Positions 1-64,000 of a stretch of DNA of 64,000 bases are shown here, one piece after another. Positions within the stretch are counted from its first letter, which is position 1, and every line of letters starts with the position of its first letter. This DNA comes from a virus (lineage: Duplodnaviria > Caudoviricetes), in IMG/VR virus record IMGVR_UViG_3300037067_027683, positions 38,385 to 102,384 of that record. One strand, written 5' to 3'. A model generated the notes under the pieces. The model made no database searches. It was given only the letters and a program-made list of their open reading frames with translations, and was not told the DNA's origin. The position numbers and the translations under genes are program-made.

Positions 1-41
1 CCCTACAAGACATTTGGAAAGTTGTCCAGATATTCCAGAAA

Positions 42-437
42 GTGATCCCAAAAAATGTTGTTGAAATATCATGTGATTTGCCATGGAATGATCCTGAAAC
101 TAAGAAAAGTGGTGTCGATAAGGTAATAGGTACTACGGTTGATTCATCAATGCGCCAACTTTTAATTGATGGATTAGATGTAGTAAAAAAGCGTCTAGAA
201 TCTCAAAATAAACTAAAAGAACAAATTGAGCAAGCTTCTAAAGACGATGAATTTCCGATTAGTCTTACTGCTTGGGATGTTGATTCGATGAGATTCCACG
301 TTGATTCGTTAATAGAACGTAAGCTTGGTGGTAAAAGGCGTGGTCTGGTGATTTATTGGAAGATTGAGGAAGGAGAATTTGAATTTGAGCCATATCAAGG
401 AAAGCTATATAAGGTAGAGACCAAAAATGAAACGTGA
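42..437 (+). CDS. hypothetical protein (may be 5'-truncated by window edge)
   Basis: 131-aa ORF overlapping the next start; no recognised motif. Confidence 0.6.
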   Translation: MIPKNVVEISCDLPWNDPETKKSGVDKVIGTTVDSSMRQLLIDGLDVVKKRLESQNKLKEQIEQASKDDEFPISLTAWDVDSMRFHVDSLIERKLGGKRRGLVIYWKIEEGEFEFEPYQGKLYKVETKNET

Positions 438-753
438 AGCATCAGTCATATCATCTCCGACATATCTAGATGGGGCTGAGATAGCCCGCTATAGAAGTCT
501 AGGTGTTTGGACTCCTAAAGTTGGTGATTTTATTATATGGCATGGTTTCTTCAAGAGATGGTATGGTATAATTCATGATGTAAGTGGCGATCGTCTAATG
601 ATTATTAGAGAACATTTGCCAAAATTGTTGTTTTCTTTACCTTCTAGCGAATACAAAACGAATTCTATTGAATTATCGTCCGGAATAATTCGTTCGTCAC
701 GTGGTGGAGAATACGCAATACTGCAAGATGGGGCTTGGTATATTGATGAGTAA
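427..753 (+). CDS. hypothetical protein
   Basis: 108-aa ORF tightly coupled to its neighbours. Confidence 0.65.
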   Translation: MKREASVISSPTYLDGAEIARYRSLGVWTPKVGDFIIWHGFFKRWYGIIHDVSGDRLMIIREHLPKLLFSLPSSEYKTNSIELSSGIIRSSRGGEYAILQDGAWYIDE

Positions 754-1312
754 GGTAATTAACATACCTGATGTATTACCTTACCCAAAATTGTATCAAC
801 TGAAGGATATCCCCGAATTTAAAAACAAATTCTGTTATATATTGAAATCTTTCCCAGACAATGGTTTATCGGTGCTTATTCTACGAGATAAGGGAGATAT
901 ATGTGTACGCATGGGCGATTTTTCCGGTAACATTATTGACCTTAACCAACCTAATGATTATGTCAAGCAAGTTTCTGGATTTTTATCGAAGATTGTGACC
1001 ACAATGCGTTGTATAGCTATCCCAAAAGCAATCTTTTACTTTTCTAATGATAATGGTGTGGCTAGATTAGTTGATATGCGTCTGAATACTAATAAATTTT
1101 GTGGTCCTGGATATTTATATGACTTTTTTGGGAAGCAGGATATACCAGTACAAGTTAGAATTGGGGAACCAATTATTTTAGATGACACTGTAATTTCTGA
1201 TCTATTGTGTCATCAGAATGCTTATAAAGATAATTGCGTAATTAAGCCGTCAGCGTTCAAAACTATTATTAGAGAAGATCAAATAGTCCCGTTATACGGA
1301 GTTACTTCGTGA
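746..1312 (+). CDS. hypothetical protein
   Basis: ORF 701-1312; ATG at 746 overlaps the upstream stop. Confidence 0.65.
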   Translation: MSKVINIPDVLPYPKLYQLKDIPEFKNKFCYILKSFPDNGLSVLILRDKGDICVRMGDFSGNIIDLNQPNDYVKQVSGFLSKIVTTMRCIAIPKAIFYFSNDNGVARLVDMRLNTNKFCGPGYLYDFFGKQDIPVQVRIGEPIILDDTVISDLLCHQNAYKDNCVIKPSAFKTIIREDQIVPLYGVTS

Positions 1313-1581
1313 AACTTAAAATGCTACACGAATGTACGACTACTGGTGCTTTGGCCATGACTCCTGGTCCAATATCACCAGTTGTTAAGAAACGCAAAAA
1401 GAAGAAATATTTTGCAGAGGATACTTTTATAGAGGACACAAGATCTTTACCACATAAAGTTAAGACTAACACAAAGGAAATTGCGCAAGACACCGCACAA
1501 AGGACAAGTGGTCCCCCAATTCTAAGCCCGACTGGTAAGAGGTATGGACCAGGTAAAGTGCCCGTAAAGAAATATTATTAA
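1309..1581 (+). CDS. small basic hypothetical protein
   Basis: GTGA start/stop overlap; Lys-rich. Confidence 0.55.
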   Translation: MKLKMLHECTTTGALAMTPGPISPVVKKRKKKKYFAEDTFIEDTRSLPHKVKTNTKEIAQDTAQRTSGPPILSPTGKRYGPGKVPVKKYY

Positions 1582-1614
1582 AAATTTAAAGTATTTAAAG
1601 TCGGAGGATAACAC

Positions 1615-2145
1615 ATGGTTATCTTTATGGCTGGTCACCCGTTTTCTGGTAAATCATTCATAGTGTCCATGATTAAAGAAGCACTCGGAACCATTGGGAT
1701 AGTGCCGATGGTAATTGATCCAAAGACATTTCGTGATAGTAATTACGATATTTTAGATGAAGATTCAAAAAGAGATATGAATTTGGCGGCATGGGAGGTT
1801 TCTCAGGAAGTACTTGATGAGTATGTTGTTGACAATATGAATGATATTATAATCTATGACACTGCCTGTGCGTCCTATCAAAGAATGGAACCTCATTTTA
1901 AGCATGCTAGGGATCACAACCATAAAATTCTCTATGTTATGGTTACTGCTTCATTAGATGTGTGTAAAAAAAGAGCTGGTAAAAATTGGTTATCTGAAGA
2001 GGTTCTTAAGAAATATGATGTTAGTTTTTCTGTATACACAGATCAATTTTCGGGGTTGGCTGATAAAACAGTTTTTATTAAAAATGATTTTGATAGGCCA
2101 CCTAACATAAATAAAGTTATTGAGGCGGTGATGGAATGCCAATGA
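1615..2145 (+). CDS. P-loop kinase (AAA_33/zeta-toxin-like nucleotide kinase fold)
   Basis: N-terminal Walker A GHPFSGKS, IIYD strand, CxxR lid motif; GGAGG RBS. Confidence 0.8.
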   Translation: MVIFMAGHPFSGKSFIVSMIKEALGTIGIVPMVIDPKTFRDSNYDILDEDSKRDMNLAAWEVSQEVLDEYVVDNMNDIIIYDTACASYQRMEPHFKHARDHNHKILYVMVTASLDVCKKRAGKNWLSEEVLKKYDVSFSVYTDQFSGLADKTVFIKNDFDRPPNINKVIEAVMECQ

Positions 2146-4025
2146 TTGAATTTGTTAATCCAACAGGTCATTCTATTGTGCTTGCAGGTCCTAATGGTGA
2201 ACAGATACATTTAAAGAAGTTCGAAAGAAGGACAATGTCAGATTATTTCAAAAAGTATGCTCCTCGTTATTTGAAAATCATAAAGATGGTTAATACACCA
2301 CCAGCTCAACCAAGACAATTTGCAAGACCCCCGATAATCAATCCGACACAAATACGTAGAGAAGCACCAACAACACGACCGACAGTAACTCAGCAAACAT
2401 CTACTCGCCAGAATAAGCCGGTGATTGTTAAAATTAAACAATCACCAGTCCAAAGAATTGTGCGTTCACAAATCGTTGGTAGAACAGCAATGGTGGCTGA
2501 ACGTGCGACAGCGTATTATCGTGATTTAATGTCTAGAATTAAAGTTTCGATCTCAAATGATATTGGTGTTGGCATATTAAGCTTCAATCGCAAAGATTCT
2601 GTGTCACGTCTTGTTGAATCTATTAGAAAATTCACTGACTTGAGTAAGACAACTGTTTTTATTAGTGATGAATCGACCGATGCGCCAACTAAGGATTACA
2701 TAAGAACTATCAAAGACATGGTTGTTTTGGATAATCCAAATAGACTTGGTGTGGCTGGTAATACAAATAGATTGCTGAGATGTCTTGAACGTTTTAGGTT
2801 CAAATTGATTTTAAATGATGATGTGGAGATTATTGCTTCTGGTTGGGAAAATCTCTATTCTTATGCTATGAACGTTACTGGATATCATCATTTTTGTATG
2901 CGTCAACCTGGAATTTGTGGTGCGACGATTTCTGACGGCATAATTCAGGACATTAAGGGAATTAAAGTTCAGACTATACAAGAGAAACCTCAAGGTGCCA
3001 TTTTTGCTTATGATAATGTGGCTCACAACACAGTGGGTTATTTTGATGAGAATTTCGGGACATATGGCATGGAGCATGTTGATTGGTCCAATCGAGTCTG
3101 TATAAGTGGTATACAACCACACGGTTTCCATGATGTAATTGGTTCTGAACACTTTTTTAAATTACATAGCGATAAATCGGCAGTTGAGGATAGAGTTAAA
3201 TATTTAGCTTCTGCGAAGAAAATTTTTGAATCAGTACGGGACAATAAATCTCGTGTTTACATATCGCCAAGCGATAAATCAATAGTACCAACAGTATCTT
3301 ATATCATCCCTTTTCGGGGGATTGACCGAGGTAGTGCCATCAAAGTAGTTTTACAGAATATTAAAGCACAATTATTCCCAGCAATAGAAATCGTAATGGC
3401 AGAACAAGATTCAGACACAAGAATATCGATACCAGAATTTAATAGTGTTAAATATGTTTTAGCTAAAGCTAATTTGCCATTTACTAAAGCGCTTGCATTC
3501 AATCTTGGATCGTCCAAGACTACTAGTAAATTCTTGATTTTGCATGATGCTGATATGTTAGTACAAGACGACTATACACAATTCATGTATAATCTTTTAC
3601 AAAATCATGATGGTGTTCATGTTGGTAAGAGTGTGCTGTATTTATCAAATGACGCTACTAATAGAGTTGTTTCTACACAAAAGATGGCTAACGATTTGCG
3701 TATGGATCGTAGTGTTGATTATTTCGAAGGCGGATCACTTGGGTGTAGGCGAGATATTTATATCAACATTGGTGGTTTTTGTGAAGATTTTGTTGGGTAT
3801 GGCAACGAAGATTGTGAATTTTTTGATAGATTGGCAAAATCATGTAGGTTTTATAACACCAGAACATATGATTTTATTCATATGTGGCATGGTAGGACAC
3901 CTGGTTGGAAAGAGTGCCACGAAAAGAATAAATTAATTGAGGGCAGATTAAAGAGAATGGCTATCCAAGACCGTGTGGCATATATTAAAAGAGCAATTGT
4001 AAAATATGGCTTAATTACTCATTAG
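2136..4025 (+). CDS. two-domain family 2 glycosyltransferase
   Basis: two GT-A modules (GILSFNR..ISDES..LNDD and SYIIPFR..EQD..LHDAD..GYGNED..HMWH) after a Pro/Thr-rich linker. Confidence 0.85.
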   Translation: MPMIEFVNPTGHSIVLAGPNGEQIHLKKFERRTMSDYFKKYAPRYLKIIKMVNTPPAQPRQFARPPIINPTQIRREAPTTRPTVTQQTSTRQNKPVIVKIKQSPVQRIVRSQIVGRTAMVAERATAYYRDLMSRIKVSISNDIGVGILSFNRKDSVSRLVESIRKFTDLSKTTVFISDESTDAPTKDYIRTIKDMVVLDNPNRLGVAGNTNRLLRCLERFRFKLILNDDVEIIASGWENLYSYAMNVTGYHHFCMRQPGICGATISDGIIQDIKGIKVQTIQEKPQGAIFAYDNVAHNTVGYFDENFGTYGMEHVDWSNRVCISGIQPHGFHDVIGSEHFFKLHSDKSAVEDRVKYLASAKKIFESVRDNKSRVYISPSDKSIVPTVSYIIPFRGIDRGSAIKVVLQNIKAQLFPAIEIVMAEQDSDTRISIPEFNSVKYVLAKANLPFTKALAFNLGSSKTTSKFLILHDADMLVQDDYTQFMYNLLQNHDGVHVGKSVLYLSNDATNRVVSTQKMANDLRMDRSVDYFEGGSLGCRRDIYINIGGFCEDFVGYGNEDCEFFDRLAKSCRFYNTRTYDFIHMWHGRTPGWKECHEKNKLIEGRLKRMAIQDRVAYIKRAIVKYGLITH

Positions 4026-4389
4026 AATGTCCTTCTTGTTTATCCAATTGTAATTCTTGCATTACTCGATCTCTAAGTACGAGCGCAGCAGCACGTGCGA
4101 TCTTGGCGCATGTATAATTGTTTCCATTGCCCATTACAAATGGAGTTTTCATACAAGGATGGAGAATACTCATTTGGAATGTTGTTACACCATGTTTTGA
4201 TAACACCTCAGATACCTGTTTTTGTACTGTGTCTAACCATTCTTCTAAAACTATCACAGCTTTTTTGCGGTCATCGACATTTTCGATCTTACGCGGGTCT
4301 ATTTCCCATGGCTTCAAATTGTTAAAGTTGGACACTTTGGTTGGAGTTTCTGATGCTCCATTTGGTTGATTTGCTGATTCTTCGGCCAT
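4015..4389 (-). CDS. hypothetical protein
   Basis: 124-aa ORF with GGAG RBS on the minus strand. Confidence 0.7.
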   Translation of the reverse strand: MAEESANQPNGASETPTKVSNFNNLKPWEIDPRKIENVDDRKKAVIVLEEWLDTVQKQVSEVLSKHGVTTFQMSILHPCMKTPFVMGNGNNYTCAKIARAAALVLRDRVMQELQLDKQEGHSNE

Positions 4390-4441
4390 TTGGTTTCTCC
4401 GGTATTTGAGGTTTCGGCTGCGTTTATTTACGGAGGTAAAA

Positions 4442-5086
4442 ATGCTAGTAATAGAAGACGAAATGATCGAATCACAAGAGAGGAAAGTTCTACATGCGTA
4501 TCAAATTTTTAAGCAGAAAATGGCACAATGCGGGAAAATGATATCTTTCCCAAAAAACACAGACCCACGTAAAACATATAGTTGGCGTTATGTGCTTAAT
4601 TTTGTTAAAAAGTTCGACGAGAATGAATTGCCTAACGAATCAATGACTATGGTAATAGGAGCTATAATCAAGCATGCAAATGAACGAGGGATGATTGATC
4701 GTGGATTTGCTATTCTTGGCCATGGTGACTTATTATCAATTATCCATCAGAAATTAGCACATGATGTTAATGAAGAACATGATATATTGATGCTTGTGTC
4801 TAAATCACATGAGTTTCTGACTCAACAAGATAAAGGAGCATTGACTAATTATTCTACAAGGAATGGTTTTGCGAATATAACGCGCTGGTATGAATCTGGA
4901 CATCTTGATATTAATCATATTGCAATATCTAAAATATGTCGTAGATCCCTGAACGCTATTAAAAGTCATGAAAGAGGATTATTCCCAGATACTAAGAGTC
5001 TATATAAGCTTCGACTTAAGTTGATTAATTCACCTTTGTTAGGTAAATTAAGAGAGATTTTGGGTGATGATTTGTTTGAGGAGTAG
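4442..5086 (+). CDS. hypothetical protein
   Basis: GGAGGT RBS before ATG 4442; coupled to the RNR gene. Confidence 0.7.
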   Translation: MLVIEDEMIESQERKVLHAYQIFKQKMAQCGKMISFPKNTDPRKTYSWRYVLNFVKKFDENELPNESMTMVIGAIIKHANERGMIDRGFAILGHGDLLSIIHQKLAHDVNEEHDILMLVSKSHEFLTQQDKGALTNYSTRNGFANITRWYESGHLDINHIAISKICRRSLNAIKSHERGLFPDTKSLYKLRLKLINSPLLGKLREILGDDLFEE

Positions 5087-5088
5087 AC

Positions 5089-7368
5089 ATGGCGACTCGT
5101 GAAGAAGCGTACAAAGCAACTTTAGCTGAAGTTGAAGACGACTTAGCTGCTAATGTTTTTATTAATAAATATCTTCTTGTTAAAGATAATAATTATTTGG
5201 AAACCACACCAACACAAATATGGCATAGATTATCTAAAGCAAATGCAGCAGCTGAGCAGCCCAAATTAAGTATGGAATTTTCATCTGCATTTTATGAAAT
5301 GATGTCGAATTGTAGGTTTGTCCCAGGTGGTAGAATCATATATGGTTTGGGTAATGATGCTAATATAACTTTGAAAAATTGCTATGTGATTGCGATTCGA
5401 GAAGATTCAATTAAAGGAATTTTTACTGCTAATTATGAAATAGCAGAGACATTTAAAGCGGGTGGTGGGTCTGGAACAGATATTAGCATATTGCGTCCAA
5501 AAGGATCTATCGTCAATAATGCTGCTCGCGTTTCTAGTGGTTCTGTTTCGTTTATGCATCTATTCAGTCAGATTGCTGGGACAATCGGGCAGCATGGAAG
5601 AATAGGCGCATTATTGATTAGTATGATTGATCATCATCCAGATATTTTCGATTTTATTAAGGTTAAAGGCGATGCATTAGAAGCAGTTAGTAATGCCAAC
5701 ATATCAGTTAAAATTACCGATAAACTTCTAAGTGCAGTTGAGGTAGACGGAGATTTTGATTTACATTGGGGAGGTAAGGTCTACCGCACTATTAAAGCTC
5801 GTCAATTGTGGGATTCTATTATACATTATGCTTGGAAGAGGGCCGAACCAGGTTTACTTTTTTGGGATACTATTAGGAGAGATGGTCCAGCTGAACAATA
5901 TGAAAAATTTCAGACTTTAACTACTAATCCGTGTGGTGAGGCTACATTGAGTGATGGAGATTCATGTAATCTTGGATCTCTTAATTTTGGAAGATATGTC
6001 CGCAATTCTTTTGAGAAAAATGCTGATTTTGATATTCATTTGTTTAAAAATGATATTCGTAAATCTGTCAGATTCCTTGATAATATTATAACTCTTGATA
6101 GATCTCCACTTCCATTCCAACAATGGGCTAACGATCATGGCAGGAGACTTGGACTTGGTATAATGGGAATGGCAGATGCTTTCATGCGTCTAGGTATAAA
6201 ATACGATTCAGAAGAAGCTTATATTAAAGCTGAAGAAATTATGAATGTTTTCAGAGATACATCATATGAAGCATCGTGTGAGTTAGCGAAAGAGAAAGGA
6301 TCATTCTCAGAATTTGATGCTAAGAGACACATGAATTCACCATTTATTCAGAGACTTCCTGATCATATTAAATCAATGATTGAAAAGACTGGAATTAGGA
6401 ATGTTGCTATTCATGCTATCGCTCCAACCGGATCTCTTAGTTGCATAGCCAAATGTTCGGGTGCTATTGAGCCAGTGTTTAAAGTTCGCTACTTTAGAAA
6501 GACTAACCTTGGCACGGCTAAGGAAGTTAAAGAGTTTGAAGTTTTACATCAAGTGGCTAAAGAATATGTGGAGAAGTTTGGTAATAAGGAATTACCATCA
6601 TACTTCATGGGTGCTCACGAAGTTCCTCCTATGGCTAGAATTAAATTACAAAGCATGGTTCAGAAATATATTGACCAGGCGATTTCTAACACTGTTAATT
6701 TGCCCGAAAATTGTACTGAACGTCAGATTAGTGATATTTATTTCCAAGCTTGGAAGAATGGATTGAAGGGCATCACCGTTTATCGCGAAGGTTCACGCCA
6801 GAATGTATTGTCATCTAAATCATCTAAGGATGCTACAGATAAAATCGTGGTCCACAACGCACCCAAGCGTCCAGATTCGTTAGATGGTGTGGTACATGTG
6901 ATTAAACCAAATGGCAAGCGTTACGCTGTGTTTGTCGGTTTAATGGGTGAGCGTCCCTATGAAGTTTTCGCTTTAGATCATAAGTTGACTGGTCTTGAAG
7001 ATGGGATGCGTGGTAAAATCGTTAAAGAGAAGGCAGACAAGACTCAGAATTATTATCATTTTGAAAGTGGTCCATTGATGGTCAGAAAATTGAATAATTT
7101 CGAAGATGATGAAGCATCACTGATCACTAGAATGATTTCCACCGCATTGAGGCACGGAACTCCGTTAGAATTCTTGATTGATCAGATTAATAAATCTAAG
7201 GCTGGCTTCCACTCCTTCGCCCGTGCAATTGCTCGTGCGTTGTCTTTGTATTTGAAGCAAGAAGAGGTTGCTGGTAAATTTAAATGCCATAAATGTGGTA
7301 GTACGAACATTAAATGGTCTGGAACATGTTGTACTTGTCTTGATTGTCAGGAGAGTAAGTGCTCGTGA
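5089..7368 (+). CDS. nrdJ: class II (adenosylcobalamin-dependent) ribonucleotide reductase with C-terminal TSCPD/Zn-ribbon
   Basis: FVPGGR, NCYV, TNPCGE, CNLGS, APTGS, KGITVYREGSR motifs; C-terminal PKRP..RPYEVF domain and CxxC..CxxC. Confidence 0.92.
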   Translation: MATREEAYKATLAEVEDDLAANVFINKYLLVKDNNYLETTPTQIWHRLSKANAAAEQPKLSMEFSSAFYEMMSNCRFVPGGRIIYGLGNDANITLKNCYVIAIREDSIKGIFTANYEIAETFKAGGGSGTDISILRPKGSIVNNAARVSSGSVSFMHLFSQIAGTIGQHGRIGALLISMIDHHPDIFDFIKVKGDALEAVSNANISVKITDKLLSAVEVDGDFDLHWGGKVYRTIKARQLWDSIIHYAWKRAEPGLLFWDTIRRDGPAEQYEKFQTLTTNPCGEATLSDGDSCNLGSLNFGRYVRNSFEKNADFDIHLFKNDIRKSVRFLDNIITLDRSPLPFQQWANDHGRRLGLGIMGMADAFMRLGIKYDSEEAYIKAEEIMNVFRDTSYEASCELAKEKGSFSEFDAKRHMNSPFIQRLPDHIKSMIEKTGIRNVAIHAIAPTGSLSCIAKCSGAIEPVFKVRYFRKTNLGTAKEVKEFEVLHQVAKEYVEKFGNKELPSYFMGAHEVPPMARIKLQSMVQKYIDQAISNTVNLPENCTERQISDIYFQAWKNGLKGITVYREGSRQNVLSSKSSKDATDKIVVHNAPKRPDSLDGVVHVIKPNGKRYAVFVGLMGERPYEVFALDHKLTGLEDGMRGKIVKEKADKTQNYYHFESGPLMVRKLNNFEDDEASLITRMISTALRHGTPLEFLIDQINKSKAGFHSFARAIARALSLYLKQEEVAGKFKCHKCGSTNIKWSGTCCTCLDCQESKCS

Positions 7369-8387
7369 GTATCAAACTGTCACCGGACCAAATAGAAAGA
7401 TGGGTAGCGAGGCATTTTAAATTTAAGAGAAGAAGTCACGGTAATCAATTAGCTATTAATAATCCTTTCATAGACGATGATGATTATCATTTTTGGATAT
7501 CGACCAAGGAAGATGTTCTAACCAATGGCCCAAGAAAGGGTGCTAAGGGATATTGGGTCCACGATTTCCGACCAGGATGTCATCAATATGATGGTTCATT
7601 CCTAAATTTCGTGCGTCGTTATAAAAACATCACTTTCTTTGAGGCGGCTGCTGATGTATGTGGTGGGGATGCCAAAAGTGTAAGAGAATCGTTCCGGCAA
7701 ATAAGAGCTGGCCTTCAGAATATCAAGGAAGAAGAGTCTGAAGTCGAGACAATTATCGAATTGCCACCTCTGAGTGTTAGTTTTTCTGAAAAGAATAATA
7801 CTAAACTCAGAGAGATATCTCTGAATTATCTCAATAAGCGTAGGGTGTCTGAGAATCTTGCAATTAAATATGGTCTAATGTATACACCAAGCTCAATTGT
7901 GTTTCCTTATCTAGAATATGGATTATTGGTGTATTGGCAAGAGCGGAGTATATGCAATAAACGATTTAATTTTCCTGATGAAGTTAAGACAGGTCTCAGA
8001 AAGACTGATTATTTGTTTAATTTTGATAATGTCGAAGTATCAAGTGATTTAATAATAGTCGAATCAATATTTAATTCTATTAGTGTTGGTGACAATTGTG
8101 TGGCCACTGGAGGGGCTACTATAGTGGGGAATCAAGTACGAAAAATAGGTTATTTAAATCCTAAAAATGTGATTCTGGCTCCAGACCATGATGAAGCTGG
8201 TCTTAAATCTTTACATGATAATTTCTTTGAACTTAAGGATAAATACCCATTAGCTTATTGCTTGCCGCCTAAAGATGTGGATTGGAATGATCTTGAACAG
8301 CAGAATGGTCTTGGGGCTTCACGTCATTATATCGAAACCCACACCCATAGGCTTACTTTATCGACTCTGTTGAAGTTGGCTGCTTAA
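7365..8387 (+). CDS. DNA primase (TOPRIM, gp61/DnaG-like)
   Basis: YLxxR, IVFPY..WQER, IIVES, APDHDEAG (DxD), DWND. Confidence 0.85.
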   Translation: MSIKLSPDQIERWVARHFKFKRRSHGNQLAINNPFIDDDDYHFWISTKEDVLTNGPRKGAKGYWVHDFRPGCHQYDGSFLNFVRRYKNITFFEAAADVCGGDAKSVRESFRQIRAGLQNIKEEESEVETIIELPPLSVSFSEKNNTKLREISLNYLNKRRVSENLAIKYGLMYTPSSIVFPYLEYGLLVYWQERSICNKRFNFPDEVKTGLRKTDYLFNFDNVEVSSDLIIVESIFNSISVGDNCVATGGATIVGNQVRKIGYLNPKNVILAPDHDEAGLKSLHDNFFELKDKYPLAYCLPPKDVDWNDLEQQNGLGASRHYIETHTHRLTLSTLLKLAA

Positions 8388-8703
8388 GTTTCTGTTCTAA
8401 TCCTTTTAATCCAAGATTTTTCACAACAAATAATTTATTACTATCAAAAGTTCTATAGGTGTCCCTATTGTTATTAAATATTGAAGTCATGTTGGTTTTG
8501 AACCATTGCATAGCATCGCCAATATTGAGTTGTCGCAAAATATTAAGATTAGCTCTAATGATTGCGATTTCATGATCCAATATTTTATCGGCGACAAAAG
8601 CTAGTGTCTTTCCATTACTCTGCCCGAGGTATAGCAATAGGTAGAATTCGTGCGGATTTTTCACTTCATATCTAGCCCATATTAATTCAAAATTTTGAAC
8701 CAT
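8353..8703 (-). CDS. hypothetical protein
   Basis: 116-aa ORF abutting the next minus-strand gene. Confidence 0.65.
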   Translation of the reverse strand: MVQNFELIWARYEVKNPHEFYLLLYLGQSNGKTLAFVADKILDHEIAIIRANLNILRQLNIGDAMQWFKTNMTSIFNNNRDTYRTFDSNKLFVVKNLGLKGLEQKLKQPTSTESIK

Positions 8704-9543
8704 TTAAATATCCTCGTCTTGAAATTTGATGGCTTTATTATGTGCGTAGAAGAACCAATAAATTGAATTAAGCGCGATCAACACGCTAATAATCATAAGA
8801 TCAATGTGGGAACCATAGGTGCCACCATAATATCCTCTAACTGGGTAAGTCGTATCATAATCTTTAGTTAGAGTCTCTCCTTTAGATGCGTCATTGTTAT
8901 ATTTATTATAGTTTAGAACTCTTTTCATCTCAACCATTTGAGATCCAATTCCGCCAAAGTCGTTGACGACGAAATCGTTAGTTTTCATGGTATCTGTATT
9001 TCTTACTTTAATCGTGACTGGCCCCATTTTGGGTGTGTTTGGTGATGTACTCAAGTAGAAGATGCAGTTCTTCCCATCGACGGGACCAATTACGTATATT
9101 GGTGGACCTTCGACTATTGGTTTGTCACAGTATTCCCAGGTATGTCCATTAATCCAATTAGCTTCAAAGACGCAGCCAGCAATTGGGGGTTTAAAGAAAG
9201 TCATTTTATTGTATCTGATTTGGTAGTCATAAGTATCACGAGGATGCATAAATTGGTCTGGGTTTTCTTGGTAATTGTCTTGTTGTTCCTTCAGATAAGA
9301 ATCGAACATAATGGGAGCGATGAAACACCACCAGACTCCTATGCCAATAAAGAACGATTCTCTTGGGCCAGGAATAATCCAGGCACGAGATGGTTTGATC
9401 AAAAGCCTAGTCAGGAAAACCACCAAATAGCCTGTTACGGTGAAGATGAAACCAGCAATGGCTACGGTTAGTAAAGCCCTTAGAATAAAGGCTCGGTGTT
9501 TGCCGATTTGGTCGTCGTAGTGTTTAATTTCTGTCTGACTCAT
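8704..9543 (-). CDS. putative membrane protein
   Basis: two N-terminal and one C-terminal hydrophobic segments; GGAGG RBS. Confidence 0.7.
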   Translation of the reverse strand: MSQTEIKHYDDQIGKHRAFILRALLTVAIAGFIFTVTGYLVVFLTRLLIKPSRAWIIPGPRESFFIGIGVWWCFIAPIMFDSYLKEQQDNYQENPDQFMHPRDTYDYQIRYNKMTFFKPPIAGCVFEANWINGHTWEYCDKPIVEGPPIYVIGPVDGKNCIFYLSTSPNTPKMGPVTIKVRNTDTMKTNDFVVNDFGGIGSQMVEMKRVLNYNKYNNDASKGETLTKDYDTTYPVRGYYGGTYGSHIDLMIISVLIALNSIYWFFYAHNKAIKFQDEDI

Positions 9544-9615
9544 TTGTTATTCCTCCCAATCTAATATATCTCTGGAATGAGTCCTGTAAAGAAGATAAAT
9601 ACATAAGGTGATAAA

Positions 9616-10902
9616 ATGGGCCAACCAAACGTATCTCACGCCCCTAGACTTTTCCTATCAATAGGCGATGGTCAAGATGCTGGATATATGTTCGAGAAAT
9701 TTGAATGGAAGTCGTTTATTAATGAGGGTTATGTCGTACGTGCTAAATTAATAGACCCATATTGGAATATTATTCGTGATCTGGCAACAACAACATATTT
9801 AAGTCAGGGCAGAAGGAAACCTACCAAGGTTACATGGGAAATTGAATGGCCGACCAATGAAAAGACAGGTAAACATATTGGTTATATTACAGATCTAGAT
9901 GCACGTGGGATAAATTCAGGTGGTAAACTTGAATTTATTGCCGTAGACCCACCATCTTATTGGCTAAATGCTGGGGATTCTTCTGGTAAACAATTTGAAG
10001 GGAATTTAACCAAAGTAATTGAGGACGTAATCAATCAATATTTCATTGGCCCAAATGGGAATGGTAAAAAAGAGGTAAGCCAGACATCGGACGACCAAAA
10101 AGGTTCTTGGTGGATGATGAGAATGGACCCCAAGACCTTTTTAAGTTCTTTACTTGAATGGTCTGCGTCTCTTACTAAAGGCAAGACTAATTGGATTGTT
10201 TCAAGCAGTGGTAGCGTTGAAGATGAGCCAACAATTTGGGTAAAAGAGCAAGCAGATCGTAAATCTGAGGATTATGGGTTATATGTACTTGATATGAATA
10301 CGCCCGCAGCAAATGATGCTTATAATTTCGAATTTTTATCAGACAATTTCATTTCAGTCTTTCAGAGACAGATGATAACTCAGGGTATTTCTAGGACATC
10401 GGGTAAATTTTATGATAGGATCACCGACCAAGATAGAAAAATTGTCCATGTCGATGACACCACAACTGGCGAGAAAAAGAAAGTTGATATCGATGCTGAG
10501 CATGGTTTTGCGAAACCAGGAGCTGTTCCTAGTGCGATGGGGACGCCACATGAATGGTCAACTTCGTTAATGGCTGTGCCGCAACACAACGCTGGGGACA
10601 TAGGTGTCAAGTATAAAGATTATATAGATGGTCGTGCTCGTAGTGTGTTCCTAAATATGCTTCGTTTTGTAATGCGTATTAAGCTGCGTGTAAATGGTGA
10701 TCCGTCGAAGACATTGGCTAATAGCCATAACCTTGGTGTTTCTAAATTAAAGATTGCTTGGATTGATGGCGATGGTAAATCTTACTTTTTGGATGGCGAA
10801 TGGTTGGTCTATGGTTTTCACCATCTTGTTACTAGGGGCGATTGGTATACAGATTTATATTGTTATAGGACTGATTATGATTCCTCTGGGCAAAATGTTT
10901 AA
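9616..10902 (+). CDS. baseplate hub protein (gp27/P2 gpD-like)
   Basis: size, position before tape measure, C-terminal GEWLVYGFHHLV..WYTDL motif. Confidence 0.65.
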   Translation: MGQPNVSHAPRLFLSIGDGQDAGYMFEKFEWKSFINEGYVVRAKLIDPYWNIIRDLATTTYLSQGRRKPTKVTWEIEWPTNEKTGKHIGYITDLDARGINSGGKLEFIAVDPPSYWLNAGDSSGKQFEGNLTKVIEDVINQYFIGPNGNGKKEVSQTSDDQKGSWWMMRMDPKTFLSSLLEWSASLTKGKTNWIVSSSGSVEDEPTIWVKEQADRKSEDYGLYVLDMNTPAANDAYNFEFLSDNFISVFQRQMITQGISRTSGKFYDRITDQDRKIVHVDDTTTGEKKKVDIDAEHGFAKPGAVPSAMGTPHEWSTSLMAVPQHNAGDIGVKYKDYIDGRARSVFLNMLRFVMRIKLRVNGDPSKTLANSHNLGVSKLKIAWIDGDGKSYFLDGEWLVYGFHHLVTRGDWYTDLYCYRTDYDSSGQNV

Positions 10903-10936
10903 TGGGTATCAAAACTAATTTAGTGGAGTGTTGAGA

Positions 10937-13900
10937 ATGGCTGACCCAAATGCTTTTGCTTTAAGTTTAGAAATGACGCTTAATGACAATGCGTCTAAAG
11001 TCTTGGAGAAAATTGATAAATTAACGTCTACAGTAGAAAAGGGACTCAATTCATTAGCCAATAAAATGACTAAATTTGGTGATGTCGATTTTAGTCGTGG
11101 GGTTAGTAGACAGTTCAAGATGATTAACGAAGACGCCAACAAATATGGCGGAATATTGAACGACCTTAGCAAGAAGATGATCGAACTATCAAGGAATGAG
11201 TTAACTGCTCCAGATGTAGACGAAGTGGCTCATGCTGTCAAATTACATGAAGAATTGTTAGATATCACTAATAAGGTTAATTTAGAGTTAGAGTTGGGTT
11301 CTATTAAACAAGAAGAAGCTGATTCAATAATGCATAAGGCTAACGTGGCGAGTAGACGATATCAAATATGGCGTCAACAATCAGATAAAAGTCATGTTGG
11401 ATACCAAAAGTTAGATGAACAGTTAATTAAGAGTCTTCGTCATTATGAGACTAAAACTGGTATTAAACTACGTGGCATGGAGAAAATTGGTTTCTTGGAC
11501 AAGTTTAGATTTTATAATCAGGAAGCATCAACTATCAAGGATGCTATTGGACTTCTTGAGAAACAAGAAAGAGCAGCTCTGCAGGCTGGTAAATTTGCTC
11601 AGGCCGAACATCTAAAGAAATTGCGTGATGTAGTTACTAAGATTGGTGAGGTTAAGGCTAGCTGGGATCAAGTAAAGGCTGGAGTATCAGGCGTAGCAGG
11701 AACTATAGGATCAGTAACAAGAACCATTGGTCTTGGTGGCATAGCAGACGCAGCATCTGCATCTGGTTTATACACAGCGGCAATCCAAAAAGCCGGAGAG
11801 CAACAAGAGCGTTTTCATGAAGCTATTTTCTCTGGTATGGATGACCTGAACTCAACTCAAGTGTACATGAAGGATATTTCAACACACGCCAGAAAAATGG
11901 CTACTAATTTTAAATTTTTACAAAAAGAAATTGAGGACGCTATTGTTTCTATGCGCCAAGTCGGCATGGCTAGAGACCAAATTATTGAATTAGACAAGTA
12001 TAGTGCGATGTTGACAAGAACTACTGGCGCAAACACACAAGCAATAGCACAATATTCAAAAATGACGACTGTTGCAGGTATGAGTACTAGAAAATTAACT
12101 CAACAATTATTAGCAATGAATCGTTACGCCAAATCAGCTGGATTGTCGGGACAAGATTTGAATGACATTATGGCCGAACAAGCTCATTCGGCGCAAATGG
12201 TTGGTAAGGACGGGACACAGGCTCTGGTTGGATACAACCAGATGATGTTGAGGTTAGCTGGATCAGCCAAGGCATTTGGTGTCAACACTCAAGAAGTTAT
12301 TGGTATTGTTAATAATCTGAAAGATCCATTCCGTGCTGTGTGGGCTACTGGCGGGAATATGTTTGGAACATTGGAGGATAGAACTAAAGGTGTTTCAGAC
12401 ACTATAAATGAGTTGGAGAAGGATATGAAGGGCATGAGTGCAGAAGAACGGCGTATGACAATTGGTATTTATACACAACAGGGATTACTTGGCGAAGCAG
12501 GCATCAATACAATTGAACAATATGAAAGATTATCTCCTGCAATCCGTGACGCCATGGGTGATCAGAAGAAGTTGCAGGAAAGCATGTCTGGGATTTTCAA
12601 AGAAGCAGCAGATCCTGAAGCAGAGATGAAGAAAAATTTACAAGACACAAGTACTATTATTAGAGAACAAGCTATAGCCGTAGAAAAAGTGATTACACAA
12701 TTGCAAGAGAAATTGTCTGGTGTTCTTGATAGATTAGAAGCCATGCTTAATAAGTTTAATGGTTCAACCATGGCTCAGACAACTACGGCTTGGGGAGTTA
12801 TGGGTACTGCTGGAGTTGGCGCATTTTTGGGTATTTTGAAAACTATCGGTGATGTCGGGATGGCTGTTCGTGGTTTGAGGGATACGTTCGGATTGTTAGG
12901 AAAGATTCCTGGACTTAAGCAACTTGGTGGATTGCTTGGTAAAATTCCACTAATTGGTAAATTGTTCGACAAGGGTGCTGCAACTGCTGTCGGTGACACG
13001 TTTACTGCTACTTTAGAACGCTTCAAACTGATGCAGTCAGCACGAATGCCAGGAGTGGCTAATTTAGAAGGCATTACAACAGCAACTAGTAAGTTGCCAG
13101 GGATTTTTGGCACAGTATCGAAAGGCGCACAAAGTTTAATGGGTAGCATGCAATCAACAGTTAGTTCGTCTAAATTGTTGAGTTTAGCTCTAAATCCAGC
13201 GACGTTGGCTATTGCAGCAATCGCTGCTAGTGCGTATTATTTTTACACACAAATAAAGATGACAAAAGATGTACTTGAGGAACTTGAAAAGACTAACGCT
13301 AAGATTAATGAAGATACAGCTACTACTGCTAAGCAATTGGAGGCAACCGGCGTAATTCGTAGAAAAGGATATGAAGATCAGCAGAAGCAAATTGACGATA
13401 TGTTAAAAATGCAAGAGAAAACTGAGGATACTTATGCTGGTTGGCGTGAGAGGTTACTTGGTCTATCGGTTAAACAATCGAAATATGACATGATGTCTGC
13501 CGAAGAGAAAAATGCTTATAATACAAAATTGGCGAAGTTGAATATGGAGAAGAAACAGAAGCAGGACGAGCTTAATAAGAAAATGACCGCAGATGAGAAA
13601 AAAGCTGACCAAGATAAATTAATGAGGTTTAATAATCTTACAGAAGAGGAACGCAAGAAATGGGCGGCTGAATCTGAGCAAGCTAAAGCCGCTGAGAAAG
13701 CAGCTGGTAAGGCCGATAAGGCATCGGAAGATGCTGTTACGGCACCAGTGCTGAGTTGGGAAGAAGGTATGAAGCAATCTTATGCCAAATTTGGTATCCT
13801 TGATAAATGGGCCAAAGGATCAGATGAGCTTAGGGGTAAAAGCTCAAATGCAATGCCAGATGGTGAGGCTGGTGGATCATTCTGGAAAACAGTTAAAGAC

Positions 13901-14143
13901 ATAACTTCGCGACCAAAAGTTACGCCAATTGTTACGACAAAAGTAACTGAGGATACTGGTAAATCACCAACTAAGCGCGATGAAACAGCTGCTAAAGTTG
14001 GAGATATTCGTGGTGATTTAAAACAAATTATTGACAACAAATCAGTCGATTCGATTGTTGGATTGCTTCAGCAATTCTTGCCGAAGATGATTGATAGTGG
14101 CGATACAGGTTTGGCGTCGGTTGCTAATAGGTGGAACACATAA
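10937..14143 (+). CDS. tail tape measure protein
   Basis: about 1070 aa, helical Ala/Gly/Lys-rich, hydrophobic central stretches, baseplate context. Confidence 0.85.
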   Translation: MADPNAFALSLEMTLNDNASKVLEKIDKLTSTVEKGLNSLANKMTKFGDVDFSRGVSRQFKMINEDANKYGGILNDLSKKMIELSRNELTAPDVDEVAHAVKLHEELLDITNKVNLELELGSIKQEEADSIMHKANVASRRYQIWRQQSDKSHVGYQKLDEQLIKSLRHYETKTGIKLRGMEKIGFLDKFRFYNQEASTIKDAIGLLEKQERAALQAGKFAQAEHLKKLRDVVTKIGEVKASWDQVKAGVSGVAGTIGSVTRTIGLGGIADAASASGLYTAAIQKAGEQQERFHEAIFSGMDDLNSTQVYMKDISTHARKMATNFKFLQKEIEDAIVSMRQVGMARDQIIELDKYSAMLTRTTGANTQAIAQYSKMTTVAGMSTRKLTQQLLAMNRYAKSAGLSGQDLNDIMAEQAHSAQMVGKDGTQALVGYNQMMLRLAGSAKAFGVNTQEVIGIVNNLKDPFRAVWATGGNMFGTLEDRTKGVSDTINELEKDMKGMSAEERRMTIGIYTQQGLLGEAGINTIEQYERLSPAIRDAMGDQKKLQESMSGIFKEAADPEAEMKKNLQDTSTIIREQAIAVEKVITQLQEKLSGVLDRLEAMLNKFNGSTMAQTTTAWGVMGTAGVGAFLGILKTIGDVGMAVRGLRDTFGLLGKIPGLKQLGGLLGKIPLIGKLFDKGAATAVGDTFTATLERFKLMQSARMPGVANLEGITTATSKLPGIFGTVSKGAQSLMGSMQSTVSSSKLLSLALNPATLAIAAIAASAYYFYTQIKMTKDVLEELEKTNAKINEDTATTAKQLEATGVIRRKGYEDQQKQIDDMLKMQEKTEDTYAGWRERLLGLSVKQSKYDMMSAEEKNAYNTKLAKLNMEKKQKQDELNKKMTADEKKADQDKLMRFNNLTEEERKKWAAESEQAKAAEKAAGKADKASEDAVTAPVLSWEEGMKQSYAKFGILDKWAKGSDELRGKSSNAMPDGEAGGSFWKTVKDITSRPKVTPIVTTKVTEDTGKSPTKRDETAAKVGDIRGDLKQIIDNKSVDSIVGLLQQFLPKMIDSGDTGLASVANRWNT

Positions 14144-14710
14144 ATGGCTGGCGACTCTTCGTTATGTGATTTTGATAGGGGCTTGGTAGAATCAGCTACC
14201 TTGATTGTTCTGGCATTAACTCCAGAACAAAAGAATGTAGAGTTTCAATTTCCTCCAAAGATTGTTGGTGAAAGTAATGCGTCTAATTGGAATGAAACAT
14301 CAGACGTAATGTCAATTGAACGTGTTAAATATATGATGGGAGCGCAAGGCCGTAGGCTTGATGTTGAATGGGAACATATTGCTACTGACAATGTTTGGAC
14401 ACCTGATAAAATCTTTACGCAATTGAATAATCTTAAATCATATTTTTATGAATTTAGTAAAAATGGATATCCAATAATAAGTTTTAAATATACCAAAATT
14501 TTAGATTCTGATGGTGGAGTGCCATTTAGAATGAAAGACTTTAATATTAGTAATGGTCCTGAATACATAAAAGGTACTGGAGGATATTTTCCATTGTATT
14601 CTAAGGTTAAAATCGGTATCGAATTAGTAACAACTTTGGCTTCTGCAGAAGATGTGAACAAAAAGGTAAAGATGCCTCAACTCAAGAATGTTAGAAAGGA
14701 GTGGTATTAA
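14144..14710 (+). CDS. putative tail tube initiator / baseplate-tube junction protein
   Basis: FQFPP motif; lies between tape measure and the gp53-like gene. Confidence 0.55.
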   Translation: MAGDSSLCDFDRGLVESATLIVLALTPEQKNVEFQFPPKIVGESNASNWNETSDVMSIERVKYMMGAQGRRLDVEWEHIATDNVWTPDKIFTQLNNLKSYFYEFSKNGYPIISFKYTKILDSDGGVPFRMKDFNISNGPEYIKGTGGYFPLYSKVKIGIELVTTLASAEDVNKKVKMPQLKNVRKEWY

Positions 14711-15018
14711 TGCCAGATAGTACTTCTAGGTTCGCAGAAACCGAAGTCATCATGGTCAATAATGTGACTACTTATGGATTATGGGTTCGTCCTGATGTTG
14801 TTAATCCTGATGATTTGAACCAAGAAGACATAGTTACATATGCAGTCGATCAGGCAACTGCAGGTAGACCTGATTTAATTTCGAATCAACAATATGGTAC
14901 TCCATTCCTGGAGTGGGTAATTGTGATGTTTAATAGGCCACTTAATACTCTTGGATGGCCTAAAGCAGGAACAGTCATTAAATTCCCGTCAAAACAGGCA
15001 GTGAGAAGATTAGCGTAA
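14710..15018 (+). CDS. baseplate wedge protein (gp53/LysM-like)
   Basis: RPDLISNQQYGTPFLEWVIVMFN..GTVIKFP motif. Confidence 0.85.
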   Translation: MPDSTSRFAETEVIMVNNVTTYGLWVRPDVVNPDDLNQEDIVTYAVDQATAGRPDLISNQQYGTPFLEWVIVMFNRPLNTLGWPKAGTVIKFPSKQAVRRLA

Positions 15019-17214
15019 ATGTCAGACCAAAGTGGAATTTCACTTGTATGGGAGCGATTCCATCGCGAAAGGACTAAACCGTTATTTGACCGTTTCCCAG
15101 GATATTATTGCGCAGTAGTAGTAGAGACCAATGATTCTCTGCAGAATTATCGTGTGCGTTTTAAATGCCCTGAGTTACATGATTGGTCTTTAGAACCAAA
15201 ACAATGCCCGTGGGCGGATAAAGCTCCATGGTTAGGTGGCAAAAATGCTGGGTCTTGGTCACATCCTATAATTGGTGATTTGGTGTGGATAATCTTTGAA
15301 AAACAACATCCTTATGGACCAATATGGGTTGGCTTTGCAACTCCCACTCGCAGGAAATATTATCCATTAGAATCAATATATACTCGTTCTCCTTTGGCGG
15401 TTAATGCGGATGAGGAATCAGATGGGAAACCAGATGATTATTTAGAGGAATATTTACCCAAAGATTTTAGGCCGATGTCTTTTGGATCACGTGATCGTTA
15501 TGGTAATGCTACAATTACGTCAGCTGTTGGGTTTTTCCCGAAAGAACATGATATTGAACCCGCAGTTGTTGGACAGGATGCAATATCTAAGTCGGATTTT
15601 GAGAGAGGCAAAAAGCCAGAGGTTAATAATCCAGATAGAAAATATAATGTTAAAGCAACCAAATATGGTATTTATGAAATATTATCCGATGTCGGTTACT
15701 ATTGGAAAAATGATGGCGACACAGGTGAATTTGAAGGTGATTTTGATAATGATCATGATTTTGAGATAGAAAGAACTAAATACTTTGTTAAATTATTAAA
15801 TGAAAATGAACCGAATTCTGCTAATAGAGATCAAAGACGATATGAAATTAGAACTCGTGCTGGCCATAAGTTTGAAATGCGTGATGTCGGTTATGCACAA
15901 CAGGGAGGAGCAAGATCTGGGTGTGAAGAGGTATCGAATGCTAAATCTCGTCCTGAATATGGTAAAGCACGAATTCTCTCTAAATGGAATCAGACCGACG
16001 AACGATGGGTTAAGTTTCGTTCTAAAGGTGGACACCTAATCCAGTTGATGGATATGGGTTTTCATCCTGAAGAAGATAATTTTTATAAACGTCAATTAAT
16101 TGAGGAGATTGGGCCTGACGCAGACGATGAAAAGACTGGTAATTGGACCGGTAGAGATTCGCGTCAGATTCGTTTTGTTAGTCGTTGGGGTAGTAAATTC
16201 GTTTTAGATGATCGTGGCACAGATCCAAAGGAAGCTGAAACTAAAGAGAAACCTCGTGGAAATGGTTGGTTCCTAAAGACTCGTCGTAGTTGGACAACTG
16301 AGCCTAGTACTCCTCGTGGATTTGCGTTTGAAGCTATTGATAAGGATGAACTTAATACTACTAGATGGTATACTCCTAAATCCAAGATTATCGAGATGAA
16401 TGATCGTAAAGATTATATGATGTTCTGTACTGATACTTCATCTGAAATATCTCGTGAGTGGAAAAAGCTTCTAGAAAATGAGTTTGCTCTTAAGATTGCT
16501 ATGACTGATAATCCAGAGTTGAATACTTACCATCTCAAGTTGGATAAGGCTAATGGTTATGTTCGTTTGAAGACTGCTGTTGGTGGCGATAATAAGCTAA
16601 GACCAGAACCAGAGCAATTTCCAGATGCCGATCCAACAGGTGGTATCAATCAAGGTATCGAAGCTAGAGATGGTCGTGTTGGTGTTGATGGCGCTTGGGT
16701 AGAGACAGTTGATGTCAGTGAACGTGGTATTTGGTTTTCTGAAAAGAATAAACTTGGTATTTGGCGTTCTAGGACTGGTAAAGATCAGTTTATCATGATC
16801 ATGGACCAGGATGGTGCTGAGAAGATTGTTATACGCAATAATGAGAATGGACCAATACAGATTTATTGTAAAGGTGATATTGAAATTGTTTCTGAACGAA
16901 ATATAGCTTTGAAGGCTGGAGATAGGATTACATTGAAGGCCGAGAATGAGATAGCCTTCGATGCAGGTGGTGGACAAGCTAAGTTGAATCCAGGTGGTTG
17001 GTACATGAATGTAAATGACAATGCACCAGCCCATACTGGTTTCTTACCGTTGGCTTTCCCAGGGGGTGGTGCTCAGAATGATACTGGTGCGGCGGCGACT
17101 GTGATTGATCCAACGCCAATTGACCAGGAGAAGAGAGTACCAGCGGATAGAGGTGTTGTTGGCAATGGGCCATTCAATGAGGTCCCAGAGAAGGTTGTTA
17201 AGGTCTGCGAATGA
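15019..17214 (+). CDS. baseplate central spike (gp5/VgrG-like)
   Basis: N-terminal OB-fold (VVETND..RVRFKCP..WA..PIIGDLVWIIFE..PIWVG), RTRAGH/RSKGGH repeats, C-terminal beta-helix-like repeats. Confidence 0.85.
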   Translation: MSDQSGISLVWERFHRERTKPLFDRFPGYYCAVVVETNDSLQNYRVRFKCPELHDWSLEPKQCPWADKAPWLGGKNAGSWSHPIIGDLVWIIFEKQHPYGPIWVGFATPTRRKYYPLESIYTRSPLAVNADEESDGKPDDYLEEYLPKDFRPMSFGSRDRYGNATITSAVGFFPKEHDIEPAVVGQDAISKSDFERGKKPEVNNPDRKYNVKATKYGIYEILSDVGYYWKNDGDTGEFEGDFDNDHDFEIERTKYFVKLLNENEPNSANRDQRRYEIRTRAGHKFEMRDVGYAQQGGARSGCEEVSNAKSRPEYGKARILSKWNQTDERWVKFRSKGGHLIQLMDMGFHPEEDNFYKRQLIEEIGPDADDEKTGNWTGRDSRQIRFVSRWGSKFVLDDRGTDPKEAETKEKPRGNGWFLKTRRSWTTEPSTPRGFAFEAIDKDELNTTRWYTPKSKIIEMNDRKDYMMFCTDTSSEISREWKKLLENEFALKIAMTDNPELNTYHLKLDKANGYVRLKTAVGGDNKLRPEPEQFPDADPTGGINQGIEARDGRVGVDGAWVETVDVSERGIWFSEKNKLGIWRSRTGKDQFIMIMDQDGAEKIVIRNNENGPIQIYCKGDIEIVSERNIALKAGDRITLKAENEIAFDAGGGQAKLNPGGWYMNVNDNAPAHTGFLPLAFPGGGAQNDTGAAATVIDPTPIDQEKRVPADRGVVGNGPFNEVPEKVVKVCE

Positions 17215-17939
17215 TAATTAGCGCTCCTACTGCCTTATATAAATCAATCTTGCCAAAGAGTGAGAGTGATCCCTCTAACGTTACCTTTACGGTATCTAGT
17301 AACGATCCACCTAGGAGTAGCCAGAATTCCCAAATTATTTCTAGCGTTGAAGAATTGCGACAATTACCGGAGAGAGTTGTTTCACAGGACGATAGAGAAA
17401 AAACATATGGAACTTATGTGTTCAGTGTTGCGGCTGGTAGCCAAACCCAAGTTGGTTTGGGCACAAAATCATTCGAGGTTGGACAAATTCTAGAATTCGA
17501 AGAGGAAATTCCAGGGACTGTGACGCCGTTAGAAGTGCCTGAGGAAGTTGATATTCAACACAACACAAATTTGTTGGATTATCAAATGCTTGGTCTTACT
17601 CAAGCTGAGACTAATTTACTCATAAAGGATGCGAAGAATGATTTTAATAAAATTTTAGACGAGTTAAATCTTACTATGACTAATGTTAATAATTATCAGA
17701 TTAAGGTTCAAGATAATCAAAAAGAAATTAACGAAACTCGTAAGGCCAAGGATGCTGCGAAAGTGGTGTTGGAATATAGTGGTAGTACGGCTGCTGGTGA
17801 GATATATGATAAGTTGGTTATTAGAGAAGCAGAATTGTTAAGACAACGTCAAATTATAATTGACGAACTTAATGCTCTAAATTCTACAGCTAAGGATTTA
17901 TATAATAAAACTCTTGAATTGCAGGAGGTGGTCCGTTAA
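17211..17939 (+). CDS. baseplate-associated hypothetical protein with C-terminal coiled coil
   Basis: coupled between gp5-like and gp25-like genes. Confidence 0.65.
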   Translation: MIISAPTALYKSILPKSESDPSNVTFTVSSNDPPRSSQNSQIISSVEELRQLPERVVSQDDREKTYGTYVFSVAAGSQTQVGLGTKSFEVGQILEFEEEIPGTVTPLEVPEEVDIQHNTNLLDYQMLGLTQAETNLLIKDAKNDFNKILDELNLTMTNVNNYQIKVQDNQKEINETRKAKDAAKVVLEYSGSTAAGEIYDKLVIREAELLRQRQIIIDELNALNSTAKDLYNKTLELQEVVR

Positions 17940-18355
17940 TGGCAAAATATTATGGCTATAATGCTCCATTCATGGGTGGTAATCAGATGGTTTTATCACA
18001 GCAAGTTGATGATCGTCTTATCAGAAACGATCTTCTTCAATTGTTATTGACTGCTCCAGGGGAACGAATGATGCGTCCTACTTTTGGCACTCCAATTAGA
18101 CGTTTTGTTTTCGAATCTATGACTGATTCGAATATAAATCAACTTAGATCTGACATCATTGCTGCGATCAAACAGTTTGAACCTAGAGTAATTGTGTCCG
18201 ATGTTAAAATGGAAACGACAGATGATAATAATTTACTAAGTATAAAGGTTTATGGTACATTCAATTTAGATCCATTTGTTGGTGCGCCAGTAACTACTCC
18301 TAATTTGTTGGTGGAATTAAATATACCAACGAAGACCTCTAACCCAGTCACTTGA
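17939..18355 (+). CDS. baseplate wedge protein gp25-like
   Basis: LLLTAPGERMMRPTFGT..FEPRV motif. Confidence 0.92.
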   Translation: MAKYYGYNAPFMGGNQMVLSQQVDDRLIRNDLLQLLLTAPGERMMRPTFGTPIRRFVFESMTDSNINQLRSDIIAAIKQFEPRVIVSDVKMETTDDNNLLSIKVYGTFNLDPFVGAPVTTPNLLVELNIPTKTSNPVT

Positions 18356-18364
18356 GGTGAATTA

Positions 18365-20044
18365 ATGGGTACGGTTATTTTCGAAATGCCGAATTCTCCT
18401 GAGGAATTTGGAGTCTCCCTAGCTCCAGCTCAGTTACGTAGTCTCGATTTTACTGCTCTTGATTTTCCGACTCTTAATCGTGCTGGCGTTGAATATATAA
18501 GATCTTATTATCCAAATGATTTTAATGATTTCTTTGCTAGTAATGGTGTTATTATGATGTTGGAGTTGGTTGCTTACATTGGTGGTGTTATTTCTGAACG
18601 CTCGGATATTTTGGTTGACGAGTCATTTTTGTCTACCGCACAAACCAAGCAAGCAGTGATTCAGCATCTAAACCTTATTAATCAACGTTATATGCGTGCT
18701 ACTCCAGCGATTGTTGATGTTGAAATCAGCTTGCCGAATGCGGTTCCTTCTGAAGTGAGAATACCATCTGCTACTAGATTTACCCTTGGTGGTCCAGATG
18801 GGAGACAGGTCAATTATGAAATATATCGTTCGCCTGGTGATTGGACTTCATTCATTGTTATTCCTCCAAACAAACGTGGTATTATTGCATACGGCATAGA
18901 AGGGCAAACTGCGACTCCAATAATCGTTGTGTCGCCAGGTGGTCCAGATCAATATGTTGATATTGAGTTAAGCAATGTTTTGGAAGAACCAATTATTGTT
19001 CAAATTACTTCTGGGCAGACAGTGCGTACATGGCGTCAAATTGAGATGATTGAGACAGCTGAGGCGAATGATGAAGTATATGAGGTGAAATATCTTGGGG
19101 ATCGTACTCGGATTGTCTTTGGTAATAATCAAGCTGGTAAATCTCCATTAGCTGGACAGACAATATCTGTCCAGTATCGTGTTGGTGGTGGTGTGCGTGG
19201 TAGAATTGCTTCTAACACGATTAACGAGACTAGACCTATTTCGCCACAACCACCTGCCTCAGCTTCGGTTGAAGTATTATTTAGAAATCCTTCGCCTTCA
19301 TCTGGTGGTACTGATGAAGAAACTCTGGATCAAGCAAAACGTCGCGCACCAAAGCAATATGCTACACATGGGAACGCTGTAAGTGGCGAGGATTATGGTT
19401 TATTAGCATCAGAGTTTAAGCATCAATTTTATGGTGCAGTATCCAAGGCGATTGGTGTCATTCGAACTGGTGTTGATCAAGATTTAACTTCGGTAGTGAC
19501 AGCTGTTCGTGCTGCACCTACAGTCGAAGATGGTGTTAAAATAATTCAAAATAATTTTATTAATAGGAATATTGTGGAGGTATATGCGTTAGCTGAGGGT
19601 CCTGATGGTCCGGTTAAACCGAGTAGTGGTCTTAAGCAAGGTTTGATTTCTTATCTGGAAGAGATCAATGTTTTGACTGATGAAGTTCGCGTATATGATG
19701 GAGCAGTGAAGCCAATTGATGTTGACGCTACAATAGTAATGAGTAGAAATGCCGATCCTGGTACAGTAAAGGTAGCGGTCCAAAATGCTATTGATGACTT
19801 CTTTAATATTGATAATTGGGATATGGGAACTGCCTTGTACGTGTCTAAGCTTTATCAAATTATCCAGGATATACCTGGAGTTACTTATGTTGATATTTTC
19901 AAACCAGTTGATGATGTTTTACCGACCGAATCTTTGGCTTCGGACTCGGATCAAGGGATTGGATTTAATGGTGTCATTACTAAAGGACAAATTACTTTGC
20001 GTTATTATTTTGAGCAAGGTAACTTTAAGGTTACTTCTCACTGA
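18365..20044 (+). CDS. baseplate wedge protein gp6/baseplate J-like
   Basis: DFTALDF, ESFLSTAQ, FGNN..GK, GGTDEETL..AVSGEDY, IPGV motifs. Confidence 0.9.
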   Translation: MGTVIFEMPNSPEEFGVSLAPAQLRSLDFTALDFPTLNRAGVEYIRSYYPNDFNDFFASNGVIMMLELVAYIGGVISERSDILVDESFLSTAQTKQAVIQHLNLINQRYMRATPAIVDVEISLPNAVPSEVRIPSATRFTLGGPDGRQVNYEIYRSPGDWTSFIVIPPNKRGIIAYGIEGQTATPIIVVSPGGPDQYVDIELSNVLEEPIIVQITSGQTVRTWRQIEMIETAEANDEVYEVKYLGDRTRIVFGNNQAGKSPLAGQTISVQYRVGGGVRGRIASNTINETRPISPQPPASASVEVLFRNPSPSSGGTDEETLDQAKRRAPKQYATHGNAVSGEDYGLLASEFKHQFYGAVSKAIGVIRTGVDQDLTSVVTAVRAAPTVEDGVKIIQNNFINRNIVEVYALAEGPDGPVKPSSGLKQGLISYLEEINVLTDEVRVYDGAVKPIDVDATIVMSRNADPGTVKVAVQNAIDDFFNIDNWDMGTALYVSKLYQIIQDIPGVTYVDIFKPVDDVLPTESLASDSDQGIGFNGVITKGQITLRYYFEQGNFKVTSH

Positions 20045-20065
20045 TACTTTGATTGGTAATATACC

Positions 20066-20638
20066 ATGATACTACAACCAGGGGTGGTTATGGAAACAAT
20101 ACGACAGTTGGCCACGATTGAGAATGTAAGAGACAGATTACAGGCTCTTGCTTCAGGTCGTGGTGTTCCTGAAAATGTCGTGAAGCAATTAAAAGAAGAA
20201 TCAGCATCTCTTGAGTGGGCCTTCAATCAACTACGTTTAGTTCATTTGAAAGAAACTTGGATGGTAGTTGGTGATCCGAATTATGTGACTGAATTAGTTA
20301 AATGCTTTGATGCGAGTAATATTCAGTTATCTGACGTTGACGGGTTAACTACGTTGGTATTGATTCAACCTACAGAAGAAGTTAAATCTTCTGTCTTTAA
20401 ATTCTTAGTACCACAGGAATGGCATGGTAATAGGCTTTCTCTTGATAAGGTTCCACAATTCATGTTGTGTCGTAGATATTTTGCCTCCGCCAGCGCGATT
20501 GATAATACTCGGAGAGTCTTGTTTTTTGAGACAGACATTTCATCTCGTTGGCGGTGGGATAGAAACGCTGTGGATACGTGGTTGGTCGGCTTGTATAAGT
20601 CGATCAAATGGGATGAAGCGAAACCGGTAGGGGGATGA
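20066..20638 (+). CDS. hypothetical protein
   Basis: 190-aa ORF. Confidence 0.65.
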   Translation: MILQPGVVMETIRQLATIENVRDRLQALASGRGVPENVVKQLKEESASLEWAFNQLRLVHLKETWMVVGDPNYVTELVKCFDASNIQLSDVDGLTTLVLIQPTEEVKSSVFKFLVPQEWHGNRLSLDKVPQFMLCRRYFASASAIDNTRRVLFFETDISSRWRWDRNAVDTWLVGLYKSIKWDEAKPVGG

Positions 20639-20704
20639 GGTTATTGGTGGTCGTCTGTATACGAGCACAATTTCCAATCTCCCATCAAAGAAAGGAAGAG
20701 AGCA

Positions 20705-21313
20705 ATGCCAGACAATGAACCAGTGTATGATGATCGTGTTGCAGTATTGGTTGATGTGCAGAATATGTTTTATTCTGCAAAATACCTTAAACAGAGTAAA
20801 GTAGATTATGGTAAACTACTTACTGGCATTTTAGATGGCCGTAGTCTCGTTCGGGCTATTGCTTACATTGTGCAGAAGCCTGATGTCGATCAGAGTGGGT
20901 TCCATGATGCTTTGTCAAGGATCGGCTTTGATCTTCGTGTTAAAGAGATGAAGATTCACCCACAGGTGGGCGATAAGAAGTCAGTTGCTAAAGGATCTCA
21001 TGATATCACAATTACTTGTGATGCATTGATGCTTGCACCAAAAGTTGACACGATTGTATTGGTTACAGGGGATGGTGATTTTGCGATTTTGGCTGATCGG
21101 TTGAAGGCACTTGGTTGTCGTGTTGAAGTCGTGAGTTTTGATGGTTCTACTGCTGGTGATTTGATTCATGCTGCTGATGAGTTTATTCCTATTAATGATG
21201 AATGGATCTTTAAAGAGAAGAAGTTCGAGCAACAAGCGACTGCAACAGCGGCAGTAGCACCTTCTTATGAAGGTCTTCCTGCTGACGATGATGAATCAAT
21301 TGGCAATAAGTAG
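20705..21313 (+). CDS. NYN-domain (LabA/DUF88, PIN-like) ribonuclease
   Basis: VLVDVQN, KGSHD..D, LVTGDGDF, G.RVEV, ADEFI motifs. Confidence 0.9.
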   Translation: MPDNEPVYDDRVAVLVDVQNMFYSAKYLKQSKVDYGKLLTGILDGRSLVRAIAYIVQKPDVDQSGFHDALSRIGFDLRVKEMKIHPQVGDKKSVAKGSHDITITCDALMLAPKVDTIVLVTGDGDFAILADRLKALGCRVEVVSFDGSTAGDLIHAADEFIPINDEWIFKEKKFEQQATATAAVAPSYEGLPADDDESIGNK

Positions 21314-21320
21314 TAGATAG

Positions 21321-21360
21321 TAGCAAGGCCCCACTATATTGGTGGGGCCTTGCTGTATTT
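21321..21360 (+). terminator. intrinsic terminator
   Basis: 14-bp stem TAGCAAGGCCCCAC/GTGGGGCCTTGCTG followed by TATTT. Confidence 0.75.
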
Positions 21361-21444
21361 GGAATTATTTCATCTGATGATGTACGAGCAAAAATAATAC
21401 TGAACAGGATGGCGGTTGCCATCACACTTGTAGGAGGATGGAAA

Positions 21445-21837
21445 ATGGCGAATTCCCAACCGGCTAATGCGACAATCTCGATTTTCCGCAGACTGCGGGT
21501 GGTCAGAGATAATCGCAGGCACACGAGCGTCAAGCATCTGACGACTCCATTTGACACCAATTACGTACCGGTGCCAGGTGAAGAAGTCCAGGTTCTTGAG
21601 AATCGTGATGCATCGTTCCGCACTGATGCATTCCGGTACGGTCATCCGGTTACGGTGGAGCCACGAGCCAACTGCACGCTGGCGGACATTTACGCTGGTA
21701 TTGCTGGACTGGACTTCCCAGTTCGCCTGCCAGGAAACTTCCGCGAGATGCAAGTTCAGCTGGTTCCTGGTCACGTTACCGACGACCTGTACGGCGAAGC
21801 GCAGGCTGTTTGTGCTGGCCACGCCTTCGTTGTTTAA
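21445..21837 (+). CDS. probable abundant virion protein (head decoration candidate)
   Basis: AGGAGG RBS, CAAAAATA motif upstream, C-ending codon bias like the capsid gene, downstream hairpin. Confidence 0.55.
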   Translation: MANSQPANATISIFRRLRVVRDNRRHTSVKHLTTPFDTNYVPVPGEEVQVLENRDASFRTDAFRYGHPVTVEPRANCTLADIYAGIAGLDFPVRLPGNFREMQVQLVPGHVTDDLYGEAQAVCAGHAFVV

Positions 21838-21913
21838 TCTGGCTGCTTAGCGGGATGATAGACACCATAATCTGGTGTCTATCATCTTATCTGAACCACA
21901 GCCGAGGTGACTT

Positions 21914-22456
21914 GTGGCAGAAGTTAGCATTCCAACAAGATTGTCTACGGCTCCTGGTGCTCCACCGCATTTGATTACTAAATATGCTCATGTTCCATTT
22001 ACCTGTTTTCTCAGAATAACTCCGTTGCGACCAGCCAAACGCGAAGAAACAATACGAGAAGTCGAGAAAAATATCGCTTTTGTTGAATCAGTGTTGGACA
22101 ATCTTTGTGGCGCTGGCTCTGGATCAGATGGCACTTTGTCTTTTGATTATACCAAACCTGTGGCTTATACACCACAATTTGGTGATAAAACTGCTCGTTT
22201 ATCGTTTAATGGACATATTTGTCGTAGAGATGCATTTGCTAAAACACCAGTTGGTGAGAGAATCGTTGTAAATGCTGGACAATTCTGGGTTGGTCCTGGT
22301 GCTTCCAATGCGAGTAACAGGCAACCAGATGTTCAGTTAGATAGCGTCGTTGCAGATTTCAAAGCTATAATTGAGGCTGCTACTGGTCTAGTAGTTATTA
22401 GATTAGAAGTTGCAAGATATATTTATGGTGCTGGTGGTACTACTTTCCCATCTTAG
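21914..22456 (+). CDS. hypothetical (probable virion) protein
   Basis: GAGGTG RBS with GTG start. Confidence 0.65.
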   Translation: MAEVSIPTRLSTAPGAPPHLITKYAHVPFTCFLRITPLRPAKREETIREVEKNIAFVESVLDNLCGAGSGSDGTLSFDYTKPVAYTPQFGDKTARLSFNGHICRRDAFAKTPVGERIVVNAGQFWVGPGASNASNRQPDVQLDSVVADFKAIIEAATGLVVIRLEVARYIYGAGGTTFPS

Positions 22457-22497
22457 TGTCTTCTGTTTAATAAAACATATCGTGGAGGAACACAGGC

Positions 22498-23004
22498 ATG
22501 GGTTCGGGCCTAATGCAATTGTCTAGAGGTATTCGTGCTAGCTCTAACCCATATAGAGCAATCGCTGCTGCTGGTTTTGATAGACCTACTAGTCAACCAA
22601 GAAAATATGAATTAAAATTTGGAGTCTGTCGTCATCATGGTTATACGGAATTCAGATCAGACAAGGATTACAGAAAGAACAAAACACCAAGGATTACGTT
22701 TCGCTGCTTATTATGTTTTAAACTTAAAAAGAAGAAACATAGATTACGAAATTCGAAATCTACTGCTAGAAATAAGAAATATAAATTAGTGCAAATGGCT
22801 GGTGGTTCGTGTAAACTATGTGGGTACGACAAATGTTTATCGGCAATGCATTTCCATCATAGAGATAGATTAATGAAGAATTTTGAAATAGCATATGGGT
22901 TGCGTCGTTTTACGTTAGAAAAACTATCAGAAGAGATCTCTAAATGCGTTTTACTTTGTAATCGTTGTCATGCTGAATTAGAGGAGGGGTTGGTGAAACT
23001 ATGA
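22498..23004 (+). CDS. HNH homing endonuclease
   Basis: GGSCKLCGY..MHFHHRD..KCVLLCNRCHAE; N-terminal Zn finger. Confidence 0.85.
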   Translation: MGSGLMQLSRGIRASSNPYRAIAAAGFDRPTSQPRKYELKFGVCRHHGYTEFRSDKDYRKNKTPRITFRCLLCFKLKKKKHRLRNSKSTARNKKYKLVQMAGGSCKLCGYDKCLSAMHFHHRDRLMKNFEIAYGLRRFTLEKLSEEISKCVLLCNRCHAELEEGLVKL

Positions 23005-23741
23005 GTATTTTAGGGCCGGATCAATTACCAGTAGTACTCAAGGTGGATTCAGATCCAATAAAGTTTGAGACTTTGAGTACGCTTGGTCATCCTGTAGTAA
23101 TGGTTGAATTGACAGAAGCACAGCTTGAACAAGCAATTAGAGTGACATCAGATTTCATTTCTACATACTTTTCATTTGAAGAAAAATATGCGTATTTCTA
23201 CACACAACCGTTAGTGAATGATTATGAATTACCAGCAGATGCATATTGGATTAAAGATGTAAAATGGGACCCTGCAACCACTAGAATCGGAGACATATTC
23301 GGAGCAGAGAGTTTCCTATTCAACGTGGGCAATGTTACTGGTATTCAGAATATTTTGCTTGATTATCATTTATTGATGTCATATAGGAAGTTTAGTCAAC
23401 GAATTTTGGGAACAGAAGGACAATGGGAAGTACTCGGGAATAACAAAATTAAATTATATCCAACTCCGCGTGGTAGTTTCCCTGTAGTTGTCGAATATAT
23501 TCCACCAGTTAGAAATTTTAGGACTCCATGGGCTAGAGAATTAACAAAACGCGCACTAGTTGCTGAAGCCAAAATCATGCTGGGGAATATTAGAAGTAAA
23601 TTCGGAAGCATGCCAGCACCAGACGGTGGGACGATCAATCTTAATGGAGACGCATTGAGAACTGAAGGTCAAGCAGAAAAGGATAAGGCAGTAGAGGACG
23701 CCATTTTGCATGGTGAACCTCTAGGGCCGATTTTGTGGTAA
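23001..23741 (+). CDS. neck / head-tail adaptor protein (gp13-like)
   Basis: LGHPVVMVELTEAQL and LGNIRSKF..P.GG.INLNGDAL motifs. Confidence 0.88.
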   Translation: MSILGPDQLPVVLKVDSDPIKFETLSTLGHPVVMVELTEAQLEQAIRVTSDFISTYFSFEEKYAYFYTQPLVNDYELPADAYWIKDVKWDPATTRIGDIFGAESFLFNVGNVTGIQNILLDYHLLMSYRKFSQRILGTEGQWEVLGNNKIKLYPTPRGSFPVVVEYIPPVRNFRTPWARELTKRALVAEAKIMLGNIRSKFGSMPAPDGGTINLNGDALRTEGQAEKDKAVEDAILHGEPLGPILW

Positions 23742-24196
23742 TGATTAATATAGCTAATAAGCTAGAAGTGATGCCTGGAGGCGTTATCCAGGTGCCTGGA
23801 TGTGAGCCAGTAAGCTCAGTCACAGGGACTGCTTTATTGCGTGACATGCATTGTAATGCTTCGATTATTCCTGTAAGTGATGTATTGCGTTTGATTCCTG
23901 GTTCTAAACTTGTCTGGGTGATGCGTCCATCAGGGACAACATCTACTGGATGGTTCGTTCAATTACCAGAAGGACCGCCAACTCAAGGCAATGATTGTCC
24001 TGGTCATTGTATAGCTGATTATTATGCTATTTTGAAAGCTAATGCCAGAGTTTTATCACAAGAAGAATCAGAAGAAGCGGCTGGGCCATGTGCTGGATTT
24101 AATTATAGTGGTTGTGTGAATAGTCGGGACATTTTTCATACCACTCGTGATCCAGATATGCGTCCGAATTCGCAACCATTAGGAGCGATATTATAA
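23735..24196 (+). CDS. hypothetical protein (Cys-rich)
   Basis: coupled between the neck genes. Confidence 0.6.
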   Translation: MVMINIANKLEVMPGGVIQVPGCEPVSSVTGTALLRDMHCNASIIPVSDVLRLIPGSKLVWVMRPSGTTSTGWFVQLPEGPPTQGNDCPGHCIADYYAILKANARVLSQEESEEAAGPCAGFNYSGCVNSRDIFHTTRDPDMRPNSQPLGAIL

Positions 24197-24810
24197 TGTC
24201 AATCACTGATTTCGACCCACAGCAACAATTTTCGAGTATTGATAAATTACCAGATCATCGTAGTGATGCTGAGCGTCTTAATTCATTGCTTTCAATTTAT
24301 AATCACGATAATCCAGATATAGCTTATGTCGAGAGGTTGGCTGAAGAGATGATTAACATATCAGGAACGTGGATAACTGTATTTAGACGCCAACGTAATG
24401 AGGCTAACCGAGATGATGTTTGGGAAGAAGATCCAGATCCAACTTATAGAAATGGCATTAAACTTAAAGGTCGTTTTGTGCCCGCACCAGCTGAGGCACA
24501 ATTAACACGTTGGGGTCTGGATCTCCCGAACCAGACGACAGTTCAATTCTCTAGAGCTAATGTTCTTAAGATGTTCGGTAAGAAGATGATTGCGGAAGGT
24601 GATATACTTATAATTCCTCATAATACTTTGTCTATCGCGCAAGTTACTGATTTGCGTGATGGGCCTACTAACAGGATTGATACATTTCGGTGCTTGAAAT
24701 CAAGTGAAAGCGGTAATTTCAAGTATCGTTGGATATATTGGACATGTTTGGTTGAGAATGTGACTGGTGATAAGACTATCCAAGTTGATTTTAGGAAAGA
24801 GAATTCATGA
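24196..24810 (+). CDS. head closure protein (gp14-like)
   Basis: EMINISG, D.VWEED, LTRWG, EGDILIIP motifs; follows gp13. Confidence 0.8.
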   Translation: MSITDFDPQQQFSSIDKLPDHRSDAERLNSLLSIYNHDNPDIAYVERLAEEMINISGTWITVFRRQRNEANRDDVWEEDPDPTYRNGIKLKGRFVPAPAEAQLTRWGLDLPNQTTVQFSRANVLKMFGKKMIAEGDILIIPHNTLSIAQVTDLRDGPTNRIDTFRCLKSSESGNFKYRWIYWTCLVENVTGDKTIQVDFRKENS

Positions 24811-25106
24811 ATATTAGTAAACAACTTCTAGATGTTGGATTGAGAAAAATAGCAGAAATGCGGTCGGAAGCATTGTCTAAGTTGTCTGAAGACGCACGCA
24901 CACAAATCGAGTCACGCTCAAAAGGTAGACTAGCGCCAAAGGTGACCATAACTGACGATAAGGCAATTATTTTTATCCAGAAAACTGACGATGATCCTAC
25001 TGGTAGCAAAGTAAAAAAGATAGAATTGGAATCACAAGCTTTTAGTACTGCAATTAGTAATCTGCGAAATGAAGCATATGTAAAGAATCTCTTGAAGCAG
25101 AAGTAA
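24807..25106 (+). CDS. hypothetical protein
   Basis: 99-aa coupled ORF. Confidence 0.6.
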   Translation: MNISKQLLDVGLRKIAEMRSEALSKLSEDARTQIESRSKGRLAPKVTITDDKAIIFIQKTDDDPTGSKVKKIELESQAFSTAISNLRNEAYVKNLLKQK

Positions 25107-25140
25107 TCTCTATCTCAAACATATCAAATGGAGGTTTGGT

Positions 25141-26025
25141 ATGCCAGTTTATCAATTTGAATATGATGATGGTGCTAATCCAGTTAAGGTTACTGATCAG
25201 CGTTTTACCCCAAAGGATAGGGATGGGGAACCGATTGTCAGAACTCTTATTAGTCCTATACCGCAACCACCAGTTGCTAAACGTGAAGATATCCTTTTTG
25301 AGAATCAGAATGTTAATACTTCATTTGATATTAATGAATTTCTGCCACAGGGTTATAGAACAATGGATCGTGGCATTAAGAATTATTTTTCTGGGATCCC
25401 CGTACCGACTAAGGATGGTTATCGTATTATGGAAGTTAGAATTAGTGGTGGTGATAAGCCTTATCTAATTTGGGCGCAAGATTTGGTTCGTGGACGCGTA
25501 CAATTGCCTATTATGTCAATTAAAAGAGAAGGCGATGAACATTACCCGCCAAAATTTAGTCCAGCTCATACACATTACATGAGTAAGCGTTTTGTTGACA
25601 CTGAAGGTACTAAAGTGGCTTTGGCATATAGACCAATATCCTCATTGATCAATTATTCTTTATCTGTGTGGGCTGAGCATAAGAGAGATTTGGAATTTAT
25701 TCATTATCAGATTCGTACTCGTTTTAATCCTGTTGCAGAATTTATGGTTGAGGATGAACATCTTAGAGGAAGTGTTTTCTTAAAGTATAATGGTATGACA
25801 GTGGCGGTAGATGATGAATTACCTGCCGACCAACGAGCAAATAAGCGTTATGAATATGCTATTTCGATGGAAGGTTGGATGCCATTGCCAGAAAAGATCG
25901 TTTCTACAATCCTCGGAAGAGTATTTACTTTAAGAGAGCAGGCGAATCCAGAGTACGGGATAGGTGAGGTTCTGGATACTGTTCAAGGAAAGTCTGAATT
26001 GTCTAGCGTACAAATAAGGAGATAG
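25141..26025 (+). CDS. tail terminator / sheath stabiliser (gp15-like)
   Basis: VQLPIMSI.R, INYSLSVW, QI..RFNP, EGWMP motifs; position before sheath. Confidence 0.8.
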   Translation: MPVYQFEYDDGANPVKVTDQRFTPKDRDGEPIVRTLISPIPQPPVAKREDILFENQNVNTSFDINEFLPQGYRTMDRGIKNYFSGIPVPTKDGYRIMEVRISGGDKPYLIWAQDLVRGRVQLPIMSIKREGDEHYPPKFSPAHTHYMSKRFVDTEGTKVALAYRPISSLINYSLSVWAEHKRDLEFIHYQIRTRFNPVAEFMVEDEHLRGSVFLKYNGMTVAVDDELPADQRANKRYEYAISMEGWMPLPEKIVSTILGRVFTLREQANPEYGIGEVLDTVQGKSELSSVQIRR

Positions 26026-26027
26026 GC

Positions 26028-26336
26028 ATGGCGAAACGTCCATTGACAATGCGTGAGATGCGGGCAGCTAAAACTGCGTCTAATGAAGGTGGGATAATGA
26101 TGTTATTGAATATTTCTAAGCAATTGGTACATGTTCATCTCAAGCCACCGTTGGTTAATGGGAACAAACGTGCTGATTTCTATGTAGGCGCACAAGATGT
26201 CCCATTAAAGCCAGGTCAGAGTTATAAGTTCAGGAAGAATAGACTGTGGATAGAGCAAGTGACTCGTCTTTGCAAACAGCGTTGTTTACAAGTTATATCG
26301 GACACAGAGAAGCTAGTTGAAGATAAAGAAGTTTAG
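26028..26336 (+). CDS. small hypothetical virion-associated protein
   Basis: AGGAG RBS; lies between gp15 and sheath. Confidence 0.65.
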   Translation: MAKRPLTMREMRAAKTASNEGGIMMLLNISKQLVHVHLKPPLVNGNKRADFYVGAQDVPLKPGQSYKFRKNRLWIEQVTRLCKQRCLQVISDTEKLVEDKEV

Positions 26337-26411
26337 TGGCATATATTATTTTATATAATAGCGGACGGCAAAAATATTGATGATTGAGGCAGACAATATA
26401 GGAGATACACG

Positions 26412-29273
26412 ATGGCAGTCTTCCTTTCTCCAGGTGTGTTCCCGAAAGAGATCGATCTTAGTGTGGTACCGGCTGCGACAGGCGCTCTGACACCTGCGTT
26501 CATTGGTACTGCTAAGAAGGGTCCAGTTCAGGAACCAACCTTCATTAGCAATTCACAACAATACATCGATACATTCGGGAGTCCATTCCCAGAAAGCTTT
26601 TTAGGCTATGCTGTATTAGCCTATTTTGAGCAGGGAACTAGGGCGTGGATCTTACGCGTTGGAGTTGAATGCGAGGATGGACAACCAGCTGAATTGTCAG
26701 ATATTTGTATTGACACATCTGGATCTCGCACTTCTGGTTGGGGTAGAATTCCAGTGTTTACTGGGATTAATTTCGGAAGAATTTGCTCGCGAGTGATAAG
26801 TGCAACAGCTCCGATTGCTATTCATCGTGCGCTCTTTGATAATATTAACTATAATGATATTGACGTTTCCTCAACGTTTGGGCCGACAACGGCAACGTTG
26901 CAGTTTAGCAATATCCATGGTTATCAGGGTTCTATTGATGATACTTTCACTGTCCTGATTACTAGTGATCCAACTACTGTTGGGTCAGTAATGGACGGAG
27001 CTTCTTTCCAAGTCATTCGTAACTCAGATGGTTATATTATGATTGACGATGTAATTGTTGAGAGTGTGGTACCAGGCACATCAGACCCAATTGATGCAGG
27101 TGATGGCTTAATCTTTACAATTGTGGTTACTGGCGCGGCTCCACTTGGTAATCAGGATACATTTACTTTCGAAGCTGTTCCAGATAATCGTAAGTTCGCT
27201 TTTAATGTCGATCAGCAAGATCCAGCCACAGTTGTTGAATACACAATGACCGATGGCTCGACATATAATGATGCTACTACATTTGCGGCGGCAGTAAACG
27301 CTCTTCTCGGCGGAGTTGCTCCTTATAGAGCAATTGCGCAGGCTGACGAGACTGTTTGCTTCCAGACTGATACTGCTGGACAACCAATTCAACTAGTCTC
27401 GACTGAAGGATTTGCTCTTGAGGCTGGACAAGTGTTGTACGCTTACAGTATTCCAAGAAGTTATTTAATTTCTACCGATCCAGGTCCATATAACATCACC
27501 ACACAAAATAATAGGGTAACAATTAGGAACATCAGTCAGACTACCACAACAGATGTGACTTTCTCTGTACCACAGGGATTGAATAAGACCGCTGCTTCTG
27601 TAGCCTCCAGCATCCATAATGGTGGAGTCTACAATGGTTCAAGATACTGGCGGTCCTATCCAATGATTGTTCCTGGCGGTGATGAACAGATTGTCATTGA
27701 GACTTATGTTGACAATCAGTTTGATCAGCTCTCAATGCTTGCTGATACTTCGCATCTCAAGACTTTGAGATTTAGCGAAGAATTGAACATAATGTATCCT
27801 TACACACGTGCCTATACGGTCTTTAGTGATAGTCGTGTTGTTCTGCCAGATGCTGGTACGATTACCCCAAGTAATCCACTCAGTTGTGAGATTAGCCCAT
27901 TTAGCGATGCTTGTGCAGCTGACTCCGCATACTTCCAGAACATTGTTGGATGGTTTGTTGCGAAGACTCCTGGTACATGGATTGACGATTATCTCCTGAC
28001 ATTGCAGATATATCGTCAAAACGAAGGCCAGGACAATGGCAATGTGGCTGGTAGATTCCAGATCCAGATTTATGACACCAACAACAATTTGGTTGATAGT
28101 GTCGATGATGTGTCTTTCGACCCAACTCAATCTCGATTTGTTGCAAATGTCATTAACCCAGGATCGGAATTTGGTGGTGTGAATGGCGACTCTTTCATTG
28201 AATGGATTTCTAGACCATCGTTCCTGAACAATGATCCGGATGGAGATCCAACAAACTTCGAAGTTAGAGTGCCAGGTGCAATTAACCAGAAGGAATTTTC
28301 TGGTGGTGCTAATGGTATTCCTTCTGATCCAGCATACTCAACTGAACTTGATAGAGCAATCATTGGTAATCCAGCTGAAGAGTCTGGAATTTTCGCGTTC
28401 CAGAATCCAGAAGTGTTTGACATCACGCTATTGGTAATTCCTGGAGCAAGCTCTGGCTCGGTAATCGGTGGTGGTCTCCAGATGTGCGAGGCTCGTGGAG
28501 ACTGCATGATGATTATTGACCCGCCATTTGGGTTAAGAGCGCAGCAAGTTGTTGATTGGCATAATGGTATGCTCTTCAGTGACTTGGCACAAGCGATTAA
28601 TTCGAGTTATGGCGCACTCTACCATCCATGGTTGAAGGTTTTTGATCAGTTTAGTGGTCAGACAATCTTCATTCCACCGAGTGGTCACGTTTCTTCGGTG
28701 TACGCACGAACTGCGCGTGATGCAGAGCAGTGGTTTGCTCCTGCTGGTCTAGTTCGTGGCCACCTATTAACGCCAATTGATGTTGAAGTTGATTTGACAC
28801 AAGGTGAGCGTGACTTGCTTTATGGTTTTGGCAATGCTGTTAATCCGATTGTTAACTTCCCACAGGATGGAATTACAGTTTGGGGCCAGAGAACTTTACA
28901 GAGAAGGTCTTCTGCCCTTGATCGTGTGAACGTTAGGATGTTGTTGATTTACATCAAGAAGAATGCTGTTCGCTTCTTGAGACAGTTTGTGTTTGAGCCA
29001 AATGATGAGATTACTCGCGCACAAGTTGTGAACGTTAGTAATCCATTCTTGGCTGACATCCAGGCTCGTCGTGGTTTGACTGGGTTCTTGGTTGTTTGCG
29101 ACGAACGCAATAATACTCCAGAGCGCATTGATCGTAACGAGTTGTACGTAAGTTTCTTCCTTAAGCCAACTCGTGCAGCTGAGTTCATTGCGTTGAACTT
29201 GGTTGTTCTGAGGACCGAGGCAAGCTTCAGTTCTGCTGAGGTTCTGGCTGCGGGTGGTGTTGTTACGGCGTAA
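26412..29273 (+). CDS. tail sheath protein (gp18-like)
   Basis: LSPGVFPKEIDLS, KGPV, WFAPAG..RG, VWGQRTL, DRVNVR, FEPND. Confidence 0.97.
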   Translation: MAVFLSPGVFPKEIDLSVVPAATGALTPAFIGTAKKGPVQEPTFISNSQQYIDTFGSPFPESFLGYAVLAYFEQGTRAWILRVGVECEDGQPAELSDICIDTSGSRTSGWGRIPVFTGINFGRICSRVISATAPIAIHRALFDNINYNDIDVSSTFGPTTATLQFSNIHGYQGSIDDTFTVLITSDPTTVGSVMDGASFQVIRNSDGYIMIDDVIVESVVPGTSDPIDAGDGLIFTIVVTGAAPLGNQDTFTFEAVPDNRKFAFNVDQQDPATVVEYTMTDGSTYNDATTFAAAVNALLGGVAPYRAIAQADETVCFQTDTAGQPIQLVSTEGFALEAGQVLYAYSIPRSYLISTDPGPYNITTQNNRVTIRNISQTTTTDVTFSVPQGLNKTAASVASSIHNGGVYNGSRYWRSYPMIVPGGDEQIVIETYVDNQFDQLSMLADTSHLKTLRFSEELNIMYPYTRAYTVFSDSRVVLPDAGTITPSNPLSCEISPFSDACAADSAYFQNIVGWFVAKTPGTWIDDYLLTLQIYRQNEGQDNGNVAGRFQIQIYDTNNNLVDSVDDVSFDPTQSRFVANVINPGSEFGGVNGDSFIEWISRPSFLNNDPDGDPTNFEVRVPGAINQKEFSGGANGIPSDPAYSTELDRAIIGNPAEESGIFAFQNPEVFDITLLVIPGASSGSVIGGGLQMCEARGDCMMIIDPPFGLRAQQVVDWHNGMLFSDLAQAINSSYGALYHPWLKVFDQFSGQTIFIPPSGHVSSVYARTARDAEQWFAPAGLVRGHLLTPIDVEVDLTQGERDLLYGFGNAVNPIVNFPQDGITVWGQRTLQRRSSALDRVNVRMLLIYIKKNAVRFLRQFVFEPNDEITRAQVVNVSNPFLADIQARRGLTGFLVVCDERNNTPERIDRNELYVSFFLKPTRAAEFIALNLVVLRTEASFSSAEVLAAGGVVTA

Positions 29274-29280
29274 TGAATGG

Positions 29281-29317
29281 GTGGGGGTGCTAGGAATAGC
29301 ACCCCCACACTGTATTT
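29281..29317 (+). terminator. intrinsic terminator-like hairpin
   Basis: 12-bp stem GTGGGGGTGCTA/TAGCACCCCCAC with GGAA loop after the sheath gene. Confidence 0.7.
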
Positions 29318-29323
29318 GAGAAT

Positions 29324-30055
29324 ATGGATTGGGAGAGCATGGAGGCGTATGATTGGGACATTAGTAAACTTGGTAAACCGTTACCACCGATTAAGTTTAC
29401 TAATATGGCAGATACAATAATGATCAGAGAGAATGAAACTTGGAATGAGCGAATTGTGCGAATGCTCAATCCGCTTCATGATACTGTTATCCAATGTGGT
29501 ATGTGTGAACTTGGGCGTAAAATGTGTACTGAACAAGACACGACTTTTGATCCTCATGTCATGAGCAATATGAGTCCCAGTAAATGGGTAATCGTGGGAC
29601 AAAACCCTGGATTCAATGAGTGTATCAAACATGAACCTTTTGTTGGTGAAGCCGGTAAATTCTTTAATGAAGCAATAATACGAGGTGGCTTAAAACGCAA
29701 TGATTTCTATATAACAAATACGGTTCTGTGTCATACTCTGGGGAATGATAAGCCAACTAATGACCATACTAGATGTTGTGAACCATTTCTTAGAATTCAG
29801 CTTAAGCTTTTGAAACCAATCTTGGTTATAACGTTGGGTCAGGTTGCTTTTGATGTGTTTTGTCCAGATAAGACAATGAGTCATCATTTGGGTGAAATTA
29901 TAAGATCGCCAAAATTTGATGTTGATGTCTATCCGGTATATCATCCATCGCCTAGGAATATGAATAATAAAGACAGATGCGATAAATTTCAGGAACATAT
30001 TTCCAATTTATGTGAACTAATTAAGAGTTATAAGGCCACTAATCAGACCCAATAA
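29324..30055 (+). CDS. uracil-DNA glycosylase family 4 (Fe-S)
   Basis: C..C.L, IVGQNPG..E....PFVGEAG, YITN.V.C, LG..A, YHPS motifs. Confidence 0.9.
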   Translation: MDWESMEAYDWDISKLGKPLPPIKFTNMADTIMIRENETWNERIVRMLNPLHDTVIQCGMCELGRKMCTEQDTTFDPHVMSNMSPSKWVIVGQNPGFNECIKHEPFVGEAGKFFNEAIIRGGLKRNDFYITNTVLCHTLGNDKPTNDHTRCCEPFLRIQLKLLKPILVITLGQVAFDVFCPDKTMSHHLGEIIRSPKFDVDVYPVYHPSPRNMNNKDRCDKFQEHISNLCELIKSYKATNQTQ

Positions 30056-30103
30056 TTATCTATCATTCAAAAATAATTCGGACAAGTTAAGGAGACAGGA
30101 AAT

Positions 30104-30613
30104 ATGCCTGGCTTCATCATTCATGGTACGGGTGGTCCTGGGCCTGCTAATACAGTTGAGACCAGAAGAAAACATCGCTGGACATTCCAGACTCTGGCGG
30201 ATAGGCGTAACCCTATCATTCTTTTGCTCAAAGAGGCGTCACGGCCAAATTTGACAATTGAAGAACCAGTGATGCATCATAACCAGGAACAAGCTTACTT
30301 TGCTGGTAAGCATTCCTGGGAATCGCTGAAGATGGTTTGGTATGATGGTGAGCAACCAGATGATGTGTCTAAGGATATGTGGGATTGGGTTAACATCGCA
30401 GTTAATATCCCAGCAGTAACTGTGGCATTGCCAAGTGCTTATAAAAAAGATGCTAAACTTCAGATGCTTGATGGCATGGGAAGTGCTAGAGAAACTTGGA
30501 GTCTTTATGGTTGTTGGCCACAAAATTCTAACTGGAATACTCTGGATTACGAGAGCACAGACATTCAGACGATTGAGGTAACAATGCGTTACGATCGTGC
30601 TGAACGAGCGTAA
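30104..30613 (+). CDS. tail tube protein (gp19-like)
   Basis: RPNL, AGK.SWE, YKKD..LQMLD..G...ETW.LYGCWP, LDY, VTMRYDRA. Confidence 0.92.
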   Translation: MPGFIIHGTGGPGPANTVETRRKHRWTFQTLADRRNPIILLLKEASRPNLTIEEPVMHHNQEQAYFAGKHSWESLKMVWYDGEQPDDVSKDMWDWVNIAVNIPAVTVALPSAYKKDAKLQMLDGMGSARETWSLYGCWPQNSNWNTLDYESTDIQTIEVTMRYDRAERA

Positions 30614-30676
30614 CATAAAAATAGAGTTGGCTATGGAAGCCGCTTTATGCGGCTTCTATGGTATTTGGAGGTAAAA

Positions 30677-31210
30677 ATGCCTGGTTTTGTTATAAATGGA
30701 AAAGGAGAACCAGGTCCGCCAAATACTATTGATTTGCTTTATAACCACAGATGGATGATTACGCAGTTAGGTCCAATTTCACAAAATGACACATTAATAG
30801 CCAGAGATTTGGGATTACCAGATTTGAAGTTTGATAAACAAGAAATCTTAGCTGGTCTCATATGGTATAAATATGCAAAGAGTGTGCGTTGGGATGATGC
30901 AAGCGTAACTTTCTACGACAATGGCGACATAGGAAAAAAGATTCAGGAATGGCAAGATTCGGTCTTTACCGTTTCAGAAGGTATTAAGCAACATCATCCA
31001 TCTGGTGGGTATAAGAAAGATTCGATATTTTCATTGTTAGATGGAGAAGGCACGGAGCGACAAAAATTCACCCTGAAAAATTCGTGGCCAATATCTATTT
31101 CTCCAGGGAAGCTCAGTTATGCTGATACCAATATCAAATTATTGGTGGTCACTCTTTCTTTTGATTGGGCTGAATTTGAAACAACTAATGAATCCCAATC
31201 ACACGGTTAA
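30677..31210 (+). CDS. second tail tube-like protein (gp19/gp54 paralogue)
   Basis: aligns to 30104-30613 (MPGF.I.G.G.PGP.NT, YKKD, LKNSWP, VTLSFDWAE). Confidence 0.85.
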   Translation: MPGFVINGKGEPGPPNTIDLLYNHRWMITQLGPISQNDTLIARDLGLPDLKFDKQEILAGLIWYKYAKSVRWDDASVTFYDNGDIGKKIQEWQDSVFTVSEGIKQHHPSGGYKKDSIFSLLDGEGTERQKFTLKNSWPISISPGKLSYADTNIKLLVVTLSFDWAEFETTNESQSHG

Positions 31211-31242
31211 TTCCATAGGTAAATATGTGCGAGGAGATCAAC

Positions 31243-32235
31243 ATGACTGAAAAAGAGAATTCTAGTAAGAAAGAAATTAAACAGGAAATTAATATTGGTA
31301 AGATTAAGAAAGATGTTACAGAGGAATCTACATCATCTAGAATGGATTTTAGTGCTAAAGTACCACATTTAACGATTAGTCCTGGTGCCACTGCCGAACA
31401 GATTATTGATGTATTGATCAATACCCCAAAAGAGCAATTAATGCCATGGGAAAATTGTTGGCTTCCAAGTAGAGGTGTCTATTATAATGGGAAAATACCA
31501 GACGGTAAGGTTCAGGTTAGACCAATGGGTATCGATGTTGATAAAATCTTTGCTACGGCCAGATTGACTCAAACTAATCAGGCTATTGATTATATGTTCA
31601 GAAATTGTGTTAAGTTGCCTGATGCGTCAATGGATTCACTTGATCTAATTAATGGAGATCGGACTTTCTTGATCTTTTTCCTGCGTGGTATTACGCATGG
31701 CAATATTTATGAATTTATTGTGACTTGTCCAGATGACAATTGTAAAGCCGAATTTACTTATGAATATGACCTCAATAAGTTGGGTAGTACCATTAAGTAT
31801 CCAAAATTTGAATCTGAACCAGTCAAAGTTGTGTTGCCATATCTATCAGAAGTAGCGCAACGCGAATGTTGGGTTGGGGTTAGGTATCTGCGTGGCTATG
31901 ACATGCGTACTATTCAGACTTATCAGAAAAGTAAAGAGCGTATTGTGGGCGGAGCGAGTAATAAAGTTCCAATTAATGAAGCCATTGAATCGAATCTAAA
32001 CCTTGTTATTGAGAGTATCAATGGAATTCAAGATAAAGCTAAGATTAGTCAAATCGTAAGTGCCATGCACACTAAAGACACACAAGCTGTCAGACGGTTT
32101 CTAGACGATTCGATGCCTGGAATTGGTACCGATATCAAGATTGTGTGTCCTGATTGTGGTCGTGATTTCACTCTGGATCTACCCATAACTGAAACCTTTT
32201 TTCGCCCAAAAGACCCTAGAGGAGTGCGAGCGTGA
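31243..32235 (+). CDS. baseplate hub / tail assembly chaperone (gp26-like)
   Basis: LPSRG..Y, VRPM, DL..GDR.FL..LR, CP..C twice, C-terminal LPITETFFRP. Confidence 0.85.
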   Translation: MTEKENSSKKEIKQEINIGKIKKDVTEESTSSRMDFSAKVPHLTISPGATAEQIIDVLINTPKEQLMPWENCWLPSRGVYYNGKIPDGKVQVRPMGIDVDKIFATARLTQTNQAIDYMFRNCVKLPDASMDSLDLINGDRTFLIFFLRGITHGNIYEFIVTCPDDNCKAEFTYEYDLNKLGSTIKYPKFESEPVKVVLPYLSEVAQRECWVGVRYLRGYDMRTIQTYQKSKERIVGGASNKVPINEAIESNLNLVIESINGIQDKAKISQIVSAMHTKDTQAVRRFLDDSMPGIGTDIKIVCPDCGRDFTLDLPITETFFRPKDPRGVRA

Positions 32236-32242
32236 ATGGAAC

Positions 32243-32392
32243 ATGGTAATGGAGGAGATGTATATTCTTAAGAAGCACTGTAAGTTATCTTTATGTGAGC
32301 AGTTATTACTTAGTGCTGAAGAGAGATCATGGTTAGTTACTAGATTTAATAAAGACATGAAAAATCAGAATAATACGCCTGATGAGAAATGA
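32243..32392 (+). CDS. gp51-like small chaperone ORF (not in ORF track; possible frameshift extension of the gp26-like gene)
   Basis: MVMEEMYILKKHCKLSLCEQLLLSAEERSWLVTRFNKDMK... matches the E..L..H...S..E......ER.W pattern; frame stays open back through the TTTTTT run at 32197. Confidence 0.7.
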   Translation: MVMEEMYILKKHCKLSLCEQLLLSAEERSWLVTRFNKDMKNQNNTPDEK

Positions 32393-32425
32393 TGTCAAAG
32401 ATATCAAAGAAACAGAGGATTTATT

Positions 32426-33241
32426 ATGGCAAGTGCTCCAGACATTCTTCCTAGAGTTAGTGGTAGATTGGGTAATCCAATTGACTTAAATGTTACATTC
32501 TATAGAAATGGTGTGCCAACCGATCCATATGCCATTAGGAAGGTATCTGTTTATAAATCAGCAGTTCAACCAGAGAATTTGGTAGCCGAATTTCCTGTGG
32601 TGCTTCCATCAGATACCATGTACCCGAGTCCCATTTCGAGAGATAATGATTCTTCTGGTACTCCTAGACCTGGAGTATTTCATTTATATTGGGATGTTCC
32701 TGCAAATGGCATTGTGGTGCCAGATATTTTCTTTGATGTATGGTCTTATTTTGCTACAGATCCAGGCGGGAGTGGCGCAACGGCTGAAGAAGCTAATCTA
32801 AATGACGAAAGTTTATGGACTTCATGTTGTAATCAATTTTGGTTATATTCTGACGGATTTTTCTGCGACGATGGTTTGACTAATATCAGGCTAGGTTTTG
32901 AACCAATGGATATTAAAATGACTCAACCAGAGACAAGGACAATCGAGGTTGGTATTACACCATTGCCATTATATGATTTTGATTTTAACAAGATTGCTCC
33001 TATTATTCCAAGATTAACTGCTACTTTTACTATGACTACAGATAATTGTGAACTTATTATTGATCGTGCTCCGATGAGAATTGGTCTGCGGCAAGGAACA
33101 TATAGAACTAATCCATTTACTCTGATGTATCTTTTTGATACCAAGATTGTCCTCAAGGGATCATACCAGTACCAAGTCGTGGTGACTTTGCCGAACGGCG
33201 AAACAAGGGCTAGCCCGTACTTTCATTTACAGGTTTCCTAA
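32426..33241 (+). CDS. putative virion structural protein (beta-rich)
   Basis: late-type motif CAAAGATA upstream; Ig-like composition. Confidence 0.6.
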   Translation: MASAPDILPRVSGRLGNPIDLNVTFYRNGVPTDPYAIRKVSVYKSAVQPENLVAEFPVVLPSDTMYPSPISRDNDSSGTPRPGVFHLYWDVPANGIVVPDIFFDVWSYFATDPGGSGATAEEANLNDESLWTSCCNQFWLYSDGFFCDDGLTNIRLGFEPMDIKMTQPETRTIEVGITPLPLYDFDFNKIAPIIPRLTATFTMTTDNCELIIDRAPMRIGLRQGTYRTNPFTLMYLFDTKIVLKGSYQYQVVVTLPNGETRASPYFHLQVS

Positions 33242-33718
33242 ATGAATAAACTACATGATTTCGATTGGGAATACCAACCATTGCGTGGTCCTAAGCCATA
33301 TCGTGCTTATGAATCGAAGCAATGGCTAAATGCCATACCAGGTAATCCACTCAGAGAATTTCTAGATAAGTTCTACCCAGAATCACTTGGCCGAATAATG
33401 ATAGAATCAGTCATGGTATATGACCCATCGACTGATTATGATTATGTTGTCAAGCCTTTCTTGTGTGATGATACAATTCGCGCTTCTCATTGGGATTTAA
33501 TTGATAATTTGCCAGAATCACGATTGTTTACTGTGGCATCGATGGTAAAGCCAGGTGTTATGATCAAATGCCTTGGGACAGGCATGATTGGTATTGTAAT
33601 GGAATCGAATGAACGTGAAATCATTATGAGCAACGGAACCAAAATTAAAGATCAGCCAGTTGTAATTATGTGTCGTGATAAAGTACAACTGATTGAGAAC
33701 TTTGTCAGAGGAGCATAA
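33242..33718 (+). CDS. hypothetical protein
   Basis: 158-aa coupled ORF. Confidence 0.65.
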   Translation: MNKLHDFDWEYQPLRGPKPYRAYESKQWLNAIPGNPLREFLDKFYPESLGRIMIESVMVYDPSTDYDYVVKPFLCDDTIRASHWDLIDNLPESRLFTVASMVKPGVMIKCLGTGMIGIVMESNEREIIMSNGTKIKDQPVVIMCRDKVQLIENFVRGA

Positions 33719-33719
33719 A

Positions 33720-34160
33720 ATGTCACATGTATACTTGAGTAAAAAAGGTATCAAGAAGATGACTACATATTTGGAAAGTATAGCTCCTGCACTTAAAGGT
33801 AAAATCGAGATAATGGATGGTTTTTTCAGAATTAGTGGTGTAGACTTTTTGGTTCGTGTGCCTATTGTAGAAGACATTCCAATTTCGGCGCAGGCTCAGA
33901 CAGTTGACGCTTCTACGGTTGCTCCTGGGTCTCAACCGGTTGGCAAAGCTCCACAATCTAATGTTAAGAGTGTTGGTAGAGCTGGTGAACAGAAACGCAG
34001 TGAACAAGAATTACGAGATCTTGGTGATCGTTTGTCTAAGATATTTCCTACACGTGCTGAGCTTGATAATTATTTGCAGAAGTTAGAACGAAAACAAGAT
34101 ACTACTCAGGAATTAAGTAATGCATTTGGTCAAATCGCTCAGTCGCTCTCTAAACGTTAG
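33720..34160 (+). CDS. hypothetical protein
   Basis: GAGGAG RBS before ATG 33720. Confidence 0.65.
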   Translation: MSHVYLSKKGIKKMTTYLESIAPALKGKIEIMDGFFRISGVDFLVRVPIVEDIPISAQAQTVDASTVAPGSQPVGKAPQSNVKSVGRAGEQKRSEQELRDLGDRLSKIFPTRAELDNYLQKLERKQDTTQELSNAFGQIAQSLSKR

Positions 34161-34168
34161 ATCTGTAT

Positions 34169-35896
34169 TTGATGAGTATGATTGCGAGAATTCTTGATAA
34201 CCATTTTATTAATCTAGAGCAATTAAGTCCAGCTATAGAGGAACATCTTATACGATGGTTTAGTGTTCGTAGTCCACGTGCTCATTTCATTAGTTCTGGA
34301 TGGGATGGTTGGTTTAGGAGGTATAATGTAGAACGTCGTCGATTGGCACTCCCATTTCTTAATGAACTTATTCAGCGTTGTAGTAAAGCTAATATTCCAC
34401 TAGACATCAATGACGAGAGACCTGCGCCAAAGTATCCAGCTCCACAAGAAGACCAGATAACTGAGACGTTGTTGGATGGCATAACGTTAGATTCTTATCA
34501 AGTTAGATCTATTAGGTGTTGTTGTAAAGAAGAAATTGGTCTTGTCAATGTTCCAGTTGGTGGTGGAAAGACTGAATTGATGGCTGGTTTAATTAAAAGC
34601 TATCGTTGTCCTACAGTTGTTATTACTGAGCAAATAGTTGTGCTTGAACAAATTGTTGATAGATTGACACTGCGTAACGTAGTACACAACAATGATATTG
34701 GTTTATTTTGTCACGGTTATATGCCAGACAATAATTTAGTTGTGGTTGGTAGTATTCAGTCATTGTCTACTCCAAAAAGACCAGATAAGGAAGAAATATT
34801 TAAAAATTTCGTTATAAATGATGCTCTGAAGACATTAACTAATTGGGCCAATAAGCATGATGAACGAGTTGAAGAAGTTTTTGAATATGCGCCAGGATTA
34901 GCAGAAGCAATATATGATAATCCAGGTGGTATTATGGTATTGAAAGGTAGATTTCTCCAATATGTGACTGATTATTTTAGAGAAAGAGATTGGAAGATCA
35001 AATTGTCGGCTTATAAAACCAGATTAGAACATGCTACCAAAATCCAAGAATTCGTTGCCAAATGTGACTTGTTATTGGTCGATGAGGCTGATTTGGCAAC
35101 TACTAGTCAGTACGCAGCACTGTTTAAGAAATACTTTAAGGGTCGTAGGAGATATGGCTTTACAGGTACTGTCAATGATAAAGATAAGCCGGTCCAAACT
35201 TTATTGCTAAAGGAGAATTTAGGCAACATAATTGCTGAGGCATCTCGTGATGAAGTGCGGGTCGCTGGTAGAACTGTGCCTATCAAATTTGTAATGCTGG
35301 CGGTTGGTGAAGATGGCGATAAGACTGATGGTCGTGCTTATGATATTGCCGAGAAAGAAGAATTAATTGAAAATGTGGAATTCCATAGACTTGTTGCTAA
35401 TGTGGTATCTTCATTCCCAGACGACAGGACATTGATTTTAGTTGAAACTTCACCAATCGAGCCATTGGGTTACGCACTTCAAGAATTAATTCCTGGTTCC
35501 AGGTTTGTCTATGGACAAACTCCCAGAGAAGAACGTAAGGATTGTGTTGATCGATTTGAAAAGGGAACTTTGAGGACAATTATTGGTAGTAAGATTTTCA
35601 AAAGGGGTCTCGATATTAAAGGTGGCGTCGAAAATTTAATTATCATTGGTGGTGGGGCTAAATGGTCGGATTTTGATCAGAAAATAGGTCGGGCAGTCCG
35701 TGTGAATAAGAGGGGTTGGGCAAGGGTATTTGGATTTTTCTTTCTCAATAATAAATATTTGTACAAACATTCGAGGGAAAACCTCAAGGCAGTTGTGAGC
35801 ATGGGGTATTCCACGAAAATTTTAGTGAATGGGCGAGAAATCGATGGCCAAGACTTCATTAAGTCCCAATTCAAGTTGCGTAAAGCCGGAACCTAA
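34169..35896 (+). CDS. uvsW: SF2 DNA helicase (UvsW-like)
   Basis: YQ motif, PVGGGKT, DEAD, GFTGT, GLDI, QKIGRAVR. Confidence 0.85.
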   Translation: MMSMIARILDNHFINLEQLSPAIEEHLIRWFSVRSPRAHFISSGWDGWFRRYNVERRRLALPFLNELIQRCSKANIPLDINDERPAPKYPAPQEDQITETLLDGITLDSYQVRSIRCCCKEEIGLVNVPVGGGKTELMAGLIKSYRCPTVVITEQIVVLEQIVDRLTLRNVVHNNDIGLFCHGYMPDNNLVVVGSIQSLSTPKRPDKEEIFKNFVINDALKTLTNWANKHDERVEEVFEYAPGLAEAIYDNPGGIMVLKGRFLQYVTDYFRERDWKIKLSAYKTRLEHATKIQEFVAKCDLLLVDEADLATTSQYAALFKKYFKGRRRYGFTGTVNDKDKPVQTLLLKENLGNIIAEASRDEVRVAGRTVPIKFVMLAVGEDGDKTDGRAYDIAEKEELIENVEFHRLVANVVSSFPDDRTLILVETSPIEPLGYALQELIPGSRFVYGQTPREERKDCVDRFEKGTLRTIIGSKIFKRGLDIKGGVENLIIIGGGAKWSDFDQKIGRAVRVNKRGWARVFGFFFLNNKYLYKHSRENLKAVVSMGYSTKILVNGREIDGQDFIKSQFKLRKAGT

Positions 35897-36752
35897 TGAA
35901 GATTTTGAACGACGAGAAATTCTACATAAGAATTATTATTTTGATAACGAAAAAGTAGAGAGACTTCTGCACGAATATCTTGAAGGAGCATGCACCAACG
36001 TACGATTACGTGATGAGATTATGATTCATGCGTCCGAACTAATTCATCAGATCATCAAGGCACATAACTTATCACAAATTTGTCCAGGTAAAGATGACTC
36101 TTCGATCAATGACTTATTTCAAACTGCCTGGATACAAATAGAAAGCGCATTATATAAATACGAGGCAAAGGCACATTGTGCCAAATGTTATAACGCAATG
36201 CGCCCAAATGATTCAGTATTGATTGAGAGTTATGCATTTACTGGCGATGTCGTTAAGCGGATTGGTAGATGTCCATATTGTAAGGTCAAATTGGAACCAG
36301 GCGCCATATATTATCGTGGGAAATCAAAAGTTTTCAATATGTATTCGCAAATTGCTCGCACAGTGATTTTGGCATATATCAAAAAAGAAAATCGTGATCG
36401 TAAAAATAGTCCTGTATTCCAGACACATCTAGAAAACAAAACTGTTCCGAAGAGTCATGCACTAGATAGATTCCTACACGAGGCTGCAGAATTATGTCAA
36501 CATAGTGAAGATAATGTAAAGATTCTTGATGCAATTAAGCAATTATACATTGACGATGATAAACCACATGAGGGACTTATTTCTAAGTTAGTTTCTAAAT
36601 CTGGGTTGCCGAGAAGTACCGTTACTAGTTTCTTGAAAATAGTACGTCTTAGAAGTTTTGAATTTACTGATAGTCCTGTCAATGAAGAGATTGATACGGT
36701 CAAACGCAAACAGTATGATGGGAATGATCCAAGTACTAAGGAACCAGAATGA
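35829..36752 (+). CDS. late-transcription sigma factor (gp55-like) with Zn-ribbon insertion
   Basis: NYYFDN, DLFQ.AW, K.FNMYSQIA..ILAYIKKE region-2-like motifs; start codon uncertain (35829 or 35844). Confidence 0.7.
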   Translation: MGEKSMAKTSLSPNSSCVKPEPNEDFERREILHKNYYFDNEKVERLLHEYLEGACTNVRLRDEIMIHASELIHQIIKAHNLSQICPGKDDSSINDLFQTAWIQIESALYKYEAKAHCAKCYNAMRPNDSVLIESYAFTGDVVKRIGRCPYCKVKLEPGAIYYRGKSKVFNMYSQIARTVILAYIKKENRDRKNSPVFQTHLENKTVPKSHALDRFLHEAAELCQHSEDNVKILDAIKQLYIDDDKPHEGLISKLVSKSGLPRSTVTSFLKIVRLRSFEFTDSPVNEEIDTVKRKQYDGNDPSTKEPE

Positions 36753-37267
36753 TGAATAAGAAGATTGAGGAAGCAACACCTAAATCTACCAAAGAGAGAA
36801 TTTTGCGTAGAACTCGCCGCAAAATTGGAACTGTAAAACATAGGAGTATGGTTGGCAGAGTTGTACCAAAGAAAACTGCCAATAATGATCCAAGTAGAGG
36901 AGGGAATAGAATTCACAACAAGCCTCTACCAGATGAGATTAAAGAGTCAATCTTGTGGTGGGCTAAAAATACTGATAAACGAGGTAGAGATCTATACGAA
37001 GCTCTATCCAAATTAGATGACAAACATATCGATGCTTTGGGCAAACTAGTTGAACACATGATAGTTACTAGTTTAGGTGGATGGTTTAAGCGTGATGATA
37101 GTTTTGTTAATCTAACTGGACATACTGCTTCACTTGATAATTGGGTATTAGAAGGCGATAAATTGAGACCAATTACTGAGTCGAAAGATTACGTTAATCC
37201 CTGTTTGGATTGGCTACTAGAAGTGAGAGAATACTGCGATGCCAGACCAACCAATAGCAGAAGATAA
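36749..37267 (+). CDS. hypothetical protein
   Basis: 172-aa coupled ORF. Confidence 0.65.
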   Translation: MMNKKIEEATPKSTKERILRRTRRKIGTVKHRSMVGRVVPKKTANNDPSRGGNRIHNKPLPDEIKESILWWAKNTDKRGRDLYEALSKLDDKHIDALGKLVEHMIVTSLGGWFKRDDSFVNLTGHTASLDNWVLEGDKLRPITESKDYVNPCLDWLLEVREYCDARPTNSRR

Positions 37268-37856
37268 AGAATTAATTAGTCTGCTTAATAAATTAGGCAA
37301 GCAGCCAACAGATACTATTGATTCAGAACAGGAACCTATAGCGCAATCGGTACGTCCAGAAGTTGTAAGAGACGTACCAATAATCGCAGAAATGTCGAAA
37401 TCAGTTGTGGAACCAGAATTAAGACCACCTGCACCACCTGAAGTCCCAAAATCTGATTTAATGAATACAGCTCCACAACCAAAGGATGCAGCTGAGATTA
37501 GTCAATTATTGACTAAATTTGCGACAGTTATAGACACTATCATTGCTAATTATGGAACTGATCGTGGTCAGATTGAGTTAGCAATACAATTGATTGAACC
37601 AATGATACGAGAAGCAGCTACTGTAAACAAAAAGGTTCCACCGGCTTTCGTAGATTCTTGGACTAGACTATTACAAACTAAGGCCGAAATTAATACAAAT
37701 GCAACTAGTGCTCTAGATTCTGTTGCAAAACTCCTAGCTGCCGCAAAAAATAATCAATTGGTTGTTCAAACTAATGTGGGCACCAAGGGCGGCGGGATGG
37801 ATTTAGTGACACTGTTGCAGCTTCCTCGTACGGAAGACGAGGATTTGACTAGATGA
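37239..37856 (+). CDS. putative terminase small subunit
   Basis: helical C-terminal half; immediately upstream of TerL (positional inference only). Confidence 0.45.
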   Translation: MPDQPIAEDKELISLLNKLGKQPTDTIDSEQEPIAQSVRPEVVRDVPIIAEMSKSVVEPELRPPAPPEVPKSDLMNTAPQPKDAAEISQLLTKFATVIDTIIANYGTDRGQIELAIQLIEPMIREAATVNKKVPPAFVDSWTRLLQTKAEINTNATSALDSVAKLLAAAKNNQLVVQTNVGTKGGGMDLVTLLQLPRTEDEDLTR

Positions 37857-39766
37857 TTGAAGTAGTAAATCTTAATCAAATGCAAATGATGACAGCGCTT
37901 ATTAAGCGCTGCCAAGCAAGTGCTATATTCTTTATTGAAAATTTCTGTAAAGTTAAACACCAGAAAGCAGGTATTTTGCCGTTTAGTTTATTCAGTTATC
38001 AACGCAGATCTTTGGTTGATTTTCTAAAAAATAGATTCGTTGTTTATAAGAAGACTAGACAATGTGGTATCTCTACTTTAAGTGGTGCTTTTGCGTTGTG
38101 GTATGCAATGTTCTTCCCACATAAGACTATCTTGATTGTATCCAAACGTGATCTAGATGCTAAAGAATTCTTAGCTAAAAATGTTAAGTTCCCATATGAT
38201 AATCTTCCACAAGAATTTAAAGATCTGTGGGGAGATCCACCACCAACCTATAATGAACATCATATTATATTCCCTAATGGGTCGTCAATTAAGAGTTTGA
38301 CGTGTGGTAAGGATACCCTACGAGCCAATGCGTCATCATTGAATTTAATAGATGAGTCTGGATTCATTCCTTGTATGGATGCTATGTGGGCAGGTGGCGC
38401 AAGTACAGTTATGCATGGTGGTACTACCATAGTGATCTCAACGACGAATGGAGTTGGTAATTGGTATCATTCAACTTGGCAGGATGCTGTTGAAAATAAA
38501 AACAATTTTCATCCTATTAAAGTTGATTGGTGGGACATGGATTGGGAATTATCATATAAAGATGAATTAAGTGGGAATACTGTTAAAATATCGCCACGTG
38601 CTGGAATTCGTAAATGTGAATCAAAAGAAGAAATCGATAAATGGGGTCCTTGGTGGAGTCCTTGGCTTGAAGAGCAATATCGGATTTTGCAAAGTCGTGG
38701 TGAGGAGAATAAGTTTAGACAGGAAGTATTGGCTGAATTTCTTGGTACTGGCAATTCTGTTCTGCCGCCAGACCGCTTGAAGAACATACAAAAAACAATC
38801 AAAGACGACTATCAAGTGGTTAATGAAGTTGACTATACTAATCCTGTAACCGGTGATGAATTCAAGTTATATTTTGAAAATCAATTACGCATATGGCATA
38901 AACCAGTAAGACCAGAACCACCGGAAATTGAGAATGGAAGAATAATCAAACCAGCTAAGCCAGGTCATGTTTATAGTGTCGGTGTCGATATTTCATCTGG
39001 TGAGGCAGACGATTATTCTGCGATTGAAGTAATTGATTGTAACGCTATGCATCAGGTAGCAGAATTAAATATTAAGGTAATGCCCAAACAATTAATTTAT
39101 ATGGTTGATTATATTGCCAGATGGTATAATAATGCCTTTGTTGTTCCAGAACGCACTGGATTAGGGATACCAGTATGCCAATCTCTTTATAGTGATATTG
39201 GATATGCTAATTTATTTAGAATGAGACTGCCGACTGGAAAGTTGAGTAAGAAAATAGGTTTTCCAACATCTCCTACCTATAAGCCACAATTAAATAAGGC
39301 AATATTAGATAATCTTGGTCATGATGAAGAAGATGAAGGAGTTGTAATCTATAGTAGTAGATTATGGCAGCAACTTACAATCTATGTGCATTTTGGCAAT
39401 AACAGAACTGGACATGTCGATGGTCCTGGTAATCATAGTGACTTGTCGATTGCTATGGGATTGGCCTTAGTTGGTATTATGGATGCTGTGCAGGGCGAGC
39501 CTACATCTTTAATTCCGACTCAGGGTTCCGATCAATCTGAGCCAATACTTGAATCGCAAAAGAAGTTAGATGATATGCGTAATGCTGGTGGTCTGAATGT
39601 TTTAATGCCATTTATTACTGCGCCACAATTATCTATATCAATGAGTCCTGACGATGAGTTGCGTAAATTTACAAACCAGCTTGGTGGAGTTCCATTGGGT
39701 TCTAAAACAGCCACACAACAGGCATTTGTAACTAAACGAAAGAATGTAATTAATTATCCAAAGTAA
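37853..39766 (+). CDS. terminase large subunit (gp17-like)
   Basis: FIENF, YQ, KTRQCGIST, IDE, STTNG, FRQE, GVDIS..DYS, HSD. Confidence 0.95.
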   Translation: MIEVVNLNQMQMMTALIKRCQASAIFFIENFCKVKHQKAGILPFSLFSYQRRSLVDFLKNRFVVYKKTRQCGISTLSGAFALWYAMFFPHKTILIVSKRDLDAKEFLAKNVKFPYDNLPQEFKDLWGDPPPTYNEHHIIFPNGSSIKSLTCGKDTLRANASSLNLIDESGFIPCMDAMWAGGASTVMHGGTTIVISTTNGVGNWYHSTWQDAVENKNNFHPIKVDWWDMDWELSYKDELSGNTVKISPRAGIRKCESKEEIDKWGPWWSPWLEEQYRILQSRGEENKFRQEVLAEFLGTGNSVLPPDRLKNIQKTIKDDYQVVNEVDYTNPVTGDEFKLYFENQLRIWHKPVRPEPPEIENGRIIKPAKPGHVYSVGVDISSGEADDYSAIEVIDCNAMHQVAELNIKVMPKQLIYMVDYIARWYNNAFVVPERTGLGIPVCQSLYSDIGYANLFRMRLPTGKLSKKIGFPTSPTYKPQLNKAILDNLGHDEEDEGVVIYSSRLWQQLTIYVHFGNNRTGHVDGPGNHSDLSIAMGLALVGIMDAVQGEPTSLIPTQGSDQSEPILESQKKLDDMRNAGGLNVLMPFITAPQLSISMSPDDELRKFTNQLGGVPLGSKTATQQAFVTKRKNVINYPK

Positions 39767-39781
39767 AGATATTATAAGGAG

Positions 39782-40057
39782 ATGATCATGAATCAGAATG
39801 ACCCTGCTATCGAAAAAATCGCAGCTACATTAACAGAGAATTTAAATAATAGATTGTTAGAGGATTTTCAGAATGAAGTTGCTTTGTTACAACAAAAGCT
39901 TCAGAATATTGTTCCAAGTTGGCGACCCGAAGCGATAATTGAAATTGTACAATTATTGAAGGGTAGAGGTATTGATATTAATGATGCAGTTATGATGGAC
40001 GATGATAGTTTTATGCGTCTTGTGTATAGAAGCATAGAACAGTCTAGTGAATTCTAA
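39782..40057 (+). CDS. hypothetical protein
   Basis: AAGGAG RBS. Confidence 0.65.
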   Translation: MIMNQNDPAIEKIAATLTENLNNRLLEDFQNEVALLQQKLQNIVPSWRPEAIIEIVQLLKGRGIDINDAVMMDDDSFMRLVYRSIEQSSEF

Positions 40058-40143
40058 CTTGGTATGTAAAAATAGGACCATGCGTTTGTGATAGACATCG
40101 TATAGGAAAATATATGGAGCAGAGAAATTGAGGTTCACTAAAT

Positions 40144-41928
40144 ATGCCACTTAATTGGCAAGTATGGGATCGAATACGTGCCTTTGCTCGCAAGGCTAAT
40201 ATTTATAGGACCGACAATAATTACCAAGACCAAGATATTTTAGATAGAATTGTCTCTGGTGGTGATTTCATTGATTTTAGCAGGCAATCAGCGCTGTTAG
40301 AACAGACAAATTTACAAATTAATAGGTTAGAAAGATATAAAGACTATGATATGATGGACGAAGTTGGCGAAGTTACCTTGGCATTGGACATGTATGGAGA
40401 CGAATCATCACTAGTTGATCCTGAACGCAAGCATTCGGTATTGGTTAAGGCTAAAAGTACTAGAATCAAGATGGTAGTTGAAGATCTTCTATATAATACT
40501 TTGCTGTCTGACAGAGATATCAGACCGATGATTAGATATTTATGCAAATATGGAGATTATCCAGCCGAAATTGTAACCACCAAAAATCGGGATGGCGTAG
40601 CATCATTACGTTTTATGAATGTGTATAATTTCACGCGTATTCAAACCAAACATGGTGATCTAGTTGGTTTCTTCTTCCAAGACCCGACTACTATGCAACC
40701 ATTGTTCTTACATCCTTGGCAGGTTATGCATCTACGATTGACGAGTTTTGAAACACAATATCATCCCTATGGCAGGGCAATTCTAGATGGTGGGCGTAAG
40801 GATTTTAAACGTCTAAGATTGATGGAAGATGCAGCTCTTATCTATAGACTTACACGTGCTCCTGAGAAACGAATCTTTAGTATCCCAGTTGGAAATATAC
40901 CATCGCAACAAGTTCCTCAATATATTGAATTGATTGCTCGTCAGATGAAGAAGCATAAATTTGTTGATCCAGCTTCGGGCCAAGTTAATGAACGTTGGAA
41001 CCCATTAATCCAAGAAGATGATTTCTGGTTGCCAAAACGTGCTGATGGGACAGGTCCTACGATTGATACGCTTCCTGGTGCTGAAAATCTTGACCAGATA
41101 GCTGATATTGAATATTTCAAGAAGAAGATGATTGCTGGTCTTAAAATTCCATTTAGTCGTGTTGGTATTGGCGAACCTAGTGAAGCAGACGGCAGATCAC
41201 TTGCTTCGGTGTCTCCAGAATTTGCTAAAGCAATTCAGTGGATTCAGCGCGAAGTTATTATTGGTTTGAAAAAGGTGGTCATAGTCCATCTGGCCTTGAG
41301 AGGCTATTCGGTAGATGACATAAAGAGTTTCGATCTACATATGACTGCGGCATCTGCAATTGACGAGTTATATCGAATTGAAACATGGAATACACGTGCT
41401 GATATCATAGGCAACCTATTAGAAACTCAATTGTTCCCGAACGAATGGATTCTTGAACGATTCACTGATATGACCAAAGATGAAATTATGCAAATGGAAG
41501 CTAAGAAACGTCGTGAGAAACAAACCCAACCGCCAGCAACTAAAGAAGATATTGATGAACAAGAAAAGATGTTGATGGTTGAATACAACACACTTGAAAA
41601 GCGTATTGATAATGTCAGAGAATTGGATTTACAAGAAGTTCTTCAAACCCCAACTGTTGATTGGTACGTTAATTCTAAAGAATTAGATTCATTGCAGAAT
41701 AATAAGGGTGTTTTGGTGAGTGATAGTATTGCTAAGGAAGAATCTGATTCTGTAATCAAGGAGACACGGCTTTTGGTGACTGGTGGTGATGATGAGGTAG
41801 TCGATGCTGCTACGAATTCTATAGATCCACAGAAAGTTATTTCAGAAGAGGTTGATAAGATAATTAGAACACCTACCACAATTACTCCTAATGATAAAGA
41901 TGAAGAAGTAAGTGCTGATCAAACTTAA
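40144..41928 (+). CDS. portal protein (gp20-like)
   Basis: LRLMEDAALIYRLTRAPEKRIF.IPVGN, EDDFWLP.R, IDTLPGAENL, DIEYF, LKIP. Confidence 0.96.
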   Translation: MPLNWQVWDRIRAFARKANIYRTDNNYQDQDILDRIVSGGDFIDFSRQSALLEQTNLQINRLERYKDYDMMDEVGEVTLALDMYGDESSLVDPERKHSVLVKAKSTRIKMVVEDLLYNTLLSDRDIRPMIRYLCKYGDYPAEIVTTKNRDGVASLRFMNVYNFTRIQTKHGDLVGFFFQDPTTMQPLFLHPWQVMHLRLTSFETQYHPYGRAILDGGRKDFKRLRLMEDAALIYRLTRAPEKRIFSIPVGNIPSQQVPQYIELIARQMKKHKFVDPASGQVNERWNPLIQEDDFWLPKRADGTGPTIDTLPGAENLDQIADIEYFKKKMIAGLKIPFSRVGIGEPSEADGRSLASVSPEFAKAIQWIQREVIIGLKKVVIVHLALRGYSVDDIKSFDLHMTAASAIDELYRIETWNTRADIIGNLLETQLFPNEWILERFTDMTKDEIMQMEAKKRREKQTQPPATKEDIDEQEKMLMVEYNTLEKRIDNVRELDLQEVLQTPTVDWYVNSKELDSLQNNKGVLVSDSIAKEESDSVIKETRLLVTGGDDEVVDAATNSIDPQKVISEEVDKIIRTPTTITPNDKDEEVSADQT

Positions 41929-41988
41929 GATAGACATAGGACTTAATCCTCGCTATGGCGAGATTGTGATGAAAGGACGAGACAAAAC

Positions 41989-44900
41989 ATGGCAAGCGTG
42001 ATCACAAATCAGAAATCGAAGCCTGCGTCCGTAGTAGAGATGGACGCCGGTAAATTTCTGCACCTGATCAACGTAGGCGCCCAGGCTCAGATCGCTCTGT
42101 TTGCAGAGCGAATCCAACGCATTGGCGAGGAAGCTGGAGCGAATTGGAGATTAGTTTCGCTTCATGGTGGTAGTCTTCTATTTGAGGACGTTGATCAAAA
42201 GAAATACTACCAAGCAGACATTCAGCGTCTTAATAAGGGACGCATCAAGATTGGTAATATCTCTGAACTCAGAATAACAGAAAACAAGAAAGAAAATACA
42301 TTCCGTAAGAACCTTGGTGAGTTGGTTGACGCCATTAGCGAAGACAATATTTCGCAAGCGGATTCAATCTTCAATAGGTTGATGGGACAACGTTTCCGCT
42401 CCAGTGTTGTGCCACAAGATGGTGTAGTGGTAGCTCGCGATGGAATTGCGCGTTATGTGAACGTTGCAAAATCGATAGTTGACGATAAGGTCAAACCCAA
42501 TATCATCAAAGCAATTAGTGAAGCTCTTCAGGATTCGGTGCGTGTTAGTCGTGGTCGGATTGTTGAAGCCGTGTTTAACAATAGCCCAATCAAATTCCCA
42601 GTTAGTGAATTGACTCGCCGCCGTGTTGTGGCTAGAGCGATGAAGTCGGTTGCTGAAGGTGCTTACCAGTCTGATGGATTCCAGAACAGGATTAAGCATT
42701 TGGCTGGTCTGGTTTCAGAGAACAAAGTTGAAGATGCAGTCAAGATTGCTGCTGAATTCTTGGTTGAAGATCAGGAATTTAGTTTGCTTAATCTGACTGA
42801 GATGCAAAGCTTGGTTGGTAATGCTCTTGCCGCGCAGGGTTGCTTTAATACGACTTTGGGTGATGATGTCGGTAAACTTCTCTATCGAACTAATTGTCGC
42901 ATTAACAAGGACACGATTGTTGAAAATTGGCGTGAAACTGCTCGGCGCTCTGAATATGCTCCTCTGGTAGAGAATGTTCGAACGTTGACAGAGACTAAAG
43001 ACTTTGAAGCTGATTATCAAGATTTCCTCCACATGATTTTCATGGAGGACATGACCACCAAGACTGCTAAAGCTAAGATGTACCTCAATGCTCTCAAAGA
43101 CATGCGTAATGTTCTTGAGGGAAGTGAGTCTGATCCTGAACTCATTGAGTCATTAGATCAGTATATTGTTCGGCTTGAAGGTTTCTCCGATGAAGTCGAT
43201 GATGCCACTCTGATGGAAGTTGAGGAATTGGTTGCTTCCACCAGCGAGACGTTAATGGATGACATTGAGACTCTGCAGGATTACAGCAAGATTCCCGAGC
43301 CGCCAAAGGTTGAGCCAGAGATGTTTGGTAAAGACTTAGGCGCGGCTGCTGGCGATGAGGGTGGTCTAGGTGGTCCAGAACTTCCGATGGCCACTGAGGA
43401 TTTGGACCTGGAAGACATACCAGCTGAGGAAGGGACACCGCCAGCCGAAGAGACCCTAGCTGACAGCAAGAAGACTGAAACTACGCCAATTTCTGAGGCT
43501 AAGTCCCACAAAGGTAAAAAGCTCAATAAGAAGGAAGTTTGTGAAGCTATTGGTAAGCTTAATGCTACTGGCTTGAAGGCTGAACTTGAAGAATGGAAGA
43601 AGAACGCTTCTAAATTCTTTGAGGAAGATGGCGCTGAAAACGCAGCACTCCAATTGCGTGTGTACGTTGAACACGCCAAAAAGTTGAATGAGTCTGAGTT
43701 GGTTACGGCGTTTAACGAAATCCTGGTTGAACATGTGTCAGTTGGTGACCTTCCAGAGGTCGAAGAAGATCCTTACGCCTATAAAGCAGTCGATGTGAAA
43801 ATCGACCACAATTATGGCCTGCAAGAAGATTGCGGTGTTGCTGATGACACTGTTACGCAGACCAAGCCAGGTGGTCAGGTTGGTTCCAAAGAGCCAGCCA
43901 AGGGCGACGCTATGGGCGAAGCTGGCGAACCAAATATGAATGTTGATGAGAAAGCATTACATGCTGGTTCCAAACTGAAGTCTAAGAAAACTGCCTCGGA
44001 GAGTGTTTGCTGCTCCGAGTGCAAAGGCAATTATGATATGGCCGAATGCATGACTGCTAAGGGTGCAGCTTGTCCAGAATGTGGTGCTTCGATGGATGAG
44101 CAGATCATGGAAGCTCTTGAGTTAGCTAATGAAGATCTTAAGGGTTGTGGTCACAAGATGGATCGTGTGAGCGATGGTAAGGGTGTGGCCGCAACAACTC
44201 CAAAACAGAGTGATGGACGTGGAGATGGTGGCAAAAAGGATTCGATGGGTGACCTCCAGGATGGCAAGGGTGTTGCTGCAAAGAGTCCTACTGAGAGTGA
44301 TGGTGCCAAAGTTGGTGGTAAAAAAGACACGATGAGTGATCTTCAGGATGGTGAGGGTGTTGCTGAGGATCAGTTCAAGACTGGTACGAAACGTCGCCGC
44401 TTCGGAATGCGTCGTTCGTCATTGTCTGCTACTGAGGGAAAGACGAAGAAGCAGGAAGGATTAGCGGAAGATCAGACGACGATCATTGTTACTGATAAGC
44501 CTGTTGACGATGTGATTTCCAAGATTGTGTCAAACATGGCTCAGGATGACGTAATGGAGCCTGAGGTTGGGTTACCAGATGAAGGAATTCCAGGCGAAGA
44601 AATGCCAGGAGATGTTGGAATTCCAGGTGAGGAAATTCCTGGCGAAGGGATGCCAGGAGCAGACGGAATGCCAGGAGAAGGTGAGGAAATGCCTGGTGAT
44701 GAAATGCCTGACGAATTAGAAGGTGGGCTTGAGGGTGGCGAAGAAGAGGCCCATTTCCCAGGTGAATCAGAGGAAGAACACGAAGAACATGAAGCTTCCG
44801 AGACTCCTGAGGAGGAAGCAGCAGAGCATGCTGAAGGTGAGAGTGAAAAGGAAGAGAAAGAAGAAGTAGAAGAGGGGAAACTTCCTGAAGCTTTGAAGGC

Positions 44901-45183
44901 ACACATGTTCAAGAAGAAAGGTGCCGATAAAGAAGGTGGCGAAAAAGAAGACAAGGCCGATGGTGAAGACAAGAAAGATGGAGAGAAATCCGGTAAGCCT
45001 TGGGAAAAAGGCATGACTGAGGATAATGATATTACTGCTCCCACAAGTAAGGATTACTCTAGTGAGCAAGCTGCTCGTAAGGATGGTTCAGGAAAGCCAT
45101 TGACTCAGAAGCCAAAGATTGTCACCAAGGACAACGATGGAACAAAGCCAGCAAAGACCGCGAAGCCAGTTGGTGGTAAGTAG
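41989..45183 (+). CDS. large acidic prohead core / internal head protein
   Basis: 1064 aa between portal and protease; Glu-rich disordered C-terminal half, Zn finger, internal repeats. Confidence 0.65.
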   Translation: MASVITNQKSKPASVVEMDAGKFLHLINVGAQAQIALFAERIQRIGEEAGANWRLVSLHGGSLLFEDVDQKKYYQADIQRLNKGRIKIGNISELRITENKKENTFRKNLGELVDAISEDNISQADSIFNRLMGQRFRSSVVPQDGVVVARDGIARYVNVAKSIVDDKVKPNIIKAISEALQDSVRVSRGRIVEAVFNNSPIKFPVSELTRRRVVARAMKSVAEGAYQSDGFQNRIKHLAGLVSENKVEDAVKIAAEFLVEDQEFSLLNLTEMQSLVGNALAAQGCFNTTLGDDVGKLLYRTNCRINKDTIVENWRETARRSEYAPLVENVRTLTETKDFEADYQDFLHMIFMEDMTTKTAKAKMYLNALKDMRNVLEGSESDPELIESLDQYIVRLEGFSDEVDDATLMEVEELVASTSETLMDDIETLQDYSKIPEPPKVEPEMFGKDLGAAAGDEGGLGGPELPMATEDLDLEDIPAEEGTPPAEETLADSKKTETTPISEAKSHKGKKLNKKEVCEAIGKLNATGLKAELEEWKKNASKFFEEDGAENAALQLRVYVEHAKKLNESELVTAFNEILVEHVSVGDLPEVEEDPYAYKAVDVKIDHNYGLQEDCGVADDTVTQTKPGGQVGSKEPAKGDAMGEAGEPNMNVDEKALHAGSKLKSKKTASESVCCSECKGNYDMAECMTAKGAACPECGASMDEQIMEALELANEDLKGCGHKMDRVSDGKGVAATTPKQSDGRGDGGKKDSMGDLQDGKGVAAKSPTESDGAKVGGKKDTMSDLQDGEGVAEDQFKTGTKRRRFGMRRSSLSATEGKTKKQEGLAEDQTTIIVTDKPVDDVISKIVSNMAQDDVMEPEVGLPDEGIPGEEMPGDVGIPGEEIPGEGMPGADGMPGEGEEMPGDEMPDELEGGLEGGEEEAHFPGESEEEHEEHEASETPEEEAAEHAEGESEKEEKEEVEEGKLPEALKAHMFKKKGADKEGGEKEDKADGEDKKDGEKSGKPWEKGMTEDNDITAPTSKDYSSEQAARKDGSGKPLTQKPKIVTKDNDGTKPAKTAKPVGGK
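44158..44370 (+). repeat. about 2.5 tandem copies of an 87-bp (29-aa) in-frame repeat
   Basis: MDRVSDGKGVAA..GGKKDS / MGDLQDGKGVAA..GGKKDT / MSDLQDGEGVAED. Confidence 0.8.
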
Positions 45184-45191
45184 AGCCTAAC

Positions 45192-45235
45192 AAAGACCCC
45201 ACCAGTTGTATGATTGGTGGGGTCTTTTTGTATTT
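45192..45235 (+). terminator. intrinsic terminator
   Basis: AAAGACCCCACCAGTT/GATTGGTGGGGTCTTT stem plus T-tract. Confidence 0.85.
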
Positions 45236-45286
45236 GGAATTAGTTATGACTTCATCAAAAATAGATTAGACATTGAGGGATGAAAA

Positions 45287-45985
45287 ATGATTGCGACTTT
45301 GCCACTCGTGAATCGTGATTATATCGCACAAACTGGTGTCATTCCTGAAGGTTTTCAATTCATACAAGATTCGAGACCTTTACAAGTAATTGATATGAAG
45401 AAGGTATTAGCAGAAAGTGCTTCTGGGTCTAAAGTTCCAGTCATGCGTTGTACTGGTGTGTTCCAACGTGCTGATGAGAGAAATGCTAATGGTCGTGTTT
45501 ACCCACATGACATTTTGAAAGAAGCAGTTGGTAAACTTCAACCAATTATCAAAGAACGTCGTGTTATGGGTGAATTTGATCATCCACCAGATGCTAAGAT
45601 TCATTTGGATCGTGTATCACATTTGATTACCAAATTATGGATGGAAGGCAAGACTGTTATGGGTGAAATTGAAGTTCTTAATGACACTCGTATGCCATAT
45701 GGTAGCCAGTTAGCTTGCTTACTTGAACGCAAAGTACAGATTGGAATATCATCTCGTGGTGTTGGTGACATGGAAATAGTGATGCATGAGGGGGAAGACT
45801 CTTATCAGGTGCAACCTGGTTACGAATTTGTTACTTTTGACTCTGTTGCCGAACCTAGTGTTTCTGGAACACAACTTAATCAATTGCGTGAGTCGCGTGA
45901 GCGACGGATGAATCCCAAACAACTAAAGGAAGCTCGCGAGAAGATTCTTGCTCGTGAGATTGGTAATTTCTTGTTGATTGGGTAA
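45287..45985 (+). CDS. prohead protease (gp21-like)
   Basis: GVFQRAD..NANGRVYP, GEFDHP, VSH.I, GISSRG.G, TFD.V.EPS. Confidence 0.95.
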   Translation: MIATLPLVNRDYIAQTGVIPEGFQFIQDSRPLQVIDMKKVLAESASGSKVPVMRCTGVFQRADERNANGRVYPHDILKEAVGKLQPIIKERRVMGEFDHPPDAKIHLDRVSHLITKLWMEGKTVMGEIEVLNDTRMPYGSQLACLLERKVQIGISSRGVGDMEIVMHEGEDSYQVQPGYEFVTFDSVAEPSVSGTQLNQLRESRERRMNPKQLKEAREKILAREIGNFLLIG

Positions 45986-46038
45986 ATAAGTTGAGGAATT
46001 AGTTCCGAGCAAAACTACTTGGTGAGGAGAAAAACACG

Positions 46039-46749
46039 ATGGACAAGATCAAAGACCTTCTCAAGCAACTTGGAATCTCTGAGGAAGGGATTAAAGGTGT
46101 ACTTGAATCCCTTGGAGAGTTCCGAAAGACAGTAGAATCGTCCGCTGAGCGGAAGCTCACTGAACGACTCGATGCGGCTAAGAAAGTCTGCATCGAGGAA
46201 GTTGACAAGGAGAAGGCTGAGCTACGTCGTAAGATCGAAATTTTCCTAGAAGCACGAGTGAACACTGTCACTCGTGAGGCGCAGAAACAGGCAGCTATTG
46301 GGGAATCTGACTCATCCAAGACACTCAGAGAGCTTAAAGCTCTCTTTGAAGGTGTCAAATTGGATGGAATTCCAGAGGATTACCAGGCTGTGGTCGCCGA
46401 AAACAAGAAGCTTCGTGCGAAGCTTCTTGAATCGCAGGAAGAAGTCAGTCATGTGGCAGAAAAGGCGAACAGAGCGACTACCATCGCTATGAACGCCATT
46501 AAACATGCCAAGGCCATGGAATCCAAGCTGAAACCAGCTGCCCCAGTCACCGAATCAAAGGAAAAGACTGAGCCAGCTAAGCTTGAGGATCTCCGCACTG
46601 ATAGTCAAACTCCGAAGACCACGCGAAAGACTCTGGTTGAGTCTCAGCAATCTTCGAAGACTCAGGGCAGCAATGGACTGACTTCTGACGACCCAACCAT
46701 CAATGAAATTGCTGGCAAACTGGATGGTACGCCAGCTTTCATCGGCTAA
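46039..46749 (+). CDS. prohead scaffold (gp22-like)
   Basis: Glu/Lys-rich coiled coil between protease and capsid genes. Confidence 0.8.
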   Translation: MDKIKDLLKQLGISEEGIKGVLESLGEFRKTVESSAERKLTERLDAAKKVCIEEVDKEKAELRRKIEIFLEARVNTVTREAQKQAAIGESDSSKTLRELKALFEGVKLDGIPEDYQAVVAENKKLRAKLLESQEEVSHVAEKANRATTIAMNAIKHAKAMESKLKPAAPVTESKEKTEPAKLEDLRTDSQTPKTTRKTLVESQQSSKTQGSNGLTSDDPTINEIAGKLDGTPAFIG

Positions 46750-46775
46750 TCCCTACCTGGGATAGGAGAACGTAA

Positions 46776-48326
46776 ATGAAGCTCGCAAGTCACGCTCGTG
46801 GGGTTATTACCGAAGAGGTCAGAAAAGAGCGCGAAGCTCATCTGCTCCTTGAAGGTAAGAAAAACCAAGACATTCGACGTTGGGCACCAGTACTTTCAAA
46901 GTGCTCAGAAATTCGGCCTGAGAAGTACGCCTTGATGGCCGCAATGCTGGAAAATCAGCAAAAGGCATGGGACCCAAAGAGCCGCACTCCGCTCTTTGAG
47001 GAAGCAACCACCACTGGCAATATTGCAGACTTTACTCGTTTTGCATTGCCAATGATCCGCAAGAGTTTCCCGCGCTTGATTGCTGATAACCTTGTTGGTG
47101 TTCAGCCGATGAGCACCCCAGCCAGCTTGATCTTCTACATCCGCTATCGTTACGCCATTTCCAAAGGCCAGACGGTTGCTGGAACGCAGATAATGCGTCA
47201 GAATACGGCTCAGCAGTTCAGCCGCCAAAACGGTTGGGCGCTTGACCCGTACTACAGCTCTCAGACAGTTAAGGACGAGGATCTGACGATTGTTGGTGGA
47301 AACGTCATCACCGGCACGTTGGTTCACCGCCCAATCCTCGCAGGAACAGTGGTTGTCAACGTTTACGCAGAAGATGTTGATAACTGCGAATCTCCGACCC
47401 CATGCCTCCAGGTCGGTTTCGACGCCAACGGCGATCCAGAATTCGTTCTGGTTGGCTCTGGCTCAGACTGCCCAGAAGTTACTGTTGATACATCCACCTC
47501 TGGCGCAACTCACTTTGATCATACCACTGGCGCAGTGGTTATCACTCTGAGTTCGGGCACTCTGACTGCTGGTATGCTCGCTCGTGCTGACTACGAGTTT
47601 GATCTTGAGAATAACCCGTTCCAACCAGAACTGACGCTGAGCATTGACAGCGATTCAGTTTCTGCTGTAACGCGCAAGCTCAAGACCACTTGGTCGCTGG
47701 AAGCCGCTCAGGACCTCAAGAGCGTGCACAACATCGACGCAGAAGGAACCCTCACCGACCTGATGGCCGATGAAATGGTTGCTGAGATTGACCGCGAAAT
47801 CATCAACGACTTGATCATCGCCGCTTCTATCCGCGCCACCCACAACTTCGCAACTGCTGCGGGTGCCTCGGTTAACTTCACGGACCGCAACATTGCGTTG
47901 CTCTACAAGGTCCTGGAAGTTGCGAACATCATCCACCGCACCACGCTCCGTGGCCCCGCGAACTGGATGGTGACTTCGGCGGATATCGCCAGCAAGTTCG
48001 AACAGCTGAACGATTTCCGTGGTTCGGACGCCCTCGCCCAAGACGGAATCGATATTGGCATCACTTCTGCCGGTACGATCCAAGGCAAGATCAAGCTGTA
48101 CAAGGACCCGTTGTTCCCGAACTGCAAGATCCTGCTTGGCTTCAAGGGCAACTCGGTGCTCGATAGCGGATACTTCTACGCTCCGTACATCCCGCTGCTC
48201 AGCACTCCAACCGTGCTTGATCCGAATTCCTTCACTCCATCGAAGGGGATCATGACAAGATACGGCAAGAAACTCATCGAGGACGGCGGTCTTTACTACG
48301 CCGTTGTCACGGTTTCAAATCTCTAA
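46776..48326 (+). CDS. major capsid protein (gp23-like)
   Basis: VGVQPM..P, TRKLK..WSLEAAQDL..H.IDAE, EIDREII, GYFYAPYIPL, KGIMTRY. Confidence 0.97.
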   Translation: MKLASHARGVITEEVRKEREAHLLLEGKKNQDIRRWAPVLSKCSEIRPEKYALMAAMLENQQKAWDPKSRTPLFEEATTTGNIADFTRFALPMIRKSFPRLIADNLVGVQPMSTPASLIFYIRYRYAISKGQTVAGTQIMRQNTAQQFSRQNGWALDPYYSSQTVKDEDLTIVGGNVITGTLVHRPILAGTVVVNVYAEDVDNCESPTPCLQVGFDANGDPEFVLVGSGSDCPEVTVDTSTSGATHFDHTTGAVVITLSSGTLTAGMLARADYEFDLENNPFQPELTLSIDSDSVSAVTRKLKTTWSLEAAQDLKSVHNIDAEGTLTDLMADEMVAEIDREIINDLIIAASIRATHNFATAAGASVNFTDRNIALLYKVLEVANIIHRTTLRGPANWMVTSADIASKFEQLNDFRGSDALAQDGIDIGITSAGTIQGKIKLYKDPLFPNCKILLGFKGNSVLDSGYFYAPYIPLLSTPTVLDPNSFTPSKGIMTRYGKKLIEDGGLYYAVVTVSNL

Positions 48327-48341
48327 ATCTAACGCTGTTCA

Positions 48342-48380
48342 GAAAGAACCCCAGCTCATCACTGGGGTTCTTTCGTATTC
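48342..48380 (+). terminator. intrinsic terminator
   Basis: 13-bp stem GAAAGAACCCCAG/CTGGGGTTCTTTC after the capsid gene. Confidence 0.85.
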
Positions 48381-48429
48381 GGACTTTTATGTTTCTGAGC
48401 ACTTGATATGACTCCTACCAAGGAGAATT

Positions 48430-48750
48430 ATGAGCCAAGAAACTGAATTAGACCATAGTATTACTGGCGGTAACTTAAAAGACCCTCCAATTTTGGGTGT
48501 TGGTTTTGTCATTGCTGCTATTGTTGGAGTATTCGCTGCTGGTATTTGTCTAATTGCGGTATATGGACGTGTGGATGAAGGTAGATCTGTTTCGGTTAGT
48601 GCTGTTCAAACTTTGATCTATTGTGTTGCAGTCATGTGCGCCATTGCTGGTTGGAGCTGGTTGGAGTGGCTTGATCACATTGTCAAAAGCTTCTATAAAG
48701 ATTTGGCGTATCTGGAAAAGAAAAGAAATTGGATGCCCACATACTGTTAA
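48430..48750 (+). CDS. small membrane protein (2 TM)
   Basis: AAGGAG RBS; two hydrophobic segments. Confidence 0.65.
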   Translation: MSQETELDHSITGGNLKDPPILGVGFVIAAIVGVFAAGICLIAVYGRVDEGRSVSVSAVQTLIYCVAVMCAIAGWSWLEWLDHIVKSFYKDLAYLEKKRNWMPTYC

Positions 48751-48776
48751 AGCAATATGTGCTAGTCTAACATCAC

Positions 48777-48992
48777 ATGTTGATTGGAAACAAGAAATCA
48801 CAGCTTGTAATGTTATTTGGTCTAACGGGAAGCTACAAATTTATATTGAACTTGGATTCTCCCACTCTTAGAGTAGAAGGATTGGTCTTGACTGAAGATG
48901 AGAAGAATCAGATCAAAATGGCTTTAGATAGGATGCATGCTGAGAAAATTTTGTCTGATGGCTTGAACTCTAAAGATAAATCCAATTCCTAA
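48777..48992 (+). CDS. hypothetical protein
   Basis: 71-aa ORF; start uncertain. Confidence 0.4.
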   Translation: MLIGNKKSQLVMLFGLTGSYKFILNLDSPTLRVEGLVLTEDEKNQIKMALDRMHAEKILSDGLNSKDKSNS

Positions 48993-49222
48993 TTTAATAG
49001 CATTTGGGCACCACTTAATGATCTTCTAGCGTTCTCGATATATCGCTCAATTTCGGAGATATCTTTCTTTGTGAGTTTCTTCTTTTTCCGTCCTTTTTGG
49101 AAAATAGTCATGGCTTCATATAATTCTTTGAGTGCTAAGTTTCTTCCGTCAATAAGAGCTTTTACGTCAATAATATCTCCGTCTTGTACTTCTGTGTAGA
49201 TATTACTCTTTCTCCTTGGCAT
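48989..49222 (-). CDS. hypothetical protein
   Basis: 77-aa ORF coupled to the upstream minus-strand gene. Confidence 0.65.
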   Translation of the reverse strand: MPRRKSNIYTEVQDGDIIDVKALIDGRNLALKELYEAMTIFQKGRKKKKLTKKDISEIERYIENARRSLSGAQMLLN

Positions 49223-49223
49223 A

Positions 49224-49454
49224 TTAGTCCTCGTATTCTAAATTATTTTTCTCCGCCAACCAACGTGGAATATCAACCTCACCAATGTCTCCTTTCTGAT
49301 GTATTGTTTGTCGATCAATTTGACTCTTAGGTATCCATAGCTCTACTTTGGTTTTTTCTTCTTCACTACTTTCGTTGATTGCCACACCAATTGCTTTGGT
49401 GGTCTCCGCTAAAAAGATTAAATTGTCAACTGTCACTAGGTCTTTGCCGTCCAT
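49224..49454 (-). CDS. hypothetical phage protein
   Basis: AAGGAG RBS; ETTKAI..WIPKSQI..IPRWLA motif common in small phage proteins. Confidence 0.7.
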   Translation of the reverse strand: MDGKDLVTVDNLIFLAETTKAIGVAINESSEEEKTKVELWIPKSQIDRQTIHQKGDIGEVDIPRWLAEKNNLEYED

Positions 49455-49504
49455 ATTGGTCTCCTTTGTATTTGAAATACGCAAATATATTTTAGGAGAT
49501 TTAA

Positions 49505-49774
49505 ATGCAAATCTTTGTCAAAATGGTTGGAAGCACCAATTGGGTTGACTTCCTCACGACCAAACTTGCTATGGAGAATCAGGAGGTTAGTGAAGCAGTT
49601 GATAAGTTGGACAGTATCGATGTTATGTTGACTTGGGCTGCTACTTTACTTGAAGTCTCTATGGTTTCTTATGATGAGGTGTTTGATGAGGTTAAGATAG
49701 AAAATGATGGTAATTTCATTATTATTCACCTTAAGGATGGTATGATTATGTTTACTGGTATGGCGAAAATGTAA
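49505..49774 (+). CDS. hypothetical protein
   Basis: AGGAG RBS. Confidence 0.65.
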   Translation: MQIFVKMVGSTNWVDFLTTKLAMENQEVSEAVDKLDSIDVMLTWAATLLEVSMVSYDEVFDEVKIENDGNFIIIHLKDGMIMFTGMAKM

Positions 49775-49798
49775 TTTCATAGTTTAATAGATCCGATA

Positions 49799-50071
49799 AT
49801 GTTTGATATGAAGATCAACGTCCCTGAATCAGCTAGAACTGAATTCTGGCATGAACCACCTCCAGGACATAATGAATTTTGGGGTTTTCGTTTTAAACCG
49901 AAATGTATTCCTGGCGACCCAATCTATTTCTATTTTGATGGTGAAATGGTTGCTACTGCAGTGGTTTCTCATATTGAGCCTCCTGGTAAGTCTTCTTGTC
50001 AGGAAACTGGTCGTTTTAAGAATTTATGGAAAGTTCATTGGAATAATGACACTTTTTCGTCTAACCGGTAA
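49799..50071 (+). CDS. hypothetical protein (PUA/ASCH-like possible)
   Basis: FW..PGD.IYFY..V motif. Confidence 0.55.
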   Translation: MFDMKINVPESARTEFWHEPPPGHNEFWGFRFKPKCIPGDPIYFYFDGEMVATAVVSHIEPPGKSSCQETGRFKNLWKVHWNNDTFSSNR

Positions 50072-50348
50072 AGGTGATTATATTGGCTTCGCTTGGACTC
50101 CAGATTGATTCAATTCTTCTATTAATATGGTCATCATCGACTTCGACTTGACATGTTACATTGTTACCTTCAATTTTGGCAGATCCTTTTATTACATAAC
50201 CGATGATTTGTTTGTCGTCGGTCCAATAATTTCTAATCACGTTTAGATTCTTTGTGTTTAATTGTTCTAATAATGACTTGACTGCTACAGGCGAGAGTAC
50301 GAATCTATCGTCATCGAGACTGAATGCTGTCACTTCTATGGTTGCCAT
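50061..50348 (-). CDS. hypothetical protein
   Basis: AAGGA RBS. Confidence 0.6.
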   Translation of the reverse strand: MATIEVTAFSLDDDRFVLSPVAVKSLLEQLNTKNLNVIRNYWTDDKQIIGYVIKGSAKIEGNNVTCQVEVDDDHINRRIESIWSPSEANIITFTG

Positions 50349-50444
50349 GTTTTGATTCCTTTCTATTATAGTACGTTTGTATTACGTAGGAATCAACATA
50401 AAAGATAGGGAAGCGGTGATGTATCTAACATTAAGGAGAACATC

Positions 50445-50621
50445 ATGAACAAGCATAGTCATTCGGAAGATTACTGTCACAAGTGTCGAACCTGGGTTGA
50501 GCCAAAACGTATTGAAAGTCAGTTTGGTCCTCTGCCAAAATGTCCATCTTGTAAGTCGGTGATGTTTGAATCTATTTGTAGACAGGCGAGACGAGTACAT
50601 ATAAGCAGCAAGGGAATTTAA
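50445..50621 (+). CDS. 58-aa Zn-ribbon protein (not in ORF track)
   Basis: AAGGAG RBS; YCHKC...KCPSC. Confidence 0.6.
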   Translation: MNKHSHSEDYCHKCRTWVEPKRIESQFGPLPKCPSCKSVMFESICRQARRVHISSKGI

Positions 50622-50835
50622 GACGTACATATGTCCGATAAAAAATAGGTTGGAGGATGTGATGTCTACGCTACGATTGCCTACTTCAAGCTGGTGTACG
50701 AGAGGCGTAAGCCTCCCGACAGCGCCAGCCTATAATTTCGGAGGCACTGGCTAAAGGCCACCCAAAGCGATAAATGAGGAAATTCGCGGGGGTGGCCAGG
50801 AATACTGGTCACCCCCGCGCTGTTAGGAGAATGGA

Positions 50836-51045
50836 ATGAAAAGAAAGACATGTAGATGGTTGTGTCATTCTTTGGTTTTTGAAGGGAAGGAATTTAAAAT
50901 TGGGTGGTTGGACAAAAGGCCAATGACAGCTTATTTGAAACTCGCTAAGGGAAAGGTTGTTCGGACTTTGGAGGTTGTGCCTGGAAAGATTTTGATGGAT
51001 GTTGGGAGGAAAGACAAGGTTTTGGGGGTTGAATTTTTGATGTGA
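50836..51045 (+). CDS. DUF2283-like protein
   Basis: AYLKL..GKV.RT.EV....LMD....VLGVEFL. Confidence 0.65.
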   Translation: MKRKTCRWLCHSLVFEGKEFKIGWLDKRPMTAYLKLAKGKVVRTLEVVPGKILMDVGRKDKVLGVEFLM

Positions 51046-51127
51046 TTATACATTTTGGGTTTTGATTAGACGTGCAGCGTCGAACGAGCGTAACTCACGC
51101 GGAGCCAGCACTCAGTTCTTGTATTTG

Positions 51128-51202
51128 GTCCCCGTAGCTCAATGGAAGAGTCACAGATTTCTAATCTGTAGGTTACAGGTTCGAGTCCTGTCGGGGATGC
51201 CA
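51128..51202 (+). tRNA. tRNA-Arg(TCT)
   Basis: cloverleaf, loop TT-TCT-AA, CCA. Confidence 0.9.
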
Positions 51203-51209
51203 AATTTAT

Positions 51210-51284
51210 TCCCTAGTAGCTCAATGGTAGAGCACATGACTGTTAATCATGGGGTTGTAGGTTCGAGTCCTACCTGGGGAGCCA
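51210..51284 (+). tRNA. tRNA-Asn(GTT)
   Basis: cloverleaf, CCA. Confidence 0.95.
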
Positions 51285-51286
51285 TT

Positions 51287-51373
51287 GGAGGCGCTTGTTA
51301 GTGGGATAACACCTGCGCTGTAAACGCAGCGTCCGATAGGACTAGTAGGGTTCGATTCCCTACGCCTCCACCA
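51287..51373 (+). tRNA. tRNA-Tyr(GTA)
   Basis: cloverleaf with long variable arm, CCA. Confidence 0.9.
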
Positions 51374-51389
51374 ATGTATCTAAAATTTT

Positions 51390-51467
51390 CGAGGTGTAGC
51401 TCAGTTTGGCTAGAGCGCCTGGTTTGGGTCCAGGAGGCCATGGGTTCAAATCCCGTCACCTCGACCA
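51390..51467 (+). tRNA. tRNA-Pro(TGG)
   Basis: cloverleaf, CCA. Confidence 0.95.
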
Positions 51468-51472
51468 ATTTT

Positions 51473-51535
51473 GGGGCTGGATGTCAGCGTAAGGGGATAC
51501 CCTTACGTGGTGGAATTAACCACCGCAGCCCCACC
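51473..51535 (+). ncRNA. D-armless tRNA-like mini RNA
   Basis: GGGGCTG/CAGCCCC acceptor plus ACC, 9-bp stem with GATA loop, T-arm-like hairpin. Confidence 0.55.
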
Positions 51536-51539
51536 TTTT

Positions 51540-51614
51540 GTGGGTGTAGCCTAGAGGTTAGGCGCTAGCCTTCCAAGCTGGATCACGCGGGTCCGAGTCC
51601 CGCCACCCACTCCA
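51540..51614 (+). tRNA. tRNA-Gly(TCC)
   Basis: cloverleaf, U73, CCA. Confidence 0.92.
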
Positions 51615-51622
51615 TTTTCGGT

Positions 51623-51698
51623 GCCGGTGTAGCTCAATCAGTAGAGCGCGATCTTGGTAAGATCGAGGTAGTGGGGGCAGAACCCACCACTGGCTCCA
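51623..51698 (+). tRNA. tRNA-Thr(GGT)
   Basis: cloverleaf, atypical T-loop GGCAGAA, CCA. Confidence 0.88.
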
Positions 51699-51699
51699 T

Positions 51700-51972
51700 A
51701 TGTATTTTAATCATATGATTGCTTTTTGCGTTCGTTGTAATAAACTAGCTTATTGGGACGGTGGAAAGGGTAAGAAACTTTCCAGACGTAGATGTTCTAA
51801 ATGTTTTGGGATGCTCACTGGTACTATTCCGCCTGGGAATTATTCCGGTACTAGGTCAATTGATGTAGCCAGAGCAACTGCATTGAGAAGACTGCAATCA
51901 CGAGTTAATGTTGTTGATCAGCCACAATTAACTGCTCCAGTTGAGCTTGGCGACAGAAATTTGATTCTTTAA
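51700..51972 (+). CDS. Zn-ribbon protein ending LGDRNLIL
   Basis: CVRC..CSKC. Confidence 0.65.
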   Translation: MYFNHMIAFCVRCNKLAYWDGGKGKKLSRRRCSKCFGMLTGTIPPGNYSGTRSIDVARATALRRLQSRVNVVDQPQLTAPVELGDRNLIL

Positions 51973-52016
51973 CAAATTTAGTATATAACAGTGGGTCTAA
52001 CAAAAAGGAGAAACCC

Positions 52017-52520
52017 ATGATGCGACGTAATTTCCTGTGTTTGGCGGTAGTAGGTCTGTTGATGATTCCATTTGGTTGTGGAGAGAAGCCATTGACTCCA
52101 GAGCAGATTACGAAGATCTGTAATGAGTCTGGTCAGATTTCTGCTCTTGCCTGGGTTGCTGCAGCCAAGCCTACACCAGATCAGGTGAAGGCTGTCAAAT
52201 TTGTCCTTGATGATATTGCCAAGAATTTGAAGGAATACCAGCAGGGTGGTTTTATTGCTGCTCTTCCAGGTATTGAGGAAGGGATTAAGAAAGCTTTTCC
52301 TGGTGAGGATGAGAGGAATATTGCTCTTCGTAAAATTGCCTCGACTTTAGCGAAGAATATGTTGGAAGGATTGGATAATTTGTTTGCTCAACATCCTGAT
52401 TGGAAGAATAAGGGTGCTGAAGTTGCTGGTTACGTTGCTGCTTATGCTTCTGGTGGATCTGCGGCTTTAGATGATTTCGTGGTGAAGGAGACTGCGAAGC
52501 TTGCTAAGGAAAAGAAGTAG
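52017..52520 (+). CDS. putative lipoprotein
   Basis: MMRR, hydrophobic h-region, FGC lipobox-like site; AAGGAG RBS. Confidence 0.75.
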   Translation: MMRRNFLCLAVVGLLMIPFGCGEKPLTPEQITKICNESGQISALAWVAAAKPTPDQVKAVKFVLDDIAKNLKEYQQGGFIAALPGIEEGIKKAFPGEDERNIALRKIASTLAKNMLEGLDNLFAQHPDWKNKGAEVAGYVAAYASGGSAALDDFVVKETAKLAKEKK

Positions 52521-52577
52521 TATTTGATGTCTTGGGCGGAATAAGGTGTGATCCCTTATTCCGCCCAAGGAATAGAT

Positions 52578-53000
52578 ATGAGTCTAATTCAAGCTTCAAG
52601 TATTCCAAGAGAAATACTTGGTAACATAATACCAGTCGATGATCCAGCTTTTCTAGATGAATTTGCTATTCCTAGGGCAGTTGTTTATGCTAATATACCT
52701 GTTCTTGATAGTTTTCAAGGAATTCCACAAAGTCCTGGCGAGCATGTGGTGGACTCAGCTTTAACTTCAAATGTGATTTCACAAATTTTGAATTATATTC
52801 GTGATGAATTGAATTGGAATTATTTGTACGTAATTGGTCGTCTCCCTAATAGATTAGATCCGAATAGTTTCACAGTTGAGCGTAGGTATTTCGCAAGAGG
52901 ATTATGTGTTCCATCTGACATAATATGTGGTGTGCGACCATCAGAAATAGAAACAGTTAGAGACATACCTGTTCTTGGTGATCGTACTTTGGAGCTTTAG
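52578..53000 (+). CDS. hypothetical protein carrying the capsid-like LDPNSFT motif, ending VLGDRTLEL
   Basis: ORF 52548-53000; ATG 52578 follows AAGGA. Confidence 0.65.
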   Translation: MSLIQASSIPREILGNIIPVDDPAFLDEFAIPRAVVYANIPVLDSFQGIPQSPGEHVVDSALTSNVISQILNYIRDELNWNYLYVIGRLPNRLDPNSFTVERRYFARGLCVPSDIICGVRPSEIETVRDIPVLGDRTLEL

Positions 53001-53073
53001 CGGGCATAGTTTAGTGGTAGAATGCAACCCTCCCAAGGTTGAGATACGAGTTCGATTCTCGTTACCCGCACCA
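53000..53073 (+). tRNA. tRNA-Gly(CCC)
   Basis: cloverleaf, one acceptor mismatch, A73, CCA. Confidence 0.85.
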
Positions 53074-53085
53074 TAGGAGTTGATC

Positions 53086-53685
53086 ATGGATGAGTTGGGG
53101 TCACGTACCTTGGTGTTGGGTGAGGAGGTTAAGTATGTAGTGGGTGTTGATCTAGCACCAGTTACGGACAATCGCAATGATTATTCTGCTGTGTTCATGT
53201 CTGGCAGACGAATTGGCAAATCCACCACAATGTTAAACGCGTTGTCTGCGGAAGTAGAATCACAGAATCGATCTATTCCTACTCCTAGCTTTACAAGACA
53301 GACATTACGAGAAGGTTTCGAAATACTTAACCGTGATCCTGTTGTTAGGCAAACACTTCAAGATAACGCAGTTAGACAGATGCAGCAAGAGGAAGATGAA
53401 GCGATTATTAGGGATATTTCTTTGGTTTCTACTCCGACAGATCCAACTACTCGAATTATGGAATCAACACCTAGATCAACACCGGCACCGAGATTATTTG
53501 ATACTGAACCAATTAGATTTCGTGATCGTGGAGTTCTAGAAACTGGATATTTCTACGCTTCATATTTTCCACTTCAAACTACTCCGACAGTGTCAATACC
53601 AGACACTATGGAGAAATTAAGAGGGAAATTAGTTTATCGCTATACTTATGTTCTTGGTGATCGTGCTTTAGATATGGGGGATTAG
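53086..53685 (+). CDS. mosaic protein of terminase and major capsid motifs
   Basis: AGGAG RBS; segments align to TerL and capsid proteins encoded in this window. Confidence 0.75.
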   Translation: MDELGSRTLVLGEEVKYVVGVDLAPVTDNRNDYSAVFMSGRRIGKSTTMLNALSAEVESQNRSIPTPSFTRQTLREGFEILNRDPVVRQTLQDNAVRQMQQEEDEAIIRDISLVSTPTDPTTRIMESTPRSTPAPRLFDTEPIRFRDRGVLETGYFYASYFPLQTTPTVSIPDTMEKLRGKLVYRYTYVLGDRALDMGD

Positions 53686-53751
53686 CTCATTCAGGAGAGC
53701 GCCTGCTTTGCATGCAGGAGGTGATCGGAGCGAAGCCGATATCCTCCACCA
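53676..53751 (+). tRNA. tRNA-Ala(TGC)
   Basis: G3:U70, T-loop AGCGAAG, CCA. Confidence 0.9.
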
Positions 53752-53757
53752 TTTTGT

Positions 53758-53828
53758 GGGCCTGTCGTACAATAGGAGTACGCCTCTTTCGCACGGAGGT
53801 AATCAGGGTGCAATTCCCTGCGGGTCCA
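53758..53828 (+). tRNA. tRNA-Ala(CGC)
   Basis: G3:U70, no encoded CCA. Confidence 0.85.
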
Positions 53829-53849
53829 TTAGTTAAGTCTTTGGAATAT

Positions 53850-53923
53850 AGGGGTATAGTGTAGTAGGAGCACGACCGTCTCCAAAGCGGTCAGCGAGGG
53901 TGCAAATCCTTCTACCCCTGCCA
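53850..53923 (+). tRNA. tRNA-Trp(CCA)
   Basis: cloverleaf, G73, CCA. Confidence 0.9.
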
Positions 53924-53926
53924 ACA

Positions 53927-54172
53927 TTATTTGCCATCACTGCCAAATCTGTTGACGAGCCAAGTGTATGAGGCAATACAAAGCTTCTTTCGGAGTGTGT
54001 GCACTGCTTGTGTTGTGACACCGATCTTCTTGGCTAAGTCTTTATCGTACATTGTTCCAAGTAATGGGATGTATTGTTCGTCAATAAAATTACAACCCCA
54101 TTTTTTCTTGAGCCATCGTTTCATTCCTTTACTCATTTTCTTTCTATGCTTGTCTGTTGGATGCCATGCCAT
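53927..54172 (-). CDS. small HTH DNA-binding protein
   Basis: LLGTMYDKDLAKKIGVTTQAV..LRKKL. Confidence 0.65.
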   Translation of the reverse strand: MAWHPTDKHRKKMSKGMKRWLKKKWGCNFIDEQYIPLLGTMYDKDLAKKIGVTTQAVHTLRKKLCIASYTWLVNRFGSDGK

Positions 54173-54182
54173 ACCGATATTT

Positions 54183-54216
54183 AGTGCCGGGGCTGGACGG
54201 TTAGGCGCACGCCTGA
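54183..54216 (+). tRNA. 5' half of a split tRNA (Cys or Phe)
   Basis: AGTGCCG acceptor strand, D-arm, CACGC anticodon strand; pairs with 55178-55219. Confidence 0.8.
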
Positions 54217-54217
54217 G

Positions 54218-54289
54218 ATCCGGGTTCTCTGGAGAGGGAGGTCAGCTGCAACCTGATCTATGAGGGTTCGATTCCCTCCTCGGATTCCA
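54218..54289 (+). tRNA. tRNA-Cys(GCA) nested inside the split tRNA
   Basis: ATCCGGG/CTCGGAT acceptor, loop CT-GCA-AC, U73, CCA. Confidence 0.8.
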
Positions 54290-54338
54290 ATAATATGGTT
54301 CGAGTCAAAAATAATATGAACCTTGTTAGGAGAATACA

Positions 54339-55187
54339 ATGAAACGTGGACTAATTTGGCAAATTCCAAAAGATGAATTTCAGACTTTGGTTAGTAGGAG
54401 TAAGACGCTTATAGAAATAGTTAGATTCCTTGGGTATAGAAATATGGGTGGTGGTTATAGAATGTTGAAAAAGAGGCTAATCGAAGATAATATAAATTTT
54501 TCGCATATTTCATTGGGTTTATGCGCTAATAAAGGGAAAAGTTATAAGAAATTTAAGCCAATTTCGCATGAAAAACTTTTTTGTAAAGGTAGTTTATATC
54601 CTAGTTCTACAATTCGCAGGTATGTAGCTCGCGATAAATTGATTGAATATAAATGTAAATTATGCGGTCTCGGTCCTGAATGGAATGGAAAACCATTGAC
54701 TTTGATCCTTGATCATATAAATGGCGATAATACAGACAATAGATTAGAAAATTTAAGATTTATATGCCCAAATTGCGATATGCAAACTGATACTCATGGT
54801 GGGAGAAATATTGATTGGTCAAAATCACCATTTACCAAAAGAATGAAAACCAAATCTTTATTTGATATTCAAAACCAAATCTCAAGGTGTCCTCCCAAGG
54901 ATATATTAGAAAAAATAGTTTGGGAAAAACCAACAACCCATATTGCGAAGGATTTTGGGGTGACTGATAAAGCTGTGACTAAATGGTGTAGGAAGTATGA
55001 TATTAAGAAACCAGAACCAGGATATTGGGCAAAAATGAAACCTATTAAAGCTGGAACAGTTATTACTGAACATGGAAAACAATTTCGCGTTCTTACTGAT
55101 ACAACTGCACATGGGTGCCCGATGGTTGAAGAAATTGAGACTGGTCGGAGATTTATTAAAACGATATATCAACACATCAAAGCGTGA
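54339..55187 (+). CDS. HNH homing endonuclease with C-terminal HTH and an appended 45-aa module
   Basis: C..CG..W.GK.L.LILDHINGD..DNRLENLRFICPNC. Confidence 0.92.
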   Translation: MKRGLIWQIPKDEFQTLVSRSKTLIEIVRFLGYRNMGGGYRMLKKRLIEDNINFSHISLGLCANKGKSYKKFKPISHEKLFCKGSLYPSSTIRRYVARDKLIEYKCKLCGLGPEWNGKPLTLILDHINGDNTDNRLENLRFICPNCDMQTDTHGGRNIDWSKSPFTKRMKTKSLFDIQNQISRCPPKDILEKIVWEKPTTHIAKDFGVTDKAVTKWCRKYDIKKPEPGYWAKMKPIKAGTVITEHGKQFRVLTDTTAHGCPMVEEIETGRRFIKTIYQHIKA

Positions 55188-55219
55188 CCAAGTGGGTTCG
55201 ACTCCCACCGGTACTTCCA
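55178..55219 (+). tRNA. 3' half of the split tRNA
   Basis: GCGTG anticodon strand, GTGGG-TTCGACT-CCCAC T-arm, CGGTACT-T-CCA. Confidence 0.8.
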
Positions 55220-55260
55220 AGTTTGCCGGTTTTAATCCGGCTGGCCCGTAAGGGCCATCG

Positions 55261-55343
55261 TCCAGAGGGCAGATGCGGGTTCGAATCCCGTTGCAGACCT
55301 TTTGTGTCTGTGTAGCTTAATGGCAGAGCGGCCTTCCTTCCAG
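55261..55343 (+). other. circularly permuted tRNA (3' half, TTTTGT linker, 5' half) flanked by TCCAG repeats
   Basis: TGCAGAC pairs with GTCTGTG; AGGGC pairs with GCCTT. Confidence 0.65.
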
Positions 55344-55414
55344 GGGTGATGTAGTTAGATGCATACTAGTCTGAAAAGCTGGAAGCGACGGTGCAAGTCC
55401 GTCCCCCTGGGCCA
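55340..55414 (+). tRNA. tRNA-Phe(GAA)
   Basis: cloverleaf, loop CT-GAA-AA, CCA. Confidence 0.85.
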
Positions 55415-55419
55415 TTTTT

Positions 55420-55496
55420 GCCGCCATAGCTCAGCTAAGTAGAGCAGGGCTTTTGTAAAGCTCAGGTCGGGGGTGCAAATCCCTCTGGTGGCTCCA
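55420..55496 (+). tRNA. tRNA-Thr(TGT)
   Basis: cloverleaf, CCA. Confidence 0.92.
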
Positions 55497-55500
55497 AAAT

Positions 55501-55601
55501 TGCGGGTGGCAATAAGGGCTGGTTGTCCCAAAACATCGGGACTTGCTCTGGCGAGGCTCATAACCTTTGCAACAGGTGTTCGATTCACCTACCCGCTACC
55601 A
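55501..55601 (+). tRNA. tRNA-Met(CAT), initiator-like, with enlarged D-arm
   Basis: 1:72 mismatch, CT-CAT-AA loop, extra GTCCC/GGGAC hairpin in the D-loop, CCA. Confidence 0.7.
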
Positions 55602-55618
55602 ATATTAGGAGGCAAAAT

Positions 55619-55906
55619 ATGGCGTATGGAATGTTTGGAATGCCATCTGCAGAAGTCAAATTGACTAAACATTTTACAGATAAGGATGGTCTTTCTATCT
55701 CGATTCAATCGAGCGAAAAAGGATGGGTAATATATTGGGCCGATCATTCTAATAGTAGTAAGTCAAATGAAACAACATCAGAATTAAACATGGAAGAAGC
55801 TGTTGCGTACCTCAAGCAAAATATTGCCGCCATAGCTCAGCCAGCAGAGCGGCTCTTTCGTAAAGAGCAGGTCGAAGGTGCGAATCCTTCTGGTGGCTCC
55901 AGCTGA
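55619..55906 (+). CDS. hypothetical protein whose 3' end reads through tRNA-Thr(CGT)
   Basis: AGGAGG RBS before ATG 55619. Confidence 0.6.
   Translation: MAYGMFGMPSAEVKLTKHFTDKDGLSISIQSSEKGWVIYWADHSNSSKSNETTSELNMEEAVAYLKQNIAAIAQPAERLFRKEQVEGANPSGGSS
55826..55901 (+). tRNA. tRNA-Thr(CGT)
   Basis: cloverleaf, CCA. Confidence 0.9.
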
Positions 55907-55907
55907 T

Positions 55908-55982
55908 GTGGGTGTGACTCAGTGGTAGAGTGCGACCTTGCCAAGGTCGATGTCGAGGGTTCGATCCCCTTCACCCACTCCA
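55908..55982 (+). tRNA. tRNA-Gly(GCC)
   Basis: cloverleaf, U73, CCA. Confidence 0.95.
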
Positions 55983-56003
55983 TTTTTGAGTATTTTAATT
56001 AAT

Positions 56004-56261
56004 ATGGAAGATAAGAAGAAAGAACATAAATTGAGTCACGCAAAACTCTATAAAGTAGAATATGCGATTTGTACACATGATGATGAGAGATATAGTCTAA
56101 CGTTATATGTCTGTGCCGCAGATGATTTATATAAATGCTGTGTAATTGACTCTATCGAGAAAGCCTTGATGCGTACACATAAGTCCGCAATTGTGACCAG
56201 TTGTGAATATGCCGATAAATGCCCACAACCAAATGATGTTAGGTTTATTCTTTCGAAGTAA
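56004..56261 (+). CDS. hypothetical protein
   Basis: ORF filling the gap between tRNAs. Confidence 0.55.
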   Translation: MEDKKKEHKLSHAKLYKVEYAICTHDDERYSLTLYVCAADDLYKCCVIDSIEKALMRTHKSAIVTSCEYADKCPQPNDVRFILSK

Positions 56262-56273
56262 ACCAAAAATTTT

Positions 56274-56350
56274 GCGGACGTGGCGGAATGGCAGACGCGC
56301 CACGCTTAGGACGTGGTTTTTTGAGGGTCCGACTCCCTCCGTCCGCACCA
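56274..56350 (+). tRNA. tRNA-Leu(TAG) with variable arm reduced to T6
   Basis: Leu-type D-arm, A73, CCA. Confidence 0.85.
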
Positions 56351-56373
56351 ATCTAAAATAATACAAGAACTGA

Positions 56374-56994
56374 GTGAGGATGGAGGAAAGTATGGGTACC
56401 TTGACTTTACCTGTTTTGGTTTTAAACAAGAATTGGGTGCCAATTCGTGTCACTACAGTGATGGACGCGATTACTAAGTTATTCGAAGGTAGAGCCAAAG
56501 CAATTGACGCGAATAACTACCAAGTCTATGATTTTGATTCTTGGTCAGAACTTGCTGCCGTCGAAAATTTACCATATATTGTTACGGCTAGAAATCCGAT
56601 TAGGGTCCCAGATGTGATTGTACTTATTAAGTATGGCGAAATTCCTGAGAAAAAGCTCACTTTCTCTAGGGCTAACATCTATAGGCGTGATAAGTATACT
56701 TGTCAGTATTGTGGTGATCGTCCTGGTACTGAGGAGTTAACTATCGACCATATTGTCGCTAAGTCCAGGGGTGGCAAGACTTCTTGGACTAATTGTGTTG
56801 TGTCATGTATTTCCTGCAACAGGAGGAAAGCTGATAGGACTATGGCCGATGTTGGCTTGAAGTTGAGGAGTCAGCCTGTTAAACCTACTTGGAGTCCTAG
56901 GTTGGTTCTGCAGAAAGTTAGAAACACTCCTAAGAATTGGGATAAGTTTGTTTCTGATGCTTACTGGCACACTGAGTTAGAGCATGATGATTAG
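56374..56994 (+). CDS. HNH endonuclease (McrA-like VLVLN family)
   Basis: VLVLN..W.P, FSRANIY.RD.YTCQYCG, LTIDHI..SRGG.TSWTNCV.SC..CN. Confidence 0.92.
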   Translation: MRMEESMGTLTLPVLVLNKNWVPIRVTTVMDAITKLFEGRAKAIDANNYQVYDFDSWSELAAVENLPYIVTARNPIRVPDVIVLIKYGEIPEKKLTFSRANIYRRDKYTCQYCGDRPGTEELTIDHIVAKSRGGKTSWTNCVVSCISCNRRKADRTMADVGLKLRSQPVKPTWSPRLVLQKVRNTPKNWDKFVSDAYWHTELEHDD

Positions 56995-57488
56995 GCGACA
57001 ACGACATCGTCCATAATCAGACTGAACATGTTCTCAACTTCGATTAAGTATCTATTGAAGTTGGCTATGTCTCCAGCGTTGGTGAGTTGTATGTCTCCAA
57101 CTGTGAATCCTGGAGTGATGGTGAGTAAATCAGTCTTGCCTGTGGCTACTGTCGCGAAGTGATAAGTGTGTCCATCATTCATTGTAAGAATAAAATCCAT
57201 TCTCGCAACCATGTCAGTGATATGTTTTTGTACTGCTGGTCGTGGGCCATTTTCATTGTATTCGAAATTTGGGATTCCAGCATGTTGTATTGCTATGATT
57301 AAAGCCTCCCAGAATGGATAATCTCTGTCTTCGTAGAACCAAGAAACTTGACGGGTGCTCTCTAAGCCTTCCGTCTGGTTCTCACTCCAGGATATATCAC
57401 TCTCAAGTTGCGAATGGAAGCTTGATGTGGTATTGTCGTTGAAGGTGACCAGGCCACTGAGCTTGGCTACCAATGAAGTTATGCGCAT
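56991..57488 (-). CDS. hypothetical late-expressed protein
   Basis: AGGAGG RBS and CAAATTTA motif upstream on the minus strand. Confidence 0.7.
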   Translation of the reverse strand: MRITSLVAKLSGLVTFNDNTTSSFHSQLESDISWSENQTEGLESTRQVSWFYEDRDYPFWEALIIAIQHAGIPNFEYNENGPRPAVQKHITDMVARMDFILTMNDGHTYHFATVATGKTDLLTITPGFTVGDIQLTNAGDIANFNRYLIEVENMFSLIMDDVVVA

Positions 57489-57542
57489 GATTTTCCTCCT
57501 ATGATAAATTTGATCTTCCTGCATAAATAATTAAAATAGGAG

Positions 57543-58517
57543 ATGAGTATGAATCTAAATAAAACAACTGTGCTTGTTACTGGTGGGCATGGATTCCTAG
57601 GAGGAGCATTGGTACGGAGATTAAATGATGCTGGGGCAATATTGGAATTAACAAGTACTAAAAAGGGTCATGATTTAAGAGATAGAGATATTTGTCGTAA
57701 GATTATTAATGAAATTGAACCACAAATTATTGTCCATTTGGCCGCAGTAGTTGGTGGTATTGGTGCTAATCAGAATAATCCTGGTAAGTTCTTTTATGAT
57801 AATATGGCTATGGGTCTAAATATGATAGATGAGGCGCATAAATGCCCATCAGTAGAGAAGTTTGTTCAAGTTGGTTCGATTTGTGCTTATCCGAAGTTTA
57901 CACCTATTCCATTTATGGAAGAGAATTTATGGAATGGATATCCAGAGGAGACTAATGCTCCATATGGGATTGCTAAGAAGGCGTTATTGGTGATGCTACA
58001 AGGTTATCGACAACAATATGATTTCAATGGAATTTATTTATTGCCAGTTAATATGTATGGTCCAAATGACAATTTTGATCTAGATAGTAGTCATGTTATT
58101 CCAGCTTTAATTCGTAAATTTATGGACGCAGTTAAGCATAATATGGATGAGGTAGTGTGTTGGGGAACTGGTGAGGCAAGTAGGGAATTTTTATATAGAG
58201 ACGATTGTGCTGATGCTATTGTTCTTGCTATTGAGAAATATGATGCACCAGAACCTATTAATATTGGTACTGGTTGTGAGATTAAGATTAAAGATTTGGC
58301 CATGTTGATTGCTGAATTATGTGATTTTAAAGGTAAGATTGTATGGGATCATTCAAAACCAGATGGTCAACCCAGACGATGTTTGGATGTGTCACGTGCC
58401 GCTGAAAGGTTGGGTTTCAAGGCTAAGTGGGATTTGCGTAGGGGTTTGGAATATACGATTAATTGGTATAAGCAGACTTTGTTTGTTGATCAGGAGAATG
58501 ATGCAAAGATACATTAG
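57543..58517 (+). CDS. fcl: GDP-L-fucose synthase
   Basis: VTGGHGFLG, HLAAVVGGIGAN, GSICAYP, EETNAPYGIAKK, SHVIPALI, WGTG..SREFLY, KPDGQPRR. Confidence 0.95.
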   Translation: MSMNLNKTTVLVTGGHGFLGGALVRRLNDAGAILELTSTKKGHDLRDRDICRKIINEIEPQIIVHLAAVVGGIGANQNNPGKFFYDNMAMGLNMIDEAHKCPSVEKFVQVGSICAYPKFTPIPFMEENLWNGYPEETNAPYGIAKKALLVMLQGYRQQYDFNGIYLLPVNMYGPNDNFDLDSSHVIPALIRKFMDAVKHNMDEVVCWGTGEASREFLYRDDCADAIVLAIEKYDAPEPINIGTGCEIKIKDLAMLIAELCDFKGKIVWDHSKPDGQPRRCLDVSRAAERLGFKAKWDLRRGLEYTINWYKQTLFVDQENDAKIH

Positions 58518-58519
58518 AC

Positions 58520-58813
58520 ATGGTGTTAATCAGATCATGTTGTTACCGTCGTGAGCGCCTTTTTGATCTTAGGCGAAAGGCGCATCAAGTTTTTGATCAA
58601 TTTTGGTGTTCTAAGGTCATAACTCGTCGTCAGGCTTATCGTTGGTTGGCTGCTATGATGAACTTAAGAAGATGTGATTGTCATGTGCGTTTCTTTAATT
58701 CGCGACAATGTTATCAGGTGATCGAGTTGTGTAGGCGGTCATCGATTTCTGATGTTTCTAATTGGGTTGCTTCGCATCGGATACTTTACAGCGTTGGTTC
58801 TGATGATAGATAA
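58520..58813 (+). CDS. DUF3268-like protein (C-terminal part)
   Basis: LRRKAH..FD..W..R..AY.WLA..M....CH...F...QC. Confidence 0.65.
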   Translation: MVLIRSCCYRRERLFDLRRKAHQVFDQFWCSKVITRRQAYRWLAAMMNLRRCDCHVRFFNSRQCYQVIELCRRSSISDVSNWVASHRILYSVGSDDR

Positions 58814-58829
58814 GGTCGAGGCAAAGTTA

Positions 58830-59030
58830 GGTTGGAGAAGATGAAGTCATGGGTATGTTAGTCGTCAGGATACAGTTAAGTTCACAGGTGAGCGATAAAG
58901 AATCGCTCATTAAGCGGCATATGTTGCTGCGTGAACAAACTGAACCTGACTCGTAACGCCACCCAACAAGTCAGGTTTTCCCGAACGGGGTGGCGACGAA
59001 AGTTTCCACCCCGTTCTTGTTTTCGGGAAT
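58830..59030 (+). ncRNA. putative structured ncRNA
   Basis: nested complementary segments, CAAAGTTA upstream, GC-rich terminal hairpin. Confidence 0.55.
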
Positions 59031-59043
59031 TTGATAAGGAGAT

Positions 59044-59119
59044 GTCCTCGTAGTGTAGTGGATTCGCACGTAACCCTGCGGAGGTTGAAGAGCAGGTCCG
59101 ATTCCTGCCGAGGATGCCA
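59044..59119 (+). tRNA. tRNA-Arg(GCG)
   Basis: cloverleaf, loop CT-GCG-GA, CCA. Confidence 0.9.
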
Positions 59120-59224
59120 GTTTAAGTCCAGCATGGCTTTGCGGAACTAAATTTGGTGAAGTGTTCCGTTGTTGCTGGCAGGGTTCTTTGACATCCGAAT
59201 AGCCGCCGTTATTTTAACTGATAA

Positions 59225-59270
59225 CCTCTGCACGGTTCGAGTCAAATATAAATCGAACCGTGCAGAGGAG
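59225..59270 (+). promoter_or_regulatory. RBS-occluding hairpin with a late-promoter motif in its loop
   Basis: 16-bp perfect stem covering GAGG of the RBS; CAAATATA in the loop. Confidence 0.8.
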
Positions 59271-59276
59271 GTGTAC

Positions 59277-60020
59277 ATGCGAAGCAGATTGAAAATGTGC
59301 TCCAAAGATGAATTAATCGATATTGTAAAAAGATGCACTTCCTTGAGAGACATACTAAGATTCTTTGGATATTGTGGTTCAGGGGCAAATGCTAATTTTT
59401 TGAAAGAAAAATTAATGCTTGAAGAGATTGATTTTCAAAATTTGTTTAAGAAAAAAGAAAATATATTCGATCCTAATAAAGTTTTTATTGAACATTCCAG
59501 ATGTGATAAAAGTACTGTTAGACGATATATTTTAAGAGATAAATTAATTGAATATAAGTGTAATATATGTGGATTACTACCATTTTGGTGTGGAAAAGAA
59601 TTGACATTAATTCTTGATCATAAAAATGGCAATAATCGTGATAATAGACTAGAGAACCTTAGATTTGTTTGTGGGAATTGCGAGATGCAATTAAAAACAC
59701 ATGGTAGTAAGAATAAAATTAAGATTATTAGTAAAGCTAGATTTTGTATTGAATGTAATTCGATAATTACTAGGTCATCTAAGTTTGGTATTTGTAAAAA
59801 GTGTTCTTCAAAGAGAAGCGTTTTGAGGAAAGATGGTTGGCCACCTACGAAAGAATTTCTTGAAGTATTGATTTGGAAGAAGCCAACAACCCAGATTGCT
59901 TGTGATTTCGGAGTGAGTGATAAGGCAATTACGAAGTGGTGTAGGAAATTTGGGTTATCAAAGCCTGGTCCTGGATATTGGATGAAAAAGATTGATGGTG
60001 GTTGTAGCTCAATTGGTTAG
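59277..60020 (+). CDS. HNH homing endonuclease (paralogue of 54339)
   Basis: LILDHKNGNNRDNRLENLRFVCGNC; C-terminal HTH KPTTQIACDFGVSDKAITKWC. Confidence 0.92.
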   Translation: MRSRLKMCSKDELIDIVKRCTSLRDILRFFGYCGSGANANFLKEKLMLEEIDFQNLFKKKENIFDPNKVFIEHSRCDKSTVRRYILRDKLIEYKCNICGLLPFWCGKELTLILDHKNGNNRDNRLENLRFVCGNCEMQLKTHGSKNKIKIISKARFCIECNSIITRSSKFGICKKCSSKRSVLRKDGWPPTKEFLEVLIWKKPTTQIACDFGVSDKAITKWCRKFGLSKPGPGYWMKKIDGGCSSIG

Positions 60021-60075
60021 AGCACCAGATTGTGGATCTGGCGATTTGGCGGTTCGAATCCGCTCAACCACCCCA
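59997..60075 (+). tRNA. tRNA-His(GTG)
   Basis: G-1:C73, CCA. Confidence 0.93.
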
Positions 60076-60076
60076 C

Positions 60077-60310
60077 TTATGGTATTACTTTCCCATTAAC
60101 AAGACTATCAACATGTACAGTGAAATTCTCTATCAGAAGATTACGAAAAGATTCAATTCCTTTTTCGGCGATAGTATCAGTGCATTTCTCAATATCAACT
60201 CTAAAAACTAGGTCTCTGTATGGTTTGAGTGTGTGTTTATCAAGTTCAACATTGCCAGTTATAACTGCAGAGAACAAATCTTCTATATGACTACCATCTG
60301 CTTTTGTCAT
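60077..60310 (-). CDS. hypothetical protein
   Basis: AAGGAG RBS. Confidence 0.65.
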   Translation of the reverse strand: MTKADGSHIEDLFSAVITGNVELDKHTLKPYRDLVFRVDIEKCTDTIAEKGIESFRNLLIENFTVHVDSLVNGKVIP

Positions 60311-60328
60311 CTCATTCTCCTTTGTGAT

Positions 60329-60405
60329 ATTTACGTCTTCTAGTCTGGCTAGGATACGAGGTTCTCAGCCTCGTGACCGGGGTTCAAATCCCCGTGCGGA
60401 TACCA
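60329..60405 (+). tRNA. tRNA-Glu(CTC) with weak acceptor stem
   Basis: good anticodon and T arms; ATTTACG/TGCGGAT has three G:U pairs and a mismatch. Confidence 0.65.
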
Positions 60406-60407
60406 AT

Positions 60408-60483
60408 GTCCCGTTCATCTAATTGGCTAGGATAACAGATTTTCGATCTGTTGATACCGGTCCGAGTCCGGTACGGGACGCCA
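60408..60483 (+). tRNA. tRNA-Glu(TTC)
   Basis: cloverleaf, CCA. Confidence 0.92.
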
Positions 60484-60486
60484 TTT

Positions 60487-60561
60487 GCCTTCGTAGTGTA
60501 ACAGATAGCACGAGACGCTTCGAACGTCTTAGTGCGGGTGCAACTCCTGCCGAAGGTGCCA
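60487..60561 (+). tRNA. tRNA-Arg(TCG)
   Basis: cloverleaf, CCA. Confidence 0.92.
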
Positions 60562-60572
60562 TTCCTAGTTTC

Positions 60573-60649
60573 CGGCGTGTAGTGTAGTGGTTTCTGCACA
60601 TATCCCTGATAAGGATAGAGTGAAGGTTCAATTCCTTCCACGCCGACCA
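60573..60649 (+). tRNA. tRNA-Ile(GAT)
   Basis: cloverleaf, CCA. Confidence 0.9.
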
Positions 60650-60653
60650 ATTT

Positions 60654-60730
60654 GCTACGGTAGCCCAACGGCAGGAGGCACATGCCCCAGGCGCATGGCA
60701 GTGTGGGTTCGAATCCCACTCGTAGCACCA
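60654..60730 (+). tRNA. tRNA-Leu(CAG), short variable loop, C33
   Basis: cloverleaf, loop CC-CAG-GC, CCA. Confidence 0.8.
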
Positions 60731-60742
60731 TTTTGGAAAATT

Positions 60743-60839
60743 GTCTATCCTGTGGCCCCCGCTGATTTGGGAGGCATCGTACTGGCGAAATGCGAAGCAG
60801 CGATGATGGTGCGAATGCTGATGTTCACAGGGTAGACCA
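60743..60839 (+). ncRNA. putative structured RNA of about 97 nt
   Basis: 12-bp closing stem GTCTATCCTGTG/CACAGGGTAGAC, 3' end reads CCA. Confidence 0.5.
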
Positions 60840-60851
60840 CAAAAATAATAT

Positions 60852-61034
60852 ATGAAACTACGAAACTTACAAAAACCAATATGTGAAGTATGGCGATCAG
60901 CAACTAGGACTATGCGTAGAATTAATATGTCAACTAATTATTCTAGTTCTTGCCGCCACTATAGTGATGTTGGGTCAATTGAACCAAAAGATTATTTTAA
61001 GAAAACCAAAGTACATGTCTATCAGATTAAGTAG
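60852..61034 (+). CDS. hypothetical protein
   Basis: 60-aa ORF just after CAAAAATA. Confidence 0.45.
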   Translation: MKLRNLQKPICEVWRSATRTMRRINMSTNYSSSCRHYSDVGSIEPKDYFKKTKVHVYQIK

Positions 61035-61383
61035 TTTTCTGCGGTTCTGGCCACACTAAATGTTGATATATTGTCTTGATAAATTTTCGTCCTGTTTTAA
61101 TTTCTTCAACCAAAGGGCAACCATGGGCAGTAGTATCTTCAAGTACGCGATATTGCATACCATGTTCAAATATTACTGTGCCAGCTTTAATTGGACGTTT
61201 CATAGGATCATTTTCTGGTGGTTCTGGCCATACTACTTTCACACCTAGGCTTTCTAGATAATTTACCATATCGATTAATTGTAATTTGAATTTTCGTTCA
61301 TTGTAAGGGATTTTGGTTTTCTTGTGGTATGTTTCTGCGAGAGTGATGAGGTGTGGCGGGATGTCTTTGATGCTTGATCGCAT
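61027..61383 (-). CDS. hypothetical protein sharing a 45-aa module with HNH 54339
   Basis: GGAG RBS before ATG 61383; PIKAGT...IYQH module. Confidence 0.7.
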   Translation of the reverse strand: MRSSIKDIPPHLITLAETYHKKTKIPYNERKFKLQLIDMVNYLESLGVKVVWPEPPENDPMKRPIKAGTVIFEHGMQYRVLEDTTAHGCPLVEEIKTGRKFIKTIYQHLVWPEPQKTT

Positions 61384-61450
61384 GTTTTTCTCCATTTTGG
61401 ATTTTAAATACTTGCTGGCGTGGCGTGGCGTGGTGGAATTGGAGTGAGTG

Positions 61451-61660
61451 ATGTCGCGTAAAACTGGTGTTAAGTGGAAGACGGAGAAATGTGGACGATG
61501 TGGTGAGCAACATTTGGGGTATTCTGGGAAAATAAACGCTGATGGTAAAGAATATGTGGTTTGTGGAAAGACAGGAAAACCAATGATGGTTAATCCGTTT
61601 GATTTCAAAATCGATGACATAGCCTACATCACAAAATGGGAAAAAGAAATGGTGGAGTAG
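61451..61660 (+). CDS. small Zn-binding hypothetical protein
   Basis: CGRCG..H..C; GGAG RBS. Confidence 0.65.
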   Translation: MSRKTGVKWKTEKCGRCGEQHLGYSGKINADGKEYVVCGKTGKPMMVNPFDFKIDDIAYITKWEKEMVE

Positions 61661-61696
61661 GTGAGGAGATTACATGGAGTAGGTGAGGAGATTAAC

Positions 61697-61861
61697 ATGG
61701 ATGGTCCGAAGGCTACGCTGAGAAAGATGGAAATAGAGAGGGAGAAAGATCTAATTGCGGCCTTGCACTCAATTTTGATTGCTCTTAAACCATTTACTGA
61801 CGATGAACGAGCTAAGTTGTTGAAGGCTTGTGAGGTGATGTCTTTGAAGAAATTCTCATGA
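61697..61861 (+). CDS. hypothetical protein
   Basis: GAGGAG RBS. Confidence 0.6.
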   Translation: MDGPKATLRKMEIEREKDLIAALHSILIALKPFTDDERAKLLKACEVMSLKKFS

Positions 61862-61920
61862 GGGGTAGCCCAATTGGCAGCGGCATCTGACTAGCCCAAT
61901 TGGCAGCGGCATCTGACTTA
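61859..61920 (+). pseudogene. 5' half of tRNA-Leu with a 26-bp tandem duplication
   Basis: TAGCCCAATTGGCAGCGGCATCTGAC twice, ending CT-TA in the anticodon loop. Confidence 0.75.
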
Positions 61921-61971
61921 CCAAAAGTAAATAGGCAGAGGCAAACGTAGATAAAGGAGATACTTCTACCT

Positions 61972-62487
61972 ATGAAATACACTAAAGAAATACTAGAACC
62001 ATTAGTCAGAGATTCTGATTGTATGGCAATGTTAATGAGAAAATTAGGAATATCATTTATTTCTGGTGGTATGCATGGCCACTTGAAAAAGGTAATAAAG
62101 AAATTCAACATTGACATATCACATTGGAAAGGGTGTTGTGCAAATCGTGGTAAGTTTCTTCCGAGACGTAGGTGGGAAGATGTTCTTACTCTAAGGACTG
62201 GGATATATAAGGAAAATATTTATGTTTTATTCAGAGCTTTATTACAAAGTGGTGTATTTTATCGTTGTAATAAATGTGGTATTTCCAATTGGAATGGTAA
62301 ATTTCTGAGACTTCAGGTAGAACACAAAAATGGAAATCCAAAAGATAACAGGAAGGAGAATTTGGAATTTCTTTGTCCTAATTGTCATACTCAGACTGAA
62401 ACATATGCCGCAACCATGAAGACACGACTATGTGGTGGGATCGGTAGACGTATTGAAAAACTAGTGATGAAATTTGCGCCCCAGTAG
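61972..62487 (+). CDS. HNH homing endonuclease
   Basis: KYTKEIL, CNKCG..WNGK.LRLQVEHKNG..DNR.ENLEFLCPNCHTQT. Confidence 0.92.
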   Translation: MKYTKEILEPLVRDSDCMAMLMRKLGISFISGGMHGHLKKVIKKFNIDISHWKGCCANRGKFLPRRRWEDVLTLRTGIYKENIYVLFRALLQSGVFYRCNKCGISNWNGKFLRLQVEHKNGNPKDNRKENLEFLCPNCHTQTETYAATMKTRLCGGIGRRIEKLVMKFAPQ

Positions 62488-62551
62488 CCCAATTGGCAGC
62501 GGCACTAGTCTTAAGAACTAGTAGTTGCGAGTTCGAATCTCGCCTGGGGCA
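62478..62551 (+). tRNA. tRNA-Leu(TAA), short variable loop, no encoded CCA
   Basis: cloverleaf, loop CT-TAA-GA. Confidence 0.85.
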
Positions 62552-62616
62552 AATTATTTCTCATTCGATCAATTTCGAGTGGTCTTAACTCATCCCAACG
62601 GCAGGAGGCTTAGTGT

Positions 62617-62689
62617 GAGGGTGTAACTCAATTGGTAGAGTAACGGCTTTTTAAGCCGTAAGTTGCGAGTTCAAGTCTCGCCACCCCCA
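62617..62689 (+). tRNA. tRNA-Lys(TTT)
   Basis: cloverleaf with A2:C71 mismatch; 3' end ACTA. Confidence 0.8.
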
Positions 62690-62696
62690 CTATAAT

Positions 62697-62772
62697 GTGG
62701 CAGAATAGCAGACGCGTTAGGCTCAAACCCTAATTCTTAGGAGTGAGGGTTCGACTCCCGCCGAGCGCACCA
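62697..62772 (+). pseudogene. tRNA-Leu(CAA) with long variable arm, lacking the 5' acceptor strand
   Basis: CGAGCGC-A-CCA has no 5' partner; mismatch in T-stem. Confidence 0.7.
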
Positions 62773-62774
62773 AT

Positions 62775-62945
62775 TTATTTCTTAGAAGTTTTGGGGCAGA
62801 AAATCCAGACGCATTTCATTCCGTTTAAGGCACATTCACCAGAACAATTATGTGCACAATCACGAGCAATTGTTTTTTCGAATTCCACTTGATGTTTAGA
62901 GAATTGATTTTCTTCAGGTTTAATGTCTTTGTGCTCGTTCTCCAT
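62775..62945 (-). CDS. small Cys-rich hypothetical protein
   Basis: ORF between tRNAs, C-terminal Cys cluster. Confidence 0.5.
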   Translation of the reverse strand: MENEHKDIKPEENQFSKHQVEFEKTIARDCAHNCSGECALNGMKCVWIFCPKTSKK

Positions 62946-62981
62946 GCATTGTTTTATCGTTATTTCTGATTCTCTAAATCT

Positions 62982-63058
62982 GCCCCAGTAGCCCAATGGC
63001 AGGAGGCACTAGTTTCAAGAACTAGTTAGTGTGGGTCCGAATCCCACCTGGGGTACCA
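62982..63058 (+). tRNA. tRNA-Leu(CAA), short variable loop
   Basis: cloverleaf, CCA. Confidence 0.88.
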
Positions 63059-63098
63059 AGCTGCCGATAGTCCGCCCATTTGACGGACGACTTCGGGG

Positions 63099-63169
63099 AA
63101 CGCCTAGAGTGTGATGGTAGCACGCCCGATAGCTAATCGGGAAGATGGGTTCGATTCCCATAGGTATGA
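63099..63169 (+). pseudogene. degenerate tRNA-like element (loop TA-GCT-AA)
   Basis: D, anticodon and T arms intact; acceptor stem poor; no CCA. Confidence 0.55.
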
Positions 63170-63174
63170 TATTT

Positions 63175-63248
63175 ACCTCCATAACTCAACGGTAGAGTAG
63201 CTGCCTCTTAAGCAGCAAATGAGGGTTCGATTCCCTCTGGAGGTACCA
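63175..63248 (+). tRNA. tRNA-Lys(CTT)
   Basis: cloverleaf, CCA. Confidence 0.92.
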
Positions 63249-63251
63249 ATT

Positions 63252-63338
63252 GGAGTGTGAACCGGATGGCATCCGGCACCGTCCCGAACACGGTTGACAC
63301 CCTCAGGGTGTGAGGTTGAAGTCCTCCGCACTCCGCCA
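63252..63338 (+). tRNA. tRNA-Ser(CGA)
   Basis: long variable arm, G73, C33, CCA. Confidence 0.8.
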
Positions 63339-63339
63339 T

Positions 63340-63427
63340 GGAACACGAACCAGACAAGCGAACTGGCGCTGCCTTGAAAGCAGTAGGCACTTTCGGGTGT
63401 GGGGTGCAAGTCCTCCGTGTTCCGCCA
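63340..63427 (+). tRNA. tRNA-Ser(TGA)
   Basis: long variable arm, G73, CCA. Confidence 0.88.
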
Positions 63428-63429
63428 TT

Positions 63430-63505
63430 AGGGACGTAGCTTAATTGGTAAAGCAGCAGAATCATAATCTGCCGAGTATGGGTCCAAATCCCATCGTCCC
63501 TACCA
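63430..63505 (+). tRNA. tRNA-Met or Ile2 (CAT)
   Basis: cloverleaf, loop AT-CAT-AA, CCA. Confidence 0.85.
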
Positions 63506-63530
63506 TTGGAAGACCAGCGCTAACATAAAT

Positions 63531-63620
63531 AGAAGGGCGTCGGAGATTGGCGAGCCGAGCTGATTTGCTAAATCAGTGATCTGAAAGGATTTGAGGGTTC
63601 GATTCCCTCCCCTTCTGCCA
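63531..63620 (+). tRNA. tRNA-Ser(GCT)
   Basis: long variable arm, G73, CCA. Confidence 0.9.
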
Positions 63621-64000
63621 TGTTAAAACAAATAAATTCAAAACGACAAGGAAATGTAGGAATAGCAAGAGCGATTTTATGGTACACAGAACGTGGACAT
63701 ATAATCTCATTGCCACTGACTGATAGTCAATCATATGATCTTATTGTTGATGAAAATGGAATCTTAAAGAGGGTTCAAGTGAAAACTGCAACTTCAAAAA
63801 GGTATGATTCTTATATTGTGCATTTACGCTCAATGTCAAACGTAAAGGGAGCAAAATTACGCATAAAATTTTTATCCGAAGATGATGCTGATCTTGTTTT
63901 TATAGCAACCGAAGAAGACAATTATATTATTCCCATAAAAATTATTGCTGGTATGTCTATGATAACACTTTCTCATAAGTATGATGAATATAGGATATAA
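63620..64000 (+). CDS. PD-(D/E)XK homing-type endonuclease
   Basis: G..G.....PL.DSQSYDLIVD....RVQVKT motif. Confidence 0.85.
   Translation: MLKQINSKRQGNVGIARAILWYTERGHIISLPLTDSQSYDLIVDENGILKRVQVKTATSKRYDSYIVHLRSMSNVKGAKLRIKFLSEDDADLVFIATEEDNYIIPIKIIAGMSMITLSHKYDEYRI

Follow-up and report, generated by a model that had tools for sequence, protein, structure and literature searches.

An open reading frame (ORF) of 199 codons (P0001; 53086 to 53685, plus strand) in the tRNA gene array of an uncultured jumbo phage probably encodes a genuine mosaic of core virion protein fragments that is maintained by selection. The predicted protein combines a copy of a conserved capsid stretch with two short words that resemble terminase active-site motifs, and both of its termini carry a peptide tag found on other ORFs of the same phage. 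It apparently represents one member of an undescribed class. We propose, with a probability of roughly 0.4, that the protein works as an immune bait, i.e., that its copied peptides would engage host proteins that recognize parts of the capsid and the terminase.

The source record (102 kb), which is the portion of this genome that we examined, belongs to a T4-like phage with a genome of approximately 372 kb. The window (i.e., the entire 64,000-nucleotide stretch of DNA analyzed here) is the end of that record. The same protein is also recorded for a 371,794-bp contig. Terminase, portal, prohead protease, and gp23-type capsid genes, including those for the large terminase (TerL; 37853 to 39766, plus strand) and the major capsid protein (Pfam Gp23; 46776 to 48326, plus strand), precede an array of 29 tRNA genes downstream of the head-gene region. 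Within this array, the ORF is flanked on the left by tRNA-Gly(CCC) (53000 to 53073, plus strand) and on the right by tRNA-Ala(TGC) (53676 to 53751, plus strand). The latter overlaps the final 10 nt of the ORF, whose stop codon lies within the 5' end of the tRNA. A ribosome-binding sequence, AGGAG (53075 to 53079, plus strand), directly follows the CCA end of tRNA-Gly and is located 6 nt 5' of the ATG. The intact frame and good ribosome-binding site described in an initial annotation of this DNA are thus borne out. The remaining five frames across the same interval contain 8 to 19 stops each. The GC content at third codon positions (0.28) resembles that of the terminase and portal genes and differs from that of the capsid gene (0.61). 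A search for a promoter of the ORF yielded nothing above chance. Elsewhere in the window, a 167-aa ORF with a lipoprotein-like signal and no family match (52017 to 52520) is identical at the DNA level between strains. The genes directly after the capsid gene (48376 to 49500) differ between strains (106, 227, and 229 aa, in comparison with L001 and L086), which marks a variable slot.

The capsid copy (residues 145 to 186; 53518 to 53643, plus strand) was the sole match to survive when the protein was scanned blindly against 87 families derived from nine related genomes. It corresponds to residues 456 to 496 of the phage's own capsid protein (encoded at 48141 to 48263; about residues 438 to 477 of T4 gp23), with 45% identity and an E value of about 1e-6 in a within-genome search. 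Against a profile of 61 capsid sequences from the clade, it scored 23 bits, a value reached by none of 400 shuffled sequences (shuffle maximum, 0.9). Of its 36 weak matches in a phage collection, 35 were to the same capsid stretch in Asteriusvirus-like phages. The initial annotation had counted 14 of 20 identical residues at 53533 to 53592; we obtained the same count and found that the match extends over residues 145 to 186. We take the copied stretch to be the P-domain hairpin, on the basis of the established structure. The capsid domain names used here follow from alignment to T4 gp23 and from the established fold, because the quality of an AlphaFold capsid model was too low for locating the segments. 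The likeness to T4-type gp23 and vertex protein gp24 (PF07068; HK97 fold) is confined to the alignment of residues 145 to 186 with the C-terminal conserved stretch of these proteins. The 199-aa protein lacks a full HK97 fold (N-arm, E-loop, and P- and A-domains), containing just this one 42-residue stretch out of approximately 450, and its Pfam Gp23 score (10.5 bits; cutoff, 24.4) covers only positions 309 to 346 of the 376-position profile. A second proposed capsid resemblance did not hold up: the predicted helix at residues 98 to 111 (53377 to 53418, plus strand), previously likened to the capsid spine helix, was equaled by 930 of 2,000 shuffled sequences.

The two terminase words occupy the N-terminal part of the protein. 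The first is a nuclease word of the RNase H-like type that includes both acidic positions (residues 17 to 36; 53134 to 53193, plus strand), and the second is a terminase-type Walker A word (residues 39 to 48; 53200 to 53229, plus strand), which follows the nuclease word as initially noted. The initial annotation had matched the nuclease word to the TerL of the window (38972 to 39025); this match comprised 9 of 20 residues (E value, 5.9) and was not significant alone, and the word did not survive the blind scan of 87 families. Tests chosen after the sequence had been seen were more favorable. With a targeted nuclease-motif profile, the word scored 9.4 bits (none of 2,000 shuffles as high) and ranked first among 3,079 orphan ORFs in this post hoc comparison. 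In a scan of coding DNA, about 24 of the 33 long IMG/VR ORFs carrying its first eight residues were terminases, and five representatives were confirmed as members of phrog_2 or phrog_38, the terminases of other phages to which the word is closest. The second acidic half-motif follows at a terminase-like spacing of seven residues (background rate, 0.0014), and the same spacing is seen in several of the IMG/VR terminases with the word. The Walker A word differs from the Walker A of the phage's own TerL (38048 to 38083) and gave no score against the TerL Walker A of its own clade; long IMG/VR ORFs carrying it or a near-identical variant were exclusively terminases of other phages (three independent cases).

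The nuclease word is probably a genuine terminase match, and the Walker A word plausibly so. Both likely derive, in reversed order, from a terminase of a foreign type, because their long IMG/VR carriers are mostly terminases of other phages and the phage's own Walker A is dissimilar. A second terminase could also be encoded in the remaining 270 kb of the genome. The initial claim that all segments match virion proteins of the window therefore holds for the capsid copy, whereas the helix is at chance level and the terminase words fit other phages better. Apart from the two words, which total approximately 30 residues, a full terminase of the Terminase_6N/6C type (ATPase with Walker A and B, coupling motif, and nuclease domain) is absent from the protein; it has no Walker B and no domain match in Pfam, PHROG, or NCBIfam. 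A tblastn search of the phage collection with the terminase and helix segments returned only unrelated matches (E values of 2 to 7). As judged from sequence, the 199-aa protein is not a member of the gp23 family or of the terminase families.

The initial annotation expected no full fold, and no fold was predicted by AlphaFold2 in single-sequence mode (pLDDT, 32.5; pTM, 0.20), although such a model cannot prove disorder, or in the ESM Atlas model (pLDDT, 0.34). The Pro/Thr-rich linkers that it also described are represented by residues 114 to 143 (53425 to 53514, plus strand; 53% Pro, Thr, and Ser); the other parts reach only 17 to 20%. When 5.8 billion proteins, 1.84 billion representatives, IMG/VR, and JGI metagenomes were searched for homologs, the protein and its variant in a second strain of the same species were all that was recovered. 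Scans of the segments against Pfam, PHROG, NCBIfam, and the PDB gave nothing beyond Gp23 at E values of 0.07 to 0.4, and the protein belongs to no known family. A match to P0002 (E value, 2.5e-31), a bacterial surface protein with ten repeats, was rejected as a homolog because each of the repeats matches weakly and the score is a sum of chance similarities. The 199-aa protein is thus confined to one phage species. The second strain, which differs in its homing-endonuclease insertions, retains the intact ORF with three synonymous changes and one nonsynonymous change, a weak hint of purifying selection from one strain pair and four differences.

A feature that the initial annotation had missed links the ORF to its neighbors. 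Across the 102-kb record, five otherwise unrelated ORFs carry a total of six copies of the pattern LGxRxLxL, where 0.03 are expected, and every copy lies no more than 12 residues from a terminus. The codons of the tag vary synonymously among copies, which indicates that the peptide itself is what is kept. The 199-aa ORF is tagged at both ends (residues 3 to 11, 53092 to 53118; residues 189 to 197, 53650 to 53676; plus strand), and the DNA of its C-terminal tag is identical at 22 of 24 positions to the 3' end of the tagged ORF immediately upstream. This upstream ORF (140 to 150 aa; 52548 to 53000, or from 52578 in its shorter form, plus strand) has its tag at 52971 to 52997, and its stop codon overlaps the first base of tRNA-Gly. 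It also contains seven residues (52854 to 52874) identical to the hairpin turn at capsid residues 481 to 487, a borderline match that 1 of 1,000 shuffles equaled yet that did not exceed the best reversed controls. The other tagged ORFs are a Cys-rich ORF of 90 aa (51700 to 51972, plus strand; tag, 51943 to 51969), a 310-aa ORF between two DnaE pieces (G000:C1:18048-18980; L150:549-1481), and a 171-aa orphan with a C-terminal tag and no detected donor adjoining a helicase gene (G000:C1:6397-6912; L149:1098-1613). The 310-aa ORF is itself a patchwork of tail-fiber pieces, in which a tail-fiber module (phrog_9648; E value, 3e-8) is followed by YadA-like, Gly-rich, and collagen-like repeats and then the tag; in the second strain, it shows two synonymous changes, no nonsynonymous changes, and two small indels. 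In two relatives, protein scoring detected tag-like ends on WGR-domain and DUF6744 proteins (G019:C1:86155-88230; G002:C1:188260-193681), in which a tag-like peptide is also repeated internally, whereas a DNA-pattern scan of relatives and IMG/VR gave only chance-level matches.

Several further observations concern the tagged ORFs and their surroundings. The stop codons of the upstream and 199-aa ORFs (52998 to 53000 and 53683 to 53685) are located entirely or in part within the tRNA that follows, likewise in the second strain, and the array contains several HNH genes that terminate within tRNAs as well. Maturation of the tRNA 5' ends would therefore yield stop-less messages. A near-perfect 17-bp hairpin (52531 to 52569; z score, -6.4) is located just 5' of the tagged ORF starting at 52578. 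An ESM Atlas feature search linked this ORF (52578 to 52997) to RNA polymerase beta fragments (0.97), with no Pfam support and a recognition value below the threshold. A 288-aa ORF (G000:C1:19822-20688) ends in what resembles a degenerate tag (RRLDL).

Capsid fragments on orphan ORFs recur across the clade. Of 33 related records, 11 contained short orphan matches to a capsid profile, 16 in total. No stop interrupts any of these frames, and the remainders of the proteins carrying the matches are mutually unrelated. Two of these other orphans carry capsid pieces in reversed order, and one relative encodes a 42-aa ORF in which this capsid hairpin is fused to another shared N-terminal tag. Among 3,080 orphan ORFs from nine genomes, the short virion protein pieces were mostly from the capsid, with one sheath piece and one tube piece. 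This excess is partly a detection effect, because only conserved words stay recognizable and no family in the clade is more conserved than the capsid (mean identity, 77%). The choice of segments within the capsid is also uneven. The pieces cluster at capsid residues 75 to 130 and 445 to 480 and avoid the equally conserved residues 345 to 425 (P of about 0.001, although the pieces may not all be independent). We take the two hotspots to be the N-arm and P-domain, and the avoided region to be the A-domain, from knowledge of the fold. The block at residues 75 to 130 aligns with the part of the first quarter of T4 gp23 in which the Gol peptide lies, and half of the orphan pieces in the clade are copies of this Gol-equivalent region. 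The block is present in seven other orphans but was not detected in the 199-aa ORF, where 232 of 2,000 shuffles scored as well.

The capsid pieces look selected rather than like debris, as suggested by synonymous saturation, conservative replacements, and nonrandom segment choice. When nine pieces were compared with their own capsid genes, synonymous sites were saturated, with 65 of 185 codons identical (63.6 expected), at amino acid identities of 46 to 78%. Replacements were more conservative than in simulated neutral decay, both for the 199-aa ORF (P = 0.03) and for the nine pieces pooled (0 of 500 simulations). Capture from a diverged donor could mimic the saturation and conservative-replacement signals; a close donor was found neither among 1.84 billion representatives nor, in a weak search, among longer proteins. 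The initial argument against simple gene debris is strengthened by the conservative replacements, the lack of stops in all 16 pieces, and the biased segment choice.

These same data bear on the possibility that the ORF is a by-product of gene birth. Accessory arrays might capture scraps of phage genes together with a docking tag, and the ORF might owe its retention to the tag or to something else, its words having no role as mimics. Such an origin would fit a singleton protein with no fold and a scrambled order of segments, and the 22/24-nt repeat shared with the neighbor and the stop codon borrowed from a tRNA indicate recent recombination. The tail-fiber patchwork on another tagged ORF and the conservation bias of detection also accord with it. 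However, neutral scraps would not be expected to show conservative replacements and an absence of stops, nor a nonrandom choice among equally conserved capsid segments, nor catalytic terminase words that are retained with no flanking sequence. We regard this explanation as possible, though on balance unlikely.

Bacterial immune systems detect conserved features of the capsid and terminase that are difficult for phages to change by mutation. The role as a bait that we favor envisages an accessory gene that recombination pieced together from short peptide modules and that selection has retained, whose product would be a largely unfolded string of bait peptides. Such a string could bind proteins that recognize short or unfolded parts of the capsid and terminase, the most plausible candidates being Lit-, CapRel-, or Upx-like host sensors, and would not present the folded surface needed to fire them. 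The tag might then dock the bait and the captured protein on a common hub, such as a protease, a remodeler, or a scaffold. Avs sensors bind folded cores via large shape-complementary interfaces (10.64898/2026.01.04.697583; PMC13601566), with Avs7, Avs8, and Avs10 binding the capsid A-domain; the elements recognized by Lit and CapRel, in contrast, are short motifs (10.64898/2026.01.04.697583). CapRel has been modeled on the capsid P-domain sheet and spine helix (PMC9712102), and Upx has been modeled binding unfolded terminase strands (PMC13601566). Given these binding modes, a chain predicted to be unfolded would be poorly suited as an Avs decoy, whereas a role as bait for sensors that read motifs or strands is plausible. 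Two precedents count against a bait: a free Gol-like peptide triggers Lit rather than blocking it (PMC3014915), and T4 vs.8, a terminase-like accessory ATPase, triggers Avs2 (PMC13601566), so that fragments can be liabilities. At a broader and more speculative level, which we consider rather improbable as a whole, jumbo T4-like phages may run a modular bait system in which conserved capsid and terminase peptides are shuffled onto tagged accessory proteins, so that one unfolded protein catches several kinds of motif-reading immune sensors and brings them to a hub of the phage or the host, where they would be sequestered or destroyed.

Two other functions appear doubtful. The protein might interfere with or tune assembly, its hairpin strand inserting into capsid subunits and its terminase words disturbing packaging motors, and thereby poison co-infecting phages or satellites or time the assembly of the phage's own heads. 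The copied capsid stretches are subunit-contact elements of the HK97 fold, and the foreign type of the terminase words would suit an attack on competitors. Nevertheless, the capsid piece is of the clade's own type and would endanger the phage's own heads, and active-site words of 10 to 20 residues would be buried in the folded enzyme rather than exposed at oligomer interfaces. The protein might instead be a handle for host factors, its peptides recruiting or titrating partners of nascent capsid and terminase (EF-Tu, chaperonins, or proteases) with no immune role. We know of no housekeeping partner of the capsid hairpin or of the terminase active-site words, and the 199-aa protein has no Gol-equivalent piece; we judge this function no likelier than assembly interference, even though half of the clade's orphan pieces copy the Gol region, the gene lies in a tRNA array among translation-related functions, and the T4 Gol region binds EF-Tu in an interaction proposed to be general (PMC3014915). 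The multi-epitope decoy of Avs STAND sensors that the initial annotation had proposed is very improbable: SeAvs3 does contact the terminase active-site residues and ATP, the words copied here (PMC13601566), but Avs sensors envelop folded cores through large interfaces, the protein has no predicted folded domain that would present a terminase ATPase or a capsid A-domain surface, and the capsid pieces of the clade avoid the presumed A-domain region bound by Avs7, Avs8, and Avs10.

Several known systems resemble parts of the proposed bait. The Gol peptide of T4 gp23 (Gol/Lit/EF-Tu; PMC3014915) provides a precedent for a short gp23 peptide that alone binds a host protein; it is part of gp23 itself and triggers defense, whereas the 199-aa ORF carries another capsid stretch. 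The anti-DSR2 protein DSAD1 (PMC11087589) embodies the principle proposed here, in that an accessory phage protein competes with a virion protein for a sensor, but it is a folded, single-target inhibitor with a demonstrated partner and has no chain of copied peptides and no tag. In Bodo saltans virus, ankyrin ORFs fuse catalytic-region fragments of core viral proteins to a binding module, and a decoy role has been proposed only (PMC5871332). That virus is a eukaryotic giant virus, and its binding modules are ankyrin repeats instead of a 9-residue tag. T4 vs.8 shares with the 199-aa ORF its derivation from terminase but has a folded ATPase domain that activates Avs2 (PMC13601566). Our search of the literature, the coverage of which was incomplete, found no paper on tagged capsid/terminase patchwork proteins in phages.

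If phages answer immune sensing with copied peptides, the copied stretches would map the epitopes read by sensors of uncultured hosts, and, if the bait reading is true, the peptides would be ready baits for fishing unknown sensors. The biased choice of capsid segments provides a concrete, testable prediction. Should the role not be immune, the class would still exemplify gene birth from scraps of core proteins plus a docking tag, a previously undescribed route.

Other small ORFs in related genomes display comparable features. At least six small ORFs in one region (L049:15000-21000; G012:C1:9887-15865) open with a common MNFKII-like leader, and one of them contains the capsid hairpin word. Another row of small ORFs (G003:C1:334500-336600) shares a Cys-Arg-Cys-Gly-His leader; in one of these, a module common to its neighbor is spliced into a capsid piece. 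Two short prohead-protease look-alikes (G003:C1:223944-224351, 135 aa; L081:18426-18704, 92 aa) lie distant from the head genes, the first of them in a tRNA cluster. A 119-aa orphan (G007:C1:96379-96738) starts with the motif found at the N terminus of the tail sheath protein (17 bits), and a 118-aa ORF (L083:15772-16128) is a stand-alone copy of the capsid insertion domain (capsid residues 157 to 280; 55 bits).

Follow-up and report, generated by a model that had tools for sequence, protein, structure and literature searches.

The DNA analysed here (the window, a stretch of 64,000 nucleotides) is the final 64 kb of a 102-kb IMG/VR virus record, which is estimated to represent 28% of its genome. 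Among the relatives identified by means of the capsid gene are complete records, 371 and 395 kb long and bearing terminal repeats, which implies that the source phage is large, with a genome of approximately 370 kb. From 51 kb to its end, the window is occupied by a plus-strand cluster of tRNA genes, at least 29 in number, among which small ORFs and four HNH genes are scattered.

One tRNA-Cys(GCA) gene of this cluster (hereafter the outer gene) is not contiguous, 962 bp being found between its anticodon bases G34 and C35. Its 5' half (54183-54215, plus strand) comprises the 5' acceptor strand, the D arm, the 5' strand of the anticodon stem and the loop nucleotides C32, U33 and G34; its 3' half (55178-55219, plus strand) comprises C35, A36 and the rest of the loop, the 3' strand of the anticodon stem, the variable loop, the T arm, the 3' acceptor strand, U73 and CCA. 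Joining 54215 to 55178 yields, according to ARAGORN, a 75-nt tRNA-Cys(GCA) with an acceptor stem of 7/7 pairs (one of them G-U), a 3-bp D stem, an anticodon stem and a T stem of 5/5 pairs each, U73 and CCA, a cloverleaf that bears out the preliminary description, in which the two segments had been taken for matching halves of one tRNA gene. Other phage contigs have tRNA-Cys genes without interruption whose 22-nt anticodon arm is identical to that of the joined molecule. From the 5' half, the 12-mer GGCGCACGCCTG was found at one place in the 102-kb record and its reversed control at none.

The DNA between the halves (54216-55177, plus strand; 962 bp in BLAST comparison with the uninterrupted alleles of contigs L106, L107 and L105) starts with AGATCC, ends with ACACAT and has a GC content of 32-34%, as against about 43-45% in the flanks. 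It is composed of two filler bases, a second tRNA-Cys(GCA) gene, a hairpin, an HNH gene and a small gene fused to the latter; about 120 bases, mostly the nested tRNA, are non-coding and the remainder is coding. The nested tRNA-Cys(GCA) gene (54218-54289, plus strand; detected by ARAGORN and by the Rfam tRNA model at 34.6 bits, the gathering score being 29) is intact, has U73 and CCA, and its stems are unlike those of the outer gene. The nested tRNA, the hairpin and the HNH gene with its TGA inside the 3' half were all located where they had been described before.

Other tRNA remnants are present in the cluster. A 5'-truncated class II tRNA-Leu(CAA) at about 62697-62772 and a short tRNA-Leu-like fragment at 62594-62617 flank a tRNA-Lys(TTT) gene downstream of the third HNH gene, constituting more tRNA debris. 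Such fragments fit with frequent break and repair of this region. Scans for promoter and terminator consensus sequences gave results at the level of shuffled sequences.

The HNH gene, its hairpin and the fused small gene

The ORF at 54339-55187 (plus strand, 282 amino acids) matches phrog_10822, 'HNH endonuclease', with E=4.9e-42, and reaches 24.2 bits with Pfam HNH_3, just below the cut-off of 24.8. Codons 1-232 (54339-55034, plus strand) constitute the homing-endonuclease core, with a CxxC...DH-N-N...CxxC arrangement, visible in the translation and conserved in the sister phage contig L096, followed by a C-terminal helix-turn-helix-like segment. Comparison of the core to the 243-aa gene of L096 showed 79% amino acid identity and, over 230 codons, a dN/dS of 0.115 (dS 0.95), which implies that the enzyme has been kept functional by purifying selection. 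The last three codons of the ORF and its TGA stop (55185-55187) fall within the 3' half of the outer tRNA gene, the stop being ten bases into it.

A paralogue (59277-60020, 44% identical) and another phrog_10822 member (61972-62487) reside in the same cluster, hence three members of this HNH family are found among the tRNA genes of the window; one homolog was found in the tRNA cluster of another phage. In the genes at 59277-60020 and 61972-62487 and in that of L096 (5001-5732), the last codons and the stop overlap the 5' part of the next tRNA gene, these being His and Leu-TAA in the window and Phe in L096. To judge from the gene positions, members of the family seem to abut the 5' ends of tRNA genes.

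A conserved hairpin (54287-54330, plus strand) immediately precedes the ribosome-binding site of the HNH gene and extends with its 3' arm into the Shine-Dalgarno region. Its fold energy is -9.3 kcal/mol (z -2.2), compared to -13.1 kcal/mol (z -4.2) for the corresponding hairpin of L096 (4948-4991) and -31.3 kcal/mol (z -7.6) for that of the paralogue (59225-59268). Judging from these predicted folds, the hairpin is likely to be a translational control element of the HNH gene, and such hairpins resemble those which, together with late promoters, control the intron endonuclease genes of T4. The loop of the paralogue hairpin (59225-59268) contains TATAAATA.

The last 48 insert-derived codons of the HNH ORF belong to another family. 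This module (55035-55177, plus strand) starts with ATG, is fused in frame to the HNH core and stops, on the right, where the insert stops. From 55035 to about 55174 it is 81% identical at the amino acid level to window positions 61057-61197 (minus strand), and the other members of its family are stand-alone proteins, 56-118 amino acids long. None of the 119 other HNH homologs listed carries the module, their query coverage never exceeding 84%. Since the homology with L096 stops at 55034 and the small gene is truncated at the insert junction, the fusion makes the right border of the insert chimeric and implies a template switch or a second event. The second copy of the small-protein family (RVLEDTTAHGCP...YQH; module at 61057-61197) lies in the ORF at 61027-61620 (minus strand), where a repeated VWPEP-coding sequence brackets the conserved segment; the real gene is probably the 118-aa form (P0124) and not the 197-aa ORF.

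Uninterrupted alleles of the outer tRNA-Cys gene

ORF81 (53927-54172, minus strand; 81 amino acids; without a Pfam or PHROG family) flanks the outer tRNA and marks the recipient type of the locus. Its homologs, at 95%, 83% and 88% identity, led to three related metagenomic phage contigs, L106, L105 and L107, in which the site is empty. In BLAST comparison, positions 601-969 of the reverse complement of L106 (L106rc) correspond to 53848-54215 of the window at 95.4% identity, and positions 970-1289 to 55178-55496 at 86.3%. The 5' half is collinear with L106rc 937-969 and ends exactly at window position 54215, the 3' half is collinear with L106rc 970-1011, and nothing stands between them in L106; L107 and L105 are likewise uninterrupted. 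The collinearity with the three contigs establishes that the insert is exactly 54216-55177, placed between the first and second anticodon bases, and that the interrupted gene is a tRNA-Cys gene. The search for an uninterrupted allele in relatives, advocated in the preliminary description, thus fixed the junction between G34 and C35, and the 5' half, formerly extended to 54216, is corrected to end at 54215 (G34).

The intact tRNA-Cys(GCA) of L106 is identical to the joined halves at 74 of 75 positions; the sole difference is position 37 (window 55180), an A in the window and a G in all three intact alleles. The anticodon loop of the uninterrupted alleles is CTGCAGA and is accompanied by U73, in agreement with the Cys(GCA) identity formerly proposed for the joined halves. 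The other join then considered, CTGA+AAA, which would give Phe, is excluded by the same alleles; Leu and Sec joins, likewise possible on paper, are ruled out by them too. All three intact genes score 40.9-41.3 bits against the Rfam tRNA model (RF00005), and they differ by compensatory changes, A1-U72 being replaced by G1-C72 and, in L105, C31-G39 by U31-A39, which indicates that the intact outer type is a working tRNA family.

ARAGORN alone is weak evidence in this case. With the 3' half held fixed, it also accepted 17 false 5' partners among the approximately 64,000 positions of the window, and in its intron mode, with introns up to 1500 nt allowed, it did not call the split gene. The false partners speak for a chance resemblance of unrelated fragments, or a join made in assembly; against this, both halves are collinear with intact alleles on three other contigs, and the same structure is present in the IMG/VR record and in an independent ENA assembly (contig L097), which is identical to the window over 50000-60187 and collinear through the split. 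A Logan contig, moreover, matches the window in gene lengths and spacing, and both other assemblies encode the identical HNH protein. We regard an artefact or a coincidence as hardly credible, and the caution that the join might arise from assembly can be dropped. It is homology, rather than ARAGORN, that carries the weight for the halves being one gene. L097, being identical over this region, brings no evolutionary information on the halves.

GenBank phages included no close relative and yielded generic tRNA matches only. Exact-pattern scans of viral contigs were negative for the 5' half, for the nested tRNA and for the outer arm with G37. When species genomes were scanned, two matches turned up, both by chance and in non-tRNA DNA rich in GC, and hence no host-like tRNA-Cys of this type. 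Five related large phage records were reached via the capsid gene; the tRNA-Cys genes found in their tRNA regions proved unrelated, and a split copy was not among them. Rfam tRNA matches of 108-114 nt occur in two complete genomes of related phages (G003:C1:217283-217396 and G004:C1:293696-293803); they exceed the length of class II tRNAs and may represent tRNAs into which short stretches were inserted.

A block at 55221-55339, which separates the outer tRNA-Cys from tRNA-Phe, consists of two small hairpins, a tRNA 3' part (T arm and acceptor strand), TTTTGT and a matching 5' part. The same block occurs with few substitutions in L106 (reverse complement, about 1012-1132), the tRNA pieces at 55266-55335 being common to the window and L106, and is missing from L105 and L107, in which tRNA-Phe begins about 30 nt or less after tRNA-Cys. 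Rfam gave no tRNA match on this block.

A free-standing cassette in a sister phage

The closest HNH after the identical proteins is carried by L096, a 250-kb contig of a sister phage, in the order tRNA-Trp, nested-type tRNA-Cys, the same hairpin, the 243-aa HNH gene and tRNA-Phe. The tRNA-Cys of L096 (4879-4950) is nearly identical to the nested one, the G6-U67 pair being A6-U67 there. L096 is without the outer halves, ORF81 and the C-terminal extension of the HNH protein. The flanks of the window are 99% identical to L096 up to 53833 and 98% identical from 55944, and the cassette is only 83% identical. The 2.1-kb patch at 53834-55943 is thus replaced relative to L096; it has a different tRNA-Trp, a different tRNA-Phe and other tRNA content, a Pro-CGG gene and a 60-aa ORF occur within it in L096 only, and its limits form a sharp mosaic boundary at tRNA genes.

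The Trp-Cys-Phe order is common to the filled, the empty and the free-standing loci, which makes the outer tRNA-Cys the allelic counterpart of the gene beside the free-standing HNH. At this one locus the presence of the HNH gene is therefore polymorphic: the site is filled in the window and L097, empty in L106, L107 and L105, and the HNH gene is free-standing in L096. Hence the locus contains an insertion with exact borders, for which intact empty-site alleles exist and the core of which stands free at the allelic Trp-Cys-Phe position in the sister phage. A single filled allele was found, the three samples that contain it representing the same strain.

The HNH gene might have been a passenger, carried with the tRNA-Cys and the small gene, as a fragment of the cluster of another phage, into the outer tRNA-Cys by random illegitimate recombination or a replication template switch in a repeat-rich cluster, with no cut made by the HNH enzyme. 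The cluster is indeed littered with tRNA fragments, such as the tRNA-Leu remnant (about 62697-62772) and the pieces at 55266-55335, the right border is chimeric with a third gene, and the distant HNH homologs, uninformative as they otherwise are, include some in non-tRNA contexts, e.g. P0003. The insert, however, lies in the allelic counterpart of the gene that neighbours the free-standing HNH, the place at which cleavage by a free-standing homing endonuclease would be expected, and the family of this HNH has three members among the tRNA genes of the window and a homolog in the tRNA cluster of another phage. We therefore consider a passenger role doubtful.

Tests for introns and split tRNAs

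The preliminary description had noticed neither a group I nor a group II intron core, and the searches are in accord with this. In an Rfam 15 cmscan of 53500-56000 at E<=10, the covariance models brought up tRNAs and noise, and neither an intron family nor a group I ribozyme core (P3-P9). The junctions read G-A on the left and T-C on the right: the 5' exon ends with G (54215) and the insert ends with T (55177), where a group I intron needs U and G, and the first bases of the insert, AGATCC, differ from the 5' GUGYG of group II introns, which are further marked by 3' AY and domain V; the insert ends with ACACAT, and Rfam gave no match for group II either. As start codon, ribosome-binding site and hairpin all belong to the HNH ORF itself and no intron family match at E<=10 accompanies it, the gene is not embedded in a self-splicing intron or intein.

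The outer gene could still be functional if the long transcript were processed (e.g. by RNase P and 3' processing at the nested tRNA, plus another cut) and the halves were then ligated, or if they acted as a split tRNA. All stems of the outer tRNA are still perfect, one change only separates the halves from the intact allele, and the minimum-energy fold of the full 1037-nt stretch closes the outer acceptor stem. One relative, G004 (395 kb), encodes T4-type RNA ligases, the only ones among the records searched: an Rnl2-type enzyme inside its tRNA cluster (G004:C1:117115-117609) and an Rnl1-type enzyme (78971-79612). Several points weigh against this alternative, beyond the wrong junction nucleotides for group I and II and the Rfam result. 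No 3-4-3 bulge-helix-bulge was seen in the cofold of the two junction regions, and none in the 1037-nt fold. An RNase P cut at the nested tRNA would leave the 5' half two bases too long, and a 5' end at 55178 is not generated by any known activity. No RNA ligase was found in the 102 kb of the record or in the complete relative G003, and no RtcB in five related records. The cassette is free-standing in L096, and unless ligated, a tRNA with a nick separating anticodon bases 34 and 35 is unable to decode. Rejoining or annealing of the halves, the alternative named in the preliminary description, thus finds no support and is unlikely, and a still functional outer gene is, all told, very improbable. 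Even less credence is given to the cassette as an unconventional tRNA intron, in which the nested tRNA would recruit RNase P and 3'-processing enzymes to cut the precursor, and the halves, kept together by their acceptor and anticodon stems, would be trimmed and then sealed by a phage or host RNA ligase.

The halves differ from L106 by one change and the DNA next to them by 5-14%, a possible hint at constraint. The contrast is not significant when the window branch only is considered, and the low divergence of the halves is equally accounted for by a recombination breakpoint close to the tRNA.

Discussion

We propose that an HNH cassette was copied into a broken tRNA-Cys gene, that the outer gene is now a split pseudogene and that its function is covered by the nested tRNA, an account that we consider probable. 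In the proposed course of events, a cassette-bearing phage (Trp-Cys-HNH-Phe) and an HNH-free phage (Trp-ORF81-Cys-Phe) would have met in one cell, where cleavage of the HNH-free allele by the HNH enzyme would have occurred within its tRNA-Cys gene, in the anticodon loop or close to it. The flanks would have been too diverged for ordinary homing by flanking homology, leaving the break to be repaired by short homology. At the left border, the loop region of the empty allele reads CCTGCAGAG and L096, just upstream of its tRNA-Cys, reads CTGCCAGAT, a short homology of this kind. The repair would have copied the cassette into the break between G34 and C35, by which the outer gene would have become a dead split pseudogene and the nested tRNA-Cys, with its different stems, would have taken over. 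Later the filled patch may have been transferred, through ordinary recombination, to a backbone that shares 99% identity with the sister phage. We infer that it was the HNH enzyme that made the cut, although a different origin of the break is conceivable, and that the nested tRNA would resist cleavage.

The preliminary description went further and proposed a selfish element that destroys its target tRNA and supplies a replacement of the same identity. One part of this proposal stands, namely that the insert carries a tRNA of the same identity together with an HNH gene of a tRNA-cluster family, but an evolved strategy is not what a single filled site argues for. Since the closest relative of the cassette lies between genes and one filled site is known, a one-off illegitimate repair fits better, and 'destroy and replace' is plausible as an outcome. 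The insertion is a variant of a homing-endonuclease cassette with a spare tRNA and not a new kind of intron.

A homing endonuclease that lacks the protection of a self-splicing intron or an intein is expected to keep to intergenic positions, since its insertion would inactivate any gene it entered. In this phage the endonuclease landed in the anticodon of a tRNA gene, which the phage apparently tolerates because the cassette carries a tRNA of the same identity. The locus predicts the target of the enzyme, the anticodon region of L106-type tRNA-Cys genes, serves as a natural case of the invasion of new sites by such elements through short-homology repair, and points to a possible route for the reshuffling and replacement of phage tRNA sets. 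As filled, empty and free-standing alleles are all available, with borders defined to the base pair, it provides a datable insertion scar. For annotators, it shows that tRNA fragments in phage clusters can be the matching halves of a recently split gene. Were the unconventional intron true, this one locus would yield two tRNA-Cys species and an endonuclease mRNA.

Several known systems share features with this locus. The split and permuted tRNAs of Nanoarchaeum and red algae need a bulge-helix-bulge and the archaeal or eukaryal splicing endonuclease and ligase. As in these, two halves are encoded apart and their stems could pair; unlike in these, no bulge-helix-bulge was seen in the cofold tried, and the intact ancestral allele persists in relatives. 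Integrative elements with tRNA genes as their targets rely on integrases and duplicate no more than the 3' part of the gene they enter. They resemble the present cassette in that a tRNA gene is disrupted by mobile DNA which itself brings the sequence needed to preserve the function, whereas here there is no integrase and a whole, diverged tRNA gene is supplied. Group I introns in the anticodon loops of bacterial and phage tRNAs (PMC3984707) are also intervening sequences in an anticodon loop and can carry an endonuclease ORF. In contrast to them, the insert has no ribozyme core, has the wrong splice nucleotides, consists mostly of tRNA and coding sequence and is free-standing elsewhere.

In nrdA of the Aeromonas phage Aeh1, insertion of the homing endonuclease MobE reportedly split the host gene without an intron. 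The 'fractured genes' with new split inteins (PMC2677866) similarly have a free-standing endonuclease inside a functional gene with no self-splicing RNA. The products of fractured genes and of the MobE insertion reassemble as protein, whereas the interrupted product here is a tRNA, useless when nicked in the anticodon, for which the spare copy apparently covers.

A parallel in setting is SegB of phage T4, which recognises a tRNA T-loop motif and drives the inheritance of itself and of neighbouring tRNA genes (PMC2330249), its breaks leading also to rearrangement and amplification of tRNA segments (PMC13096335). As with T4 SegB (PMC2330249, PMC13096335), an endonuclease gene lies among phage tRNA genes and is present in some relatives and absent from others; systems of this type are co-inherited with neighbouring tRNA genes, have a tRNA gene sequence as their target and make breaks that rearrange tRNA segments. 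SegB, however, is a GIY-YIG enzyme encoded between genes, whereas the endonuclease described here is of the HNH type and is situated inside the anticodon of a tRNA gene, having brought along a tRNA of the same identity.
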